DNA from: Candidatus Babeliales bacterium | GTDB lineage: Bacteria; Babelota; Babeliae; Babelales; JANWKD01 | Length of the DNA stretch: 64,000 nt | NCBI GenBank assembly: GCA_963722075.1 | Contig: CAVRJM010000001.1 | Span: 480,001 to 544,000, forward strand | Reading direction: 5' to 3' | Shown here: positions 1 to 64,000 of the stretch, in pieces | Layout: the number at the start of each line of letters is the position of its first letter | Position numbering within the stretch: the first letter of the stretch is position 1 | Translations under genes and position numbers: made by a program | Notes under the pieces: generated by a model | Told to the model about the DNA's origin: nothing | Seen by the model: only the letters and a program-made list of their open reading frames with translations | Databases searched by the model: none

Positions 1-2
1 GT

Positions 3-824
3 TTTTATGCCGGCGAACAAACGCAAGACGATAATTTTGCGCAGCAGCTTGCTTCATGCGCTGATTATTATATTAATGATGCTTTTGCAACGTTACATCG
101 GCAAGATGTTTCAGTAAGTTTAGTGGCTCGTTATTTTCCAGAAGATAAAAAATCAATCGGGTTTTTAGTCAAAAAAGAGTTAGAAGCATTAGACACATTA
201 AAAAACGATCCGGCACATCCCTTTCTTTTAATTCTGGGTGGTGGAAAACCAGAAACTAAAATCTCCTTAATAAAAGGAATGCTGCCGTTAGCAGATTCTA
301 TTTTATTGTGCCCTGCCCTTGTTTTTACCTTTTTAGCCGCACAGCATAAAGAGGTAGGAAAATCGCTCATTGACGCTGCACAATTTGAGCAAGCAAAGCA
401 GCTTATGAATGAAGCACAAAAAAATAATATGTTTCATTTTCCCGTTGATTACCAAATTGCCTTAGATTCCATACATGGACCATTAGAAGTAGTGTCCTCA
501 GGTCAATTTCCACATAATGGAATCGGTATTGCAATTGGACCAGAAACAATAAAATTATGGCATCCATTAATACAAAATGCCCAAACAATTTTTTTTAATG
601 CAGCGATGGGATTTGCTCAACAACCACATACCCAAGAAGCACTTAAAACATTATTGCAATGTGTTGCGCAATCAGCAGCTTATAGCGTGGTAGGTGGCGG
701 GGATTCGGTAGCGGCAGTTCAGCGATATGGCCTTACCGCTCAGATCGATTTTCTTTCAACCGGTGGCGGTGCTACCCTTGCCTATCTGACTGGCAAGCAA
801 TTACTAGGATTACAATATCTTTAA
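3..824 (+). CDS. pgk: Phosphoglycerate kinase, 3' part (5' end outside window)
   Basis: Frame is open from position 3 (FYAGEQ...YINDAFATLHR). Motifs ILGGGK, IAIGPET, VVGGGDS and FLSTGGGA are present. Confidence 0.95.
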   Translation, partial: FYAGEQTQDDNFAQQLASCADYYINDAFATLHRQDVSVSLVARYFPEDKKSIGFLVKKELEALDTLKNDPAHPFLLILGGGKPETKISLIKGMLPLADSILLCPALVFTFLAAQHKEVGKSLIDAAQFEQAKQLMNEAQKNNMFHFPVDYQIALDSIHGPLEVVSSGQFPHNGIGIAIGPETIKLWHPLIQNAQTIFFNAAMGFAQQPHTQEALKTLLQCVAQSAAYSVVGGGDSVAAVQRYGLTAQIDFLSTGGGATLAYLTGKQLLGLQYL

Positions 825-1355
825 TTAAAATACGGGGCATAGACTCAATAAATGCAGCCCATTCATTAAATCATCATCTTGCCACTCGGCATGTCCGTTC
901 ATATTTTCATAAACAAATAACCCGTGATTATTATGCTTCATGGTCCAGCAAAAAAATTTAGGATTATCCATGCCTAATTCATCAGCTACCGCTTCTACAA
1001 CCTGATCTGCTTGCAAACAGCCCCGCTTAGGACTTGGCTTTAAAATTGAGCGTACCGATTTATTGAAAGGAGCTTTTTCCATATGGCGAGAAAAGGTATC
1101 AGCACTATCCCAAATTGCATCGCCATGCTCAAATGCTTGAGTATGTAAATACCCGGCAACCCCTTTTAAATGATCAAAATCAGGATTATCTACTAAATAG
1201 GTTGCTTTTGCTAAATTAAAACATGATTTACTTGCTAAATCATGAAGTACAAATTCAGTAATATTTTCCCTACCGTGAAGAGAAACTATTTTACCAGGCA
1301 TGCTCGATAAAAAAAGGGGAACTTTGTAATTTCTATTCTTATTATTTTTCTCCAT
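825..1355 (-). CDS. Hypothetical protein (possibly GAF-like alpha/beta fold)
   Basis: 176-aa ORF with an AAGGAAG RBS-like sequence upstream. No family recognised with certainty. Confidence 0.7.
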   Translation of the reverse strand: MEKNNKNRNYKVPLFLSSMPGKIVSLHGRENITEFVLHDLASKSCFNLAKATYLVDNPDFDHLKGVAGYLHTQAFEHGDAIWDSADTFSRHMEKAPFNKSVRSILKPSPKRGCLQADQVVEAVADELGMDNPKFFCWTMKHNNHGLFVYENMNGHAEWQDDDLMNGLHLLSLCPVF

Positions 1356-1559
1356 ACCGCTTCCTTTTTAGGTTTAGTATCCACTTTTGCTTCTGTAGAT
1401 CACCATACTATGTTAGAGCCTGATAAGCAATCAAATTTTAACAAGCGCGCATATATGCTTTATACTAAAGGGTACAGACCGTTGAAAATAATATAAAACT
1501 ACTAGTAGCATTAAAACTCATGCTATACTAGAAGAATAAACCATTTAATTGATAAATAT

Positions 1560-2618
1560 ATGATAAAAACTAAACAGTGGTATCCAACGTTATTTTTGTG
1601 TTTATTATTTTTATTTGCTCAGGGACGCAGTATACATCGGCCTATCGATCCACATGACCCTTTTATTACCGTATATTGGGTTCATGATTCAATAAAAAAA
1701 TATTATTTTCGCGATGCTCATTTACCTGAAGCTATTTTTAAACTTTATGAACCGGCATATTTTACCCAACGGCTACTTCCCAGTGGCCCAGTAAATTACC
1801 GCTATGAACCAGAAAAAACAGTTGCCGGAGCCACTCTATCAGCGCTTATTGAAGAACTCATCATTGAAATTAAAGGTCTTAAAAAAAGACAACGTAAAAT
1901 AGTATTTAAAAATTTTAACATGCTTAAAATACGTGATGTTAATAAAAAAAATCATACAGGCCTTTATGTGGTAGAATTTAAGGATTACCCATTCATTTTA
2001 AAACTGTTTGTAGAAACACCCGAAGGAATCGTAAAACCTACCGATAAAGGATTTGAACCTGTTTGCTTTTATTACTTAGCGGGATTAAGCAGACATTTTA
2101 ATGGATTTTCACGCATAAAAAATTTAGAAAATATAAAAAATATTATCCAAGCAGATCAACAATGGGCAACTAAAATCGGGTTTCCACGCAAGTGGTTTTG
2201 GCTGCCCACAAATCCTCAATGGATTACCATTGAAGGAACTAATATTGGAACTCAAAAGAATACCGTTACAACCATCCCCGCAATTTATGGCATCATTTGC
2301 GATAAAATCATTTGGCAAAAGCCCTTTACCTTATATGATCCGCAAGATCGTGAACAGGCTATTGCCTTAAGCAATTTTTTAGGCCAACGTATAGACTCGC
2401 ATATCAATAATTTTGGTATTGAAATACAAACGGGGCATATTGTTCCTATTGATTATGAACATTTTATAACGGCGGTTGGCATTGAAGAAAATTGTATTTG
2501 TAAGAACTATTTTGAATGGTATACCCATTTAACAGGCAAAATGGTAAAACGACTGCTGTTTCAAAATAAAGAGGATCGAAGAAAAGCCCAATATAAGCCA
2601 TTTAAACCAATTATATAA
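1560..2618 (+). CDS. Secreted hypothetical protein with atypical kinase-like motifs
   Basis: Hydrophobic N-terminal signal. FILKLF, DSHINN and IVPIDYE resemble the kinase Lys, catalytic loop and Mg-binding motifs. Confidence 0.6.
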   Translation: MIKTKQWYPTLFLCLLFLFAQGRSIHRPIDPHDPFITVYWVHDSIKKYYFRDAHLPEAIFKLYEPAYFTQRLLPSGPVNYRYEPEKTVAGATLSALIEELIIEIKGLKKRQRKIVFKNFNMLKIRDVNKKNHTGLYVVEFKDYPFILKLFVETPEGIVKPTDKGFEPVCFYYLAGLSRHFNGFSRIKNLENIKNIIQADQQWATKIGFPRKWFWLPTNPQWITIEGTNIGTQKNTVTTIPAIYGIICDKIIWQKPFTLYDPQDREQAIALSNFLGQRIDSHINNFGIEIQTGHIVPIDYEHFITAVGIEENCICKNYFEWYTHLTGKMVKRLLFQNKEDRRKAQYKPFKPII

Positions 2619-2622
2619 AAAA

Positions 2623-2650
2623 AAGAAGCACTCTAAATCGAGTGCTTCTT
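2623..2650. terminator. Hairpin terminator between convergent genes
   Basis: aagaagcactc-taaatc-gagtgcttctt perfect stem with an A-run on the left side. Confidence 0.75.
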
Positions 2651-2678
2651 GGTATTAAATTCAGGATACTATTATATA

Positions 2679-3686
2679 TTATATAATTCCACTTTTGAAG
2701 CTATCTACTAATCTTTGTTTTTCCTGTTCATTTTTTTGTTCTTCTTGTCTTTGATGCTCTTTAAGTAACTTCGCTCTTAAAGTGTTGCATTGCCATATTT
2801 CTTCACATTTTTTATCACTTAATAAAACATTCCATGAATTATCACAATTATCTGCAATTGAGACATCAGGCGCGCAAGCTAGAAGCGCATCAGCACATTC
2901 AAAAAAAGACTCTTTTTCATCTTCTTCTTTATCTGGATCTACCATAGCAACTTGTTTAACAAGCTTAAGCAGCGGTGTATCGCCTTTATTATTCTGTATA
3001 TTAACATTCGCCCCAGCTTGCAATAATAATTTCAGCGCTTCTAAGTTTTCAGTTTTAATTGCGTAATGTAATGGTGTATTTCCTCGAAAATCTTGCTTGT
3101 TAACATTTGCTCCCCAGCGAAGTAATGCGGTAACAGCATGCACAACTTTTTGCTTATGGTTATTATTATTAATATCAAAATCAGAGTAGCATTTTTTAGT
3201 AAGAATCCAATGAAGTAATTTATGAGATTTGTTATTATAAACATCTTTATTAACATCGGTAATTTTATATGCTGAATATCGTTTTAAAAATTTTTCTAAA
3301 ACTATAGGCTTTACTACAGATCTAGATCCATAATAATCCCTAAAATAATCCCCTAAAGCCGTTCTTGCAGGAATTTCAGTTATTAATTTTTCAATAGTTT
3401 CTTTTTTTGGCATTAAACTTTCAATATATCTATTGCGTGCTTGGGTAAATATGGCAGGTTTATGTAACTCATGCTCCCAAAGTATTTCAAATCCTTTAGC
3501 TAAATTATAAGCAATCTGTGATCTATTTTTTTGTTGATGCGTTCTTATTAATCCACTATATATTTTTGTAACTTCTGAAAATCTATTTAGACCTTGCTGT
3601 TGGTTTATAAAAGGAATCCAATCAACCCATCCGGCCGTTACGATTTGAAATGTCGTTAAAAAGGCGAATATAGTTATTTTTTTCAT
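2679..3686 (-). CDS. Secreted ankyrin-repeat protein
   Basis: GANVNKQDFRGNTPLHYA and GANVNIQNNKGDTPLL repeats. Start refined to MKKITIF (ATG at 3686, GAGG upstream). Confidence 0.9.
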   Translation of the reverse strand: MKKITIFAFLTTFQIVTAGWVDWIPFINQQQGLNRFSEVTKIYSGLIRTHQQKNRSQIAYNLAKGFEILWEHELHKPAIFTQARNRYIESLMPKKETIEKLITEIPARTALGDYFRDYYGSRSVVKPIVLEKFLKRYSAYKITDVNKDVYNNKSHKLLHWILTKKCYSDFDINNNNHKQKVVHAVTALLRWGANVNKQDFRGNTPLHYAIKTENLEALKLLLQAGANVNIQNNKGDTPLLKLVKQVAMVDPDKEEDEKESFFECADALLACAPDVSIADNCDNSWNVLLSDKKCEEIWQCNTLRAKLLKEHQRQEEQKNEQEKQRLVDSFKSGII

Positions 3687-3789
3687 ATTAATACCTCTAT
3701 TTTTCTTAATTATTTTATATATCAACACAACTTACTAATTGTCAAATATGTGCCCTGCTCAATTATAGGTCTTTTCTCCCCACCCTATT

Positions 3790-5205
3790 TTATTCAAACC
3801 ACATAGATTTAGTTAAATCTGTCTGATTTAAAGTGGATTGATTTAAAGAAGAACTGGAACTTGCCGAAGAAGTCGAACTCGATGGTATAAAGTTACCAGG
3901 GATCATACAAAAATCGCTACTATCATTTAAATTGTTAAGTAGATTATTAATCGAATTTTCATAATTCATAATATCAGCACGAATGGTATCTGGATAAGTT
4001 CTACTGGTATATCGTTTAGTTTTTTCTAAAATAGATCTAACGCTATCTCCCTTACTATCCTTTAAGTCAAAATTAAGAATAGGTCTATAAGAAGTATTAA
4101 GCATTACATTTATACATTTTGCGTAATCGACATTCATTCGACTAAATGGATCATTATTTACATGTGCAGACTTATCATCAGCAGCTTGTAGGGTTTCAAT
4201 AGCCTTAATAGCAAATAATAAAGGTGTTTCTTCTTTATTATTTTGAATATTTGCATTAGCCCCTTTTTCTAATAATAATTTTACTGCGGCATGATTTTCA
4301 TGCTTCATTGCATAATGTAATGGCGTATTTCCTCTACCATCCTGTCCATTTACATCCGCTCCTGCTTCAATTAATATTTTTATCGCATTTAAACTATGTT
4401 TATTTTTTAAAGCCATATGCAAAGGCATTCGCTCTCTATAATCCTTCTTATTTACTTCAGCGCCCCATTTTATGAGCGCATAAGTAAATAATTCAAGCTT
4501 TTCTTTTCTTTTAGATAAATTACCGGTTAAAAATTTATTGCTGAATATAAAATGTAACCATGAAGTTGCTTTAAAACTTCTACTTCCCTCAACTAATTGA
4601 TTTTCTCGAGGAACTTCATTTACATTGCCAATTTGATATCGTTTTGGAAAATTATCAATTACTACATCCAAATGCCTTCCTTTTTTTACATTTAATAATG
4701 CATTTAACGCAATCAATACGGGATATTGTCTTTTGTCAGCATTTTCATTTTTTATAGACTGGCATTTGATCAACGCTTCAGTTGGCGATTTTTTTGGCCT
4801 TTTGTTTTTTGATATGTTTTTTCCTGTATATAATGGTGTAGGTTCGTACAATGAACGAACATGGCTATGAGATTTTTCATGAGAGGTTTTTATATCTTCT
4901 TTGATATCGTTTTTTTGCTTATCAACCCATGGAGCATTATAAAACCCTTTTAGTAATTCCCACGCAGGACGACGCCAATTTTTTTTCTCATCATTAATTT
5001 TTTCAGATACATCATCTAGGCTTTGAATAGCTTGATCATTCGATTTAAGTGCAGAATTAATCTGATATTGTTGAGCATACTTAAATGGGCTTGATAATTG
5101 ATAGGCGACTTCTTTCATCCCCAAAAGTGTTATCCAACTATTAGATTGCTCACCATTGACTAGTTGAAATCCTATTAAAACAGTTAAAAATGCTATTTTT
5201 TTCAT
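3790..5205 (-). CDS. Secreted ankyrin-repeat protein, paralog of 2679..3686
   Basis: GAEVNKKD..MPLHMA, GADVNGQDGRGNTPLHYA and GANANIQNNKEETPL repeats. Signal peptide MKKIAFLTVL and a Ser-rich tail. Confidence 0.9.
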   Translation of the reverse strand: MKKIAFLTVLIGFQLVNGEQSNSWITLLGMKEVAYQLSSPFKYAQQYQINSALKSNDQAIQSLDDVSEKINDEKKNWRRPAWELLKGFYNAPWVDKQKNDIKEDIKTSHEKSHSHVRSLYEPTPLYTGKNISKNKRPKKSPTEALIKCQSIKNENADKRQYPVLIALNALLNVKKGRHLDVVIDNFPKRYQIGNVNEVPRENQLVEGSRSFKATSWLHFIFSNKFLTGNLSKRKEKLELFTYALIKWGAEVNKKDYRERMPLHMALKNKHSLNAIKILIEAGADVNGQDGRGNTPLHYAMKHENHAAVKLLLEKGANANIQNNKEETPLLFAIKAIETLQAADDKSAHVNNDPFSRMNVDYAKCINVMLNTSYRPILNFDLKDSKGDSVRSILEKTKRYTSRTYPDTIRADIMNYENSINNLLNNLNDSSDFCMIPGNFIPSSSTSSASSSSSLNQSTLNQTDLTKSMWFE

Positions 5206-5241
5206 ATAAATACCCTCAATTCTATTAGAATTATTTTACTT

Positions 5242-5272
5242 ATACAATACAGCATAATTTACTAATTGTCAA
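5242..5272 (-). promoter_or_regulatory. Sigma70-like promoter of the ankyrin gene
   Basis: Minus strand TTGACA-17 nt-TATTGT with a TG extension. The same TATTTGACAATTAGTAA core lies upstream of the paralog at about 3732-3748. Confidence 0.55.
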
Positions 5273-5296
5273 ATAAGAACAGGGGTAATTATAGGT

Positions 5297-7306
5297 TTAT
5301 GCAGCGGTAGTTGTGGTAAGCACAGCCATCTGATTAAGTGCTTTGCCAATGTTAGCGTGAAGCTCATTATGTTCAAAAGCATCTAACAGTTCTTTTTTAG
5401 TGGTATCGTAAAATGCTTTATATTTAGTAACTGCCTTTTGACTCATAACCGCTAAAGAATTTAAGCTCGGTTCTTCATGCCCCTGCATATAGCGACCATG
5501 AGCAGAAAAATATGCCCCTTCTTTATTCTTAAAGAAGATTCTAACTAATGAATCTCCCTCTATTTGCACCAGCATGTCATATACCGTTACTGCATTATCA
5601 CCAGCATTGAGGATTTTTGCCTCAACTGAATCAGGATCATTGGCAAGAACAAACTCATTAATAAGATACGATTTATTAAAACAGCTCAGTGACAGCGGCC
5701 AAAAGCCTTTTAATAAATCGATAGCATAATATTGAGGCGCTTCAATCTTTTCAATATAGTGAGATGCGCAGCCAGGTAAAACCGAAATAAAGCGAGGATA
5801 AGGGGTATTATTCGTAGATTTAATAATAAGGGGAACCGATATTACCGGTGATTCTATTAATACATTATAATGATCGGTGATTTGTATGGGTAATTGTAAT
5901 TGCTGTTTTAAGCACGCCAATAACGGACTGATTTTAAATACCGTAGAGCTTTGATAAATCATAAAATGAGTACCATTTATAGGACGTATATTAGGCTCTG
6001 TTTCAATAAATTGCGGACTAATAAGCCGCCATATTTCATTATTAGCTAATTTTTCTACTTCATTAATTTTATCAATACGATTAATCATGCTAAAAAACTT
6101 TTTAATGTTAATATTAAGGAGCAATTTTAATGACCACATATTTGATAGCTGATCTAGTTCATAATAATCAATATTAAACTTATTTTCCTCTACTATTGGT
6201 AAAACAAATCCGCTATTAGTGCAATACGTAGGAATATCGGTACTATTATTAATAATAATAGGAAAATTAAAGCAATCTGGTTTGCCATCAGTGCAATATG
6301 GTTCATCCAAATGAGCTCCTGCACCAAAACAAGTAGAATAACCAAAAACGCCCATAGTAATTTTATTATTCATAAAAAGCAGAAACTTTTTAAATTCACT
6401 CACCGATAAATTACCGATTAATTCAAATTTTTCATTATTATTAGGATAAATCGGCTCCATGTTATACCCATGGCCAACTAAAAATATATCCCAGATATAT
6501 TGTGCCTTACTTCTAAATGGTGAAATAAAGATACGCTCTATTGCCGTTAAAAAATCGCCCTCTGGGCGAGCCGTTGGTTCAAAACTAACAAGCGAACTAT
6601 CACACGGATCATCAACTCGTTCCAATGAGTTCACAGATAACCCTAAAAGTTGTTCATAGTCTTTACCGGCTAACGGAACTTCTTGATTATTATTTTTTTT
6701 TGCCAATTTTTGTATATAGTTCTTTGGTATAAATAGATAATAAAAATCAGTTACTTGATATACATCCCAATCTGCTTCATTAAATTCAAATAAATAAAAA
6801 TTAAAATTAACATACAACTCTTCATTATTATCTTGTGGCAACAGCTTTTCATCTTTGAGTTGTGTTAATGCGTTCTCATTACAAAATTCTTCAGTGATCT
6901 GATCAGATACTAATAATTTAATATCGGAAAAATTAGTCGTTTGTTTTTTAAAAAAATCAGTCCAGATGTTTAATTTATTAAGTATTGCCTCATGATGAGC
7001 CTTTAATTTTGCTTCTTTAGTATTGGGTATTTGAGAGCGTAAAGAGAATTCTTGTTTACGTTCAAGGAAATTTCTCCATATACACGTAGATACAAGCATT
7101 GGAACTGATTTTTGATGAAGTGCCGCAGTCAAAAAAGCAGAAGCAAACAATCGTTGACTTGATGAACCAATACGTTCAACATTTTGACTGTTCAATATCA
7201 ACAAGTTTCTTTGCTCTTTGTTTATTTGAGTTGCATTAATTTTTGTATAAGCTGCTGAAATAAAAAAAATAAAAGAAAAAAAACGTAGGGTTAAATACAT
7301 TTTCAT
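5297..7306 (-). CDS. Secreted hypothetical protein, possible clan CD (caspase/C80-like) cysteine peptidase domain
   Basis: Signal peptide. WDIFLVGHG and GVFGYSTCFG give a His/Cys dyad-like spacing. Confidence 0.55.
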   Translation of the reverse strand: MKMYLTLRFFSFIFFISAAYTKINATQINKEQRNLLILNSQNVERIGSSSQRLFASAFLTAALHQKSVPMLVSTCIWRNFLERKQEFSLRSQIPNTKEAKLKAHHEAILNKLNIWTDFFKKQTTNFSDIKLLVSDQITEEFCNENALTQLKDEKLLPQDNNEELYVNFNFYLFEFNEADWDVYQVTDFYYLFIPKNYIQKLAKKNNNQEVPLAGKDYEQLLGLSVNSLERVDDPCDSSLVSFEPTARPEGDFLTAIERIFISPFRSKAQYIWDIFLVGHGYNMEPIYPNNNEKFELIGNLSVSEFKKFLLFMNNKITMGVFGYSTCFGAGAHLDEPYCTDGKPDCFNFPIIINNSTDIPTYCTNSGFVLPIVEENKFNIDYYELDQLSNMWSLKLLLNINIKKFFSMINRIDKINEVEKLANNEIWRLISPQFIETEPNIRPINGTHFMIYQSSTVFKISPLLACLKQQLQLPIQITDHYNVLIESPVISVPLIIKSTNNTPYPRFISVLPGCASHYIEKIEAPQYYAIDLLKGFWPLSLSCFNKSYLINEFVLANDPDSVEAKILNAGDNAVTVYDMLVQIEGDSLVRIFFKNKEGAYFSAHGRYMQGHEEPSLNSLAVMSQKAVTKYKAFYDTTKKELLDAFEHNELHANIGKALNQMAVLTTTTAA

Positions 7307-7413
7307 GTTATAAGGCCACCATTTAATAATTTAGAAAGAATAAGCATTATTTATTATAATAATACAAAATTTTAATAATACAAACATTTATTGATTTATA
7401 TTTCAAATTGAAT

Positions 7414-7920
7414 TTATGCCACTTCTTTGGTACGCCAATTTTCCATCCAATGAACACAACGCTGTGTTACATGCCTTGTATATGTTTTAAATTTATTCCA
7501 CATATTTGAGTGCGCCAATGCTCGTTCTTTTAAGAATTCCTCATAGGCTGCATAGCGGGTTAAAAAAAGACGTATATCTTTGAGCTGATCTGCTTGGGCA
7601 ACCTTTTCATCTCGTTCATAAAAAGCGTATGGTTTTAGTTGTTGTGCCCATTCCGGATGTTTAATTTCTAAACTATGCAGTGCGGTTTCACGGATTTTTT
7701 GTAGTTCATTTTTTTTATTTGTTTGGGATAGTTTCTCTAATTTATGAATATACCCATTTTTCTTTTCACTCACGCCAAGATAGAATTGTTTGAATTCAGG
7801 GGCATCATCTGGCGCAACTATTCGTTTTATAAACCCATCAACTGTTTTATCAATAAAATCTAGTGAATATAATGGATAGAAAAAAAATAAGAATAATAAA
7901 AAATGTAATTTGGCTTTCAT
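7414..7920 (-). CDS. Secreted hypothetical protein
   Basis: 168-aa ORF with a signal peptide, 12 nt downstream of dnaA, with an AAGGGA RBS. Confidence 0.7.
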   Translation of the reverse strand: MKAKLHFLLFLFFFYPLYSLDFIDKTVDGFIKRIVAPDDAPEFKQFYLGVSEKKNGYIHKLEKLSQTNKKNELQKIRETALHSLEIKHPEWAQQLKPYAFYERDEKVAQADQLKDIRLFLTRYAAYEEFLKERALAHSNMWNKFKTYTRHVTQRCVHWMENWRTKEVA

Positions 7921-7932
7921 AATAGTCCCTTC

Positions 7933-9321
7933 TTATCGATTGATTTCTTGTTCCAATCTTTTTATCTCTTTATTGAAGGTTACATCATTTTGTAAGTAAT
8001 TTTCTATCTTATTGATTGCATGAAGTACCGTAGTATGATCTTTCCTCCCCAAAAAAAGGCCTATTTCATGCAATGATTTGTTTGTTAATTTTTTCATAAG
8101 ATACATAGCAAGCTGCCTCACTAAAGATAATTTTTTATCACGACCTTGAGAACGCAGATCTTGTAAAGAATAGGAATAATGTTTTGTTAAACATTTAATT
8201 ATTCTATTAAAATCTACTATTATTTCTTTAGCTTCATTATTGCGCATTAATAATTTTTTACTGAGTTCTATGGTAATCGGTTGATTGGTAAGCGCCGCAT
8301 ATGCCGTAATGCGAATCAAGGCCCCTTCTAATTCACGAATATTAGACATCACCCGTGCTGCAATAAAATAGAGCACGTCATCCGATATTTCTTGATTTTG
8401 CATTTCAAGTTTTCTTTTTAAAATCGCTATTTTGGTTTCAGTCGTAGGTACCTGAATATCGGTTACCAATCCCCATTCAAAGCGAGAACGTAATCGTTCA
8501 GCAAGACCGTTAATACAGGCAGGATCTGAATCACTTGAAAATACAATTTGTTTATGTGATTCATAGAGCATATTAAAAATATGAAAAAATGCTTCTTGGG
8601 TTTGTTCTTTATTAGAAATAAATTGTACATCGTCAATAAGTAAGACATCAATCTCAGTATATTTTTCTTTAAATTGAGAAACTTTATCAAATCGAATAGC
8701 ATTTATAAATTCATTAACAAAATGATCAGCGGTTTGATACAAAATTTCAGTTTTTTTATTGCGCAATTTAATTTCATTACCAATAGCATGTAATAGATGT
8801 GTTTTACCAAGACCTGATCCGCCATAAATGAATAGCGGGTTATACAGTTTTCCGATTTTTTCAGTTACGGCATGAGCTGCTGCATAGGCCAATTGATTGC
8901 TGGGGCCTACCACAAAACTATCAAATTGATAATTTTTATTAATATAACTTTTTTGTTTTTCATAATGCTTTTTTAACGAACTATTTTTTTTTATCGTAAT
9001 ACTAAAATCACGTGTAGCAACTGCTGGTATAATAGCAGGCTCTGTACCTGCTGCCATTTTCTCATCAGGATAATGATTATCAAGAAAAATAACACTTATT
9101 TTATCAACATTTAATAATCTGCTCAGATGTTGCTGAAATAAATTAAGATAATTAGATTTGATCCATTCTTTAATGAATAGGTTTGGTGCTTTAAGATACA
9201 CAATTTTTTCAAATGCATCCCATTGTGACAAGCAGACCGCTTTGAACCAAGTATGAACTACATGGCTCCCCGCTTCTTGAGCAACAATTTTTAAAAATTC
9301 TTCCCAAATTGAATCAATCAC
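7933..9321 (-). CDS. dnaA: Chromosomal replication initiator DnaA
   Basis: YNPLFIYGGSGLGKTHLLHA, LLIDDVQF, RLRSRFEWGL, NIRELEGAL and the helix-turn-helix GRKDHTTVLHA. Confidence 0.98.
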   Translation of the reverse strand: MIDSIWEEFLKIVAQEAGSHVVHTWFKAVCLSQWDAFEKIVYLKAPNLFIKEWIKSNYLNLFQQHLSRLLNVDKISVIFLDNHYPDEKMAAGTEPAIIPAVATRDFSITIKKNSSLKKHYEKQKSYINKNYQFDSFVVGPSNQLAYAAAHAVTEKIGKLYNPLFIYGGSGLGKTHLLHAIGNEIKLRNKKTEILYQTADHFVNEFINAIRFDKVSQFKEKYTEIDVLLIDDVQFISNKEQTQEAFFHIFNMLYESHKQIVFSSDSDPACINGLAERLRSRFEWGLVTDIQVPTTETKIAILKRKLEMQNQEISDDVLYFIAARVMSNIRELEGALIRITAYAALTNQPITIELSKKLLMRNNEAKEIIVDFNRIIKCLTKHYSYSLQDLRSQGRDKKLSLVRQLAMYLMKKLTNKSLHEIGLFLGRKDHTTVLHAINKIENYLQNDVTFNKEIKRLEQEINR

Positions 9322-9468
9322 AATAACAACACTCTAAAAAGGATCAAAAAGACATTACTATACTATGAATTCATTATTACTTTACTTTAGCAAATCAACA
9401 TTTTTTGAGGAAGTCTAGAATTTAAAAAAAATTAAAAAAAGAGATAAAGAAAACCAAAAGTTTATTAA

Positions 9469-10587
9469 TTAGACCCGGCATTGTTTTAGATAATTTATGA
9501 TACCTTTTGCAATTGCCTGCGCTAAGATCATTTGATATTTTTCATCTACAAGGAGTTTTGTTTCTTGAAGATTCGAAAGAAATCCTATTTCAATTAATGC
9601 TGCCGGTACCAACATATCAATACCCAACAAAACTTGCGCTACCGATGTTTTCACCGTACGATCATTCACCTTATATACTTTTTGAGCTGCTGCTATTACT
9701 TCACTATGTACCGCTTGGGCAAATAAAGAGCTTAGCCTATTACGCATTGCTCGTAATTGATCAACATGTTGATGTGATAAAGACCCCATGCGTTTTAACA
9801 AGCTACTATCTAACCAATAGGTTTCAATACCACACGCATTTTGTGAGCCTGCATTTGCATGAATAGAAAGAAATAAATCAACTTTTTTTTTATTAGTTAA
9901 CGTCGTTCTTTCATCTAATGCAACAAATGAATCATCAGCACGCGTTAATAATACATCACAACCATTTTTATGTAAAACCTGTGCTACTTTCTTTCCCACT
10001 TGTAAGTTGATTTCTTTTTCTTGAATATTCAAACAACCCACTTTTCCTTCATCACAACCGCCATGTCCTAAATCTAACATTATTTTGGGTTTTTTATTTT
10101 TCTGCAAATTCATCGCATATTGCAATAATGGATCAGTAGTTAGTTTTATTTTCGATAATACATTTTTATTATGAAGTGAAAAAACCATTCCTTTATTGCC
10201 CGTAATTGCATTAAATGATTGATACTCATAGAAAATAGTTTCTGGATCATAATTAAGCGTAATTTTTATTCCTTTAATAGGGGTTTTTACCTCTTGAAAT
10301 GAAATCGTATAATGATTCGATTTTGTTTGATGTAATTTTTTTAACATATCCTTTGCTTCAATGCTTGCAATACTGGTTCTTGGCAAAAAAAATATTGCCT
10401 GCGAACTTTTTTTTTCGGTAGGTTTTTGTGGCAATTGATTACAAATGGGGTCTTGTGAAAAATAACAGACCACATGATCGGTAACCGTTCCCTTATGATA
10501 ATAAATTTTGGTGATCTCATTGGATTGTTGCGCGGCTACAGAAATAAAATGCCAAAGCAGTATACCGTACATATATCTTAATTTCAT
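9469..10587 (-). CDS. N-acetylmuramoyl-L-alanine amidase (Amidase_3, AmiA/AmiC-like)
   Basis: MLDLGHGG, EKEINL, FLSIHAN, GIETY and ALIEIGFLSN. Signal peptide present; start MKLRY follows GAGGGG. Confidence 0.92.
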   Translation of the reverse strand: MKLRYMYGILLWHFISVAAQQSNEITKIYYHKGTVTDHVVCYFSQDPICNQLPQKPTEKKSSQAIFFLPRTSIASIEAKDMLKKLHQTKSNHYTISFQEVKTPIKGIKITLNYDPETIFYEYQSFNAITGNKGMVFSLHNKNVLSKIKLTTDPLLQYAMNLQKNKKPKIMLDLGHGGCDEGKVGCLNIQEKEINLQVGKKVAQVLHKNGCDVLLTRADDSFVALDERTTLTNKKKVDLFLSIHANAGSQNACGIETYWLDSSLLKRMGSLSHQHVDQLRAMRNRLSSLFAQAVHSEVIAAAQKVYKVNDRTVKTSVAQVLLGIDMLVPAALIEIGFLSNLQETKLLVDEKYQMILAQAIAKGIINYLKQCRV

Positions 10588-10842
10588 GACCGTTCCCCTC
10601 ATAAAACAAATTAATAATAGACATAAGATATATTTAAGGTATCAACTTTTATTTCAAACAGTCAATAAATTTGGCAGATAAGTACTTTTCTTGGGAGGTG
10701 AATGAAAACAAATAATAGGTGATTAAGCAAAAGACGTCGTTGCGATCTTATTGGATTTCTCCAAGGCCACTTGGAACTCGGGCAAACGCACCAAATGTTA
10801 CGCGATAAATTAAAATGAAGAATATTAATTTGGCCTTGAGCC

Positions 10843-10930
10843 GATTACACTAAAAGCTTCGACGCCCAGGTCCCCCACAACGCCTTGTCCACCGAAACCT
10901 ATAGGTGAAGGCTGGATCGGGACCGATGAC
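10843..10930. repeat. Degenerate GC-rich palindromic elements (family B: TGTCCRCCGAA..GAAGGCTGGA)
   Basis: gccttgtccaccgaaacctataggtgaaggctgga matches copies at about 22930, 32619 and 45228. Confidence 0.6.
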
Positions 10931-10947
10931 GATCGAAAAAAAAGTAC

Positions 10948-11112
10948 GTCGTTGCGAGCTTGTCGAAGCAATCCAGGTTAAATTAAATGATACCAAGTTA
11001 TAGAAGGCCAATAAAGTTGTGTTAAATTATTAAACAATTCAAAAATTTCTTCATATAAAAATAACAAATAATGTTAATAAATACTGGATTGCTTCGACAA
11101 GCTCGCAACGAC
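10948..11112. repeat. Inverted doublet of CGTC/GTC-type REP-like palindromes (REPIN/MITE-like)
   Basis: Perfect 29-bp inverted repeat gtcgttgcgagcttgtcgaagcaatccag (10948-10976 / 11084-11112) around a 107-bp AT-rich spacer. Confidence 0.9.
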
Positions 11113-11197
11113 ATACATTCGTAAATTTACATCATCATGCAAAAATTCAGCATCCATTAGTGAATTATATTTAAGGTATAAAAGTTCTAAATACCAA

Positions 11198-12823
11198 CTA
11201 ACTAGACGGAAGTAAGAAATTATAATTAAAATACATGCGTTGAATCGTATGCAGTTTTTGAGTAACGCTCATTGAAGCATCTTCCAAATGAGCAATATCT
11301 TCAAGTATCATAATTTGCTCGTCAATATTCATTTGAGAAGTATGTTTTTTAAATTGTTCAAGCCAGTAATGGCAATACCCTTGATCAATTAATGAAACGG
11401 CAGATACATCACTTAAATATTTATTGTAAATAATATCTAAATTTCGTAATGCTTTGCGTAATGGCTCATACGTATTTTTTTGTAGCATAATGTGTACAAA
11501 AAGTTTCTTAGCAAGGGAATACGTACCATATAAAACTAACGCTGATGGTAATATGGCAGCTATTTCAAAATTAAATTTATTAGCATTAAATTGCGTTTCT
11601 CCTTCTAATGCTATTTTACTTCCCATTAATAATGATGCTTGAAATAACATATAACATAAAACTCCCATCTTTTTTACCTGAGGAAACAGTTCTGCAATTT
11701 CGGAAGCTTTTTTAGTAATTATTTCCAACCTTGCTATAGCAACATTAAACCGTTCAATAGATTTTTTATCTCCAGTAATCCATCTTAGAGCACTGGCACC
11801 ATACGAATCATCTTTCACATATGAATCTAGTTCTATCTTTAATTCTTCAACATCACTTTGTTTTTTATCTATAGCTTGAACAATATCATTTAATTCATTC
11901 ATAATAAATTCAATATTGCCAGTCTTAACCTCTTTAATAATCCCTTCAATTTCTTCAGAAGAATATGGTAAATTGTTGGTTTCTATATATGAGCGCACCT
12001 GAAGTTCTAATAAATTTCCACAAGATTGAACACCTTTTTTAGTTATTACCGGATCACGATCACGTCGCAAAAGCGCCTTTAGTGATTTTACAATCGGCGC
12101 GGATATGTGCTCATCATAATACTTTTTAACCGCATCAAAAGCCATATCAGACCAGTTTTTTAAATTATTTTTATTTTGATGAATAAAATAACCCATTCCT
12201 AATGAGCTTGTTACCAGAAGAAAATAGGCAATCCAATTCCGTTGAAAATGATTAGGTTTACTACAATGCGCGCAGGAATATAACGCATTTTTTTTGTAAT
12301 TTTTTATCCATAATTCAATGCGTTTAAGCCGCTCTTCAACCACACCACTTTGTGCGGTTTTATTGCTTATAACAGTATAACGAAATAAACAGGATTCAAG
12401 AGCATCAATCATAGCATCTGCTAGTTCAGGAGAATAAGTCGCCGTTTGAATGTAGTGTTTAAAGAGCGCTAAATAATAGGCATTGTGCTCTTGCTCTTGT
12501 TGTAAGTACTGTAAATATTCATCAATTTTGCGCCATTCCTTTTTACGGTAAATCCATTTGCTAGGATCTTTTGAAAGAAAATAGCTAAACGGCATTAATT
12601 GCTGTTTTTTCCAGTAATGGGTGTTTAATAGGAACTGATGTAATACCTCAATAAGGATAGGGCATAATTGCTCCATTTGATCAAGCACCTTGTTAAACAC
12701 TACTTTATTTTCATATTCCTTAATAATACGAGCTGTTTTTTCATTTTCTAATAGCAATAAAGAATCGGTACCATTTATACTTAAAAAGACTAGTAAAAGT
12801 ACACTAAAAATATAATTAACCAT
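11198..12823 (-). CDS. NCA2/DGS1-like membrane protein
   Basis: KPNHFQRNW..Y, NW...A..A...Y.DEH...P, ANKFNFEIAAILP and KLHTIQRMYFNYNFLLP parallel recalled plant DGS1 / NCA2-domain motifs. Start refined to MVNYIF. Confidence 0.7.
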   Translation of the reverse strand: MVNYIFSVLLLVFLSINGTDSLLLLENEKTARIIKEYENKVVFNKVLDQMEQLCPILIEVLHQFLLNTHYWKKQQLMPFSYFLSKDPSKWIYRKKEWRKIDEYLQYLQQEQEHNAYYLALFKHYIQTATYSPELADAMIDALESCLFRYTVISNKTAQSGVVEERLKRIELWIKNYKKNALYSCAHCSKPNHFQRNWIAYFLLVTSSLGMGYFIHQNKNNLKNWSDMAFDAVKKYYDEHISAPIVKSLKALLRRDRDPVITKKGVQSCGNLLELQVRSYIETNNLPYSSEEIEGIIKEVKTGNIEFIMNELNDIVQAIDKKQSDVEELKIELDSYVKDDSYGASALRWITGDKKSIERFNVAIARLEIITKKASEIAELFPQVKKMGVLCYMLFQASLLMGSKIALEGETQFNANKFNFEIAAILPSALVLYGTYSLAKKLFVHIMLQKNTYEPLRKALRNLDIIYNKYLSDVSAVSLIDQGYCHYWLEQFKKHTSQMNIDEQIMILEDIAHLEDASMSVTQKLHTIQRMYFNYNFLLPSS

Positions 12824-12892
12824 GCTAAAAACCTTTCTTTGAGTAATTAACGTACCATAAAATGAGCTCAACAGCCAATATATGATACGAGC

Positions 12893-12921
12893 TTGTCAAT
12901 AACCCTTAAATACGATAAAAT
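12893..12921 (+). promoter_or_regulatory. Sigma70-like promoter of rplU
   Basis: TTGTCA-17 nt-TAAAAT. Confidence 0.55.
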
Positions 12922-12972
12922 AACTATATCGCTCAATTTAAAGATATATATAGTATAAATTCCAAAGGAATA

Positions 12973-13320
12973 ATGTTAATGTCTCAAGAAAAGCAAGCCG
13001 TACCTGTTTTTAAGCGATATGCCATTTTTCAGACTGGCGGCAAACAATATCAAGCAATAGAAGGTAAAACAGTAGCCATTGAAAAACTTGAGGGGAATCA
13101 AGGCGACACGGTAGAATTTACAGATGTATTGTTACGTAAAACAAATGATGCCGATATTCAAATTGGTCAACCATTCTTGAAAAACGCTATTAAAGCAACC
13201 ATTGTTAAGCAGATGCGCGGACCAAAAATAGTTGTATTTAAATTCAAACGTCGCAAAAAGTCACGCGTTAAAAAAGGACATCGTCAATCCATTACCGTAG
13301 TACGAATTGAAGCAATCTAA
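12973..13320 (+). CDS. rplU: 50S ribosomal protein L21
   Basis: YAIFQTGGKQY, RGPKIVVFKFKRRK and KKGHRQ. Confidence 0.97.
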   Translation: MLMSQEKQAVPVFKRYAIFQTGGKQYQAIEGKTVAIEKLEGNQGDTVEFTDVLLRKTNDADIQIGQPFLKNAIKATIVKQMRGPKIVVFKFKRRKKSRVKKGHRQSITVVRIEAI

Positions 13321-13328
13321 AAAAATAT

Positions 13329-13380
13329 AAGTCATTATACTTATCTTATGTAATAGTTTAATAAGTATAATGACTTTTTT
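13329..13380. terminator. Inverted repeat / terminator between rplU and trkA
   Basis: aagtcattatacttat ... ataagtataatgactt followed by a T-run. Confidence 0.65.
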
Positions 13381-13390
13381 TATGCTCTTT

Positions 13391-14032
13391 TTATAATTTA
13401 GCAATAGTCATAAGTTTATTAATCGATCCAGCAAATACTACTGTTTCATCTGCGTTAATAGTATAATCGGAATTAATAGGGATAATATCTTCGCCTTTTT
13501 TAACACCAATACAACGCGCTTGATAACGGTCAAATAATTTTAATGATTGAACGGTTTTACCCACAAATTTTTCAGGAGCCGTAATTTGAATAATCCCAAA
13601 ATTAGCAGTTATGCGTACCAATTGAGCATATGGATAGCTTAAACTATCGGCTAAGCGAACGCCAACTTCTTGCTCTGGTAATATTACTTGATCAGCGCCA
13701 ATCAGTTTTAAAATTTCCTTATGAATTTCGCTAACGGCACGGGTAATAACCATCGGAATATTAAGACGTTTTTTTAATAATGCGGTTACCAAAATAGATT
13801 GCGCAAAATTTTCACCCATCGCCACAATAACTATATCCATTTCCTCAACACCCAGTGATCGCAATGCGGCTTCATCATTCACCCGTAAACAAATTGCTTG
13901 AGTTATTTGATCACGAATAGAGGAAACGATTGATTCGTTGCTATCAATACCTAATACTTCCATGCCATTATCTGCCAATGTGGTAGCAACCCGATACCCA
14001 AATCTACCCAACCCTATAACACAAAATTTCAT
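13391..14032 (-). CDS. trkA: TrkA/KtrA-family K+ uptake NAD-binding subunit
   Basis: FCVIGLGRFG Rossmann motif, IGADQVILPE and a TrkA-C domain. Confidence 0.93.
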   Translation of the reverse strand: MKFCVIGLGRFGYRVATTLADNGMEVLGIDSNESIVSSIRDQITQAICLRVNDEAALRSLGVEEMDIVIVAMGENFAQSILVTALLKKRLNIPMVITRAVSEIHKEILKLIGADQVILPEQEVGVRLADSLSYPYAQLVRITANFGIIQITAPEKFVGKTVQSLKLFDRYQARCIGVKKGEDIIPINSDYTINADETVVFAGSINKLMTIAKL

Positions 14033-14051
14033 GTAAGATCCTTATTATACT

Positions 14052-15377
14052 TTAACCAATTAATACTCGTTCTTCAGGATACGAAAATTCTGGCAATTCA
14101 TGACGTTTATATAATGCAAGAACAAATGCTAAAGCACCAATACGCCCTATAATCATTGTCAAAATTATAAAAATCTTACCTATAGCTGATAAATAAGGCG
14201 TTATACCTAAAGAAAGTCCTAATGTTGCAAAAGCAGAAACAACTTCAAATAAAATTTCTATAAATGACCAATCCTTTTCAGTAATTAATAAAAAGAATGT
14301 TGTAATAATAATCCAAATTAATGAAAGAAATGTAATTGCAATTGCTTTATATAACTGATCTATTGCAATAGACCTCCCCATAAGTGAAACATTTGTTCTC
14401 CCAATCACTGCTGCCTTTATAAACCCGATGCATAGTGCAAATGTGGTAACTTTTATACCTCCTCCAGTTGATAGAGGTGCTACACCAATAAAAGATAAAA
14501 TTATTATCAATAAGATTGTAGCTAATTGCAATTGATTTGTTTGAATTGTAGTAAACCCCGTACCACGACTTGAAATGGCATTATAAAGAGCATTTACTAT
14601 TGCCGTAAGGGGATTCATTTCAGCAAAGGTATTGTGATGCTCTAACATCCAATAAAGTAGTGCTCCACTTACAACTATAAAAATAGTCATATATACCATT
14701 ACTTTTGTTTGTAATGAAAAATGAAATCTTTTTTTATTACCAATGCTTTTCATATAGTTAAAAATTTCATTCCAAGCAATAAATCCTAGCATGCCAGATA
14801 ACATAATAAAACAGTTACCCAATAATAATATTAAATTATCTTTATAGGGAATCATACCTTCAGGAAATAAAGAAATTCCTGCATCACAAAACGTAGATAC
14901 TGCATGAAAAAAAGATAAAAAAAGAGCTCGTAAAAAAGAATAGTCATTATAAATATTAAAAAAGAAAATAACGGTACCAAGTACTTCTATAAAAAAAGTA
15001 AAAAATATAATAAAATAAATAAATTTTTTAATATCTCTTAATGATTCCAAGTCAAGCACTTGTCCAGCCATAACTTGGGTTGAAAAAGATGGATTAACAA
15101 AAAATAATATGAAAAAAAAAGTTACAATTCCTAACCCACCAATTTGAATAAGGAGCAACACTATACATTGACCCAAAAAAGTAAATTCGATACAAGGTAC
15201 GGTAGTTAATCCACAAGTACACAAACATGTTGCTGAAGTAAATAAGGCATCTATCCACGAGATTACACCGGTATGGCAAAAGGGTAATTTAAGTAGTATT
15301 GTTCCGCATGCTATTGCTATTAAAGTAAACATAAATATTAATCGTGCAGGTGAAACGTGCGCCATAGAATGCGGCAT
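14052..15377 (-). CDS. trkH: TrkH/KtrB-family K+ uptake membrane subunit
   Basis: ALFTSATCLCTCGL, LIQIGGLG, STGGGIKVTT, FEVVSAFATLGLSLG and MIIGRIG. Confidence 0.93.
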   Translation of the reverse strand: MPHSMAHVSPARLIFMFTLIAIACGTILLKLPFCHTGVISWIDALFTSATCLCTCGLTTVPCIEFTFLGQCIVLLLIQIGGLGIVTFFFILFFVNPSFSTQVMAGQVLDLESLRDIKKFIYFIIFFTFFIEVLGTVIFFFNIYNDYSFLRALFLSFFHAVSTFCDAGISLFPEGMIPYKDNLILLLGNCFIMLSGMLGFIAWNEIFNYMKSIGNKKRFHFSLQTKVMVYMTIFIVVSGALLYWMLEHHNTFAEMNPLTAIVNALYNAISSRGTGFTTIQTNQLQLATILLIIILSFIGVAPLSTGGGIKVTTFALCIGFIKAAVIGRTNVSLMGRSIAIDQLYKAIAITFLSLIWIIITTFFLLITEKDWSFIEILFEVVSAFATLGLSLGITPYLSAIGKIFIILTMIIGRIGALAFVLALYKRHELPEFSYPEERVLIG

Positions 15378-15405
15378 ATAATAAATTCCTTAGAAATGCT
15401 ACATG

Positions 15406-15990
15406 TTACTTGTGTAAAAAGCACCGCCAACAGGTTGCAATAACAATTACTGTAAATAAGATTACAAGGAGATTGAAATAGCGGTCAATATATTGCTTAA
15501 TCTGCTCACCCCAAAACCTAATACTTAGAGCTATCAAGAAGAATCTAGCTCCTCTTCCTATTAACGAAAAAATAATGAAAGGGACCACCGGCAATTTGCA
15601 AAAACCCGCGCTTAACGTTATCGCCTTATAGGGTAATGGGGTAAATCCTGCAATTAATACCGCCCATGATTCATACTGTTTATATTGATAAATGGCAAAA
15701 TCAAATGTTTCTGGCTTAAACAATAATGACACCAATAATTTACCGCACGATTCCCAAATAGCAAATCCAATAAGATATCCCATCAACCCTCCCGCTACTG
15801 ATGAAAAGGTTGCAATGGTAGCAAAGTAAAAAGAATTTAAACGATCTTCAATACAATACAAAATGAGCAACGGGTCAACGGGTACAAAAAAAATAGCTTC
15901 AATAAAAAACAATATCGCTAATAATGGTACTGCATATGCCGTATGCACCTGTTGGCCACACCAATGGTACATTCTCTTTAATGCAAACAT
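15406..15990 (-). CDS. YqaA/DedA (VTT) family membrane protein
   Basis: FIEAIFFVPVD, SVAGGLMGY, AGFTPLPYK and GRGARFF. Confidence 0.9.
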   Translation of the reverse strand: MFALKRMYHWCGQQVHTAYAVPLLAILFFIEAIFFVPVDPLLILYCIEDRLNSFYFATIATFSSVAGGLMGYLIGFAIWESCGKLLVSLLFKPETFDFAIYQYKQYESWAVLIAGFTPLPYKAITLSAGFCKLPVVPFIIFSLIGRGARFFLIALSIRFWGEQIKQYIDRYFNLLVILFTVIVIATCWRCFLHK

Positions 15991-16009
15991 AGCTATCTCC
16001 CTTTAATTT

Positions 16010-17323
16010 TTATAATAGCTGTTTTTTCAAAAATAGTTCCAATTGATCTATTGCTATTCGCTCTTGATTCATCGCATCGCGATAACGCACCGTTATCGAA
16101 TTATCAGTTGGCGAATCAAAGTCATAGGTAAAGCAAAAAGGTGTCCCAATTTCATCATATCTTCTATAACGCTTGCCTATTGAGCCAGCCTCATCAAACT
16201 CAACCATAATTCCTGATTTTCTAATCGATTCATAAAGTGCATAGGTCGGCTCTACTTGTTTTTTAGTAAGCGGTAAAAACGCTGCCTTTATGGGAGCCAT
16301 TGATGGTTTAAAGCGCAAAACAGTACGTTGCTCGCCCTCAATAGTTTCTTCTTGATATGCATCAAAAAGCATAGTCAAAAATATACGCCCTACGCCAGCT
16401 GATGTTTCTACTACGTACGGGATGATTGATTTTTTATCCGCTTCATCAAAATAAGAAAGGTCTTTACCAGAAAATGAACTATGCTGCATCAAATCAAAAT
16501 CACCCCTATTTGCAATGCCTTCTAATTCTTTCCAGCCAAACGGAAATTGATATTCAATATCAGAGGTTCCTTGCGAATAGTGAGACAATTCTGTTTTTTC
16601 GTGAGCACGAATACGAATATGCTCAGCTTTCAACCCTAATACTTCAGTGTAAAATTTTTCACGCTCGTGGCACCAAAATGCAAAATCTGTAGCCGCCGTT
16701 TCAGGTTTACAAAACCATTCCATCTCCATCTGCTCAAATTCTCGTACACGAAAAAGAAACTGCTTGGGAGTAATTTCATTGCGAAATGCTTTACCAATTT
16801 GTGCAACACCAAAAGGAAGTTTCACGCGATTAGTTGAAATAATATTTTTAAAATTAATAAAAATAGACTGTGCCGTTTCAGGTCTCAAATAGGCATGCGT
16901 TGCATGTTCTGTTGAGGCCCCCACTTGTGTTTTAAACATTAAATTAAATTGACGAACGGGTGTCCATGCTTTTTTACCACAATGTGGGCACGGCTCATTA
17001 AGATCTAATTCATCAGCACGGTAGCGATGCTGACATGATAAGCAATCCACCATAGGATCTTGGAAATTCGAAATATGTCCAGAAGCTTCCCATACCGATT
17101 CAGGACCTAAAATAGATCCTTCAAACAATAATATTGGTGCTTTTGCTTCACTAACTGATTTAAGCCAAGCAGCTTTAATATTATTTTTTAATAACGTACC
17201 AATATAGCCAAAATCATAAACACCATTTAACCCACCATATATCTCAGCTGAAGGATAAACAAAACCTCGTCGCTTACACAACGCTACTATCTTATCAAGT
17301 GTTACTACTGTTGAAGATTCCAT
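16010..17323 (-). CDS. glyQS: Glycine--tRNA ligase (alpha2 dimeric type)
   Basis: CKRRGFVYPSAEIYGG, YLRPETAQ, GKAFRNEITP, REFEQMEME and GSIGKRYRR. Confidence 0.96.
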   Translation of the reverse strand: MESSTVVTLDKIVALCKRRGFVYPSAEIYGGLNGVYDFGYIGTLLKNNIKAAWLKSVSEAKAPILLFEGSILGPESVWEASGHISNFQDPMVDCLSCQHRYRADELDLNEPCPHCGKKAWTPVRQFNLMFKTQVGASTEHATHAYLRPETAQSIFINFKNIISTNRVKLPFGVAQIGKAFRNEITPKQFLFRVREFEQMEMEWFCKPETAATDFAFWCHEREKFYTEVLGLKAEHIRIRAHEKTELSHYSQGTSDIEYQFPFGWKELEGIANRGDFDLMQHSSFSGKDLSYFDEADKKSIIPYVVETSAGVGRIFLTMLFDAYQEETIEGEQRTVLRFKPSMAPIKAAFLPLTKKQVEPTYALYESIRKSGIMVEFDEAGSIGKRYRRYDEIGTPFCFTYDFDSPTDNSITVRYRDAMNQERIAIDQLELFLKKQLL

Positions 17324-17526
17324 AAATCAATAACTCCTGCCAATAAAAATAAGCAAAATGTTTAAACAATAATGGTAATGATGAATTTGTCTTTTAGCAA
17401 CCCTCTTATAATAAGGCTATTTCTATATTTATAATAAAAATAGTTTATTTTATTAAATTTAATGTTATATTATATTTGTAATTAAAACATTATCATGTAT
17501 TTATTTTTTCTAGTCGAAAGTTACGT

Positions 17527-18597
17527 ATGATCATATTATTCTTTTTTCTTCTGCTGCCTTTTAATTCATATGCTGGTTATTTTTTTAGAAACATTGATAA
17601 AAAATCACTTATTATCAAGATGATTGATCAAGATGATAATACTCTTGTTGATGGCCTGATCTTAGAACCCCGTTGCCAATTGGAACTTGACAATAGTTAT
17701 ATAATAGACAAAAAAATTAAGACATGCACCATGTGTATAAAAGGATCAGACGAGCAGTTTTTCAATCAAGAAATTACCATAAATCTTAAAAAAATTCTTG
17801 TTTATTCAGTTATAATGAATCTACAGAGCGCAGAATTTTCCAAGCAAATAAAAGAATATACTAGTCATTTAGAAAACCTTAAAACCAAATATTTTAATAC
17901 CATACGTTTAAGAAATGCACAGTTAAATAATGGATATTTTATACGTAATATAGATACCAATGAAATTTGGCTATTATTACTTAATAATATAAATATGCAT
18001 GCTTCTTTTCATTTGAAACCAAATGAAGAACTTTTTATTCCTGATTTTTTTTACCAACATGCTAAAATGGATCAATTAATATTTGCTATCCAGAGTGGTG
18101 TTATCATTATTGAAAGTATAAAAAATAAAAAGCCTGCTATTGATTCAGTAAGAGATCAAGATGAAGAACATCAATCACTCTCTGATCAGCTGAGGGCTCT
18201 AGTGGGCGGTAGTGATAGCGAAGAGGATGATAAGGTTAAAGAAGAGGAAACAAGAATCACATTCCCACATCCTTTTCAATTAGGTACATTAACCATTGAT
18301 AAACCATCTTGGATTATTGCACACACTGTTTATAATATATGTCATGGTGTTTCACCATTTAAAATAGAAGATTATGAATCTAAAAATGCAAAAGATATTG
18401 AAATGATCGATGCAGCTAAAGATATGCGTGCATTTTTTAAAATGACCTTTTTAAATAAACCACGAAATAACGTGTATTATATATTAAGCAATCATAACTC
18501 AATTCCAGATCAAGAAAACGAGCACGCCAGTTCATCGGATTTACTACCACGCTTAAAAAAAGCTGTAAGCGATCCTGATCAAAGTATTACAAAATAA
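17527..18597 (+). CDS. Secreted hypothetical protein with an internal repeat
   Basis: Signal peptide. GYFFRNID / GYFIRNID are repeated modules. Confidence 0.7.
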   Translation: MIILFFFLLLPFNSYAGYFFRNIDKKSLIIKMIDQDDNTLVDGLILEPRCQLELDNSYIIDKKIKTCTMCIKGSDEQFFNQEITINLKKILVYSVIMNLQSAEFSKQIKEYTSHLENLKTKYFNTIRLRNAQLNNGYFIRNIDTNEIWLLLLNNINMHASFHLKPNEELFIPDFFYQHAKMDQLIFAIQSGVIIIESIKNKKPAIDSVRDQDEEHQSLSDQLRALVGGSDSEEDDKVKEEETRITFPHPFQLGTLTIDKPSWIIAHTVYNICHGVSPFKIEDYESKNAKDIEMIDAAKDMRAFFKMTFLNKPRNNVYYILSNHNSIPDQENEHASSSDLLPRLKKAVSDPDQSITK

Positions 18598-18611
18598 ACT
18601 ATTTCTTCGTG

Positions 18612-18911
18612 TTATTCTTCGATAATGTTGTGCAGTTCATACTTACCAGAATTGGCTAAAGCAGCAATTTGGATAACTCTTTTTTCATTTATTTTTTCTT
18701 GTTCGTCAACTCTTAATGGTAAATATCGCATAACAGGCTCTAGCTTAAATTCCTCCGTATCTAATTGCTCTACGTAGGCTAATAAAACTTCTACTTTGCT
18801 TTTTTTACCATTTTTTACGTCACATGAGTTATTATTCTTATTTTCTTTTTCTTTATTCATAGCAAAGCACACATTATGAAGTACTAGTAATAACAATAAA
18901 ATCTTTTTCAT
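18612..18911 (-). CDS. Small secreted hypothetical protein
   Basis: MKKILLLLLVLHNVCFA-MN signal with an AAAGGA RBS. Confidence 0.65.
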   Translation of the reverse strand: MKKILLLLLVLHNVCFAMNKEKENKNNNSCDVKNGKKSKVEVLLAYVEQLDTEEFKLEPVMRYLPLRVDEQEKINEKRVIQIAALANSGKYELHNIIEE

Positions 18912-19086
18912 ACTATTCCTTTTAAAATGAATATTATAAATAATTATAAATAATATTATGATAAAATATTTTCAAAAATAAATACTTTTGTTGCCAAACA
19001 GCTATTGGTATTTCTATTTTTTAAATTTTCTATATTATTAACTTATTCTTTAACTTTTAAGTAAAGCAATTATTATAAGGTTTATA

Positions 19087-20760
19087 ATGCATATTAATAA
19101 ATTTGTTAAAACAACACTTATTGCTCTATTTGTAGCAGCCTTTATTATACTTTCTTATTTTGTATTTAAATTTAATAAAAACCAGCAAGAACTTTTAGAA
19201 TTAGTAACTCACAAGAAAGAATTAAAGACAAGCGCACCAATCATAGAAAAATTAGTTTCAGCTCAACAATCGTGGAGTAATTTACAATCTAAAGTTAAAG
19301 ATACCGTCGTACAAATATTTGCCCAAAAAGCGGTGATTGATTTATTGCAACCCAATAGAACACCAATTCAAGGACAAGGAACGGGGAGCGGCTTTTTCAT
19401 AAACGATATGGGGGAAATTATTACCAATGCCCATGTGGTCGATCAATCGAAAGCGGTATGGATCCAAGTCCCTTCTCTGGGCAAACGGCAAATCGATGTT
19501 GATATTGTTGGCGTTAGCCCCGATAGAGATTTAGCTTTACTAAAAATAAAAGATGAAGAGTTAGAGGCATTTAAACAAGATCTCGGTGGTATCAAATTTT
19601 TACCGTTGGGTAATTCTGATTTTGTACATCGTGCTGACGAAATTATGACGCTGGGGTACCCATTAGGTCAACAAGGGCTAAAAAGTACTACTGGGGTTGT
19701 GAGTGGCCGCGAGCAAAATCTTATTCAAATTGATGCAGCAATCAATCCAGGCAATTCCGGTGGCCCTTCCCTTAATCTAAAAGGCGAAGTAATTGGTATT
19801 AATACCTTATATGCACCTGATGCTCAAAATGTTGGTTATATTATTCCTATTAATGAACTCAAAATTATTTTAGATGATTTGCGAAAATTTAAATTATTAA
19901 AAAGACCATATTTAGGCATCCTCTATAACAACGCAAGCGAAGCGCTCACTCAATTTCTTGGTAATCCATTACCAGGTGGGGTATACGTGGTGGAAGTATA
20001 CAAAGATAGCCCATTGCATAAAGCAGGTATTCAAAAACGTGATATGATTTATGAAATTAATGGTCATCAATTAGATGTGTATGGCGAATTATTATGGAAT
20101 GAAGATCGTATTTCTATTATTGATTATGTTTCGCAGCTTAAAATTGGCCAAGAAATTTCAATAGTTGCTTATAGGCAAGGAAAACGCATAGAAATTAAAT
20201 TTATTTTTAATAATCCTCAACCATTACCGATCCATAAGATATATCCTGGTTATGAACCTATTGAATATGAAGTAGTTGCAGGTATGGTAGTACAACCATT
20301 AACAACTAACCATTTACCAATGCTCGTTAATATTGCACCAGGCCTTACCAAATATGCTGAAATGAAACATCAAATGGAACCTGCTTTAATTATTACTCAT
20401 ATTTTCCCTGATTCACAAGCACAACGATGCCGTTCATTAATGCCAGGCTCAGTATTATCTGAAATTAATGGCATGAAAGTTACTACGCTTGATTCGTTAC
20501 GTACTGCATTATTTAAAAGTTTAGAAAGTGGTATCGTCTCTATTGAAACAACTGATTCAGTATTTGTGGTATTATCATTCAAAAAAATACTCGAAGAAGA
20601 TCAACGCTTAGCAAAAGATTACTTCTATCCGCTTACACCAGGAGTCAAAGCATTAGTTGATGCAGTAGAAAAACAAAAAGCTAACACTAGCCCCGCAGTT
20701 AGTAACAATAAAGAGTTAGATTTGCAGACACCACTTAGATCCCTATTAACGATGTACTAA
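19087..20760 (+). CDS. HtrA/DegP-family trypsin-like serine protease with PDZ domains
   Basis: GSGFFI, ITNAHVV, DLALLK and DAAINPGNSGGP. N-terminal TM segment and C-terminal PDZ-like regions. Confidence 0.93.
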   Translation: MHINKFVKTTLIALFVAAFIILSYFVFKFNKNQQELLELVTHKKELKTSAPIIEKLVSAQQSWSNLQSKVKDTVVQIFAQKAVIDLLQPNRTPIQGQGTGSGFFINDMGEIITNAHVVDQSKAVWIQVPSLGKRQIDVDIVGVSPDRDLALLKIKDEELEAFKQDLGGIKFLPLGNSDFVHRADEIMTLGYPLGQQGLKSTTGVVSGREQNLIQIDAAINPGNSGGPSLNLKGEVIGINTLYAPDAQNVGYIIPINELKIILDDLRKFKLLKRPYLGILYNNASEALTQFLGNPLPGGVYVVEVYKDSPLHKAGIQKRDMIYEINGHQLDVYGELLWNEDRISIIDYVSQLKIGQEISIVAYRQGKRIEIKFIFNNPQPLPIHKIYPGYEPIEYEVVAGMVVQPLTTNHLPMLVNIAPGLTKYAEMKHQMEPALIITHIFPDSQAQRCRSLMPGSVLSEINGMKVTTLDSLRTALFKSLESGIVSIETTDSVFVVLSFKKILEEDQRLAKDYFYPLTPGVKALVDAVEKQKANTSPAVSNNKELDLQTPLRSLLTMY

Positions 20761-20773
20761 TGAAAATAAATAA

Positions 20774-21563
20774 ATGGTTACTAAAAGAAGATTGGATCAA
20801 GTAATTCTTGAACGATACCCACAATTCTCGAGAAATTACATACAAAGCCTTATAATGCAAGAAAAGGTAACGGTGAATGATAAAACCATTACCAAACCGG
20901 GAATCTTAATCAAAGAAGATGCGGTTATTACACTTGATACCCATGAACCTAAATATGTTTCTCGTGCAGGTTTTAAATTAGAAAAAGCATTAGAACATTT
21001 TAAGATCGATGTACATAATAAAATTGTTCTTGATGCAGGGCTTTCTACTGGCGGGTTTACCGATTGCTTATTACAATCTGGCGCCGCTAAAATCTATGGC
21101 ATTGACGTTGGCTATGGGCAAGTGCATGAAAAGATTAGAAATGATCCGCGCGTAATTGTAATGGAACGCACTAATTTGCGCCATTTGGAATCCCTGCCAG
21201 AAAAGGTAGATGTGGTTACCTTAGATCTTTCTTTTATTTCCGTACTTAAGGTAATCCCTGCCATTAGTAACGTTTTAAAAGAACATGGACAACTGGTTAT
21301 TCTTATTAAGCCACAATTTGAAGCAGCTAAGGGAGAAGTATCTAAAGGGGGCATTATTAAAGGACCCTGCTATTCATGAAAAGGTGGTGAATCATGTTAT
21401 AAAAGGGGTCACTGAATATGGGTTTAATTTTCAAGGAGTTATCGAATCCCCCATTCTGGGCACAGAGGGAAATAAGGAGTTTTTAGCCTATTTTAGGTAT
21501 AATTATTATTTTTTTATTGACAAATTGGATATAATTGATATATTAAGAACACCACTTATTTAA
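20774..21563 (+). pseudogene. tlyA: TlyA rRNA 2'-O-methyltransferase, frameshifted near 21360
   Basis: S4 domain, YVSRAGFKL, LDAGLSTGGFTD and LIKPQFE. The C-terminus (DPAIHEKV..ESPILGTEGNKEFL) continues in the +1 frame after attaaaggac. Confidence 0.88.
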
Positions 21564-21575
21564 AGGAGTATTTAT

Positions 21576-22624
21576 ATGAAAAATCTAATTTCTAGATTAT
21601 TTTTAGTTTCATCATTTGCCAATTTTATCGGCATCAGCAATGGAAGCACCTACGCAGGAACGTCAAACCATACACCACAATATCAAACTTATCAAGGGCA
21701 AGTTATCGACGCCCGTACTATTGGCTCTTTGGCCTTAGCACATCAAGCACCTGAGCATGATGCATTGGTCATAAAAAAATGGCGCGATGAGAATAAGGCT
21801 TTGCTCGTAGGATTAACTGATTTTACTTACAAAAATTCAGATTATAGAGCAGTATTTAATACTAATAAAATTTGATTTAAAAGAGCGTGGTATTGAAAGT
21901 AAATGCCCCTGGAGTTATATTTTTGAATTACCAACTGATGATAACTATTATGTACAAATAGCAGGCCCGGTACTCAGAGTTGGTAATATACGAGAACGCG
22001 CTCAAAATTTTAATGAAAAAAATATGGCAACTGAAAAACTTGATGCAACTGAAAAAACCCCAACATTTCAAACAGTAAGTAGATTTGCTAATTATTTACG
22101 GTATTTAGATCTTAACCAAAAATATAATTTTACTAGTTTCACTATCCCTGCAATTTATTTAGTTCCATTAGCGGAAAACCAAGATAAAACTCAATATTCA
22201 GATAACAACTGTTTTGTAGTACAGCAAACGTTTCCTGCAACTGCAGTAGCCATACATGAACATAAAGATCGTATGCAAGATGTTGATGGGAAATCATTTA
22301 AGGAACTATTGATGGCAATTGATCAAATACCCCTCTGGGATATTTGAAAACTTATACATTGACGAAAATGATAATCTTTTTGTATCAAATATTGAACAAG
22401 GTTGCAATGCAAATCCTGATTATTTTCTCAATAAAAGTGCTCATATGTACAACCATTTAATTTTATGCGGATTTGAAGGACTTTATGGTCTTTGTTCTGA
22501 AAATAAAGAACTACAACATCAAGTTCAACAATATATCGCAGATAAGGTTACTTTAGCAGAATCTTCTCACAATATTGAAGATCAGCAAAAAAGACTTAAA
22601 GAGGTAGTTGGATTAAATCAATAA
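21576..22624 (+). pseudogene. Secreted hypothetical protein split by two +1 frameshifts
   Basis: AAGGAG RBS and signal peptide. The frame of 22024..22347 is open back past 21871 (FDLKERGIESKCPWSYIFEL..), and a third piece is 22319..22624. Confidence 0.65.
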
Positions 22625-22652
22625 TTAATAATCGTTCACTTTTTGTAACATT

Positions 22653-22691
22653 AAAAGGCACTCTTACATTATAAAAGAGTGCCTTTTTTTT
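22653..22691 (+). terminator. Rho-independent terminator
   Basis: aaaaggcactctt-loop-aagagtgccttttttt. Confidence 0.75.
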
Positions 22692-22701
22692 GCAGATTTT
22701 T

Positions 22702-22730
22702 TTGGTATTTTTTGTGATAAAAAGTATACT
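22702..22730 (+). promoter_or_regulatory. Promoter of tRNA-Arg
   Basis: TTGGTA-17 nt-TATACT ending 15 nt before the tRNA. Confidence 0.5.
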
Positions 22731-22745
22731 AAATAACACAAAAAT

Positions 22746-22818
<73 letters not shown>

Positions 22819-22821
<3 letters not shown>

Positions 22822-22852
22822 GTCATTTCTGAAGGAAATGCCTGGCAGGCCA
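22819..22852 (+). repeat. tRNA-abutting hairpin repeat, copy 1
   Basis: ccagtcatttc-tgaag-gaaatgcctgg-caggcca, with a near-identical copy at 23067-23100. Confidence 0.8.
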
Positions 22853-22992
22853 GTTTCTTAAATGATTTATAATAAAATGAACATAGATTGCCTTCATGCT
22901 GATAAACTAGCAAGGGGGGTGGTAATGTATCCGCCGAAGTTTTTAACGAAGGCTGTATCCATTAATACTATAAATCCATTGTATATATTTAA

Positions 22993-23069
22993 GCGCCCGT
23001 AGCTCAGGTGGATAGAGCGATAGATTCCTAATCTGTAGGCCACAGGTTCAAATCCTGTCGGGCGCACCA
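22993..23069 (+). tRNA. tRNA-Arg (CCT)
   Basis: gcgcccg acceptor stem, anticodon loop ttcctaa, GGTTCAAATCC and encoded CCA. Confidence 0.95.
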
Positions 23070-23100
23070 GGCATTTCTGAAGGAAATGACTGGCAGGCCA
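23067..23100 (+). repeat. tRNA-abutting hairpin repeat, copy 2
   Basis: ccaggcatttc-tgaag-gaaatgactgg-caggcca. Confidence 0.8.
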
Positions 23101-23247
23101 CAAACTTATTAATAAACAGTCCTTCATGCAACCTGTCCGTCGTATCTCAGTTATACTTCAACGTTACTCCATCGCAAGCGAAGTCGGAAGGAGGATTGAA
23201 GATAATTTTATTTCTGTTATACTTAAGAATAATGGAGGAAAATTACA

Positions 23248-24228
23248 ATGAGAAATATTATTAAGCTATCTATATTTATATTACTTTTTTCGGGCATTAT
23301 AACTGGATCAGCAGCCAGCAATCCTTTAGGATTTAATCCCCGTCAATTCTTCAATAATGTTATAAATCCCCAACCAATACCTACCCCCACTCTTTCAACC
23401 AATACTTTTTCATTTTCTAATATTACTAAAGGGATAATCGGAGGAACCATAGCATTATATGGCTTATATGCCCTTAAGCACTATTATAATTTACATAAGA
23501 TCGATAATTGGCTTACCAATTCATCTCCGATAGTAAAAAATAATAACGATTTCCGTTTTTCAGGCTGGCTACAAGATACATATAAGGATGCTTCTTCACT
23601 TTATTTCTATGCGCCTAAGGTCAAAGAAGCATTAGGAAAACAACTCAGCAGTAAAGAATTTCAATTCAAAAAGATCGAAGATGTTAAAAATCAAATTAAC
23701 AAAGAAATAAGAGCTGTTGAAAATGATTTAGAATATCTAACAAATTTAACGAATTTTCCCCATTTATTATTGGTAGCGGCAAATAATAAACTGGGCTTTT
23801 TTGATGTTGATAATGATTGCTTATCTAATAAAATTCTTGTTCATTGTAATCAAAGCACACAATATTTTGAACCATTACAATACTTTGAATCATTAATCGA
23901 TAATGTAAAAACCTATCTTGAAGAAAATATGGGAATTATCGATAGAATACTGTATAGGCCTATAAACATTGAAAATAATAACAATAATGTTTATAGTACA
24001 CAGTCACAAGAGGCTACAGCAGCTCGTCCAAAAGAAAAAGAGAAAGAGTACGAAAATAAAGAACATCCTGATTATACGTTTATAAAAAATATTAAGTATA
24101 CCTATACTTCTTCTTTCTGGCCGTTGATATCAACCAAATATGCTACACAAATGTATTATAAAACATTGCGCCGCTATCTACGATTGCTTGTTTTAAAAGA
24201 TATTGTAAGTAATTTTGGAGAAAAATAA
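23248..24228 (+). CDS. Secreted/membrane hypothetical protein
   Basis: GGAGGA RBS, signal peptide and one TM segment. Confidence 0.75.
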   Translation: MRNIIKLSIFILLFSGIITGSAASNPLGFNPRQFFNNVINPQPIPTPTLSTNTFSFSNITKGIIGGTIALYGLYALKHYYNLHKIDNWLTNSSPIVKNNNDFRFSGWLQDTYKDASSLYFYAPKVKEALGKQLSSKEFQFKKIEDVKNQINKEIRAVENDLEYLTNLTNFPHLLLVAANNKLGFFDVDNDCLSNKILVHCNQSTQYFEPLQYFESLIDNVKTYLEENMGIIDRILYRPINIENNNNNVYSTQSQEATAARPKEKEKEYENKEHPDYTFIKNIKYTYTSSFWPLISTKYATQMYYKTLRRYLRLLVLKDIVSNFGEK

Positions 24229-24599
24229 TGATTAGAAATATTAAATTGGCACATAAATTTATAGTACTAATAAGTTGTTTATCAATGCTCGCACCGTTAC
24301 AAGCAAATAGAACTGATACTATTATTAGAGCAGGTTTAGGATTAGGCGCTGTTTTTTTTACCGCTTCTGCAATCGCATTATTTCGTTATGGCAATGCATT
24401 GGAGCAGCCTATAAATGATATTTATTATCAAGCTTCGAGTAACTCCCATAACGCAACCAATGCATTTATGGGCCAAGAACAAAATGCTGGCCGTCCAATG
24501 GATTGGACACTTATATCTCCTATGGTGGGAACAATTTATTCAGAAAGTGAGAAGAAAAATGCTAAAATTTTCTATAAAAAAAGGCTGTGTAATTTGTGA
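24228..24599 (+). CDS. Membrane hypothetical protein, possibly truncated (hydrophobic frame continues to 24680)
   Basis: TAATG overlap with the upstream gene. After the TGA the same frame reads LIGAIAGAAVCSCLTLVELTDLCKNY*. Confidence 0.6.
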   Translation: MIRNIKLAHKFIVLISCLSMLAPLQANRTDTIIRAGLGLGAVFFTASAIALFRYGNALEQPINDIYYQASSNSHNATNAFMGQEQNAGRPMDWTLISPMVGTIYSESEKKNAKIFYKKRLCNL

Positions 24600-24791
24600 C
24601 TTATAGGAGCAATTGCAGGCGCAGCAGTTTGTAGCTGTTTAACCCTTGTAGAATTAACTGATCTTTGCAAAAATTACTAAAACTATCAATATGCCATAGA
24701 TATAAACTATGGGTATAGCCCAATTACTTGCCTAACCAACCCTAAAAAACGTACACTAATAAAGGATTTATATAACATATGAGGTGGTTTT

Positions 24792-25559
24792 ATGGGATTT
24801 ACGTTAAAAGCTGTTGCTCAATTAAAGAAACGAAAATACAAATATAAAAAATCACTTTTTATAATCCCCTACTTTTTTACTTTTGCTAATGCCCTTTTTG
24901 GCTTTCTTTCAGTAATTGCCGCCCTAAAAGGAAATTTTATCCTAGCTGCTTCGTATATAGGGCTGGCTGCCTGCATGGATTGTTTTGATGGCAGATTAGC
25001 GCGCGCATTGGGATCATGCAGTTACTTGGGAGCAGAACTTGACGGCTTGTGTGATGCCATATCATTTTGCTGCGCACCGCCTATTTTACTGTATTGTTTT
25101 TATCAAGATATTTTTGGCGTTATTGGCGTTGCTATTTTAGGAATGTATTTATGTGCAGGTTTGTTTCGACTTGCTAAATTTAATACTACTCCTGCCGCAT
25201 ATTATGGTTATTTTTCAGGGTTATCTACCCCCGTTTCAGCATTCTTTTTGGCATCGCTTATTGTATATTATGATTGGATGAAAATTCATTATATGAATTG
25301 GCTGTTGCACCCAACCAGTATGTGTATTGTTGTGCTTATTTTATCATTGTTGATGATTTCAACTATTCCGTTTCCCTCATTTAAGAACTATAAAATTGAT
25401 CCCTATGTAGCACCTTTTTATCTGGTGTTATTCGGGTTAATAATAACTATTTGCTGGAAACTGCATATGCCCACCATATTTCTCATATTATTAGGATATA
25501 TACTCATTTCCTTATTGCATTGGGCCTACTCTCAGGGCAAACAGTACTTTCACTTTTAA
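24792..25559 (+). CDS. pssA: CDP-diacylglycerol--serine O-phosphatidyltransferase
   Basis: DCFDGRLAR...GAELDGLCDAISF CDP-alcohol motif, RLAKFN and FSGLSTP. Confidence 0.92.
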   Translation: MGFTLKAVAQLKKRKYKYKKSLFIIPYFFTFANALFGFLSVIAALKGNFILAASYIGLAACMDCFDGRLARALGSCSYLGAELDGLCDAISFCCAPPILLYCFYQDIFGVIGVAILGMYLCAGLFRLAKFNTTPAAYYGYFSGLSTPVSAFFLASLIVYYDWMKIHYMNWLLHPTSMCIVVLILSLLMISTIPFPSFKNYKIDPYVAPFYLVLFGLIITICWKLHMPTIFLILLGYILISLLHWAYSQGKQYFHF

Positions 25560-26777
25560 TTATTTCTGCCATAAACTGCTTAATTTTAATATTTTAAATT
25601 CATCGATAATCTGAATAGATTTTCCTTTACTATCAAGCCGCTCTAATTGTTTTTTTTGATGAAATATATCCTTTAATTGGCTATATGAATTGATTCCTTT
25701 AAACACTTCCGCTAAAGATACTTCGTGTACTTTACCAAAACCTGCATTGTACGCACGTGCTTCAATAAGCTTATTATTCACTATATCTGAGACAATCATT
25801 ACATGCCCTGGTATCCATAAAACATCACCCTCAGCAATTGAATCGTTATTATTAAGGGCCTGAAGATTTTTTTTAATAGTAGTAGAATTTTTAAAGAAAT
25901 AGGGCAGTCCAGCAATTTGCGCTGCTCGCACCATAAGACCAGTACAATCAAACCCTGTTTTTGGAGACTCTTTTAACTCAGGTCGCCTATAAAACAATTT
26001 TTTTTGCAGATCATTTGAATGCTGTAAGGTGAAAGTATTATTTTTACAGGTAGTCGTAAAACTACATCCTCCCCATACATAGGGAATTATACCCGTCGTA
26101 TGGGCCCATCGTTTTAATAATGCTACATACGTTTCAATTTTTTTATTATTAGTTATCCTTTTACTTTCATCAAGACATAGATGGCGTGGGATGCAAACGC
26201 TCGCCAGTGCATTCGTTTTGTTATTAAATACATATGCGCAATAATTGGTACGGTTATTTTTATTCTTAGCAAGCGCAAAACGCGTTCCAACTGAAAAATA
26301 TTGCTTTGTTACATCATCATAAAAAGGCTCTATGAGAACTACCGTTGGTTTACTTGCTTGTTTTTGAGGATAATTATAATCGATGTAGTCAGGAAACTGC
26401 TCTACCTTCATTCCCAAAGATTCTAATGCGCTGATCGTAATAAAATTTTTTTTAAGCGCCCAGTAGGTATCGTTCTTTTCATCATTTTTTTCCGATTCAA
26501 AGTAAACTGAGGCGATTTGAATCAATACTTCGTCTCCCTTTTGCTCTAAAATAGTAACTCGTTCATTAAAAAGAAGCTGATGAACGCGCAAACAATCTGC
26601 TATATTTTTGCTAAATAACGGTAAATTATTATAAAGCTGCGCAACAGATTCTGTTGAATATTTTTTGGCTAATGCATCCCCTACCAGATCCACGACGGGT
26701 ACAATACAATATGCAGCTTCTTTAGCAATTACCGATGTTAAAGAAAATGCCATTATTAGAGCAATAATAAATTTCAT
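25560..26777 (-). CDS. NlpC/P60 (C40) family secreted peptidase
   Basis: PYVWGG, GFDCTGL and GDVLWIPGHVMI, with a signal peptide. Confidence 0.88.
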   Translation of the reverse strand: MKFIIALIMAFSLTSVIAKEAAYCIVPVVDLVGDALAKKYSTESVAQLYNNLPLFSKNIADCLRVHQLLFNERVTILEQKGDEVLIQIASVYFESEKNDEKNDTYWALKKNFITISALESLGMKVEQFPDYIDYNYPQKQASKPTVVLIEPFYDDVTKQYFSVGTRFALAKNKNNRTNYCAYVFNNKTNALASVCIPRHLCLDESKRITNNKKIETYVALLKRWAHTTGIIPYVWGGCSFTTTCKNNTFTLQHSNDLQKKLFYRRPELKESPKTGFDCTGLMVRAAQIAGLPYFFKNSTTIKKNLQALNNNDSIAEGDVLWIPGHVMIVSDIVNNKLIEARAYNAGFGKVHEVSLAEVFKGINSYSQLKDIFHQKKQLERLDSKGKSIQIIDEFKILKLSSLWQK

Positions 26778-27030
26778 AATTTAACTCCTTGGCAATTAAA
26801 ATATTGCAATATAATTTATTATTGACTATTGGAAAGTATTTTTTCAAGAAATTTGAAATGATTTTCTTTTTGGCAATCATATACGGCAAAAAATAGGGCT
26901 TATTTTATAGCATCTATTAATTATTGATTATTAGAAATAAAAATATATATACTTAAGAACGAAATTTGTGCTCTTGCTAGACAGGATTATACTAGTTTTA
27001 CTTTGCTAGTAATAATTTTAAAAAAAGTGA

Positions 27031-28056
27031 ATGCATATGGCTATGATAAAAAAATGTTCTTTTTTTATGCTCTTCTTTTTAATGAATACCACATCTGCTC
27101 AACAATGGGCATGGCTGTACACTAAAAAATTTTCGTCAATTGAAACGCGTAATAATCAAAAAAGAAACCATCTTCTGCTTGCAAAAGAAGATACCCCCTT
27201 TTTTTCGCAAATGATTTTTTCTTGGAATAGCGTTAAACCAGCACAGGGTCATTTTACCTTTTACGCCCAAGTACGTGATGCTAAAACACGTGAGTGGCAT
27301 ATCTGGCACAAGATGATTGAATGGGGCAACAACATTCAAAAATCGTATTTACATAAAGGGCCGGTTACCCAATACTCCCATGTGCGGTTAGAAGTGCCAA
27401 AAGATGTGCTTGCTGATGGCGTACGTATTAAAATTGTTCCCAATAATCAAGCTGATTTATCAGCAATGAAATCACTTTCAGTAACGCTCGCAAATTTTAA
27501 TACCTTTAATCAGCAGAGTCAGCACTATTATAACCACCCCTCATTGTTTATTAATAATATTCCGCAACGATCGCAAATGATCTTAGAACACCCAAGAGCC
27601 GAGCATATGTGCTCACCAACATCGTTATCTATGCTTATTAGTTATTTAAAAAAATACCATATAAATCCGTTGGAATTTGCCTTAAATGTATATGATGAAG
27701 GGCTTGATTCATTCGGCAGCTGGCCATTTAATATAGCACAAGCATATCAAGCCTGTGAGGGGAAATTATTATTTTATGTAACGCGCCTTAATTCCTTTGA
27801 TGATTTATATACTAAATTGAAGCAATCGATTCCCGTTGTTGTCAGTGTACGCGGTCCCTTAGAAGGGGCGCCACGGGAATTTAAAAATGGACATCTTATA
27901 TTAGTTATTGGTTGGGATAAAGAAAAACAACGAATAATGTGCCATGATCCTGCTTTTGATGCTAATCAACTGGTACTTACTTCATATGATATAAATTCTT
28001 TTTGCAAGGCCTGGGCGCGGTCACACCATTTAGCATATATTGCCGAACCAAGGTGA
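27031..28056 (+). CDS. C39-like cysteine peptidase, secreted
   Basis: SQM...MCSPTSLSM, GSWPFN, GHLILVIG and HDPA. Confidence 0.85.
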   Translation: MHMAMIKKCSFFMLFFLMNTTSAQQWAWLYTKKFSSIETRNNQKRNHLLLAKEDTPFFSQMIFSWNSVKPAQGHFTFYAQVRDAKTREWHIWHKMIEWGNNIQKSYLHKGPVTQYSHVRLEVPKDVLADGVRIKIVPNNQADLSAMKSLSVTLANFNTFNQQSQHYYNHPSLFINNIPQRSQMILEHPRAEHMCSPTSLSMLISYLKKYHINPLEFALNVYDEGLDSFGSWPFNIAQAYQACEGKLLFYVTRLNSFDDLYTKLKQSIPVVVSVRGPLEGAPREFKNGHLILVIGWDKEKQRIMCHDPAFDANQLVLTSYDINSFCKAWARSHHLAYIAEPR

Positions 28057-28107
28057 ATTATAGTACACAGGAATTAAATGAATACCTTAAAAACAGGAGA
28101 TATCTTT

Positions 28108-28509
28108 ATGAATAAAAAATACCTAGTAATCAGCACCTTCCTCTACTTTACTATTTTTACCTTTGCACCGATGGAATCTGCTACTATTTGCCGCCGCAAA
28201 CCAGTTGAAGATGAATACAATAACGCTATAAACCAATTACAAAAGCACCTTGAAGAAACATCGTTAACCGTTATGGATCGTAATAATCTCATTAACAAAT
28301 TAAAGGGATATTTCTGCCCAGATAGGCCCCACACTGATATTTTTTTAAAAAACCCAACTGCAGCGCAAATGTATAGCTCAATTATAAAATCATATAATCA
28401 ATTATTACAGGCGCAAAAAAGCAACGCTAAAAATAATGGGGTAGCTCGAAAATTTGCCGAACACGCCGTTGGTAAAATAATATTATTTTGTTCACCTCGT
28501 AAAAAATAA
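28108..28509 (+). CDS. Small secreted hypothetical protein
   Basis: Start refined to MNKKYL after AGGAGA; signal peptide present. Confidence 0.65.
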   Translation: MNKKYLVISTFLYFTIFTFAPMESATICRRKPVEDEYNNAINQLQKHLEETSLTVMDRNNLINKLKGYFCPDRPHTDIFLKNPTAAQMYSSIIKSYNQLLQAQKSNAKNNGVARKFAEHAVGKIILFCSPRKK

Positions 28510-28602
28510 AGAATTATTAAAAATATTGAATTAACCAAAATCAAGCTGTTATTATTATTAATAGTAAAATTATAACCAATTTTTTTTAAAGGAGTTGTTC
28601 AT

Positions 28603-29112
28603 ATGGAAAAGAAATTGTTAATGGTTTTTGCCGTTGCATTATGCATTTCATCAGCAGACGCTGCTACGGTATATATGCAAAGAAAAAATCCTAGTATGAA
28701 AATGCAAGCGCAGCCAAAAGGCGCGGCACCATCGAAGTCTCAAATGGTATTGGATAGCGTTGCAGACATTTACGATAATACCATTGAAGGTCTTTTTATG
28801 AAAATTCAAACGCTTGAAAAACAGGGTTTTCCTATAAGCACCGCTGATTTTAAGAAGTTAACTCTAGACCTCAAAAATCTAAGAGGCGCAAAAGCCCTTC
28901 TTGGAGTTGGTGGAAATTTAAGTCCGCATTCAAAACCAATATTTGATATAGTTTATAGCGCTGTACAACATATTAAAAAAATGCCTAAATTAGATCAACA
29001 AGCTATGGCAAAAGCAATCGAAGAATTAACTTACATTGCACAAGGGATCATTTCTGAACATTATGTTTCTACTAATGCAGAAGCAGGCCGAATCGCACTT
29101 AAAGGCAAATAA
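28603..29112 (+). CDS. Small secreted helical protein
   Basis: AAGGAG RBS and signal peptide ending ADA. Paralog of 29200..29547. Confidence 0.75.
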   Translation: MEKKLLMVFAVALCISSADAATVYMQRKNPSMKMQAQPKGAAPSKSQMVLDSVADIYDNTIEGLFMKIQTLEKQGFPISTADFKKLTLDLKNLRGAKALLGVGGNLSPHSKPIFDIVYSAVQHIKKMPKLDQQAMAKAIEELTYIAQGIISEHYVSTNAEAGRIALKGK

Positions 29113-29122
29113 AATATTTAGT

Positions 29123-29166
29123 TAAATAGAAAAAGGAGCTTGTTAAAAAGCTCCTTTTTCTATTTA
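29123..29166. terminator. Strong inverted-repeat terminator
   Basis: taaatagaaaaaggagctt-gttaaa-aagctcctttttctattta. Confidence 0.8.
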
Positions 29167-29199
29167 AAATTCTAATAAAATTTCGAAAGAAAATAAGTC

Positions 29200-29547
29200 A
29201 TGAAAAAATTATTATTAGCCTTATGCGTATCATTTGGAATAGCATCGTTTATTTATGCAGATTCTATACAACGCGAACAAGCATTAATGCACGTAAAACA
29301 GATTTATGGTAGCACTTTACAATCTGCGCAAACGACCCCGATTACCAATAAACGTTCATTAATCAACGCTCTGAATGATTTGGCAAAAGGTTTGCCAACT
29401 AAAAGTTCCGAAAAGCTTTATACCATTGTTTATAATGCTTATAAACAAATTAAATATTATACGCCGGTTTTAAAACCTAATGAAGGCGATGCACGCGCTC
29501 AACAGCTTATTGATTCAGTAATTGGGGAAATTTCAGGTAGAGACTGA
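29200..29547 (+). CDS. Small secreted helical protein, paralog of 28603..29112
   Basis: Signal peptide. IYxxT and IVYxAxxxIK motifs are shared with the paralog. Confidence 0.75.
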   Translation: MKKLLLALCVSFGIASFIYADSIQREQALMHVKQIYGSTLQSAQTTPITNKRSLINALNDLAKGLPTKSSEKLYTIVYNAYKQIKYYTPVLKPNEGDARAQQLIDSVIGEISGRD

Positions 29548-29600
29548 TTAATTCTGTTAACTTTTCAAAATTCAATGTTTAGCTCAAAGCTAAAAAAAGC

Positions 29601-29791
29601 CTGGATCACCACGTTCGCTACGCTCCTCGTGACGACGGGAGGTGGGAAAAATCGTTGTTGATCGAAGCAATCCATTAATGCGGTATTTTCATTTTATTAA
29701 TGGATTCCCACCCCAGCCTATGCTAAAAGCTTCGGCGGGTCGGGATGACAATGGGCAAAAATATGTCATGGCGAGCTTGCGTGGCCATCCA
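29601..29791. repeat. Cluster of degenerate REP-like palindromes
   Basis: ctggatcaccacg..ctcgtgacgac, gaagcaatcca, tggattccc..gggatgac (with an inserted agcctatgctaaaagcttcggc), and gtcatggcgagcttgcgtggccatcca. Confidence 0.75.
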
Positions 29792-29813
29792 TGATTAAGT
29801 TAAATTCCTTTTT

Positions 29814-32399
29814 TTATAATCCCTTCTGCTTCAATTGCCATAGCAAATCAAATGCTTTTTTGGGCGATAACTCATTAATATCAATACTATCAATCAACTT
29901 CTGCACTTCTTCTAAGTTATTTATCTTTTGAGTAAGTTCATCAATCTTTTTTTGGGAGGTAACATTAGAAGATTCCATTGCCGCAGGCAGTACCGTAATC
30001 TCATTTTGTTGCAAGGTATGCAAAATTTGTTCTGCACGCTCGATAATGGAAACTGGCAGATCTGCTAATTTGGCAACTTCAATACCAAAACTACCATCAG
30101 CAATCCCTTCTATGATTTTATATAGAAAAACAATCTTATTATCGATTTTTTTACTTGCCGCATAATAGCAGGTAATCCCCGCAAATTGATTTTTAAGCGC
30201 TGTTAATTCATGATAATGGGTGGCAAATAAGCACAGCGCTTTTACCTGCGTATATAAATATTCAATAACCCCTTGCGCTAATGCTAACCCATCAAAGGTA
30301 CTGGTACCGCGTCCCACTTCATCTAAGATAATAAGGCTCCGCTCATTGGCTTGCGTGCAAATATGCGCCGTTTCTTCCATCTCAACTAAGAAAGTACTTT
30401 TACCCTCTGCAACGTTATCACCAGCGCCAATGCGCGTAAAAATCTTATCCCGAATACAAATGGATGCTTTTTGTGCTGGCACAAATGATCCAATCTGTGC
30501 CATAAGCGTGATAAGAGCAACTTGACGCATATAGGTAGATTTACCCCCCATATTAGGGCCGGTAATAATAAATAAATACTGCTTATCATTTAATATCGTA
30601 TCATTAGGAATAAAACGATGCGCTAAGTGAGCAGCAATAATGGGATGTTTTCCTTGATGAATAGTAATTTCCTGAGATTCATTAAAATCTGGCCTACAAT
30701 ATCCGTTATTATAGGCAACCACTGATAAGCCAAATAATGCATCTAAATGAGCAAGCGCTGCGGCCATTTTACGCAATTCAGCACCATACTTTAATACTTC
30801 CCGTTTAACTGACTCAAAAATCTCTTTTTCTAACTGTTGAATTTGAGAACGAGCTAATAATAAATCCGCTTCTATAGTTTTAAGATGGATAGTAGTAAAT
30901 CGATCTTTACCTACTAATGATTGGGATCGAATAAAGTAATCAGGAACCAAATGACTATTTGCTTTAGTGATTTCTATGTAATAACCGTATAATTGATTGT
31001 AGCGAATTTTTAATGAATTAATTCCTGTTTTTTGTTGTTCTTGTTGCTCATATTCATTCAAAATAACAGTACTCTGCTCTACTAGTAACCGTATCTGGTC
31101 AAGTCGCTCATCAAAACCCGTTTTTATGACCCATTCCTGCATCATATCGCAATTAAGCGCGCGTTCTAAAAGCGCTTGTAATCCAGAAAAATTACCCAAT
31201 TGACTATAAATACGTTTCATCAATGAGCTTGAACGCATATTCAACATCGATTGTAATGATGGTAATAAGGATAATGCCCGTTGCAATGTATTAAAATCTA
31301 TAAGAGATGCTCGTTTTAATAGCAACCGTCCTACTACGCGTTCTAGATCACCAATACTCGATAATAATTTTTTAAGTTGATGACTCAAACTAATATCAGT
31401 TACCAATTCCTGTACCATTTCTTGACGCGCACCAATAGCATCTTTATATATGAGTGGCCGCATGATCCATTTTTTTATCATACGCGAGCCCATTGGCGTA
31501 GCTGCATAATCAAGTTGTTCATACAGTGTATTTTTACGTGAGCCATCTTGCATATTTTGTATTAATTCTAAATTACGCTGAGTAGCCCAATCCATAATAA
31601 GAAAATCTTCTGGGTTATAGAATTGAATATGGTTAAAATGTGCAAGCGCTTGTTCTTGGTTCTTTTTTAGATATGAGTACAGTAAACTCATAGAAGAACG
31701 AATAGGCGCATAATTAGTAAGTTGTTGTTGGGTTTCTGAAGAAAATCGCGCTTGAATCCACTCTGATTCAAAAGTACCATTAAACAAATCCAAAGCTATT
31801 GGCGTTACAAAATAGCCTTTTTTTGAAAATGATGATTGAAATTCGTTTGCAGATTGGCAAGGGATTAAAATTTCATCGGGTAAAAAGCGTGCCAACTCTG
31901 CATCAAGAATTTTATCGGCACCGCGTTGAATAACGGTAGCATGCAATTGCGCCGTCATAATTTCTGCAAAAAGCAAGCCCAGTGATTGTTGCGTCGGGAA
32001 AAATGAAAATAGGTAAGAAGCTGATTTCTCATCAAGTAGTTTTGAATCAGTTAACGTTCCAGGAGTAAATACCTGTTCCACACCACGCTCCACCACCCTA
32101 CCCGGCGTAGCTGGTTCTAGTTGATTACATAACGCTACTTTAAATCCACCCTTCACCAATTTAGCAATATAATGTTCTATAGTATGAACTGGCACGCCAC
32201 ATAAGGGGATGGGCTCGCCATTTATTTTTCCTCGTGCCGTTAACGTTATAGCCAAAAAAGCTGAAGCCTTTTTAGCATCTTCATAAAAAAGCTCATAAAA
32301 ATCACCTACCTGAAATAATAATAAAGCATCAGGAAATTGGCTTTTTATAGTAGCATATTGTTGCATTAAGGGGGTGGTTGGTTGTGTTTCGGGATTCAT
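29814..32399 (-). CDS. mutS: DNA mismatch repair protein MutS
   Basis: TPLMQQY, GDFYELF, ITGPNMGGKSTYMRQ, STFLVEM, DEVGRGTST and FATHYHEL. Confidence 0.98.
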   Translation of the reverse strand: MNPETQPTTPLMQQYATIKSQFPDALLLFQVGDFYELFYEDAKKASAFLAITLTARGKINGEPIPLCGVPVHTIEHYIAKLVKGGFKVALCNQLEPATPGRVVERGVEQVFTPGTLTDSKLLDEKSASYLFSFFPTQQSLGLLFAEIMTAQLHATVIQRGADKILDAELARFLPDEILIPCQSANEFQSSFSKKGYFVTPIALDLFNGTFESEWIQARFSSETQQQLTNYAPIRSSMSLLYSYLKKNQEQALAHFNHIQFYNPEDFLIMDWATQRNLELIQNMQDGSRKNTLYEQLDYAATPMGSRMIKKWIMRPLIYKDAIGARQEMVQELVTDISLSHQLKKLLSSIGDLERVVGRLLLKRASLIDFNTLQRALSLLPSLQSMLNMRSSSLMKRIYSQLGNFSGLQALLERALNCDMMQEWVIKTGFDERLDQIRLLVEQSTVILNEYEQQEQQKTGINSLKIRYNQLYGYYIEITKANSHLVPDYFIRSQSLVGKDRFTTIHLKTIEADLLLARSQIQQLEKEIFESVKREVLKYGAELRKMAAALAHLDALFGLSVVAYNNGYCRPDFNESQEITIHQGKHPIIAAHLAHRFIPNDTILNDKQYLFIITGPNMGGKSTYMRQVALITLMAQIGSFVPAQKASICIRDKIFTRIGAGDNVAEGKSTFLVEMEETAHICTQANERSLIILDEVGRGTSTFDGLALAQGVIEYLYTQVKALCLFATHYHELTALKNQFAGITCYYAASKKIDNKIVFLYKIIEGIADGSFGIEVAKLADLPVSIIERAEQILHTLQQNEITVLPAAMESSNVTSQKKIDELTQKINNLEEVQKLIDSIDINELSPKKAFDLLWQLKQKGL

Positions 32400-32430
32400 T
32401 TTTTAATCTATATGGCTTTCAATTTATTCA

Positions 32431-32582
32431 CTGGATCCTTACGTTCCGTCTCCGTCAAAACTCCGCCGGACACGCACTTGCTGTTACGGAAATCCGGCGT
32501 AGCCGTGGCGAAGTCGGACGCAAGTTCCTCAGGATGACACATGAAGTAAAATGTCATCTTGAGCGATAGCGTAAAGATCCAG
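32431..32582. repeat. Palindromic doublet carrying a nested family-B insertion
   Basis: ctggatccttacg..ctcaggatgac-14 nt-gtcatcttgagc..gatccag. Same scaffold as 57832-57911, plus about 70 bp extra GC-rich palindromes. Confidence 0.85.
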
Positions 32583-32606
32583 TTATAAAATTACCTTATT
32601 AATGAA

Positions 32607-32663
32607 CTGCTTCGACGAGCCATGTCCGCCGAAGCTCGGCGAGCGAAGGCTGGATCGCAACGA
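32607..32663. repeat. Family-A arm interrupted by a family-B element
   Basis: tgcttcgacgagc[catgtccgccgaagctcggcgagcgaaggctgga]tcgcaacgac. Confidence 0.75.
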
Positions 32664-32752
32664 CATCATTTTGAATGTACATAATTTATTTTGCTTTGCG
32701 TAAATTTTATAGCATTTTAATCAAAAATACAATTATGAGTCCTATAATCCAA

Positions 32753-34195
32753 TTACCATTTCTCAGTCATTAATGAAACACCATAAATTACTAGTAAGCC
32801 ACTCATAAAGGCCGGAACCATGGCATATATTGGCATAGTAGTAATAAACGGATTGATAAAATTCCATACAGCAGAAATAACTGCCCCGGTAATAATACCG
32901 GCGATAGCACCATATTTATTAATTCTTTTTGAATACACCGATAAGATCATCAATGGCCCGAAAGAAGCTCCTAACCCTGCCCATGCATATTTAACTAATG
33001 CCATAATGGTACTTTGTTCATTAGAAGCAATAGCAAAACCAACTATACCAGCGGCGCATAATGAGAATCTAAACACTCTTAATATTTGCGAGGGCTTAGC
33101 TTGCTTACAAAAAATATTTTTATAAAAATCATTTGAAATAATACTGGCAAGCACTAGTAATTGTGAATCAACCGTAGAAATAGTTGCCGCTAGAATAGCA
33201 CATAAAATAACACCAGCAAGCCAGGGATTAAAAAGCTCTTTTGTCATTTGAATAAAAATAAATTCTGGTTTTGCAAGGCCAGTACTAAAATACGCAATAC
33301 CAACTAACCCTACGGCAACTGCTGCAAAAGTAGCTAAAAATTGCCAGGTAAGCCCTACGTATTTTGCTTTATGAAGGCTTTCAGCATCGGAAGATCCCAT
33401 AAATTTAGTTAAAATATGGGGCATACCCATATACCCTAAGCACCATGCAAATTGATTTAACAATATTGAAAGAACTCCAACTATGGAGAAATCCGGTACT
33501 AAAGCAAGCGATATATGGTCAGCAGCTGCGCTTTGAATAATAGCAGACGCTCCTCCCACCGTAAAAAATGCATATATTGGTACCAATAGCAACATCGCTA
33601 ATAAAAAAATTCCTTGAAACAGATCAAGCCACGCAACAGAAACAAACCCACCCAATATCGTATACGTAGTAATTACCCCTAATGCTAATGCTATACCAAT
33701 ATGATAATTAAGATTAAAGGCCGCCTGCAACACGTATCCAATACCCTTTAATCCTACCGATAAGTAAATGGTAAAATAAAAAAAGGAAATAAGTGCTGCA
33801 ATAATGATAAGAATTCCTGAGGTATCATGAAAGCGGTTATTAAAATAAGACGCTAAAGTAAGCGCGTTATATTCCTCAGAACTTTTGCGCAATGGTTTTG
33901 CAATAAAATGCCACGCCATGAACATACCAACCAATAAGCCGATAGGTATCCATATTTCTTTGGCTCCGCACATATATACTGCTGCCGGCAACCCCATAAA
34001 TAACCAATCGCTCATATCAGCTGCATGCGCTGAGAGTGCCGTTAAAAACCAATGCGTTGAGCGCCCACCCAATAATAAATCAGCTGACTGTTCTGTTACT
34101 TTCTTAAGCCCATGAGCTTTGATTGAAGAAATAAAACCGATCATAAAGACGGCTAACAAATACACGCAAAAAACTATTACAAATTGATAATACAT
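32753..34195 (-). CDS. putP: Sodium/proline symporter (SSS family)
   Basis: LLGGR, ALSAHAADMSDWLFMGLP, LGYMGMPHIL, LAATISTVDSQLL and AWAGLGASFGP. Confidence 0.93.
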   Translation of the reverse strand: MYYQFVIVFCVYLLAVFMIGFISSIKAHGLKKVTEQSADLLLGGRSTHWFLTALSAHAADMSDWLFMGLPAAVYMCGAKEIWIPIGLLVGMFMAWHFIAKPLRKSSEEYNALTLASYFNNRFHDTSGILIIIAALISFFYFTIYLSVGLKGIGYVLQAAFNLNYHIGIALALGVITTYTILGGFVSVAWLDLFQGIFLLAMLLLVPIYAFFTVGGASAIIQSAAADHISLALVPDFSIVGVLSILLNQFAWCLGYMGMPHILTKFMGSSDAESLHKAKYVGLTWQFLATFAAVAVGLVGIAYFSTGLAKPEFIFIQMTKELFNPWLAGVILCAILAATISTVDSQLLVLASIISNDFYKNIFCKQAKPSQILRVFRFSLCAAGIVGFAIASNEQSTIMALVKYAWAGLGASFGPLMILSVYSKRINKYGAIAGIITGAVISAVWNFINPFITTMPIYAMVPAFMSGLLVIYGVSLMTEKW

Positions 34196-34398
34196 AAAAT
34201 ACCTTATTACTTATTTTTATGATTTTAGAATATGTTAATTAACCAATAACATTGCAAATCAAATTAAGATTGAATTGTACCCTTTACGGGATATAGAGAG
34301 AAAAGTAGCTGCATTAATTTATTCATAACTATACTATTTTATGATATTATTGAAGTATAATCACTATAAAAAGTCCTTCAAAAAATAACAAGTGAAAA

Positions 34399-35370
34399 AT
34401 GAATATAGTTAAAAAACCAATACTGGGTATTATACTTCTTTGCTCTACCATACAGCTGGTATATACCTATTGGTTTTTGTATGACCAAAATAAGATTCAA
34501 ACGGAGATGGTACCCATGGTAGACCAGCCTCATAACAGTATTCTTAGCTTCTTGTATACCACCAAAGCAGGCCAATTAATTCGGTATGGGCTAACTAAAA
34601 AATGGTTTAGTATTGCTGCAGGCATCTATTGTGACCAATCAATTAGCAAGCATCATATACCATCTTTTATAGAAACTCATAATATCAACATGAATGAAGC
34701 TATATTACAACCGCAGGAATTTAATACGTTTAATGAGTTTTTTACCCGCCGTTTAAAAGAACATGCCCGCCCGATTGATTCAGATACTCATTCAATTATC
34801 TCCCCCGCTGATGGCAATATTCTTGTTTTTCATCATTGTTCTACTCGAGCAACCTTCCCTATTAAGAGCGTTACCTTTAATTTAGAACAATTCTTAGATA
34901 ATAAACAATTAGCCCAAGAATTTGCTAATGGCACGGTAGTAATTATTCGCATCTCTCCACAGGATTATCATCGTTTTCATTTTCCATGCACTTGCTTACC
35001 AGCAGCCCCGCAAAAAATTAATGGGAAATTTGAATCGGTTAATCCTATTGCTTACTATACAGGTATCCAACCACTCACTGAAAACGAACGGCGGCTATAT
35101 ACATTAAAAAAGGATGATTTTGATAATATTCTTATGGTTAGTGTTGGCGCATTATGCGTGGGAAAAATTATTGAAACCTATCAACCTAATACGCGCTATG
35201 AAAAAGGTGCTGAATCAGGTTATTTTAGCTTTGGCGGTTCAACTATTGTGCTTATTTTTAAACAAGGCTCGGTAGAAATTGATAAGCATATTATTACTCA
35301 TTCTCAGCAAAACAAAGAAACACCCATTAAAATGGGGCAAAAAATTGGTATATTCTCACAAAAAAACTAA
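34399..35370 (+). CDS. psd: Phosphatidylserine decarboxylase proenzyme
   Basis: FNEFFTRRLK..ARPI, SPADG, PQDYHRFHFP and the GYFSFGGSTIV cleavage motif. Confidence 0.95.
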   Translation: MNIVKKPILGIILLCSTIQLVYTYWFLYDQNKIQTEMVPMVDQPHNSILSFLYTTKAGQLIRYGLTKKWFSIAAGIYCDQSISKHHIPSFIETHNINMNEAILQPQEFNTFNEFFTRRLKEHARPIDSDTHSIISPADGNILVFHHCSTRATFPIKSVTFNLEQFLDNKQLAQEFANGTVVIIRISPQDYHRFHFPCTCLPAAPQKINGKFESVNPIAYYTGIQPLTENERRLYTLKKDDFDNILMVSVGALCVGKIIETYQPNTRYEKGAESGYFSFGGSTIVLIFKQGSVEIDKHIITHSQQNKETPIKMGQKIGIFSQKN

Positions 35371-35431
35371 TTCTTGATTTTATAATCTCCCTTTTTTTAA
35401 TTTACTACTAAATTAAAAAAGGATATATAAT

Positions 35432-36286
35432 ATGAAATATATAAAATATATAGTTTTTCTTGTAGCATTCAATAGTTATGGCGCTGATGGTTTAGAAACA
35501 GAGCTCGTTGCGCTTCAAAAAAATTTAATCAAGCTTAAAAATAGTTTTCCACCCCCCCGTCCACGCAGTGCTAGAGAAAAAGCACAAACAAAGGCAGTAA
35601 TAGATAAAGCACTAAAAGAAGCAGATGATATATTAAACACGCTGGCACAATTAACTCCATTACCGCAGCCTCAACAGAGAGCTCAACGTACTCCCCGCCG
35701 TAAACCAAGAGGACCATTACCTACACCACCGCCACCCGCAATAACATCCCTTGAAACACCAATTTATGAAACACCGATAACCACACCGCTCGAAGAAAAA
35801 AAACAGTTTATATGGGGCCACGAAGAAACAACAGAAGCATCACAAGAAGAGTCTCTGCAAGAACATTTAAAAAATGAATTAGATAAACGAATGAATTATT
35901 TAGGAAGTAGTGTAAATTTAATGGACGAAGAAGGTGTTAGATATTTTAATGAAGTAAGTAAAAAAGATAAAGAAATGGAAGAACAAAAACAAAAAGACTT
36001 ACAAGATAGAATTGCACGTGCTAATGCGCTTGGTCGCGGTTTAGAAACCGGTGCAGAAAAGATGAAATTAGAATTAGAAAAAAAAGAAGCTCAGGAAAAG
36101 CTGAAACAATCCAATAAAAGAATACAAGATTTAAGTGCTTCTATTGATTTAACGAATAGTATTATGAGGGAGGAATCAGAATGGGAAGAAACACCACCCG
36201 GTCAAGAATTTGCTGAAGAAGAATTAGCAGGAGAGCAATATCAATTAGAAAAGCAAAAGAAAAAAGCATATGGTGGCAAAAAATAA
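35432..36286 (+). CDS. Secreted proline-rich / coiled-coil protein
   Basis: Signal peptide, PPPRPRS and PLPTPPPP, followed by an E/K-rich coil. Confidence 0.75.
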   Translation: MKYIKYIVFLVAFNSYGADGLETELVALQKNLIKLKNSFPPPRPRSAREKAQTKAVIDKALKEADDILNTLAQLTPLPQPQQRAQRTPRRKPRGPLPTPPPPAITSLETPIYETPITTPLEEKKQFIWGHEETTEASQEESLQEHLKNELDKRMNYLGSSVNLMDEEGVRYFNEVSKKDKEMEEQKQKDLQDRIARANALGRGLETGAEKMKLELEKKEAQEKLKQSNKRIQDLSASIDLTNSIMREESEWEETPPGQEFAEEELAGEQYQLEKQKKKAYGGKK

Positions 36287-36287
36287 T

Positions 36288-37322
36288 TTAAGCAGCTGTA
36301 TCTTTTACTGGATTCAGAAAATCATGCTTCTTTAATGATTCAATCAACGAGAATGATGAAATCTCATGCCCCAGCTGCGCACGTAAGGTTTGAACTTCGG
36401 CATATAAAAATTGTTTAATATGAGATTGTTCCAGCGTGTTAAGCTTCGTTTCAAGCAATTGGGCAAATTCATTAACTATCGCTGATATTCTTGAAATAAT
36501 TGTCCGCATTCGTTCAACTTCTAAGGCATTAGTATGAACCGAAATTGTATACTCCATATATCCCAATACTTTTTCTATATGCTGCACAAATAAATTCCAA
36601 TAGCCAGTAAGATCATGGCATGCCATCTTTTCTGTTGCATGACTAGATACTTCAGTAGGCGAATTAACCGTAATAGCCACATTGGCAAGTAACGGATTAG
36701 TAGGTAATTGAATTGCTCTACCTTCAAGCTGCGCTGCATTATATTCTATAAAATTAAAAATAGTCACCAGATCAACATGAGTGGTTATATACCATTCAAG
36801 GTTATTCTTATGGAACAAACTTGAGTATGTTCGATCAGCAATCCCCTCAAGACGATTGATATATCTGGAAATGGGGCCTAAAGAATTATTCATGAGATTA
36901 AACATTGCAGCGACGGTTACGCCCACCAAAAAAGTATGCATGTTTGCCATCATTTGCTGCTTAAACCAACCTACAAATGGAATACCATCAATAAAGGAAC
37001 CTTCTGTCTGTGCTTTTTGTACAAGTGAATACATACACGCGCGAAAAAGTTGTACATCATCAGCGGTTATGTAACCAGGGCCTGCAATGGCAATGGGAGC
37101 TGCATATAACAATTTATATCCTGCCCAACCAAGTGCGGCAGCTATCCCAGTAATGGCAGCACCTTTGGTGATCCGTTGATAGATAAGATGATTATATAAT
37201 TCTTTTTTTACTGCTTCTTGCGCAGTAATAATATTGGTAAGATTTATTCTGGTAATTTCATCATGAGAATAAACAGACGTTACAAATAGAGATAAAAAAA
37301 GAAAAATAACCTTCAATTTCAT
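36288..37322 (-). CDS. Secreted/membrane hypothetical protein
   Basis: 344-aa ORF with a signal peptide and two hydrophobic segments. Confidence 0.75.
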   Translation of the reverse strand: MKLKVIFLFLSLFVTSVYSHDEITRINLTNIITAQEAVKKELYNHLIYQRITKGAAITGIAAALGWAGYKLLYAAPIAIAGPGYITADDVQLFRACMYSLVQKAQTEGSFIDGIPFVGWFKQQMMANMHTFLVGVTVAAMFNLMNNSLGPISRYINRLEGIADRTYSSLFHKNNLEWYITTHVDLVTIFNFIEYNAAQLEGRAIQLPTNPLLANVAITVNSPTEVSSHATEKMACHDLTGYWNLFVQHIEKVLGYMEYTISVHTNALEVERMRTIISRISAIVNEFAQLLETKLNTLEQSHIKQFLYAEVQTLRAQLGHEISSFSLIESLKKHDFLNPVKDTAA

Positions 37323-37473
37323 AAAATACTATTCTTTCAACATAATCGGACAAAAATAATAATACTAGATTAAAGGAAATTCTTCTTTTTGACAAATTAG
37401 TTACTATTTTCAAGAGCCTTTGCAATACCGCATAATTTCAAAATGAAATTAATTTAATGTTGTAAACATCATC

Positions 37474-39312
37474 TTATTGAATTTTTACAGGAACGCTTAA
37501 TAACCCAGCAGCCCAAAGAGGTACTGTTATATTTCTATCAAAATAATTATTTCTTAAATACCAACCCAAAGCAACAGCACTCGTTACGTAAAACCCATAG
37601 GCCGGATAAGAATTAAATACTTTCTTAAGCGAATATAAACCAGGTTTTATAAGAGGTTTCATATAATAGGTATATTTTTGTTTTATGAATTTTGAACATC
37701 TTGATGGTTTATTGCCTACTGCTCCTTCATGGGCTTCAAAATCAAAAAGTGGTTCATCATAATCAAAAATATAATTATTTAAACTACAAGTAACAATTGT
37801 TTTAGAATGTTCTAAAGCCAACTTGTTTGTTAACAATTTACTCAATTCATCCTCAGCAAAATCAATAGTTCCCGAATCATATCCACCATCTTGCAAATCT
37901 TTTATCTCTTTCTTTTTTTGAACTATCTGTTTTTCAATATCCTTGATACGGTCAGGAATCATTTCCAATAATCGTTTTTGTAAATGTGGAATTCCGACCC
38001 CCTTTAACTTTTGATTGTCAGTTAAATTTGAATGGCTATTTGAAGAGCTTGCCTGCTCACTTCCAGATTGGTCTTGATCAGTTTGGGAAGTAAGGTCAAC
38101 TTCTTGTATTTTTTGTTCATCATCGGTAGATGATTCTTTCTCCTTCCCTTTTCCTTTTTCGCCCGATAAACTCACAATATTATTCCTAATAGTTAAAGAA
38201 GAGGTATCCCTATCAATTTCATATATTTCTTTATCAGGTTCAATTGGGGGGATATGGTTGGCTTCTCTCTCTGCAAGGCCAGTTGCTTCATTAATTAATG
38301 ATCCCAATTGAGCAGCAGTAAACCCACAGGTATAATAATAAGCTAATTTGGGTAATAATTCATAAGCGCTCTTATACATTATACGTGAACGCGCTTGCGA
38401 CTTTAAAATTTTCAATCGTGTTTTAGGCCCGGGTAGTCCAAATTTAACTAATTCTAACCTGCCTTCGCGAAATAACGCAGGATCAATTCGAGCTAAATAA
38501 TTAGTTGCAAAAAAAAGATGTACTTTAGGCGATAATCGATGTGGTATAGCATCCAAAAAGTTATTTATTCCATTATGATTATGCAAAGCAGATTGGTTAT
38601 CACGCGAACCCAATGAATCGGCTTCATCTATTAAAACGAGAGTATCGCCTTTTTCTTCCGCTAAATGATTTAGTTCTTTAAATATATCATCAAAAGCAAC
38701 GCTATCGGAGCCAACAAAAATTTTAGTGGTAAAATCATTACCTTTTAACGCAACAAAGGGGATTTGTAAACGCCCAGCAATTTTTTCTGCTACGGTAGTT
38801 TTTCCAGTTCCCGGCAAACCATAGGCCATTATTCCAGGGGGAAGATCATGACCAAAATCCTGATATTTACTATCATTTCTTTCCTTATACACTTGCCATA
38901 ATGTCTTAGGTTTTTGTATACGGTTCTCTAACATAAGAAACCAACGCAGTGCGCCCTCGGAAGGAATAGCAAAAGTAGTATCCTGTTTTGGAATATACCA
39001 ATCCTTAACTTTAGTTTTATATCCTTCACTTACTTCCATTAGTTTCTTTATGGAGTATTGCAATATTGCAGTCGATCCAACTTGAATAGTCTGTTGTTTC
39101 AAAATATCAAATAAAGAAATTCCCGTATTTACTGTTGAATAAGTAAACAAATCACGCACAGTCATAGCAACAGGCGAATAAAGTGTTAAATCTGGTTTTT
39201 TAGCAATATCTTTCTGAAAAGAACTGTAATCCATTGCATAAGATAACGGCTGATTGCATAACTGAATACAGAATATAAGAAGAAAAAATCTATTAATTAT
39301 TTTTTTAGTCAT
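37474..39312 (-). CDS. Secreted AAA+ ATPase (FtsH/CDC48-type AAA module, no protease domain)
   Basis: GLPGTGKT Walker A, LVLIDEAD Walker B and ATNYLARIDPALFREGR SRH. Signal peptide and C-terminal TM segment. Confidence 0.88.
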   Translation of the reverse strand: MTKKIINRFFLLIFCIQLCNQPLSYAMDYSSFQKDIAKKPDLTLYSPVAMTVRDLFTYSTVNTGISLFDILKQQTIQVGSTAILQYSIKKLMEVSEGYKTKVKDWYIPKQDTTFAIPSEGALRWFLMLENRIQKPKTLWQVYKERNDSKYQDFGHDLPPGIMAYGLPGTGKTTVAEKIAGRLQIPFVALKGNDFTTKIFVGSDSVAFDDIFKELNHLAEEKGDTLVLIDEADSLGSRDNQSALHNHNGINNFLDAIPHRLSPKVHLFFATNYLARIDPALFREGRLELVKFGLPGPKTRLKILKSQARSRIMYKSAYELLPKLAYYYTCGFTAAQLGSLINEATGLAEREANHIPPIEPDKEIYEIDRDTSSLTIRNNIVSLSGEKGKGKEKESSTDDEQKIQEVDLTSQTDQDQSGSEQASSSNSHSNLTDNQKLKGVGIPHLQKRLLEMIPDRIKDIEKQIVQKKKEIKDLQDGGYDSGTIDFAEDELSKLLTNKLALEHSKTIVTCSLNNYIFDYDEPLFDFEAHEGAVGNKPSRCSKFIKQKYTYYMKPLIKPGLYSLKKVFNSYPAYGFYVTSAVALGWYLRNNYFDRNITVPLWAAGLLSVPVKIQ

Positions 39313-39713
39313 AACAACCTAATTTTGTATATAATGATTATTAAAATAATATTGCGGAATTCTTTCTTTTTGTCCAGAAGAAATAAAAAATAATATCATT
39401 ACAAACAAAAATTATTTGCAATAATTTTTCAAAAGTTAATTTATTAAATGAGTGCTTTTTTCAGATATTTACCCGTATGGCTCTTTTTATTTTTACTGAT
39501 TTCTTGTGGAGTTCCTTGTGCAATCACATATCCACCTTCATCACCGCCTTCTGGCCCTAAATCAATAATATAAACAGCAACTTTTAATACATCGAGGTTA
39601 TGTTCAATAATAATCATCGAATTGCCTTTATCGATTAATCGATTTAAAACGATAAGTAATTTCTCGATATCATTGGTATGTAATCCGGTTGTTGGTTCAT
39701 CAAGTACGTATAA
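39291..39713. repeat. 423-bp direct repeat, copy 1 (uvrA 3' end + intergenic + AAA gene start)
   Basis: Aligns without gaps to 41487-41909 at an offset of 2196. Confidence 0.95.
39444..39713 (-). pseudogene. uvrA: uvrA 3'-terminal fragment
   Basis: [12 protein letters not shown]...GKYLKKALI, with two amino-acid differences from the intact UvrA C-terminus. Confidence 0.93.
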
Positions 39714-39746
39714 GGAATTTATATCTCTAATTGAAAACACCGATTG

Positions 39747-41508
39747 TTAGTAATAACTACTAGTTGCTGCCTTCATTCCTAAATAATATTTCATAAACCA
39801 ATATGTACCTGCTATACCAGCTGTGCCGGTATATGTCATAAGTGCAGGCGTAGAGAGAAAGATCTTCTTACTCCATCGTGCGGGAGCACAGATATAAGGG
39901 TGAAATAAAATTTTCCTATAACCAGTTAATCGCTCTTCAGATTTAATAAAGGATATTTCTGGCTGGATAACTTCCTCTCCTGCTTCCCTGACTACCCAAC
40001 GCCTACGGGGCTCTTTGGTACTAGATGATGAAGCTTCAGCATTATCCAGTATATTTTGACCAGCTATCAGCGCTTCTTCAAGGGAAGGACAAGGATCTGG
40101 TTCCAATATGCTTTGAGCAGCTTTTAGCAACATTTCCTTTTCTTCATCATCAGTCAATGAAGCAATTTCCGCAACATCTAATAGTTTTTCTTTCCCTTTA
40201 TCCTTTTTTTCTACTCCTTTATATTTTGCATGATCATTTTTTCTCTTAATATCATAAAGAATTAATGCCTTAACGTTTTCTTCAGCTTCATTAAGACTAT
40301 TTACATATGCTTCAATTTCTTCTTTGCTGTTCTTTACAATACTCTAAAGAAACACTATTATAAACACCTTCTTTTTTCTTAATTAATTCTGCATAGCCAT
40401 TAGCATGGCGCATTAAATCTTTTTTAATTCTTGGCATTAACTTGATAAAATTTTCTCTTAAATGTCTAATTTGCATTCCACCACATCCTTCTGTTTTAGC
40501 TTGATCATCAGCATCATTAAAAAGATCAGAAAGATCTCTATATGCAAAACCATTAGTCAAAAAAGTTAAATTCTCAAGCTCTTCATAAGCACTAGAATAC
40601 ATAGGATATAATCGAGCGAATTGTAATAGCACCTTTTTCCGATCATTATAATTAGGTAATTTCATTTTAATTTCTCGAAACCGGCGAGAAAATGCAGTAT
40701 CTAATAAAAAAGGAAAATTAGTTGATGCAATTATTGTAACATTCGTTGATAATTTAGGAAGTTTAGTTAGCAAACTACTAATTACATTACGGCTTTTTGT
40801 ATCAGATTTTGAATCACCCGACCTCATACCAATCCCATCTACTTCATCTAGTAATACAATAACTTTTTTATTTTCACCTTTTGCCTTTTTTGCAACTTTC
40901 TCTATATTATCAATAATATTTTTGGTAAAAAAAATCCCTTCATTAACCTGCAAATTAGCAAAATCTGTTGCTTCATATTCCAAATAATAAGAATTAGTTT
41001 GGGCAGCAATTTGTTTTACTATGCTTGATTTTCCTAATCCTGGAGGGCCGCTTAATAAATAATGTTTTCTGCGTTGATATAATTCATTAGAACTATTTAT
41101 AGTCGTTTGATTAATATCAAGGTGAATAATACTCTTAATAATATCCTTGATTGGTTTAGAAAGATAATAAGCAGGATCGATCGAAGGTTTTTCTAGTTTT
41201 GTTTGTATGGTAGTTTTCCATTTATGGTACCATTCAGCAGACGCCTGAGAAACTACCGTATTATATGAAAGCATAGTAGTATGAGCTGCAATATTAAATG
41301 CCAAAGGAAGTCCATAGTACAATCCTATATGGGCCCCCACTTTTAACCCCTTCATCCATAATGGTTCTGGATTCGCAGCAGCCGTTCCTACATAATCGCC
41401 AAGATAAGAACCAACACCTTTATTATCCATGGTATATGATAATGGCATACTAAGTACTTGAGTACATAAAACAAAAAGAATGAATTTATTAATTATTTTT
41501 TTAGTCAT
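39747..41508 (-). pseudogene. Secreted AAA+ ATPase paralog, frameshifted near 40325
   Basis: GPPGLGKS, VLLDEVD and ASTNFPFLLDTAFSRRF. The frame of 39747..40157 is open back to about 40325 (KEEIEAYVNSL..KDKGKEKLLD). Confidence 0.8.
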
Positions 41509-41909
41509 AACAACCTAATTTTGTATATAATGATTATTAAAATAATATTGCGGAATTCTTTCTTTTTGTCCAGAAGAAATAAAAAAAACTATCATAACAA
41601 ACAAAAAATATTTGCAATAATTTTTCAAAAGTTAATTTATTATATGATTGCTTTTTTCAAGTATTTACCCGTATGACTCTTTTTATTTTTGCTGATTTCC
41701 TGTGGTGTTCCTTGTGCAATTACATACCCACCTTCATCACCACCTTCTGGCCCTAAATCGATAATATAATCAGCAACTTTTAATACATCGAGATTATGTT
41801 CAATAATAATCATCGAATTGCCTTTATCAATTAAGCGATTTAAAACAATAAGAAGTTTCTCAATATCGTTGGTATGCAACCCGGTTGTCGGTTCATCAAG
41901 CACATATAA
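41487..41909. repeat. 423-bp direct repeat, copy 2
   Basis: See copy 1 at 39291-39713. Confidence 0.95.
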
Positions 41910-44219
41910 AGTCTTAGAACCGCGCTTTGCAAGTTCATCAACTAATTTAATACGCTGCGCTTCACCGCCCGATAAGGTAGTTGATGGCTGGCCAAGTTTT
42001 AGATAATCAAGCCCAACATCACATAATAAGCGCAGTTTTTTTACGATATTTTTATGTGCTGCAAAAAATTCAACTGCTTCAAGCGCTGATAATTCCAATA
42101 TATCCGCAATTGTTTTGCCTTTATAGGTAATTGCTAATGTTTCTTTATTGTACCGCTTACCGTGGCATACCTTACAGGTCATTACCACATCGGCTAAAAA
42201 TTGCATCGATACGGTAATGGTACCTTCGCCATTACATTCAGCACAGCGGCCTTCAGGAACGTTAAAACTAAAGCGGCCCACTTTATAGCCACGCGCATTA
42301 CTTTCAGGAAGTTGCGCAAATAAGCCACGAATTTCATCAAAGACACCCAAATAGGTAGCTGGATTTGAACGTGAGGTGCGTCCAATAGGAGACTGATCAA
42401 TAACTACTAATGATTCTATTACGTTCGCACCGCTTATATCTTCTGCCGGTGGCGCTACTAACTTTGATCTGCCTCTGCTTAATAAATCCCGTTGCAATGC
42501 CGGTACCAATTGATCAAGCACTAAGGTGCTTTTGCCAGATCCTGAAACGCCTGAAATACAACAAAAAACGCCGGTTGGAAACGATACGGTTATATTTTTT
42601 AAATTATTTTGGGTGGCGTTATGAAGTGTTATAAATCCTTTTGGCTTGCGCAACATATCCGGAATTGCTATATACTTTTTGCCCGCTAGATATGCACCGG
42701 TTAATGAATGCGCATTTTTAGCTAGCTGTGCTGGCGTACCAGCTGCGGTCACGGTGCCGCCTAAAATACCGGCGCCAGGTCCCATATCAATAAGATAATC
42801 TGATTGGCGCATAGTATCGGTATCATGCTCAACTACTACCACCGTATTACCTTGATCACGCAATTTTTTTAAGGTATCAATGAGACGATCATTATCACGC
42901 TGATGCAAACCAATACTGGGTTCATCTAAAATATAGAGAACGCCACTTAAGGCAGAACCTATTTGTGTGGCAAGCCGTATACGTTGCCCCTCACCGCCTG
43001 ATAAGGTCATTGCTTTACGATCAAGTGATAAATAATCAAGCCCCACATCTTTTAAGAAGGTTAATCTATTAGCTATTTCTTTTAACAACGAGTTAGCAAT
43101 CGTTTTTTCGTACGCTGACAAAGAAAGTTTTTGAAAAAATAGCAATAATTCCTTTACCGACATACGGGCAAGCGTATCAATATTGGCATCACCAATCCAT
43201 ACTGCTAACGCATACTTGTTTAATCGTTTACCATCACACTCAGTACATTTCTTTAGTTTTAAATAATCAGTAAAAAAACTACTATCAGCTATCTGCTGAG
43301 CTTCAAAGGTCACCCGATCCCAATCGTGAAGCGTACCTAAACCATTACACTTTTTACAGGCACCAATAGGAGAATTGAAAGAGAAAAGGCGTGGTTCTAG
43401 TTCAGGAAAGGATGTAGCGCAGGTTAAACAAATCCGATGAGCCGAATACGTATACTCTTTTTTACCTACTATAATTTTACAAAAGCCGTTTGCTTGTTTA
43501 AAAGCATGCTCTATGGCTTCTTGCAGACGCGCTTGCTCTTGGGCCTTCACTTCAATCATATCAAGCAGTAAATCAATAGAATGTTTATACGTTTTGCCCA
43601 ATTGTAATGCTTCTATTTCATGCTGATTACTAAAGCGTATCTTTTGGCCATCAATAATAAATCGATAATAGCCACTAGTATATAATTGTACTAATTGATG
43701 CGTAAATTCCCCCTTTTTTGCCACCGCAATAGGAGCTGCTATAGAGATGGTTTGCCCTTTAAAATTTTCTTGAACCATTGCGCTTATATTTTCAGGGGAT
43801 TGGGCTGCTATAGCCACCTGACAGGTTGGGCATGAAGGTTTACCGATACGCGCAAAAAGCACCCGCAAATAATCATAAATTTCGGTTATGGTTCCCACCG
43901 TAGAGCGGGGATTATGGCCTACTGTTTTTTGTTCTATGGCAATTGAAGGACACAGCCCATCAATACGGTCAAAATCAGGCTTTTTGGTGATTCCTAAAAA
44001 TTGCCGTGCATACGAAGAAAGTGACTCCATATAACGCCGCTTGCCTTCAGCATAAAGAATATCCAAGGCTAAGGAGCTTTTTCCTGACCCTGAAGGGCCC
44101 GTTATTACTGTTATGGTATCCTTAGGGATTGCCACGGTAATATCTTTAAGATTATGTTCCCGGGCACCGGTAATGGTGATCCATCCGGCCCCTTTTTTAT
44201 TATTTTTTATGATATTCAT
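41640..44219 (-). CDS. uvrA: Excinuclease ABC subunit A
   Basis: GAREHNLK, GPSGSGKSS, LSGGEGQRIRLA, GVSGSGKST, LSGGEAQRIKL and Zn-finger CxxC motifs. Confidence 0.98.
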   Translation of the reverse strand: MNIIKNNKKGAGWITITGAREHNLKDITVAIPKDTITVITGPSGSGKSSLALDILYAEGKRRYMESLSSYARQFLGITKKPDFDRIDGLCPSIAIEQKTVGHNPRSTVGTITEIYDYLRVLFARIGKPSCPTCQVAIAAQSPENISAMVQENFKGQTISIAAPIAVAKKGEFTHQLVQLYTSGYYRFIIDGQKIRFSNQHEIEALQLGKTYKHSIDLLLDMIEVKAQEQARLQEAIEHAFKQANGFCKIIVGKKEYTYSAHRICLTCATSFPELEPRLFSFNSPIGACKKCNGLGTLHDWDRVTFEAQQIADSSFFTDYLKLKKCTECDGKRLNKYALAVWIGDANIDTLARMSVKELLLFFQKLSLSAYEKTIANSLLKEIANRLTFLKDVGLDYLSLDRKAMTLSGGEGQRIRLATQIGSALSGVLYILDEPSIGLHQRDNDRLIDTLKKLRDQGNTVVVVEHDTDTMRQSDYLIDMGPGAGILGGTVTAAGTPAQLAKNAHSLTGAYLAGKKYIAIPDMLRKPKGFITLHNATQNNLKNITVSFPTGVFCCISGVSGSGKSTLVLDQLVPALQRDLLSRGRSKLVAPPAEDISGANVIESLVVIDQSPIGRTSRSNPATYLGVFDEIRGLFAQLPESNARGYKVGRFSFNVPEGRCAECNGEGTITVSMQFLADVVMTCKVCHGKRYNKETLAITYKGKTIADILELSALEAVEFFAAHKNIVKKLRLLCDVGLDYLKLGQPSTTLSGGEAQRIKLVDELAKRGSKTLYVLDEPTTGLHTNDIEKLLIVLNRLIDKGNSMIIIEHNLDVLKVADYIIDLGPEGGDEGGYVIAQGTPQEISKNKKSHTGKYLKKAII

Positions 44220-44336
44220 ACGCTTCCATTTAAATTATTAACTTTTTTGATAGGGGGCTCGAGGCCCCGCTTAATTATTATACTCTATTTGTAATATTTT
44301 GCAAGGTAGGACCATTTGCTATAATTTCCTAAACTA

Positions 44337-44365
44337 TTGACCCTTACTACTAACAAGAGTACCAT
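44337..44365 (+). promoter_or_regulatory. Sigma70-like promoter
   Basis: TTGACC-17 nt-TACCAT upstream of 44395. Confidence 0.5.
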
Positions 44366-44394
44366 AAAATAAGAAAAAAATTAGAAAGGGAGCT

Positions 44395-45021
44395 ATGGCG
44401 TTCAAAAAATTGTTAACCATACTATTAATAGGCCTTATTCAACGAGCTGAAGCGCACAAAAAAATTTATGATTTTACCTTAAAAGAAGCGGTCACTATAG
44501 CATGGAAAGCAAAAGATGCCTCATACCATTCCCATGAAGCTCATAATAGAAGAAAATATCTGATACAAGCAAAAAAAGCTGAGCCCCTCACTGAGTTAAG
44601 AGAATTAGCCCAAAATAAACTGGACCAATTAACATTCTTCAAAAATGCCTTGGCTAATAAAAAGCCCTATACTCGATTTTTGAACCACAAAACGAATCGT
44701 GGTTGCTTACATACCATCCCTTCGATTGGCTTCTTGGCAACAGGGCTATGGCTTATCAATTATGGTTATACTAATACCGAACCATTTAGCTTTAAAAATG
44801 TTGGTATCAAAACCGGTGCTACTATTGGTGGTATACTAGTAGCTATTTATAGCAGTAAGCATATTTACAAAGGGTTAGTAAATTTATATAAAGGTTTATT
44901 TTACTCATCTTATTTACATGCCCGCACCGATCAAATACAACAATTCTTAACAATTTCCAATCCAGAGAAAATGGATAGTTCTGATGACGATGATAATGAA
45001 CAATCAGACAAAAAAATTTAA
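44395..45021 (+). CDS. Secreted/membrane hypothetical protein
   Basis: AGGGAG RBS, signal peptide and two TM-like segments. Confidence 0.75.
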   Translation: MAFKKLLTILLIGLIQRAEAHKKIYDFTLKEAVTIAWKAKDASYHSHEAHNRRKYLIQAKKAEPLTELRELAQNKLDQLTFFKNALANKKPYTRFLNHKTNRGCLHTIPSIGFLATGLWLINYGYTNTEPFSFKNVGIKTGATIGGILVAIYSSKHIYKGLVNLYKGLFYSSYLHARTDQIQQFLTISNPEKMDSSDDDDNEQSDKKI

Positions 45022-45027
45022 AGTTTA

Positions 45028-45056
45028 TTGATTTTATCAGTAATTTACGGTACGTT
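45028..45056 (+). promoter_or_regulatory. Promoter of tRNA-His
   Basis: TTGATT-17 nt-TACGTT. Confidence 0.5.
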
Positions 45057-45069
45057 AGTCAGCATTAGT

Positions 45070-45146
45070 GGTGAGTGTAGCTCAGTTGGTAGAGCATCAG
45101 GTTGTGGCTCTGAGGGTCGTGGGTTCGATCCCCACCACTCACCCCA
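45070..45146 (+). tRNA. tRNA-His (GTG)
   Basis: G-1 plus gtgagtg/cactcac stem, C discriminator, anticodon loop ttgtggc and encoded CCA. Confidence 0.96.
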
Positions 45147-45289
45147 GTCTTCGCTCCTACGGAGCTTCGCCTGGCACCGCCAATCTAAATGAAATTGACA
45201 TTATTAGCACAACGAAAAGCGAAGACTGCTTGCCCGCCATAGCTTTCTTCACTTCGTTAGTGAAAGCTTACGGAAAGCGACGGCTGGGC
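45144..45289. repeat. Family-B palindrome doublet abutting the tRNA-His CCA
   Basis: ccagtcttcgctcctacggagcttcgcctggca ... agcgaagactgcttgcccgccatagc..gcgacggctggg. Confidence 0.75.
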
Positions 45290-45344
45290 GCCGCTATCGG
45301 TTTGAAATGATGTGCAAGATTGAAATTCAATAATGGAGTAATTT

Positions 45345-45575
45345 ATGTGGTATAATATTTTTTGTTTACATTTTGACGAACTTTTTTTTGGCATATTGCT
45401 CATAGCTTTTGGTATAGCAACTATTTTAAAAGCTATTTTTAAATTTAATATACCGCTATGGCCACTTTTTTGCGGTATTACCCTGATATATCTTGGTATG
45501 CATATCGTTCTTGAAAATACGCGCTTCAACATATGCAAAAAAGAAAAAACATATAATGATGATAAAAAATTTTAG
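45345..45575 (+). CDS. Small membrane protein
   Basis: GGAG RBS and two hydrophobic helices. Confidence 0.55.
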   Translation: MWYNIFCLHFDELFFGILLIAFGIATILKAIFKFNIPLWPLFCGITLIYLGMHIVLENTRFNICKKEKTYNDDKKF

Positions 45576-45604
45576 TTGCGAAATGACAAAAAAAGGTATA
45601 AAGT
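45576..45604 (+). promoter_or_regulatory. Promoter of tRNA-Pro
   Basis: TTGCGA-17 nt-TAAAGT. Confidence 0.45.
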
Positions 45605-45629
45605 AGGGTTTACTTTTAGAGATTAAGAT

Positions 45630-45705
45630 CGGGGCGTGGCGCAATTGGTAGCGCACTCGCTTTGGGAGCGAGGGGTTGCCAGTTCGAGTCTGGCCGCCCC
45701 GACCA
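45630..45705 (+). tRNA. tRNA-Pro (TGG)
   Basis: cggggcg/cgccccg stem, anticodon loop tttggga and encoded CCA. Confidence 0.96.
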
Positions 45706-45740
45706 GTTTTTTCCTACACCCAATTTCTAGGAAAAGCATA

Positions 45741-46490
45741 ATGAATTCCATTAATACAAAGCTTCTACTCTCATTAATAATTTCACTGTATTTCTCCCCT
45801 TTAATTTCAGTTCATTTTGTTAACGATTATATTAAAAACCCATTTGCAGCTCTTAATTCTTCCTATTTATCACAAAATACGCTTACTGCTTCTAAATCAT
45901 ATGCTATAGGTGCTACAGCACTAGTTGGAGTACTTGGTGCCGTATATGCGCTACATCGAACAATAACATATCTGAACGATTGTTGTTTCAATAAGAAATC
46001 AGATCAATATATTATTAAATATGCTCATGCTATACATTATAAATTTTCGCGCCAATTTAGCGTTTTATTAAATCATATTGATGCATATGATCTTACCAAT
46101 CCTCATACAACGCAACAAAAGATCATATTTAAAAATGCGCTGTTGCAGCGATCTACTGCTCTTTTTCCTTTCTTAGAGGCTGTAAACGAAATTAAAACAG
46201 CCCTTATTGTTATTACTCAAACAATTTCTATATTAGAACGAAGAATCACTAGCGTAAAAAGCACCGTTACTGATGCAACTCTTAAGAATGGTACTCATGC
46301 TGATTGTATCGTTATTTTGACCGCCCTCAAAACGTCATTACAAAAATTAAATACTAAATTAGAACGTTTAAAAAATGAAATAACCAGTTGTTATGAATAT
46401 AAAATGGAATTAAGAGAAAATAATACCCGCAATCAACTTTTTCTCAATGCCATTTTGGCATCTGCTGCAATAGGGGCATTAGTATGGTAG
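45741..46490 (+). CDS. Secreted coiled-coil membrane protein (paralog family with 48856 and 49533)
   Basis: Start refined to MNSINTK because the listed ORF start overlaps tRNA-Pro. Contains LERRI and LKNEITSCYEY. Confidence 0.75.
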   Translation: MNSINTKLLLSLIISLYFSPLISVHFVNDYIKNPFAALNSSYLSQNTLTASKSYAIGATALVGVLGAVYALHRTITYLNDCCFNKKSDQYIIKYAHAIHYKFSRQFSVLLNHIDAYDLTNPHTTQQKIIFKNALLQRSTALFPFLEAVNEIKTALIVITQTISILERRITSVKSTVTDATLKNGTHADCIVILTALKTSLQKLNTKLERLKNEITSCYEYKMELRENNTRNQLFLNAILASAAIGALVW

Positions 46491-46726
46491 CAACAACCAC
46501 TAAATGGTTATTCCTTCTGATATTTTTACTATGCGGTTCATATATACAATCAATGAATATCTTGAAGCCTTATGATAATTCTACTGACACAAAAATTGAT
46601 CTCATATGTCCCCTGTTTATGGTAACAGTAGTAAGTGCCTACCAAGAAGCAAAAAAGAAAATGGTGGAATTATTTTTTACTGAACAGTTAGCAAACATGC
46701 CCATTAACCATGACAAAACCGATTAA
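46484..46726 (+). CDS. Small secreted hypothetical protein
   Basis: Signal-like N-terminus that overlaps the upstream stop. Confidence 0.5.
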   Translation: MVATTTKWLFLLIFLLCGSYIQSMNILKPYDNSTDTKIDLICPLFMVTVVSAYQEAKKKMVELFFTEQLANMPINHDKTD

Positions 46727-46749
46727 CTTTTTTACCCAAGACAAATACC

Positions 46750-47643
46750 ATGAATTATAGATATTTTATAGTACTCTGCACATTTTTTCTAAATAGTTAT
46801 GCACTTGTTCAGCAAGAACCGGAACTAGTTAACGAAGTAAAATACATAGTAATACATAATGCTAATACTATAATAGAAGGGCATTTCTTAACACCAATAG
46901 AAATGCAGATTCTATGTAATATATTTTTCTATTCTTATCAACTCACTCAAAAAATGTTTTTATTACAGCATTATAAATATAGATTTGCAGAATTAATTAT
47001 GCATTATATGGGTCCACAGGATACTAATCCCCATGCACAGCAGCCCGCTCATAATAAAGCATTAAAGTTATTACAAAAGATACAACGCACTGAACTAGAA
47101 TATAAAAAATTAAATCAAATATGGGTTATCATTGAAGCATATTTAAATGCACCTGAGCAGAAAAAAATAGCTGATTTTATTGCACAACGAGCTATTGAAC
47201 GATTAACATTCACTGAGCATTATTTGCAACAACAAAGCGAATATTTTAACACCGCATTGCATGACCAAAAAGAAAATATACTTGCTAGTGCTTCTCATAT
47301 CGCAACTACCGGTAATTGCCTCCAGGCAATTATAGATGGCGTTTTACCCTTCAATCAACCGGATTGCAGCTTTCCAACCTTAAATAAATACGATTTGGCA
47401 CAACGTCTTGTTTTAATGCTTACTTCTGAAATTAAAACACAGCTCAACGCTATTATTGATGTCCACCGTTCTTATCAAATGACATTATATATTAGTATTT
47501 TGTTCGATCAAATTTATTATGAAGCGTTCTTTGCTTACTTAACCCAACAGATCCCAGATTTTTCAATGTTCAACATGTTTAATGAAGAAGGAATAATTCC
47601 CACCCAAGCACGAGTAGAATTATTGCCCCATGTTATTGATTGA
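46750..47643 (+). CDS. Secreted helical hypothetical protein
   Basis: 297-aa ORF with a signal peptide, overlapping the rodA start. Confidence 0.75.
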   Translation: MNYRYFIVLCTFFLNSYALVQQEPELVNEVKYIVIHNANTIIEGHFLTPIEMQILCNIFFYSYQLTQKMFLLQHYKYRFAELIMHYMGPQDTNPHAQQPAHNKALKLLQKIQRTELEYKKLNQIWVIIEAYLNAPEQKKIADFIAQRAIERLTFTEHYLQQQSEYFNTALHDQKENILASASHIATTGNCLQAIIDGVLPFNQPDCSFPTLNKYDLAQRLVLMLTSEIKTQLNAIIDVHRSYQMTLYISILFDQIYYEAFFAYLTQQIPDFSMFNMFNEEGIIPTQARVELLPHVID

Positions 47644-48742
47644 TCGCCGCTATTTACGATATTTTGATTGGCTTAGTTTTTTTATCACCACTTTTTTGTG
47701 CGCCATAGGATTGATTTTTGTTTTTAGCGCTACCTATAAAATAGATACGCCCTATTCACTTTTCTTTAAAAAGCAACTTTTTGGCATTGTAAGCGGCTTT
47801 ATTATTTATTTTCTTTTTTGTTTCAGTGATTATCGTACCCTGTATCGCTGGGGTTATTTTTTATATTTTTTTATTATCGGCTTATTAACATTTACCCTTA
47901 TCAAAGGAAGCATCGGTATGGGAGCTCAGCGATGGATCAATTTATTCTTCTTTAAATTTCAGCCATCAGAACTTGCAAAATTATTTTTACCAGCATTCAT
48001 TACCTACCATTGCTTTACAGAACAAAGCTTTCCAAGGCTCACCTTGCATCAATTCTGGCCTATGATTCTTATGATTATTATTAGCTTTATTTTAATTAAA
48101 AAACAGCCCGATTTAGGTACCGCTCTTATTATTCTTTTTTCTGGGTTACTGCTATTATGGTTTGCCGGTATACCAAAAAAATTTTTCTGGTGCAGCTTCT
48201 TAATAATATTAATAACCGCACCCCTCAGTTGGCATTTTTTAAAACCGTACCAAAAAAAAAGAATAGCGGTATTTTTAGGATATGGTGATGAATATAAGGA
48301 ACGCTATCAAATCGAGCAATCTAAAATAGCCATTGGCTCAGGAGGAGTGCTGGGTAAAGGTTTTTTACGCGGTACCCAAAATAAGCTGCAATTTTTACCA
48401 GAAAGTCGCACTGATTTTATTTTTTCAGTGATTGCTGAAGAATACGGCTTTACTGGCGTATTACTCCTCATTCTTCTTTTTTCAATTCTTTTTAGTCGTC
48501 TTTTTTATATTATTACCACCATAAAAAATTGTTATGCACAATTGCTTGCTGTTGGTCTTATTATTCATTTGTTACTTTCGACCCTTATTAACATCGGCAT
48601 GGTTATCGGATTGCTACCAATTGTTGGAATTCCTTTACCACTTATCAGTTATGGTATTACGCATTTATGGATTGCGCTTGCTAGCTTAGGTTGGTTTAAT
48701 GGAATTGCCATGCGCCGATTCTATATAACGGCCATTGCATAA
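47630..48742 (+). CDS. rodA: Rod shape-determining protein RodA (SEDS)
   Basis: GAQRWI, FQPSELAK, QPDLGTA, QSKIAIGSGG, LPESRTDFIF and GIPLPLISYG. Confidence 0.96.
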   Translation: MLLIDRRYLRYFDWLSFFITTFLCAIGLIFVFSATYKIDTPYSLFFKKQLFGIVSGFIIYFLFCFSDYRTLYRWGYFLYFFIIGLLTFTLIKGSIGMGAQRWINLFFFKFQPSELAKLFLPAFITYHCFTEQSFPRLTLHQFWPMILMIIISFILIKKQPDLGTALIILFSGLLLLWFAGIPKKFFWCSFLIILITAPLSWHFLKPYQKKRIAVFLGYGDEYKERYQIEQSKIAIGSGGVLGKGFLRGTQNKLQFLPESRTDFIFSVIAEEYGFTGVLLLILLFSILFSRLFYIITTIKNCYAQLLAVGLIIHLLLSTLINIGMVIGLLPIVGIPLPLISYGITHLWIALASLGWFNGIAMRRFYITAIA

Positions 48743-48855
48743 TTTTCTTTTTGTATTATATAGAAATGTATAAATTTTAAATAGTTACTTAATGTTGACT
48801 AAAAATTACCATCCATTATAATAATATCATTATTAATATATCTCTTAGGGACATT

Positions 48856-49506
48856 ATGTATAAACAATTATTTGCCATTCTTATTTCATTATCTTTGTGC
48901 TTTTCTTCAGATGCAAAATTTACCCTATTTAGGGAACAACCAAAAGTTGAGATTGAAAAAATCATAAAGCAGGATTATAACCCGTTGGTATTCCTTGGAA
49001 TCGAGTTCGGGTGTGTAGCAATAGCTGTTACCGGGTATTATGCATATAAATGCTACAAACAATATCAGCTTGATTGTAAACCGGCACGCGACCTCGTTCA
49101 AGAATCAAGAGATACTTTAAAGCGAATTAGACAAATCCATAATGCATTTTTAGAACAACCTAATAGCTCCTTAGGCATAGATATTCAACACAAAATGATT
49201 TCATCTGATAATTTTAAAAAGATCGTTATTGAAGAATATAACGGCTATTCTTATCCTTTTGTCAATTGCAAAAAATCTTTAGAAAAATCAATCAACGAAT
49301 GCCAAACCATTTTAGAACAATTAGAAAGAAGAATTATAAGAATTAAAGATTGCATAAGTGATCATGATGAATATATCCCTAAACTGGAAGCTTTAGAACT
49401 AAAATACGATAGATTGGTTAATATTTTAACAATCATAAAAAATGAAGTGGAACATAGTTATGAATATCAAATTGAACAAAATATTTTAAATATTCCACGT
49501 CGATAA
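48856..49506 (+). CDS. Secreted coiled-coil protein, tandem paralog A
   Basis: TAGGGACATTATGTATAAACAA start shared with 49533. Contains KPARDL, INEC..ILE.LERRI and KNEV..SYEY. Confidence 0.8.
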   Translation: MYKQLFAILISLSLCFSSDAKFTLFREQPKVEIEKIIKQDYNPLVFLGIEFGCVAIAVTGYYAYKCYKQYQLDCKPARDLVQESRDTLKRIRQIHNAFLEQPNSSLGIDIQHKMISSDNFKKIVIEEYNGYSYPFVNCKKSLEKSINECQTILEQLERRIIRIKDCISDHDEYIPKLEALELKYDRLVNILTIIKNEVEHSYEYQIEQNILNIPRR

Positions 49507-49532
49507 AAAATATAAAACTATATAGGGACATT

Positions 49533-50231
49533 ATGTATAAACAAATATTTACTCTTATTATTTCACTTTCTTTAATATCCTCTTCCAGCGCAGAATTTAC
49601 TTTATTTAAAAAAACCCAGGTATATGATAAGCCATCTCCTCTTGATAATTGTTGCTTAAAGCCGTTAGCTTTCACCATTGCCGGTGTTGCAACCATCGGC
49701 CTAGTAAGCGCGGGTTATCAGTTTATTAAATGTTATTATTTAGATAAAAAGCCGGCACGGGAACTTATTAATGAATCGCGCGATGCATTAAAGCGTATTA
49801 AACAAATACATAATGCTTTATTATGCCAACCGGTGATTTCACAACTTCCTGAAGGTCAAGAAAGAATGGTTGCGGAGTTCAATTTCAAGAAAACAATTAC
49901 AAATACTTATGAGGAGCGGCATCCATTCATTACATGCAAGAACGACTTAAGAGATTCGATCAATGAATGCATAACGATTTTAGAAAAATTAGAACGTCGC
50001 ATTGATAGAATAAAGGATGGCAAAAATGATCATAAGGGATATTTACCTAAATTAGAAAGATTAAAAGTAGAATGTTATTCATTAATAGATTCCTTAACTG
50101 CAATAAAGAATGAAGTAGTTAATTGTTATGAATATACCAATGAATGTAATATGTCCCGTACATCCGGTGTAGCGACACAAGCACTCATTTATTCACATGT
50201 TATTCCAATACTACTTACATGTCCTATATAA
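49533..50231 (+). CDS. Secreted coiled-coil protein, tandem paralog B
   Basis: Colinear similarity to 48856..49506. Confidence 0.8.
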   Translation: MYKQIFTLIISLSLISSSSAEFTLFKKTQVYDKPSPLDNCCLKPLAFTIAGVATIGLVSAGYQFIKCYYLDKKPARELINESRDALKRIKQIHNALLCQPVISQLPEGQERMVAEFNFKKTITNTYEERHPFITCKNDLRDSINECITILEKLERRIDRIKDGKNDHKGYLPKLERLKVECYSLIDSLTAIKNEVVNCYEYTNECNMSRTSGVATQALIYSHVIPILLTCPI

Positions 50232-50242
50232 GGTAAACCATT

Positions 50243-50539
50243 ATGACTTTTATAGTACCGATCATTACTTTTTTATTTCTTAATTTTTTTTCCTGTGAAG
50301 CCCGAGAAAGGCCTATTTTCCCCGTAAAACGGTCAAATACTTCGCACTATAGCAAGCCATCAGTACAAACCAAGCCAGTAGCAGTTTCTCAAAAATCTTC
50401 TATTGGCACCAAATTCAAAAAAGCGTTTAAGGTAATTGGAATTGCTATTGGGACAATGGCCGGCGTCCTTTTTGTAGCTGGAATTGGTTTTTGCGCTTAT
50501 GTAACAGGTATGACAATAAGAATGATGGGATACAGATAA
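50243..50539 (+). CDS. Small secreted/membrane protein
   Basis: Signal peptide and a C-terminal TM segment. Confidence 0.6.
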   Translation: MTFIVPIITFLFLNFFSCEARERPIFPVKRSNTSHYSKPSVQTKPVAVSQKSSIGTKFKKAFKVIGIAIGTMAGVLFVAGIGFCAYVTGMTIRMMGYR

Positions 50540-50637
50540 TATTCTAAAAAACTTGTTCTAAAGAATGTCCCTCCTTGTCGTTTACCTAAAATTTTGGTAT
50601 ACAGTAAGTAATTTTTGACATTACTTACTGTATATTT

Positions 50638-53600
50638 ATGAATCATATCAAACAAAACCTAATACGCTTTTTTTTCATTATTCTTTTTACTCCTATAAAT
50701 ACCGCTGCTATGCAAATTGCAGCCGAATTGCTTAATTATTTTGCAGCCACACCAACTCTTATTGCATTACCTGCATGGTATACATTCAATCAAAATGATT
50801 ACGGAAGCTATAATGTTACTATTGATGTTCCTAGTCGCACCTTTCACGCACCTCAAACCACACCCCAACTAGCACCTACAACACCACAAACACCGTATTT
50901 TACAAGAGACATGCACCGCATGTTTTCCTCACAAATGCAAAATACTGACCCGCTTACCTTTAGTTCCTTGCATGATTCAGGACGTTATTTTTCCTTTACC
51001 ATACAACCAATGTCTTATAGGCCATGTGTAGAGCCTTCATCGATAACAAAACAACAACGAATTGAGCAGCATCTCATTACAGAAGATATTATGCAAGGAT
51101 TACAAAACCCTCAGCTTCCCGAGCGTGGGCCAGTTTCTTTAGGCGTTTCCGATTCGCTGTATGCTCAATATCAGTTTCAACGAAATCAAATTGTCAACAA
51201 TTGTATCCAGGCATTACGCAAATCCCCTACTGCATGTCTTAATTTGGTTCATTCACGTTATATTTTGAATGATGCATCTTATTCTCGGCAATTGAACGAG
51301 ATTCTGGAAACAACCATCTCAAAGTTTTGTGATGCCTTTTATGATAAGCAAGGTGCCGCAACCTTACCTGATAAAAAAGAATACTATCCATTAACAGAAG
51401 TGTTATGCACGTACATGAGGCAGTACCTTACTGATGAACAACTTATCGAATATATTCATCGTGAATGTGCCGATTTAGCATATTTTAAGCAGTTTGAACG
51501 CTACATAACAGGACGCCTAGAACCTATTGCTTTCAATTTCAAATTGATTGCAGCTGCTTTTAAAGAATTGGTGCAATCAAGTGATTATTTTGAAAAACGA
51601 AAAAAACTAATTCTTGAAAATTCCTTTAATCAAAACTTACAACGTATTCAAAAGTTATGTCAAAATGAACAATTTGCTCAAGCACATGCTTTTATCGAGC
51701 ATTTAAAAAAAGATAACCCTTTAAAACAACAATTTTTAAATGCATTTGCACAAGAATTAATAGCCAATTCAACCCCATTACAAGCACTCAAATCAATCGA
51801 TCCTCGATTACTTACTTCGCCGCTTATTTATTTTATGCGCCATGGTATGATGGAGCGCTTATCCAAAGACCGGGATCAATATAGTACCGCTCAATTACTC
51901 TTTAGGACGTTATATACCCAACCACAAAATTATTGGTATAAAAAAGCTGATATGGAAATTTATCCATGTGATCAGCTTGAACACGAATGTATGGTAGCAT
52001 ACAAAGCATTATGTAATGAATATGGGTTGCCTTTGTGCTTTTCTTATAATCAACAAGCCTTATCACAGGGTTTTGCTGCAAAAGAACAAATCATTTCTTT
52101 GCAACATTTACGCGAACGATCTTTTCTTTTTAAGTTCGCTACCTTAAAATGCCCACCACATCTAAATGACCTTGATTTTCAACAAGCAATAATTACCGGA
52201 TTATCATATCTACAAGCAGCGGTGAAAAATCCAGATCGGTCCTATAATTATACCGTTCTTGCCGCTGCAATATATTATGCATTAACCCATAAACATACTT
52301 CGCAAGCGATTCTAAATTGTAATTCTTTTCTATTACCGGAACAATCCGATCTGTTTTCACTACACGAATTTTTACTTGAGCAAGCTATTATGTTCATCCG
52401 GATCAATAATGATCGCAATCCTGATCAACCTTCTTTATTTTCTTCGCATCAAGCAACTATTGATAATGCCCTTTATGCCGAAAGTCAACTCTGGCAAAAT
52501 GCATTACTTGAAGATGAGTATCCACAACGACAAGCGTGCGACGATATTTGTTCTATTGCAGAACATCTATATTTTGATGAACTATCATACATAGTTCCCC
52601 ATTCAAAATCATCAATACCGATTAATTCATCTCAAAGATCAATAGAATTAGTAAATGCGGATGATAGTCTCACTACACTCATTACATTGCATATAGGGCC
52701 TATAAGCAATTTTGAATTTAATCAGTATGAACAAGCTGCTATTCACCGGCAAGACAAAGAATTAATACCGAGCCTTAATACCATCAAAGCAATTAACCTT
52801 TATAATACACTTAATTCTACTATCGAGCTCTTTCAAGATGCATTACTTCTATGGTATGGAGCACCGCTCTTAAATGAGCGAGAAGCAGCTGCGATAGCAA
52901 TACAGTGTGGAGAAATTGCTGCTTTATATATCCCGGAAAATAAAACAAATCATTTTGCAGAACTATTTACTAGCATCGGACAACACATTCTCAATTTTGC
53001 TCAAGTAGCTCCGCAGCTTATGGTCAGCAAATACGTAACGCTTCCAGTATATTGGGCTCTGGCTCACCAAAAAATAAGTGGTGGAGAGCTTTTTGATACC
53101 GCGCTTAAAAATGCAATCAGTGCCTTTATTCCACTGCGCAGAGCAATACAATTATTAGATTACAATTTAGGGAATGATGACAATTTCATTCAATTGCCCA
53201 ACTCATTACTGGATATAAAGGAAATTTGCTCTTTCTTAGAACAACAAAAACCATTGCCCGGATGCGCTGCGCAAGTAACGGCTAATTTACGATTACTTGG
53301 TTGCATGGCCGGTATTAATGACAAACCAACCCTCGAATCGTTCAATCATTGTCTGCACCATTATCTTGCTCAGTTTTTTATAAATAATCCTGATAAAGCC
53401 GCTGAGGAGCACTTTGCTTCCTGCATTCTTTCTAATAAACTATTTAGTATTGCCGCCGGTGCTTTCAAATTAATGCAGGAGTTTGAGACGGAACTGAGTG
53501 GATGGGAACGGTATCTACCCTTCTTTAAAGATGGCGCTATAGTGCTTAATTACGCACAAGAATTATTACTTGATACGCAAAATCAGCTTGCTCATTTTGT

Positions 53601-54042
53601 CCATTTTACGCTGATTCCTGCTATTGGTTGGGCGAATGATATAGTAATTCAACCAGGAGAACGCGTTCCATGGATGTTTGCGCCATTTGATTTTAAGAAA
53701 AACAATAATATTAAAAAACCAAAAAAAGATAAGGGGAAAGAAAAGGAGGAAACTCCGCAGCAGAAAAGGGAACGTGAAAAGAACGAACGCAAACAAAAAA
53801 GAGAAAATTGGAAGGAAACTCTTAAGAAAAACGTGCAAAAAGAACTTGAAAAACACGGCTATAGGTATCGCAAAGATCCCCCCTTTGATACGCATGGACA
53901 ACCAGCATATCAACATATTAAAACCGGGGAATGGATTACTCTTGATGTTGATGGCCATAATGGAGGTGTTTGGAAGAAGTTCGATAGAAGAGGCAAAAAT
54001 AGAAAAACTTTGGATAAAGATTTTAATCCCATAGGCGATTAA
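50638..54042 (+). CDS. Polymorphic toxin with C-terminal Ntox21 / CdiA-CT(ECL)-like RNase domain
   Basis: C-terminus HGQPAY..WITLDVDGHNGGVWK..RKTLDKDFNPIGD matches the Ntox21 pattern. Sec-type signal and a Lys/Glu-rich linker. Immunity genes follow. Confidence 0.88.
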   Translation: MNHIKQNLIRFFFIILFTPINTAAMQIAAELLNYFAATPTLIALPAWYTFNQNDYGSYNVTIDVPSRTFHAPQTTPQLAPTTPQTPYFTRDMHRMFSSQMQNTDPLTFSSLHDSGRYFSFTIQPMSYRPCVEPSSITKQQRIEQHLITEDIMQGLQNPQLPERGPVSLGVSDSLYAQYQFQRNQIVNNCIQALRKSPTACLNLVHSRYILNDASYSRQLNEILETTISKFCDAFYDKQGAATLPDKKEYYPLTEVLCTYMRQYLTDEQLIEYIHRECADLAYFKQFERYITGRLEPIAFNFKLIAAAFKELVQSSDYFEKRKKLILENSFNQNLQRIQKLCQNEQFAQAHAFIEHLKKDNPLKQQFLNAFAQELIANSTPLQALKSIDPRLLTSPLIYFMRHGMMERLSKDRDQYSTAQLLFRTLYTQPQNYWYKKADMEIYPCDQLEHECMVAYKALCNEYGLPLCFSYNQQALSQGFAAKEQIISLQHLRERSFLFKFATLKCPPHLNDLDFQQAIITGLSYLQAAVKNPDRSYNYTVLAAAIYYALTHKHTSQAILNCNSFLLPEQSDLFSLHEFLLEQAIMFIRINNDRNPDQPSLFSSHQATIDNALYAESQLWQNALLEDEYPQRQACDDICSIAEHLYFDELSYIVPHSKSSIPINSSQRSIELVNADDSLTTLITLHIGPISNFEFNQYEQAAIHRQDKELIPSLNTIKAINLYNTLNSTIELFQDALLLWYGAPLLNEREAAAIAIQCGEIAALYIPENKTNHFAELFTSIGQHILNFAQVAPQLMVSKYVTLPVYWALAHQKISGGELFDTALKNAISAFIPLRRAIQLLDYNLGNDDNFIQLPNSLLDIKEICSFLEQQKPLPGCAAQVTANLRLLGCMAGINDKPTLESFNHCLHHYLAQFFINNPDKAAEEHFASCILSNKLFSIAAGAFKLMQEFETELSGWERYLPFFKDGAIVLNYAQELLLDTQNQLAHFVHFTLIPAIGWANDIVIQPGERVPWMFAPFDFKKNNNIKKPKKDKGKEKEETPQQKREREKNERKQKRENWKETLKKNVQKELEKHGYRYRKDPPFDTHGQPAYQHIKTGEWITLDVDGHNGGVWKKFDRRGKNRKTLDKDFNPIGD

Positions 54043-54048
54043 TTAATT

Positions 54049-54540
54049 ATGAAACAATTTAAAATTAACATACTTACTGATCGACCAGAAATTATCAGAG
54101 ATGAACGCTCTCATATTGGTGAAATAGTTATCGGTAATTTTGAAGAGATATTTCAAATACCATTGTGCTTCTGGCGATTAATAGATTATAAAAAACAATG
54201 GAAAAGTGCCCTTGAGCATATTAAAACCCATGATTCAAGCTGTTTTATCGTTTCTATACATGCTACTGCTAAGAATTTGATCAATGACCCAGACGATTTG
54301 GATTTACAATTATTTATATTATATAAAGTTGGTAATAAAATATTTATTCAAAATCGTTTTTTTGGCTGGCTTCGATTAAGAGAAACCAGGAAAATCAAAA
54401 AATTACCTCCCTTCGATGCAAAATCATGTTACTCATATCTTCCTCCTCGAGAAACAGTTACCCCAGAAGGCGAAAAGATTTCTGAATGGAGTATCAGTGT
54501 CAGTGATTTAAAGCATGCGCAAGTAGGAGGCAAGTATTAA
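54049..54540 (+). CDS. CdiI(ECL)-like immunity protein 1 (cognate)
   Basis: IVIGNFEE.FQIPLCFWRLIDYKKQW..SCF..LYK...IFIQN..RETVTPEGEKISEW. Starts 6 nt after the toxin stop. Confidence 0.85.
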   Translation: MKQFKINILTDRPEIIRDERSHIGEIVIGNFEEIFQIPLCFWRLIDYKKQWKSALEHIKTHDSSCFIVSIHATAKNLINDPDDLDLQLFILYKVGNKIFIQNRFFGWLRLRETRKIKKLPPFDAKSCYSYLPPRETVTPEGEKISEWSISVSDLKHAQVGGKY

Positions 54541-54744
54541 AAATTCCTATTTTCTAATTTAACTGTACAAAAATAATTTTTACTATACACTTTAAAATAA
54601 TAATTTATAATTTATTTTTCTGCAGGAGACCTTATCATGACTCCAAACATTTCTTCTAACTAACATCCCTAAAAATACAACCTTATCTTTCAACTTTTCT
54701 TTTTATAAAGAAAAATAATAATTGGATTATTCTGCAGAATATTT

Positions 54745-55314
54745 ATGAAAACTTTCAAAATTGAATTGGTTACCAAAAAACCAAAAAAAATTAATGGTAC
54801 ATGGTCTCATTTTGGTAAGATTACTATCGGAACCTTCGTGGAACGCTTTCAAATTCCTTTAGATTATTGGTCCATAGAAGAATATATAAAGCAATGGGAA
54901 GAAGGCCTTAATAGAATTAAAGCACATGATTCATCATGCTTCGTTTCCAAAGTATGGAGCCCTGAGTCTGACCCATATGTTTTTATGTATGTCGCCTATA
55001 AAGTAAAAAAACGTATTTTTTTTCAGGAACATGCAACTCTTCATATGGATGTTTATGAAGAGAACCTTCCGCCTTTCGATGCTCAAACCTGCTATTTATA
55101 TGTGAGAGAAAGAACCCCAGGTCGCAACAAAAAAGAAGATGAATTATTCTTAGGTCGTAATATTAATGATCTTACGGAAGAAGAAGCGACACAAATAAAG
55201 CCTTCTGAATGGAACATTATGCTTAGAAATCTTGATCATGCTCGAGTAGGTAAATTTGGTGATTGTTGTCCTCCAAATGAAGAGTGTTACCTTAAACTGA
55301 AAAAATGGCTATAA
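54745..55314 (+). CDS. CdiI(ECL)-like immunity protein 2
   Basis: FQIPLDYWSIEEYIKQW, HDSSCF, LPPFD and SEW. Carries an insertion and a Cys-rich tail. Confidence 0.85.
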   Translation: MKTFKIELVTKKPKKINGTWSHFGKITIGTFVERFQIPLDYWSIEEYIKQWEEGLNRIKAHDSSCFVSKVWSPESDPYVFMYVAYKVKKRIFFQEHATLHMDVYEENLPPFDAQTCYLYVRERTPGRNKKEDELFLGRNINDLTEEEATQIKPSEWNIMLRNLDHARVGKFGDCCPPNEECYLKLKKWL

Positions 55315-55359
55315 ATTCCTTAAAATTAAACGAAAATAATTAATCAAAATAATTAATCA

Positions 55360-55863
55360 ATGAAACGATTTGAAATTAATATACTTTCTGATGAACCGGA
55401 GATTATTAATGGTGAGCAGTCTCACAGGGGAGAATTATTTATTGGGAATTTTGTAGAAGAATTTCAAATTCCTCTCACTGTCTGGCGACTTAAAGATTAT
55501 AAAAAACAATGGCACGAAGCACTTGAGCGCATCAAAACTCATGATTCCAGTTGCTTTGTTACTTTTATCCGTAGAGAGGCCGCCCCTTTAGATTTACTAA
55601 AAGATCCCAATGATTTAGAAGTGCTCCTCTGGGCTTTATATAAAGTTGATACTAAAATTATTATACAAAAACATTATTTTGATAGCCACTTGTTACAAAG
55701 AACACGATCAACCTACAACCTTCCTCCCTTTAGCGCAGAAACTTGTTATTCATATCTTGATCAACGTGAAACGATCAAAAATGCCAATAAACTTGCGGCT
55801 GGAAAGAAGGTTGCTGAATGAGGTATTTCTGTTAAGGATCTAAAACATACTCAAGTAGGAGAA
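55360..55863 (+). pseudogene. CdiI(ECL)-like immunity protein 3 with TGA at the conserved Trp (55819-55821)
   Basis: KKVAE*GISVKDLKHTQVG aligns to EKISEWSISVSDLKHAQVG of paralog 1. Confidence 0.8.
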
Positions 55864-55872
55864 CTAACTGTG

Positions 55873-56019
55873 GGACGAGTGGCATATGAAAATCCTACCA
55901 CTCACAACCGAATCACTCTCGAAATTTGTGGCAATGATGGCCAATGGAAACTCTATGAAGGCAAAACTGGTGAACGATTAGCAACCTTAGATGAAGATGG
56001 GAATCAAATTGGCAGATAA
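55873..56019 (+). pseudogene. Degenerate orphan Ntox21-like toxin C-terminal tip
   Basis: In frame with immunity 3: RVAYENPTTHNRITLEICGNDGQWKLYEGKTGERLATLDEDGNQIGR*. Colinear with the intact toxin tip. Confidence 0.78.
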
Positions 56020-56023
56020 AATT

Positions 56024-56476
56024 TTGAAAACACTTGAAATAATGGTTCTTACCGATACACCCGAAAAATATGAAGGAGTTCCCTTCCATGTTGTTCTCCT
56101 CACCCTTGGTGATTATGAAGAATATATTGATATCCCCTTAAACTATTGGGACATTAAAGCGTATAAAAAACAATGGCACGAAGGTATTGAACGGTTAAAA
56201 ACATTTAATACATCATGCTTAGTAACTGCAGTGTGGCGGCGAGATCCCGATCCACTTATTTTTATATGGGAATTGTATAAAGAACAAAATACCATTTTTG
56301 TACACAATGCTATGATTACGTGGGAATTTAAAAAATACAGACCAGCTTTACCTCCTTTTGACAGCAACACCTGCTATGCCTATATTAATCCGCGCAAAAC
56401 GGTTACTGAAAATGGCGAAAAAATTTCTGAATGGAGCATTGAATTAGATGCCCTTAAACATGCTCGAGTACGGTAA
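56024..56476 (+). CDS. CdiI(ECL)-like immunity protein 4
   Basis: Likely TTG start (MKTLEI, matching the paralog starts). Contains IPLNYWDIKAYKKQW, FIWELY and RKTVTENGEKISEW. Confidence 0.85.
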   Translation: MKTLEIMVLTDTPEKYEGVPFHVVLLTLGDYEEYIDIPLNYWDIKAYKKQWHEGIERLKTFNTSCLVTAVWRRDPDPLIFIWELYKEQNTIFVHNAMITWEFKKYRPALPPFDSNTCYAYINPRKTVTENGEKISEWSIELDALKHARVR

Positions 56477-57727
56477 TTATTCCAAAACATGCATCCTGTA
56501 ATGTTCAGTAACTAATTCAGGAGTTTTTAAATACTTACTTTTAGCAGTAGCAATTTCTATTGCAGCACCATATGCTTTACTGGCTAAACAAATTTTTCCA
56601 TTGGAAAACCACATAAAATCTGCTTTTTTATCTTTTAGGAGTATAAATGGCTTTTTAAGCGATTTATTACAACCGCTAAGATCCCAGAATATAATATCAT
56701 CAAAATCGTTCTGCAAAATAATATAATGAGGATTATGGGCATCAACAGCAAAATTTTTAAATGTTAGAACTTGTTGATCTTGTTTGATAATTTGTTTATG
56801 TAAAACAACATTACCATCTTTAATTGCTGCAGAAAAAAGATTGCCCTTTTGCGAAAGCGCTAGTAAGGTATTGGGAGTAACAAAAGCTACTTTTTGTAAT
56901 TCTTCTTCAAAATTTCCACGCGCTATCCATTTGGGGCTATACCAAAAGGTATTAATTGGCATTTCATAAACTGCAATATCTTTTTCATCAACCAATGCAT
57001 ATCGTTCAACCGTTTTACACAACGCACAGGTTTTTACTTCGTGATCAAAAGAATCATCATAGCTAGAAACATATTTCCAATCACCCTCACTGCGACAAAC
57101 TTCCGGCAGATATAATGTACTTTTTTCATAATACTGTTTTACAATTTCCTCTGTGTACTTTCTAAATAAATAAAAATAGGCATCTTTATCTTTATTTGTT
57201 TTTTTACCGGTCATTATAAAAAAATTATTATCATTAGGACCATCAAAACAGAGTTTCTCGCATTCAAAGTATAGCCTTGTTAAAAATCGTTTTTTATTGG
57301 CATCATCATCCACTTTAAGCATTCTTGCTTTATCCCCTTGCTGCGTTACCACAAAAGGCCGCCAACATTGCAAAGAAAAAAAATTACACTTGGCTCCCGC
57401 ATCATAACTTACATCGCAGGGATTTAAATTAACCGGAGAAATATAGCCTTGTTGAAATTGAGTTAACACTATTTCATTACCTGGATTTTCTTCTTGCGGT
57501 GGTGTAAAAGGGTTTTCATTAGTAGTTAATGCATAATAGGTATTATCCTGAGCACGGCTTTGCACAATTGAATAGGGCGGTTGTTGCGAATAAAAACCAA
57601 CAACAAAACTTTGCAACTCTTTAGGTAATGTAATTAATGAGCTAGCCGATAAATTGTTTTTCATTTGTTGATCCATACCCATACACATAAATGGCACAAT
57701 TATAAAAGCAAATATTGTTTTTTTCAT
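56477..57727 (-). CDS. Secreted protein with F-box-like N-terminus and probable beta-propeller
   Basis: MKKTIFAF signal, SLITLPKELQSFV, and beta-rich WD-like blades (IIFWDL, VAFVTPNTLLAL). Confidence 0.6.
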   Translation of the reverse strand: MKKTIFAFIIVPFMCMGMDQQMKNNLSASSLITLPKELQSFVVGFYSQQPPYSIVQSRAQDNTYYALTTNENPFTPPQEENPGNEIVLTQFQQGYISPVNLNPCDVSYDAGAKCNFFSLQCWRPFVVTQQGDKARMLKVDDDANKKRFLTRLYFECEKLCFDGPNDNNFFIMTGKKTNKDKDAYFYLFRKYTEEIVKQYYEKSTLYLPEVCRSEGDWKYVSSYDDSFDHEVKTCALCKTVERYALVDEKDIAVYEMPINTFWYSPKWIARGNFEEELQKVAFVTPNTLLALSQKGNLFSAAIKDGNVVLHKQIIKQDQQVLTFKNFAVDAHNPHYIILQNDFDDIIFWDLSGCNKSLKKPFILLKDKKADFMWFSNGKICLASKAYGAAIEIATAKSKYLKTPELVTEHYRMHVLE

Positions 57728-57831
57728 GATATCCATAATTTAAATAGTATTTATTATTTCGTTTTAATCATAATCTCATTATAATTATTTTAATGCTAAA
57801 ATGAATCGGTACAACAAGAGAATTTTATTAA

Positions 57832-57911
57832 CTGGATCCTTACGATGCTAACGCATCTCAGGATGACATTTAGGTTTTCTTGTCATTCTGAGCGAATGCG
57901 TAAGAATCCAG
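57832..57911. repeat. Palindromic REP-like doublet (empty form of 32431-32582)
   Basis: ctggatccttacg..ctcaggatgac-14 nt-gtcattctgagcgaatgcgtaagaatccag. Confidence 0.85.
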
Positions 57912-58048
57912 CTATAAAAAAAATCCCTATTATTATTTGGCTCTTTCATATTTCATTAAGCATTGCTTTAAAATAAAAATATGAAGATGATAACTATGAA
58001 TGAAAAAAAAAAGATACCACTATATTAAGCGAATTACCCACCATCAAT

Positions 58049-59050
58049 TTGTTATTGCAACAAGAATCTCCCGAAGAACAAATCCAATCATTTAACCCTA
58101 AAACCTTCGATGAGTATTTAGGGCAAGAAGAACTTAAAAAAAAATTAGCAATATTCACCCAAGCAGCCAAAATGCGCGGCGAGCCGCTTGATCATCTTTT
58201 GTTATTTGGTCCTCCGGGTCTGGGCAAAACCACCCTTTCAAATATTATGGCTCAAGTTATGAACGTCGGGATAAAAATATGTAGCGGCCCCATGCTTGAA
58301 CGCACTGGTGATTTAGTTGCACTCCTTTCAAGCTTAGAACCGCGCGATATTTTCTTTATTGATGAAATCCATCGTATGCCAACGGCAGTGGAAGAAGTGC
58401 TCTATAGCGCTATGGAGCATTTTCGGGTGGATGTTATTATCGGCCAAGGAGTTGGTGCAAAATCGATTAATTTACCAATCAATCCTTTTACGTTAGTTGG
58501 TGCTACTACCAAAAGCGGTATGCTTTCGGCGCCCCTGCGTAGCAGATTTGGCATTATCGAACGCTTAGATTTTTATACTGACGAAGAACTGCAGGCAATT
58601 GTGCTACAAAATGCTAATTTTTTACAATTATCGCTTTCACAAGAGGCAGCGCTTACTATTGCCCAATGCGCGCGCGGCACGCCGCGTACGGCAAAAAAGC
58701 TTGTGCGGCGCGTGCGCGATTTTGTGCAAGTTACCAATAATAATATTGCTGATGATAGCATGGTATGTCAGGCATTAACATTCTTGGGCATTGATGAACA
58801 AGGTTTAAGCAAACAAGATAATTTATTACTTGAAAAAATTGTTATTCATTATAATGGCGGCCCGGTAGGGCTGGAAACACTTGCCAGTATTTTAGGCGAA
58901 GATAAAGATACCATTGAAGAGGTATACGAGCCCTATTTAATTCGTAAGGGATTTTTAGAAAAAACAGCTCGTGGTCGACAAATTCCGCATCATATGGTAC
59001 CGTTATTAAAAAGCAAATTTTTAGGCCAAAAAACGGTCTTTAATTCCTAG
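58049..59050 (+). CDS. ruvB: Holliday junction branch migration helicase RuvB
   Basis: GPPGLGKTT, FIDEIHR, FTLVGATT, PLRSRFG, RGTPR, GGPVG and EPYL. Confidence 0.98.
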   Translation: MLLQQESPEEQIQSFNPKTFDEYLGQEELKKKLAIFTQAAKMRGEPLDHLLLFGPPGLGKTTLSNIMAQVMNVGIKICSGPMLERTGDLVALLSSLEPRDIFFIDEIHRMPTAVEEVLYSAMEHFRVDVIIGQGVGAKSINLPINPFTLVGATTKSGMLSAPLRSRFGIIERLDFYTDEELQAIVLQNANFLQLSLSQEAALTIAQCARGTPRTAKKLVRRVRDFVQVTNNNIADDSMVCQALTFLGIDEQGLSKQDNLLLEKIVIHYNGGPVGLETLASILGEDKDTIEEVYEPYLIRKGFLEKTARGRQIPHHMVPLLKSKFLGQKTVFNS

Positions 59051-59057
59051 GAGATTC

Positions 59058-59780
59058 ATGTCAGGACATTCAAAATGGGCAACCATTAAACGCAAAAAGG
59101 CAAGCATTGATGCCAAAAGAGGAAAAGAATTCACCAAGCTTATTAAAGAAATTACCGTCGCAGCACGTTTAGGAGGCGGTGATCCAACTGGTAACGCCAA
59201 ATTACGCTTATTAATTGATAAAGCTAAAGAAATTAATATGCCACATGATAATACCATGCGCGCTATAAAACGCGGTACGGGTGAAATGCCTGGTGTCAAT
59301 TACGAAGAGCAATCCTATGAAGGGTATGGCCCCTATGGCATAGCCGTAGTCGTTGATTCATTAACCGATAATAAAAATCGTACAGTGGCAGAATTACGTC
59401 GTCTTTTTTCTATCCATAATGGCTCACTTGCTGAAACAGGGTCAGTAAGTTGGATGTTTCAACGCGCTGGCGCTGTTGAAGTAACCGGCGCAACTTCAGA
59501 AGATCAATTACTTGAACTATTACTTGATTATGATATCAAGGATATTAAGCATCATGATGGCACCTACACCATTATATGCGATCCCAAATCATTAGAAAAA
59601 GTAAAAGAGGCTCTCAGCAAAGCTGGTTTGAAAATTGAACGAGCTGAGCTTGATTTAATCGCGCAAAATTATGTTGTACTTCCACACAATGATTATGAAA
59701 AAGCTGCTGAATTTTTGGCAGAATTAGAAGATCATGAAGATGTGCAAAATATTTACACGAATCTAAACGGCGAAGGATAA
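59058..59780 (+). CDS. yebC: YebC/PmpR family protein
   Basis: MSGHSKWATIKRKK, YEGYGP, TDNKNRT and DVQNIYTN. Confidence 0.97.
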   Translation: MSGHSKWATIKRKKASIDAKRGKEFTKLIKEITVAARLGGGDPTGNAKLRLLIDKAKEINMPHDNTMRAIKRGTGEMPGVNYEEQSYEGYGPYGIAVVVDSLTDNKNRTVAELRRLFSIHNGSLAETGSVSWMFQRAGAVEVTGATSEDQLLELLLDYDIKDIKHHDGTYTIICDPKSLEKVKEALSKAGLKIERAELDLIAQNYVVLPHNDYEKAAEFLAELEDHEDVQNIYTNLNGEG

Positions 59781-59782
59781 CT

Positions 59783-60676
59783 GTGCTTGCAAGTATGACC
59801 GGATTTGCATCAAAAATTATAGAAGTTCACACCAGTAACAATAATAAAGCATTTATTTCACTGATTTTAAAATCACTTAACTCACGATTTTTTGAGGCTT
59901 CGTGCAAATTGCCGCATGCATTGCAACCACTAGAAATTGAATTTATAAAAATGTTCAAAGAATCACTCCATCGGGGAAAGGTTACTTTTAATGTAACCGT
60001 AAGCAACCCGTTAATATTTAGTGGCCCCATTGAACCTTCTTTTTATATGGTTCAAAATTATTTACAAGCAATAGAAAATATTCAGCAAAAGTACGGCGTT
60101 AGCGGCACCATTACCATGAGCGATCTCTTAAAACTTCCTCATATTTTTATTGAAGAAGAATCGACACTTGATCAGGCGATCCATAATCTTATTATGACTA
60201 CAACGCGAGAGCTTATTACCATCTTATCTGATTCCCAACAAAAAGAAGGCGCACTGTTACAAAAAGATATTGAACAGCGGCTGGCTATTATTCTTACAAA
60301 AATCACTGAGATTGAAACGTTAGCAAGCGAATTGATAGTAAAGAATAATCTTGCGGTACAACAAAAATTAGCCAAATATGAACAAAGTTCTGCAGAGATT
60401 ATTGAATTAACTAAGCATCAACTCTATGCAGAATTAGAACGGATGGATATTCATGAAGAAATTATTAGGTTTAAAAGTCATTTAACGTTACTAAATAATT
60501 TCATTGCTTCAAAAGAAGTAGAAAAAGGTCGCCGTATTGATTTTACTTTGCAAGAATTAACGCGAGAGATTAATACCATTGGTGCTAAAACGGCTGATCC
60601 TTTAATTGGTTCCTTAGCAATCACCATCAAAGTAGAATTAGAAAAAATAAGGGAGCAGGCACAAAATATTGTTTAA
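59783..60676 (+). CDS. yicC: YicC/YloC family endoribonuclease
   Basis: SMTGFA, KSLNSRF, RGKV, DIHEEI.R, GRRIDF..QE..REINTIG and EKIREQAQN. Confidence 0.95.
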   Translation: MLASMTGFASKIIEVHTSNNNKAFISLILKSLNSRFFEASCKLPHALQPLEIEFIKMFKESLHRGKVTFNVTVSNPLIFSGPIEPSFYMVQNYLQAIENIQQKYGVSGTITMSDLLKLPHIFIEEESTLDQAIHNLIMTTTRELITILSDSQQKEGALLQKDIEQRLAIILTKITEIETLASELIVKNNLAVQQKLAKYEQSSAEIIELTKHQLYAELERMDIHEEIIRFKSHLTLLNNFIASKEVEKGRRIDFTLQELTREINTIGAKTADPLIGSLAITIKVELEKIREQAQNIV

Positions 60677-60698
60677 ATTCAAAAAAAGAGAGTTTTTA

Positions 60699-62195
60699 AT
60701 GAAAAAAATTATTGTTCTATTTTTATCAATCTCGGTAATGGCTGCTTATGCATTAGATATAGTAGAAGATTATGATCTGCAATCATATATTGCATCAGTC
60801 GAAGATACTATTACACGCGACTGCTCATTTTCAATTCAACAAATTACCCAATTTAATATTCCCTTTACCATTACCAATCCGGGTTTATATTGTTTAGCCC
60901 CCAATACCGCTTCAATAAGCCCAAGCCAAACCGGACGGCTAGTGGTAAGCTCAGGAACCGGCATTACCGTTAGCACCAGTAATGTTATTATTGATTTTAA
61001 TGACACTATTTTAGAAGGCCAAGGCGGTGCTACAGGAATACAGATTAGTAATGGCGTACAAAATGTTATTATTCGCAATGGTACCGTTCGTGCTATGACG
61101 CTTGCTGGGATTACCTTTAATAACATTGCTAATCAACAAACTGGTCCCATTATTCTTAGCAATATCACTTTGATGAATAACAGTATCGGCTTGAATACCG
61201 CTAATCCCTTTAACTTAGTTGCCAATAATATCCGTGCTTATTTTTCTACTAACACGGGATTTTTCGTAAATCAAGCAACCAATTGCTTATTTACCAATTG
61301 TATAAGCAATAACAATTCGGTAAATGGCTTCACCGTGCAAAATGCTAATTCAGTTACTTTCGTATCATGCTTTGCAGAAAGCAATTCAAATAATGGTTTC
61401 AATATTGTTGGCGTAGCTGGTTCTCAATTTATTAACTGTATAGCAAATAGAAATAAAACAGGCTTTCTACAAGTTAATGGTACTCTGACCAGCCAAGATG
61501 ATATTTTCAAAAACTGTATTGCACAACAAAACAATAACATCGGCTTTAATATTCAATTACAACAATCAATTCTTAGTCAATGCATTTCATCGTTAAATCT
61601 AACAGGATTTCAAATCAACGGCTCAAATAATACTATTACAGATTCAGTAGCTAATGATAATACCAATACCGGTTTTAACCTTATAGGAACTGCAAATCAA
61701 AGTAATCAATTTGAAGAATGCCATGCCCTGAATAATGGTTCGCATGGGTTTCAAACCATTGGTAACTTTAATAGCATTTTAGACTGTGTTTCAAAAAACA
61801 ATTCGGGTAATGGTATTGTACTCACTGGCACTGGATCAGAAATACAAAATTGTCATATAATAAATAATGGATTAAATGGGATTAATGTTAATGGCAGTGC
61901 TCATGTCATTTTATCAAATGTTATTGATACCCATAAATCGAGCGCAAGTACGCTCACCAGTGTAGGAATATTATTAGCAGTTACGGGCACATTTGGTAAC
62001 ACTGCGTCACTTAATGCCGTACGAAATAATTCACTGGTTAATAACACCGTAGGGATTAATAATCAAGGAATTGGCAATAAAATATATTCAAATTTTGCAA
62101 GCGCTAATACCACTGATTACATTGGCGTTCCCAATGTATCAGTTTCACCAACAGTAGCAACGCCAATTAACTTTACGGCTAATATTGCTGAATAA
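60699..62195 (+). CDS. Secreted right-handed parallel beta-helix repeat protein
   Basis: Signal MKKIIV, PFTITNPGLYCL, and repeated N-N-x-x-G-F / NC Asn ladders. Confidence 0.85.
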   Translation: MKKIIVLFLSISVMAAYALDIVEDYDLQSYIASVEDTITRDCSFSIQQITQFNIPFTITNPGLYCLAPNTASISPSQTGRLVVSSGTGITVSTSNVIIDFNDTILEGQGGATGIQISNGVQNVIIRNGTVRAMTLAGITFNNIANQQTGPIILSNITLMNNSIGLNTANPFNLVANNIRAYFSTNTGFFVNQATNCLFTNCISNNNSVNGFTVQNANSVTFVSCFAESNSNNGFNIVGVAGSQFINCIANRNKTGFLQVNGTLTSQDDIFKNCIAQQNNNIGFNIQLQQSILSQCISSLNLTGFQINGSNNTITDSVANDNTNTGFNLIGTANQSNQFEECHALNNGSHGFQTIGNFNSILDCVSKNNSGNGIVLTGTGSEIQNCHIINNGLNGINVNGSAHVILSNVIDTHKSSASTLTSVGILLAVTGTFGNTASLNAVRNNSLVNNTVGINNQGIGNKIYSNFASANTTDYIGVPNVSVSPTVATPINFTANIAE

Positions 62196-62313
62196 GGATC
62201 TTTATATTTTTTGCAATCTCTTTATACTAAAGAGCAATCATTTATTAATTAGATTATTTAGAATGTGTACAAAAACGTATACTCAAGGCTAAAAAGTCAT
62301 TGCATTGAAAAAC

Positions 62314-62539
62314 CGTCGTTGCGAGCTTGCGAAGCAATCCAGGCTAAAAAGAAATAAAAAACTGATATAAATAGAATAGAATAAGACTCAATGAGTTATC
62401 AGTGTTGTAAGAAAATAAATCTCTACTATCTGGAACAAATAGGGAATGGCTAATATTATTCATCAGTAAATTTGTATTATGATTTATTGCAGAAAATTTT
62501 CAAAGAAAACCTGGATTGCTTCGTAAACTCGCAACGACG
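62314..62539. repeat. Inverted doublet of CGTC-type REP-like palindromes
   Basis: cgtcgttgcgagcttgcgaagcaatccagg (62314-62343) and cctggattgcttcgtaaactcgcaacgacg (62510-62539). Same family as 10948-11112. Confidence 0.9.
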
Positions 62540-62606
62540 TCCTCTTGCAAATTTACGTTATTTCCCAAGATTTTGTTACACAGAATAAAAAAAATTACAT
62601 ATAGTT

Positions 62607-64000
62607 ATGTCAAACCAGCATTTTACTCATCTTCACCTCCACTCTGAATTTTCACTCCTTGATGGGGCGATTCAAATCGATAAATTGATCGAATTTGGCA
62701 AGCAACATAATTTTAAAGCATTAGCAATAACTGATCATGGCAACATATTTGGTGCAGTAAAATTTTTTCAAAAATGTAAAAAAGCAGGTATTAAACCAAT
62801 TCTGGGTATGGAAGCATATTTTACTGAAGATGCCACCATAAAAAATGCCGATCGCAAATATTACCACCTTATATTATTAGTACAAAATGAGATCGGTTAT
62901 AAAAATTTATGCAAACTTATATCATATTCCTATCAATCAGGGTTTTATTTTAAGCCGCGCATTGATTATACCCAATTAGAAAAGCATTCAGAAGGTCTCA
63001 TTGTCACGAGTGCTTGTTTGGGAGGCCATATCCCTTCCTTATTAATGAATAATCAACAAGAACAAGCTATCGATCGCTTAAATTGGTTTTTAAATGTATT
63101 TGGACCTGAGCGATTTTACTTAGAAATTCAACCAGAAGATCAACAAGATCAAATCACTTTAAATAGCAAATTATATGAATTAAGTTCGCAATACCAGGTT
63201 AAATTGGTTGCTACCGGCGATTGTCATTATATTCATGCAGATGATCGTGAAGCACATGAAGTTATGCTTTCTATTCAAACACAGCATAAAATTACCGATC
63301 CCGATCGATTTACTTTTGGCCAAGCACGTGTCCACATAAGAACAGCCAACGAAATGTTATCATTATTTGCCCAACATCCTGAGGCAATTTGGAATAGTGG
63401 TGTAATTGCTGATGCCTGTAACTTTGAATTTCCATCAGGAAAACTCCATTTTCCTGAGTTCAAAATCCCCGAAAACCATAGCACCGATTCATATTTTAAC
63501 CAATTATGTCAGCAGGGTCTTTCTACCTTAATAAATAAGGGAATAATTGACAGCGATAAACAACAAGATTATTGGGATCGCCTTACGTTTGAATGTGATT
63601 TAATTATCAAAATGGGATTTGTCGGTTATTTTTTGGTCGTTAGTGACTTTATTCAATGGGCGAAACGAAACAATATCCCCGTTGGACCCGGCAGAGGATC
63701 TGCAGCAGGATCATTAGTAGCATGGACACTTCAAATAACTAATATTGACCCCCTCAAATACAACTTATTATTTGAACGATTTTTAAATCCAGAACGTATC
63801 AGCATGCCCGATATCGATATCGATTTTTGTATAGAAGGACGAGAATCAGTCATTAATTACGTACGTGAAAAATATGGGCATGATAAGGTAGGTCAGATTA
63901 TTACTTTTGGTACCATGATGGCAAAAGGCGTCATTAAAGATGTAGCACGCGTTCTGGGGATGCCTTTTGAAGATTCTAATGGGATTTCAGCACTTATTCC
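62607..64000 (+). CDS. dnaE: DNA polymerase III alpha subunit (truncated by window end)
   Basis: MSNQHFTHLHLHSEFSLLDGA, ITDHGN, GPGRGSAAGSLV and FERFLNPERISMPDIDIDF. Confidence 0.97.
   Translation, partial: MSNQHFTHLHLHSEFSLLDGAIQIDKLIEFGKQHNFKALAITDHGNIFGAVKFFQKCKKAGIKPILGMEAYFTEDATIKNADRKYYHLILLVQNEIGYKNLCKLISYSYQSGFYFKPRIDYTQLEKHSEGLIVTSACLGGHIPSLLMNNQQEQAIDRLNWFLNVFGPERFYLEIQPEDQQDQITLNSKLYELSSQYQVKLVATGDCHYIHADDREAHEVMLSIQTQHKITDPDRFTFGQARVHIRTANEMLSLFAQHPEAIWNSGVIADACNFEFPSGKLHFPEFKIPENHSTDSYFNQLCQQGLSTLINKGIIDSDKQQDYWDRLTFECDLIIKMGFVGYFLVVSDFIQWAKRNNIPVGPGRGSAAGSLVAWTLQITNIDPLKYNLLFERFLNPERISMPDIDIDFCIEGRESVINYVREKYGHDKVGQIITFGTMMAKGVIKDVARVLGMPFEDSNGISALI

Follow-up and report, generated by a model that had tools for sequence, protein, structure and literature searches.

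A bacterial homolog of the eukaryotic mitochondrial Nca2/DGS1 family is encoded at positions 11198..12823 on the minus strand of the window, i.e., the whole stretch of 64,000 nucleotides that was analyzed. The ORF has no introns and a single stop, located at its end, and its product of 541 aa is all-helical in the predicted model. The Pfam NCA2 profile (PF08637), named as a check by the original prediction, matches the protein in two stretches at 63.1 bits, three times the cut-off of 20.6 (E = 3.3e-17), and matches none of 14 control genomes. The predicted family membership is thereby supported by a profile search, and likewise by single-sequence and profile-profile searches. When 1.84 billion representative proteins were searched with phmmer, 219 matches were obtained at E 0.001; among the 150 of these from which the composition was read, 140 are bacterial-type and 10 score higher on the eukaryotic than on the bacterial profile. 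The latter include “Nuclear control of ATPase protein 2” of Planoprotostelium fungivorum (PRP86275.1, E = 1.5e-15) and the mitochondrial Nca2 of Andalucia godoyi (KAF0852175.1, E = 1.5e-6, 21% identity over 364 columns), and others are named by their source as Willaertia magna and, via a cluster member, a relative of Diacronema lutheri. In the NCA2 set of the ESM Atlas, the three clusters shown among the at least 30 matches listed are 100% eukaryotic. Searches elsewhere were silent: Foldseek with the predicted model found no match at E 0.001 in the PDB or among viral models, VIA-align reached its best Z of 9.5 on generic helical bundles only, a PDB sequence search returned nothing under E 0.001 and no solved Nca2 structure, and no NCBIfam family matched the 541-aa protein. 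The homology of the bacterial protein to mitochondrial Nca2/DGS1 is real. From it we infer, as the most probable reading and at about even odds, a secreted or surface-exposed membrane scaffold or tether that would act at host mitochondria, each step past homology being conditional.

All four motifs named in the original prediction for DGS1 and the NCA2 domain are found in the translated ORF, in the order stated. The motif KPNHFQRNWIAY occupies residues 189-200 and is overlapped by a first, weakly hydrophobic segment at residues 197-215 (together residues 189-215; 12179..12259, minus strand, as for all features of this protein). NW..A ... H...P corresponds to residues 223-243, ANKFNFEIAAILP lies at residues 414-426 with a second hydrophobic segment at residues 419-437 (11513..11569) containing the conserved P426, and the C-terminal end reads D509...L513...QK(522-523)L...QRMY..Y534.FLLP. 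The first Pfam stretch (profile 10-111) maps to 11894..12190 and the second (profile 155-289, residues 413-534) to 11222..11587, the latter taking in the C-terminal four-helix bundle and the end motif QK..I.RMY..Y.FL. The likeness had been placed in the C-terminal half; it is present there but not confined to it, since an hhalign comparison of 79 bacterial with 8 eukaryote-type rows (probability 100, E = 1.7e-43, 423 columns) spans residues 53-540. The N-terminal helical domain (about residues 53-183; 12275..12667), which carries a YW...P...KxP.KW motif and lies beyond the Pfam model, is therefore homologous too. In the predicted model (pLDDT 83, pTM 0.62, from a 35-row alignment), a leader helix is followed by an N-terminal bundle, a helix at 197-216, a long helical middle, a long helix across the second hydrophobic segment, and the C-terminal bundle. 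An upstream TTG start at 12871 was dropped in favor of the ATG because a homolog with 76% identity (P0002) aligns from the ATG region and AAAGG stands just before the ATG.

The most conserved positions across the family are W71, P190, R195, P426, G482 and K523, which appear to be structural and not a catalytic set; as no catalytic residues are evident, a scaffold and not an enzyme is predicted. YW, KPxHFxRNW, P426, G482 and QK..I.RMY..Y.FL are common to bacteria and eukaryotes. The eukaryotic middle motif, YEKEI..PI.N...GDL..L.LIQ.QK, is worn in most bacterial members and is here weak and split by an insert, so that binding of a host partner may have been lost. It is recognizable in two genomes of the same family, L003 and L004, whose loci (L003:1483-3072 and L004:1480-3066) hold its best-kept form together with the top Pfam scores (77.7 and 72.4 bits). 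Loss of the middle motif, the low identity to eukaryotic members (as to Andalucia Nca2 above) and the range of 416-787 aa among bacterial members would also suit an exported protein that has drifted to another target, the vacuole or some other host membrane, as a membrane-inserting helical hairpin. The residues that bacteria and eukaryotes both retain argue instead for the same core action, and we consider such a drift quite improbable. Compared with eukaryotic Nca2/DGS1 (yeast, Arabidopsis DGD1 SUPPRESSOR1, Andalucia and Planoprotostelium), the Babelota protein shares the motif order, the two hydrophobic segments, the YW domain and the end motif, and differs in its intron-free gene, an added hydrophobic leader, the eroded middle motif and an identity of about 21%.

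The “bacterial signal peptide” of the original prediction holds in part: by our own Kyte-Doolittle hydropathy rule, a putative signal-peptide-like N-terminus (residues 1-18; 12770..12823) has a hydrophobic core at residues 5-14, but no basic residue precedes it. The rule is passed by 66 of 79 bacterial members, by 117 of the 140 bacterial-type proteins among the 150 of 219 phmmer matches, and, for the first 35 members, by 31/35 against 4/35 and 0/35 of internal-start controls. Since 49% of the ORFs in the source genome pass as well, the rule says little alone. Among the eukaryote-type matches 2/10 pass, both apparently truncated. Among the ankyrin-like ORFs of the genome 22/25 pass, thus such an N-terminus is the look of host-directed proteins here. 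In DGS1, one putative membrane segment precedes the Pfam domain and another lies within it. The two segments of the 541-aa protein, with hydropathies of 1.27 (197-215) and 1.38 (419-437), both align with the eukaryotic ones. Over 79 members the first is weak (median 1.06, with 12/79 reaching 1.6) and the second moderate (median 1.64, with 43/79 reaching 1.6), compared with maxima of 2.3-2.6 for three typical membrane proteins encoded in the window. A leader plus two hydrophobic segments, seen in nearly all members, is how inner-membrane proteins are normally built and counts against export. The main competing explanation is accordingly a protein that stays in the parasite envelope, anchored in the inner membrane by two helices, with both terminal bundles facing the periplasm; there it would bridge the inner and outer membranes or move scavenged lipids, comparable to DGS1 at the contact sites of the two mitochondrial membranes. 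We rate it a serious contender, though somewhat less probable than an even chance; a bacterial stop-transfer sequence would be expected to be more hydrophobic than the first segment, and further points on both sides come from the distribution and descent of the gene.

Babelota, the phylum of the source genome, are inhabitants of single-celled eukaryotes. The gene lies on a bacterial contig of 1,418,565 bp in a genome of the order Babeliales rated 99% complete, in housekeeping surroundings: an amidase with dnaA on one side and rplU (ribosomal protein L21; 12973..13320, plus strand; Pfam) on the other, as a divergent upstream neighbor whose adjacency is kept in six families. Beyond rplU lies a trkA/trkH-like potassium uptake pair (13391..15377, minus strand; named from reading translations), part of a trkH-trkA-rplU-NCA2 block. 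Against 836 mechanically called ORFs of at least 200 aa in the genome, codon use is ordinary (61st percentile) and GC content lowish (13th percentile). Spurious profile matches are known for helical proteins, and these together with the low GC could suggest an artefact or recent accident, i.e., eukaryotic contamination, a chance helical match, or a decaying recent transfer from a host. This explanation is refuted: the flanks on a 1.42-Mb contig, the intron-free ORF and its ordinary codon use, 100 intact homologues with synteny, reciprocal matches to annotated Nca2 (E = 1.5e-15 among the 1.84 billion proteins) and the rejection of recent transfer by approximately unbiased (AU) tests all stand against it.

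The genome contains three ADP/ATP translocase-family ORFs, two secretin genes that could provide a route of export across the outer membrane, and 25 ankyrin-like ORFs; no FabF/B and no VirB4-family match was found in it, and these features together point to an intracellular parasite or symbiont. The mitochondrial carrier family gave no match in the genome, but the positive control was equally silent. Beside dnaA (2679-7306), two ankyrin proteins are lined up with a third protein of 669 aa that has no Pfam match, all three with signal-peptide-like starts, and a 176-aa ORF without Pfam match (825-1355) lies between pgk and a secreted-looking protein. Just downstream of the NCA2-family gene lie an imperfect 46-nt inverted repeat (10936-11125, or more narrowly 10941..11119) and a partial extra copy (10729-10749). 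With 150 blastn segments in the genome and no Rfam match, it belongs to a dispersed REP- or MITE-like family that is not tied to this gene.

Of the 261 genomes examined from the phylum, 100 contain a clear homologue, in most cases as a single copy. Pfam alone detected 64/261 carriers, a 35-row profile 101 and a 79-row profile 107; the 100 counted are those at E 6.7e-17 or better, and the other 7 (3.6e-5 or worse, short) were left out. By family, the carriers comprise f1 5/5 (the family of the source genome), f3 15/16, f5 14/14, f7 1/1, f10 1/1, f12 10/10, f16 2/2, f18 11/12, f20 2/4 and f21 39/80, and no homologue at E below 1e-16 was found in f2 (0/41), f17 (0/35) or smaller families, many of these genomes being incomplete. 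Absence from 161/261 genomes, including whole families such as f2 and f17, would be odd for a function in the parasite envelope. The family has a member (P0103; E = 6.5e-8 to the 541-aa protein, Pfam NCA2 39.3 bits) that its sources name as a hypothetical protein of Ca. Chromulinivorax destructor (C. destructans below), WP_115585725.1. Outside the phylum set, a pattern suited to some families only was scanned over 185,579 species genomes, and 8 of 15 stretches were confirmed, 5 labeled Babeliales, Dependentiae or Chromulinivoraceae and 3 Pseudomonadota or Epsilonproteobacteria. The three proteobacterial names are read as deposit labels because these stretches reach E 2e-63 or lower with the Babelota profile and the two that were mapped have family-like neighborhoods. 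Among bacteria, the family is thus likely confined to Babelota, and no more than likely because the pattern fits some families and the 140 bacterial-type matches mostly carry no taxon. No relative was found on viral contigs (bacterial pattern 0/3 stretches, eukaryotic pattern 0/298) or on the plasmids searched.

An association of the gene with fatty-acid auxotrophy, taken as absence of FabF/B, was examined over the 261 genomes and not found: 11/47 genomes with FabF/B carry the NCA2 gene, as do 89/214 without it (kin not being independent), and f18 mostly holds both genes and f2 neither. This result counts against a scaffold acting at host mitochondria. FabF/B itself is limited to f13, f15, f17, f18 and f20 and to one subtree of the MutS tree, and part of the phylum may, judging from these genes, have kept fatty-acid synthesis, in contrast to the seven genomes of the 2016 study.

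In 15 of 58 phylum loci, from six families, the gene is divergent from rplU, often in a trkH-trkA-rplU-NCA2-mutS block (neighbors being named by similarity to window ORFs that were themselves named from translations), and f5, f18 and most of f21 have stable neighborhoods of their own. Such long single-copy retention beside housekeeping genes would favor a resident of the envelope. Tandem pairs with a shorter second copy occur in several genera of f21 (L044, L045, L047, L054, L058, L094). Among mutS loci of genomes without the gene, rplU and mutS adjoin directly, with nothing between, in 5/35, and no diverged homologue was found under E 1e-3 in the rplU-mutS slot of the 35 loci. In one of these genomes (L128:1072-2472), the slot is filled by a 466-aa ORF that reads as an ADP/ATP translocase, which suggests that this slot may receive genes involved in host interaction.

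On a MutS tree of 74 genomes (FastTree), carriers are spread across all main subtrees, implying 12 changes, at least 7 of them forced by strong branches. Where both genes are available (37 genomes), the NCA2 tree has 10 strong splits, of which 8 recur in the MutS tree, another is compatible with it and the last one conflicts. The distribution reads best, from these trees, as a gene probably present near the root of Babeliales, handed down vertically and lost repeatedly; a degree of transfer inside Babeliales is possible. In the same 37 genomes the median pairwise identity is 17.5% for the NCA2 family and 52% for MutS, and the NCA2-family tree is three times as long as that of MutS, which speaks against a purely envelope-bound protein. 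Such fast and patchy evolution, with divergent sequences, tandem copies and empty sites, would be as in host-facing proteins.

The origin of the gene, “host-derived or ancestral” in the original prediction, can be narrowed. A joint FastTree phylogeny places 8 eukaryote-type rows on one side of a short branch (support 95), and a quick LG+C20 search with 46 rows groups 13 eukaryote-type rows (SH-aLRT 85); in both trees, they join an unresolved bacterial backbone. The joint set has no outgroup, as the ESM Atlas without its NCA2 clusters gave no usable match and the tree was left unrooted, and no fungal, plant or animal row was identified in it. Eukaryotic sampling is thin, with 8, 8 and 1 proteins from word-indexed protein searches. 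In AU tests (LG+F+G4 with a fast search; the 5000 replicates are below the number recommended for IQ-TREE), grouping of the source lineage with amoebozoan-like rows (p = 0.011) or discoban-like rows (p = 0.004) is rejected, whereas a sister position of the source lineage to all eukaryotes (0.074), a placement of eukaryotes within f1/f12/f16 (0.17), and bacteria beside Discoba (0.26) or Amoebozoa (0.30) are not rejected. Hence a recent transfer from an amoebozoan-like or discoban-like host does not hold. The distribution and the MutS comparison show an old gene of the order that descended vertically with many losses. For the old exchange with eukaryotes, the trees fit either direction, and host to parasite is the likelier by prior. 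It is conceivable, though we think it improbable, that Nca2/DGS1 passed from a Babelota-like parasite to the proto-eukaryote at a time preceding the last eukaryotic common ancestor, so that a parasite membrane tether would have become a contact-site protein of the mitochondrial outer membrane, by which living Babelota, e.g., C. destructans, would still envelop themselves with host mitochondria.

What eukaryotic Nca2/DGS1 does biochemically is only loosely known. Yeast Nca2 is entered in a published table as a mitochondrial outer-membrane protein (PMC4889329), NCA2 of T. brucei is described with a mitochondrial presequence (PMC9981465), and DGS1, the plant orthologue of Nca2 according to the Andalucia paper (PMC7050145), is reported as an outer-membrane subunit of MICOS/MTL that bridges Tom40/20 and Mic60 and alters lipids and organelle shape (PMC7865480, PMC10069894). 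C. destructans, according to its description, replicates in deep infoldings of a host mitochondrion that is expanded but intact, releases outer-membrane vesicles early, is thought to use host lipids, and has signal sequences on 44% of its proteins (PMC6561590). TM6 bacteria are reported to lack fatty-acid synthesis and to build their membranes from host lipids by an access route called unknown, and parts of type II secretion are core in them (PMC4776705). The need to build membranes out of host lipids (PMC4776705) would suit a lipid-handling protein of the parasite envelope. The presence of the gene in C. destructans, together with its lifestyle, fits with action at host mitochondria.

For a scaffold or tether at host mitochondria, the N-terminus would serve as a Sec signal, and the two merely moderately hydrophobic segments would let the protein exit the inner membrane, by type II secretion or in outer-membrane vesicles. 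At the host, it would insert into the mitochondrial outer membrane as host Nca2 does, or bridge to it from the bacterial surface. The organelle would thus be tethered or reshaped, and the supply of lipid and ATP eased for a parasite that makes no fatty acids. Legionella LncP is a mitochondrial-carrier effector aimed at mitochondria, and effectors of this kind are delivered by type IV secretion, are not known to carry a Sec leader, and have a narrow range. The Babelota protein resembles them as a host mitochondrial family carried by an intracellular bacterium, and differs in having a leader, in the lack of a VirB4-family match in the genome, and in belonging to an old, order-wide family.

A bare NCA2 label is already in print for two TM6 genomes: in a supplementary table of Yeoh et al. 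(2016; PMC4776705), “ATP synthase regulation protein NCA2” is the automatic label of one gene each in SOIL31 and SOIL82, and it is given to none of the other five genomes of that table, including B. massiliensis. These labels concern the same family and phylum; they are two singleton rows without comment, and breadth, age, leader and role are not treated. NCA2 does not appear in the main text of PMC6561590, PMC12172432, PMC4776705 or bioRxiv 10.64898/2026.05.08.723234, although supplements of PMC6561590, PMC4776705 and the preprint may still list the gene, and the matches listed for Babelota literature with “nuclear control of ATPase” or DGS1 held none; the “DGS1” of PMC11371169 is a rice ligase and unrelated. 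The preprint (10.64898/2026.05.08.723234) places Dependentiae as sister to clades that go back to the last eukaryotic common ancestor, with the direction left open, for ubiquitin, transcription, tRNA-synthetase and nucleotide genes shared with Chlamydiota. Here, by comparison, the exchanged gene encodes a mitochondrial membrane protein, and no other bacterial group was seen. For the breadth, age and leader of the family and its link to a mitochondrion-remodelling parasite, no description was found in the literature searched, a body from which most subscription journals fall outside.

As far as that literature shows, a prokaryotic branch of a eukaryote-wide mitochondrial family is described here for the first time. 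The family is a candidate for two stated open questions, the remodelling of the mitochondrion by C. destructans and the acquisition of lipids by TM6 bacteria (PMC6561590, PMC4776705), and it is one named candidate, encoded by a cultured strain. It bears on the age of Babelota parasitism and on which bacteria swapped genes with early eukaryotes.

Follow-up and report, generated by a model that had tools for sequence, protein, structure and literature searches.

A polymorphic toxin–immunity cassette occupies positions 50638–56476 of the window, the 64 000-nucleotide stretch of DNA that was analysed, in the genome of a member of the Babeliales (Ca. Babelota). The cassette belongs to a family of Babelota toxins in which a conserved carrier is joined to swapped tips. 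On balance, we favour the view that the toxin is likely exported by the Sec pathway and the type II secretion system (T2SS), and that its likely victims are competing bacteria, for the most part other Babelota, at a shared protist host. The original prediction, made from the sequence alone, had placed the DNA in a host-associated lineage, and the RuvB neighbours indeed carry the names Ca. Babeliales/Dependentiae. Its open reading frame coordinates were confirmed as stated. All features described below are on the + strand. Counts of promoters and terminators at the locus do not exceed shuffle level.

The Ntox21 tip and the immunity genes

The full-length toxin (50638–54042) has 1134 aa and comprises a predicted signal peptide, a helical carrier and an Ntox21 tip (53869–54042). 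Residues 1078–1134 match the Pfam family Ntox21 (PF15526) with 33 bits (cut-off 25; E 7.7e-8), and the tip matches PDB 4ntq_A, the CdiA-CT of Enterobacter cloacae (E 8.8e-6), in agreement with the earlier assignment of this C-terminus. The four active-site residues listed for the E. cloacae toxin (D203, D205, H207 and K214; PMC9086364) are all kept in the alignment with 4ntq_A, as D1103, D1105, H1107 and K1113. The E. cloacae toxin cleaves 16S rRNA at A1493/G1494 (PMC9086364), and by analogy the tip is predicted to be a 16S rRNase cutting at the same site. The RxG[ST] motif described for Ntox21 (PMC3482391) is altered in the tip by replacement of the G, and it is likewise variable in some other Babelota tips. 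A search for longer relatives with the tip found one HINT–Ntox21 protein.

Four small genes follow the toxin gene. They had been proposed to be CdiI homologues, and all four exceed the cut-off of the family CdiI_N (PF18228), with 37.6–82 bits; the motifs IPL.YW...YKKQW, HDSSCF, LPPF and EKISEW, quoted in their support, are present in the alignment. The paralogues share 36–55% identity. Gene 1 (54049–54540) starts 6 nt after the toxin stop, matches PDB 4ntq_B (E 2.2e-7) and is predicted to be the cognate antidote of the main tip. Gene 2 (54745–55314) is an orphan immunity gene of the CdiI_N family. Gene 3 (55360–55821) is closest to gene 1 (55%) and is truncated about 14 codons early by a TGA (55819–55821), at the position where the paralogues carry the W of ‘ISEW’; this stop lies outside the contigs listed in the strain comparison.

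The original prediction overlooked that the reading frame of gene 3 continues past this stop, before gene 4 (55822–56019). The continuation encodes the rest of the CdiI C-terminus and then a degenerate Ntox21-like tip of 50 aa (about 55870–56019). This orphan tip has 42% identity to the main tip over 50 aa (E 1.2e-4) and matches the profile of Babelota tips (E 8.8e-4); it has no Pfam Ntox21 match and lacks three of the four active-site residues. A contig from another study is identical over positions 55864–56082. Alignment of the paralogues indicates that gene 4 (56024–56476), the likely partner of the orphan tip, probably starts at the TTG at 56024, 4 nt after that tip, rather than at 55991 as called by the ORF finder. 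Arrays of orphan immunity genes have already been described (PMC9086364). Here, genes 2–4 may provide protection against Ntox21 variants of relatives, or they may be relics of displaced tips. A toxin aimed at the host would likewise require its producer to carry immunity genes.

The carrier and the export genes

Residues 1–24 of the toxin (50638–50709), followed by Met25, score as a Sec signal peptide by a hydrophobicity heuristic, not SignalP. The same heuristic is passed by 52 of 63 long ORFs tested, a set that includes three non-members of the carrier family. The database copy of the toxin (P0001) has 1110 aa, the length expected for a start at Met25; such a start removes the signal peptide. 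No 19-residue stretch past the N-terminus has a hydrophobicity above 1.6, so that a mechanism of entry is not evident.

The conserved carrier core (aa 137–660; 51046–52617) has an all-alpha AlphaFold2 model (pLDDT 83.7, pTM 0.71). The 38 cores scanned match no Pfam or NCBIfam family, MafB-N (DUF1020) included, at E<=0.01. The best match of the core profile among PDB sequences has an E of only 0.01, Foldseek returned no structural match at E<=0.001, and the ESM Atlas gave no usable match. The best VIA match is to designed helical repeats (Z 10.9, rmsd 4.0, 170 residues aligned), in a comparison that barely tested residues 1–330. The second helical region (aa 641–1040; 52558–53757) is common to genus-level paralogues; its helical model is of low confidence (pLDDT 57.8), and the best fold matches are generic bundles (Z 10.6, rmsd 4.2, 143 aligned). 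It may have diverged from the pre-toxin module that other Babelota toxins contain. An outright identification of aa 641–1030 with this module, which ends in TxEG, was not accepted: hhalign gave 4.6% for the direct comparison, and 18% for the comparison with a bridging subfamily that itself reaches 86%.

The original prediction of a toxin without delivery machinery holds for the neighbourhood. No FHA, Rhs, LXG, MafB, PAAR or HINT family appears among the toxin's listed Pfam matches (E<=1), and no CdiB/ShlB gene adjoins it; a genome-wide search for CdiB/ShlB was empty, as was its control. The prediction does not hold for the genome, which encodes a T2SS set with two copies each of the secretin and the T2SSE ATPase, together with five pseudopilin-like motifs. 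No marker of type III, IV or VI secretion, of a tail sheath or of TolC was found in this genome (families FHIPEP, TrbI, Hcp, tail sheath and OEP), and the controls for each gave a signal. The genome also carries a pair of long Omp85 genes (920 and 967 aa), one of them of TamA length. The T2SS is the only secretion system reported for Babela in the account cited (PMC4378268), and a type IV pilus has been noted as a possible user of one secretin (PMC4776705). Secretins are nearly universal (258 of 261 Babelota genomes) and the carrier is present in a quarter of the genomes; there is therefore no specific linkage between the carrier and the T2SS.

The carrier family in Babelota

The carrier profile matches 63 of 261 Babelota genomes (27 with the first profile, built from six sequences). 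It matches none of 401 genomes of one other phylum, and the carrier has no match in plasmids and phages; its restriction to Babelota rests on 401 + 5 other genomes, plasmids and phages. Word-indexed protein searches with the carrier, as a single sequence and as an alignment for which at most 7999 candidates were considered, found the toxin alone; they are uninformative about the range of the carrier because they missed known family members.

The source genome contains three further carrier genes with different tips, and one fragment. One of these genes has an Ntox35 tip above the cut-off. Another has a tip with a weak match to CdiA_C_tRNase, followed by an orphan tip–partner module, and the third is split and has the same tip type as the second. 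Across the family, 58 tips fall into 26 BLAST clusters. Pfam cut-offs are exceeded by 6 of 37 tips (EndoU, four; Ntox35, two) and by 4 of 20 (EndoU), and a renewed scan of 17 short tips gave no Pfam match above the cut-off. The carrier is a defined marker domain for mining new toxin–immunity pairs; in all, 10 of the 57 scanned tips reach a Pfam cut-off.

Of the 38 training members that could be evaluated, 30 have a small, non-secreted gene within 35 nt downstream, as do 18 of 20 held-out members. The same arrangement was found for 5 of 81 long ORFs of the source genome, a control that considers ATG as the sole start codon and counts the carrier-family members of that genome among its ORFs. CdiI_ImmP is present among the partner genes (3/36 and 1/19). 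The carrier tree of 36 members contains well-supported clades with mixed tip types, with 19 changes of label against a minimum of 10. Orphan tip–immunity modules are present at the locus and in seven other cases (L001, L048, L075, L172, L236, L243 and L244). A hydrophobic leader is retained across the family, although identity is as low as 13–26%. The members thus constitute a polymorphic toxin family with a conserved carrier and swapped tips. The proposal of a Sec-exported polymorphic toxin class is upheld as regards the class; the signal peptide, identified heuristically, is probable.

Immunity genes in relatives and the probable target

Among the 261 Babelota genomes, Ntox21 is found in 32 and CdiI_N in 30; 24 have both and 6 have CdiI_N without Ntox21. 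A sister species (G001; genome 93% complete) carries three intact CdiI_N genes with no adjoining toxin. These genes form one clade with the four genes of the locus (support 97/86) and have a dN/dS of about 0.2–0.3, a value that spans the whole history of the paralogues, including the part that preceded toxin loss. Purifying selection on CdiI arrays that have no toxin implies that an incoming toxin reaches the bacterial cytoplasm, and the conservation of such arrays in relatives points to a bacterial threat.

In the mechanism that we favour, the shared helical carrier holds an exchangeable tip, in this case the predicted 16S rRNase Ntox21. The protein would be exported by Sec by means of its predicted signal peptide and would then pass through the secretin of the T2SS. 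The carrier may act as a receptor-binding and entry device, a protease outside the cell would free the tip (the toxin has no HINT domain), and the freed tip would cut the 16S rRNA of rivals in or around the shared protist host. A bolder version, which we regard as possible but doubtful, makes the helical carrier a novel delivery device that suffices by itself. With it, obligately intracellular Babelota would wage a phylum-wide arms race of superinfection exclusion within a common protist, dispensing with contact-dependent injection, and the tip clusters that lack a Pfam family, about 20, would be undescribed antibacterial toxins.

After Sec export, the antibacterial toxin might instead stay periplasmic or surface-bound and be delivered in outer-membrane vesicles, through a transporter of the Omp85 type or when the producer lyses. 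The carrier would then be an anchor or a tag for vesicle cargo, a role that has been suggested for MafB-N. We judge this unlikely. The lack of carrier–T2SS linkage and the two Omp85 genes are compatible with it, as are the putative outer-membrane vesicles of Chromulinavorax described in the food vacuole (PMC6561590) and the anchoring that Zhang et al. 2012 (PMC3482391) proposed for such N-domains. However, neither a lipobox nor a conserved gene resembling MafA upstream was noticed in an unsystematic look at the loci listed, and it is the T2SS that is reported for the phylum. The toxin could also be an effector directed at the host, with the tip cutting mitochondrial or cytosolic rRNA of the protist and the CdiI genes merely shielding the producer. 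Its N-terminus does show the signal-peptide-plus-Met pattern of many secreted proteins of this genome (167/462 versus 31/439 controls), Chromulinavorax replicates wrapped in a host mitochondrion (PMC6561590), and the Amoebophilus proteins APD1/APD2, of the same architecture, are predicted to be host-directed (PMC3482391). But the identified tips belong to RNase families that occur in interbacterial systems, and each comes with a partner gene of its own; the listing for the 57 tips scanned contains neither ubiquitin-system nor ankyrin tips; and purifying selection on toxin-free CdiI arrays fits only a toxin that enters the bacterial cytoplasm. The parasite is described as relying on host ATP (PMC6561590), so that damage to mitochondrial translation would appear costly. 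We therefore consider a host effector distinctly improbable, and nothing in the analysis supports the earlier idea of mitochondrial ribosomes as a target.

The least probable explanation is a selfish or decaying cassette: translation would start at Met25, the protein would not be exported, and the pair would be an addiction module or the locus a relic. The 1110-aa database call, the truncated gene 3, the dead orphan tip and the split or fragmentary paralogues would agree with this, and addiction has been proposed for the polymorphic toxins of a Bodo symbiont (PMC8163844). Against it, the hydrophobic leader is retained family-wide, and addiction requires neither a 900-aa carrier nor repeated exchange of tips. 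Moreover, of the 25 differences between strains listed for the toxin gene (24 more exist), 17 are synonymous and 8 non-synonymous.

A strictly intracellular life is described for Babelota (PMC12172432), and the accounts of their genomes on which we draw treat secretion as host-directed only. The presence of the toxin family in a quarter of the genomes, together with stockpiles of orphan immunity genes, suggests that Babelota often meet bacterial rivals. This raises the question of how a Sec-exported nuclease enters another bacterium without components of CDI, T6SS or T7SS.

Comparison with known systems

The Ntox21/CdiI pair itself is ordinary. It resembles CdiA-CT/CdiI of E. cloacae ATCC 13047 (PDB 4NTQ) in the toxin domain, the four active-site residues, the immunity family, the toxin-then-immunity order and the orphan modules downstream. 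Unlike E. cloacae CDI, the toxin lacks FHA repeats and a TPS domain (no such Pfam match at E<=1; all-alpha models), no cdiB adjoins it, and its 1134 aa include a helical carrier. It also differs from Rhs, T6SS and contractile injection effectors in the lack of Rhs and PAAR in the toxin and of Hcp and sheath in the genome.

Toxins with a signal peptide and a lineage-specific N-domain are a described category, which includes MafB of Neisseria, Microscilla-N and Amoebophilus APD1/APD2 (Zhang et al. 2012, PMC3482391); the Babelota toxins are therefore a variant within a described class. They share with these a predicted signal peptide, a constant lineage-restricted N-domain, variable C-terminal toxins and presumed Sec/T2SS export. 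However, the Babelota carrier spans a phylum, not a genus or species, and fits no Pfam/NCBIfam model; it is set apart from APD1/APD2 and Microscilla-N by their descriptions, not their sequences. In contrast to MafB, no MafB-N (DUF1020), MafA-like partner or lipobox was noticed for toxins with the Babelota carrier, and in contrast to APD effectors, the Babelota tips are accompanied by immunity-type genes. Other Babelota Ntox21 toxins resemble signal peptide + HINT toxins (PT-HINT is above the cut-off in 1 of 6 scanned and HINT is weak in 2); the toxin of the locus has no HINT, and the HINT-type Babelota Ntox21 toxins miss the core profile. The protist endosymbiont Ca. Bodocaedibacter vickermanii is reported to have toxin–immunity–orphan arrays, novel N-termini and a T6SS (PMC8163844). 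The Babeliales genome differs in having no Hcp and is similar, by description and not by sequence, in the arrays and the novel N-termini.

A toxin–immunity locus with an Ntox21 tip

The original prediction of a toxin–immunity locus proved real, and the finding is broader than was then seen. All five open reading frames occur at their stated coordinates: a 1134-aa protein (window 50638..54042, forward strand) followed by four small genes. The last 57 residues of the protein (the tip) match Ntox21 above the cut-off, and all four small genes match CdiI_N above the cut-off, as had been proposed. The tip is related to the Enterobacter cloacae CdiA-CT structure 4ntq_A (E = 8.8e-6). According to the consulted part of PMC9086364, CdiA-CT cuts 16S rRNA at A1493/G1494 and its active site consists of D203, D205, H207 and K214; all four residues are identical in the toxin (D1103, D1105, H1107 and K1113, counted on the 4ntq_A alignment). 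The RxG[ST] motif given for Ntox21 in the table of Zhang et al. (2012; PMC3482391, in part) is altered. No HINT domain was seen in the toxin by domain scan and no strong hydrophobic hairpin by hydrophobicity scan, so neither accounts for entry or release of the tip here.

The four CdiI_N genes share 36–55% pairwise identity. Gene 3 (55360..55821) is stopped by a TGA at the position of a Trp in the others. Past this stop, the frame runs into a degenerate tip that lacks three of the four active-site residues and finishes 4 nt short of 56024, where gene 4 probably begins. From this arrangement, we read the array as toxin, cognate immunity gene, two orphans, dead tip and the immunity gene of the dead tip. 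A contig from a separate study is identical over 55864-56082, a stretch that begins downstream of the gene 3 stop.

Ntox21 and CdiI in Babelota

The 261 genomes of the phylum form a single order; Ntox21 was found in 32 of them, CdiI_N in 30 and both in 24. Ntox21 also occurs on other Babelota carriers, of the HINT type or without a match to the core described below, and CdiI arrays reach ten copies. At loci L243 (G258:C5:395000-401925), L236 and L235, Ntox21 tips and CdiI genes were seen to alternate in long arrays of about seven repeats, and eight CdiI genes to follow one another in a row. The sister species (G001) carries three intact CdiI_N genes with no toxin beside them and no Ntox21 match in the genome. 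They group in the tree with genes 1–4, with a dN of 0.2 against a dS of 0.7–0.9. Intact and conserved without a toxin, they fit a defence against incoming bacterial-ribosome toxins of relatives. They would also be compatible with a target in the host, such as the mitochondrial one suggested earlier, but no finding speaks for it.

A carrier family with exchangeable tips

By sequence comparison, the locus is a known toxin–immunity pair on an uncatalogued carrier that defines a phylum-wide family. Three further copies of the toxin N-terminal region were found in the same genome (G000) by tblastn, each with a different or unrelated tip followed by a small gene. One tip is Ntox35; the other two are of one type, with a weak CdiA_C_tRNase match, and one of these two genes is split into two ORFs. 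A fifth copy is a fragment that closely repeats part of one paralogue. Locus L001 (C3:674-6368) comprises a paralogous toxin with its partner, an orphan tip with its partner and a further fragment; C1:822998-824101 carries a near duplicate of part of this locus. At L003 (C1:161938-164793), a carrier-family gene is present as two ORFs (108 and 753 aa) with most of the core absent, together with a partner gene.

A first profile, built from six sequences, matched 27 of the 261 genomes. The 35 loci retrieved from these matches defined a common core of about 480 positions, and a profile of 38 aligned cores matched 63 of the 261 genomes, seven of them resting on E above 1e-5. The core matches no Pfam or NCBIfam family, and its model is all-alpha (pLDDT 83.7). 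It had no match in 401 genomes from the phylum to which G265 (an Aestuariivirga record) belongs; on this small outside sample, the core may be confined to Babelota. A second pre-toxin module, about 260 aa long and with TxEG at its end, is shared by core-bearing and by HINT-type or core-less Babelota toxins (L233, L234, L237, L240, L203, L046, L058 and L051); it is a candidate translocation domain.

Twenty further loci, chosen among strong new matches, were held out, and 19 of them yielded 20 members. A small non-secreted gene lies at most 35 nt behind the toxin in 18 of these 20 and in 30 of 38 evaluable training members, compared with 5 of 81 long ORFs of G000 (ATG starts only, the genome's own family members included). 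The 58 tips fall into 26 clusters; 10 of 57 scanned pass a Pfam cut-off (eight EndoU, two Ntox35). CdiI_ImmP accounts for 4 of 55 partners. In a tree of 36 cores, limited to members whose tip fell in a cluster and whose alignment covered at least 300 positions, tips are mixed within starred clades, including the one joining the main toxin to two others (99). Tip labels change 19 times on this tree, against a minimum of 10 and 25.6 when shuffled, the deficit arising because kin share tips.

The consulted part of Zhang et al. (2012; PMC3482391) describes toxins in which a signal peptide is followed by an N-domain specific to a lineage (MafB-N, Microscilla-N, APD1/2), expects further such cases and places Ntox21 under T2SS. 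Polymorphic toxins have been reported in a Bodo symbiont (PMC8163844, in part). Among the papers listed in searches of the open-access literature, none was seen to deal with them in Babelota; the word 'toxin' does not occur in the main text of PMC4776705, PMC6561590 or PMC12172432, and in that of PMC4378268 refers to toxin–antitoxin pairs.

Export and host

By our own heuristic, the main toxin has a hydrophobic leader, as do 52 of the 63 long ORFs scored in this way; the database copy of the toxin is 24 residues shorter and would lose it. In G000, a small residue plus Met directly behind the leader was observed in 167 of 462 predicted secreted ORFs against 31 of 439 leaderless ones. The pattern could be an export signature of the lineage, and it can lead gene callers to drop the signal peptide.

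G000 encodes two T2SSE ATPases and a pair of secretins that sit in one cluster; of its five pseudopilin-like motifs, four are clustered. Searches of this genome for Hcp, TrbI, FHIPEP, tail sheath and OEP, run with controls that were positive, gave no match; ShlB gave none either, but its control was silent too, and two Omp85 genes are present. Secretins occur in 258 of 261 Babelota genomes. In the portions consulted, PMC4776705 and PMC4378268 describe T2SS as part of the phylum's core and as the sole system in Babela, and PMC6561590 reports Sec signals in 44% of proteins and putative vesicles. Together, the T2SS genes, the other systems not found and the literature on the phylum make T2SS the likeliest export route.

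The genome (1.47 Mb, four contigs) is 99% complete. Among the 80 RuvB relatives kept, close relatives with a name belong to Ca. Babeliales, Dependentiae or TM6 (about 66–79% identity). Many are labelled no more precisely than 'bacterium' or 'uncultured Pseudomonadota', and the final seven come from other named groups (49–51%). From its phylum, this bacterium would have a protist host.

Other genes of the window

Two tandem paralogous secreted coiled-coil proteins (48856-50231), with no Pfam family above the cut-off, lie directly upstream of the toxin. A dnaA-like gene was recognized by eye at 7933-9321, with no GC-skew switch nearby. A secreted right-handed beta-helix protein of 508 aa is encoded at 60669-62195. 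Two secreted-looking proteins (37474-39312 and 40312-41508) carry AAA-type P-loop motifs, identified by eye, and AAA genes also stand beside several toxin loci.
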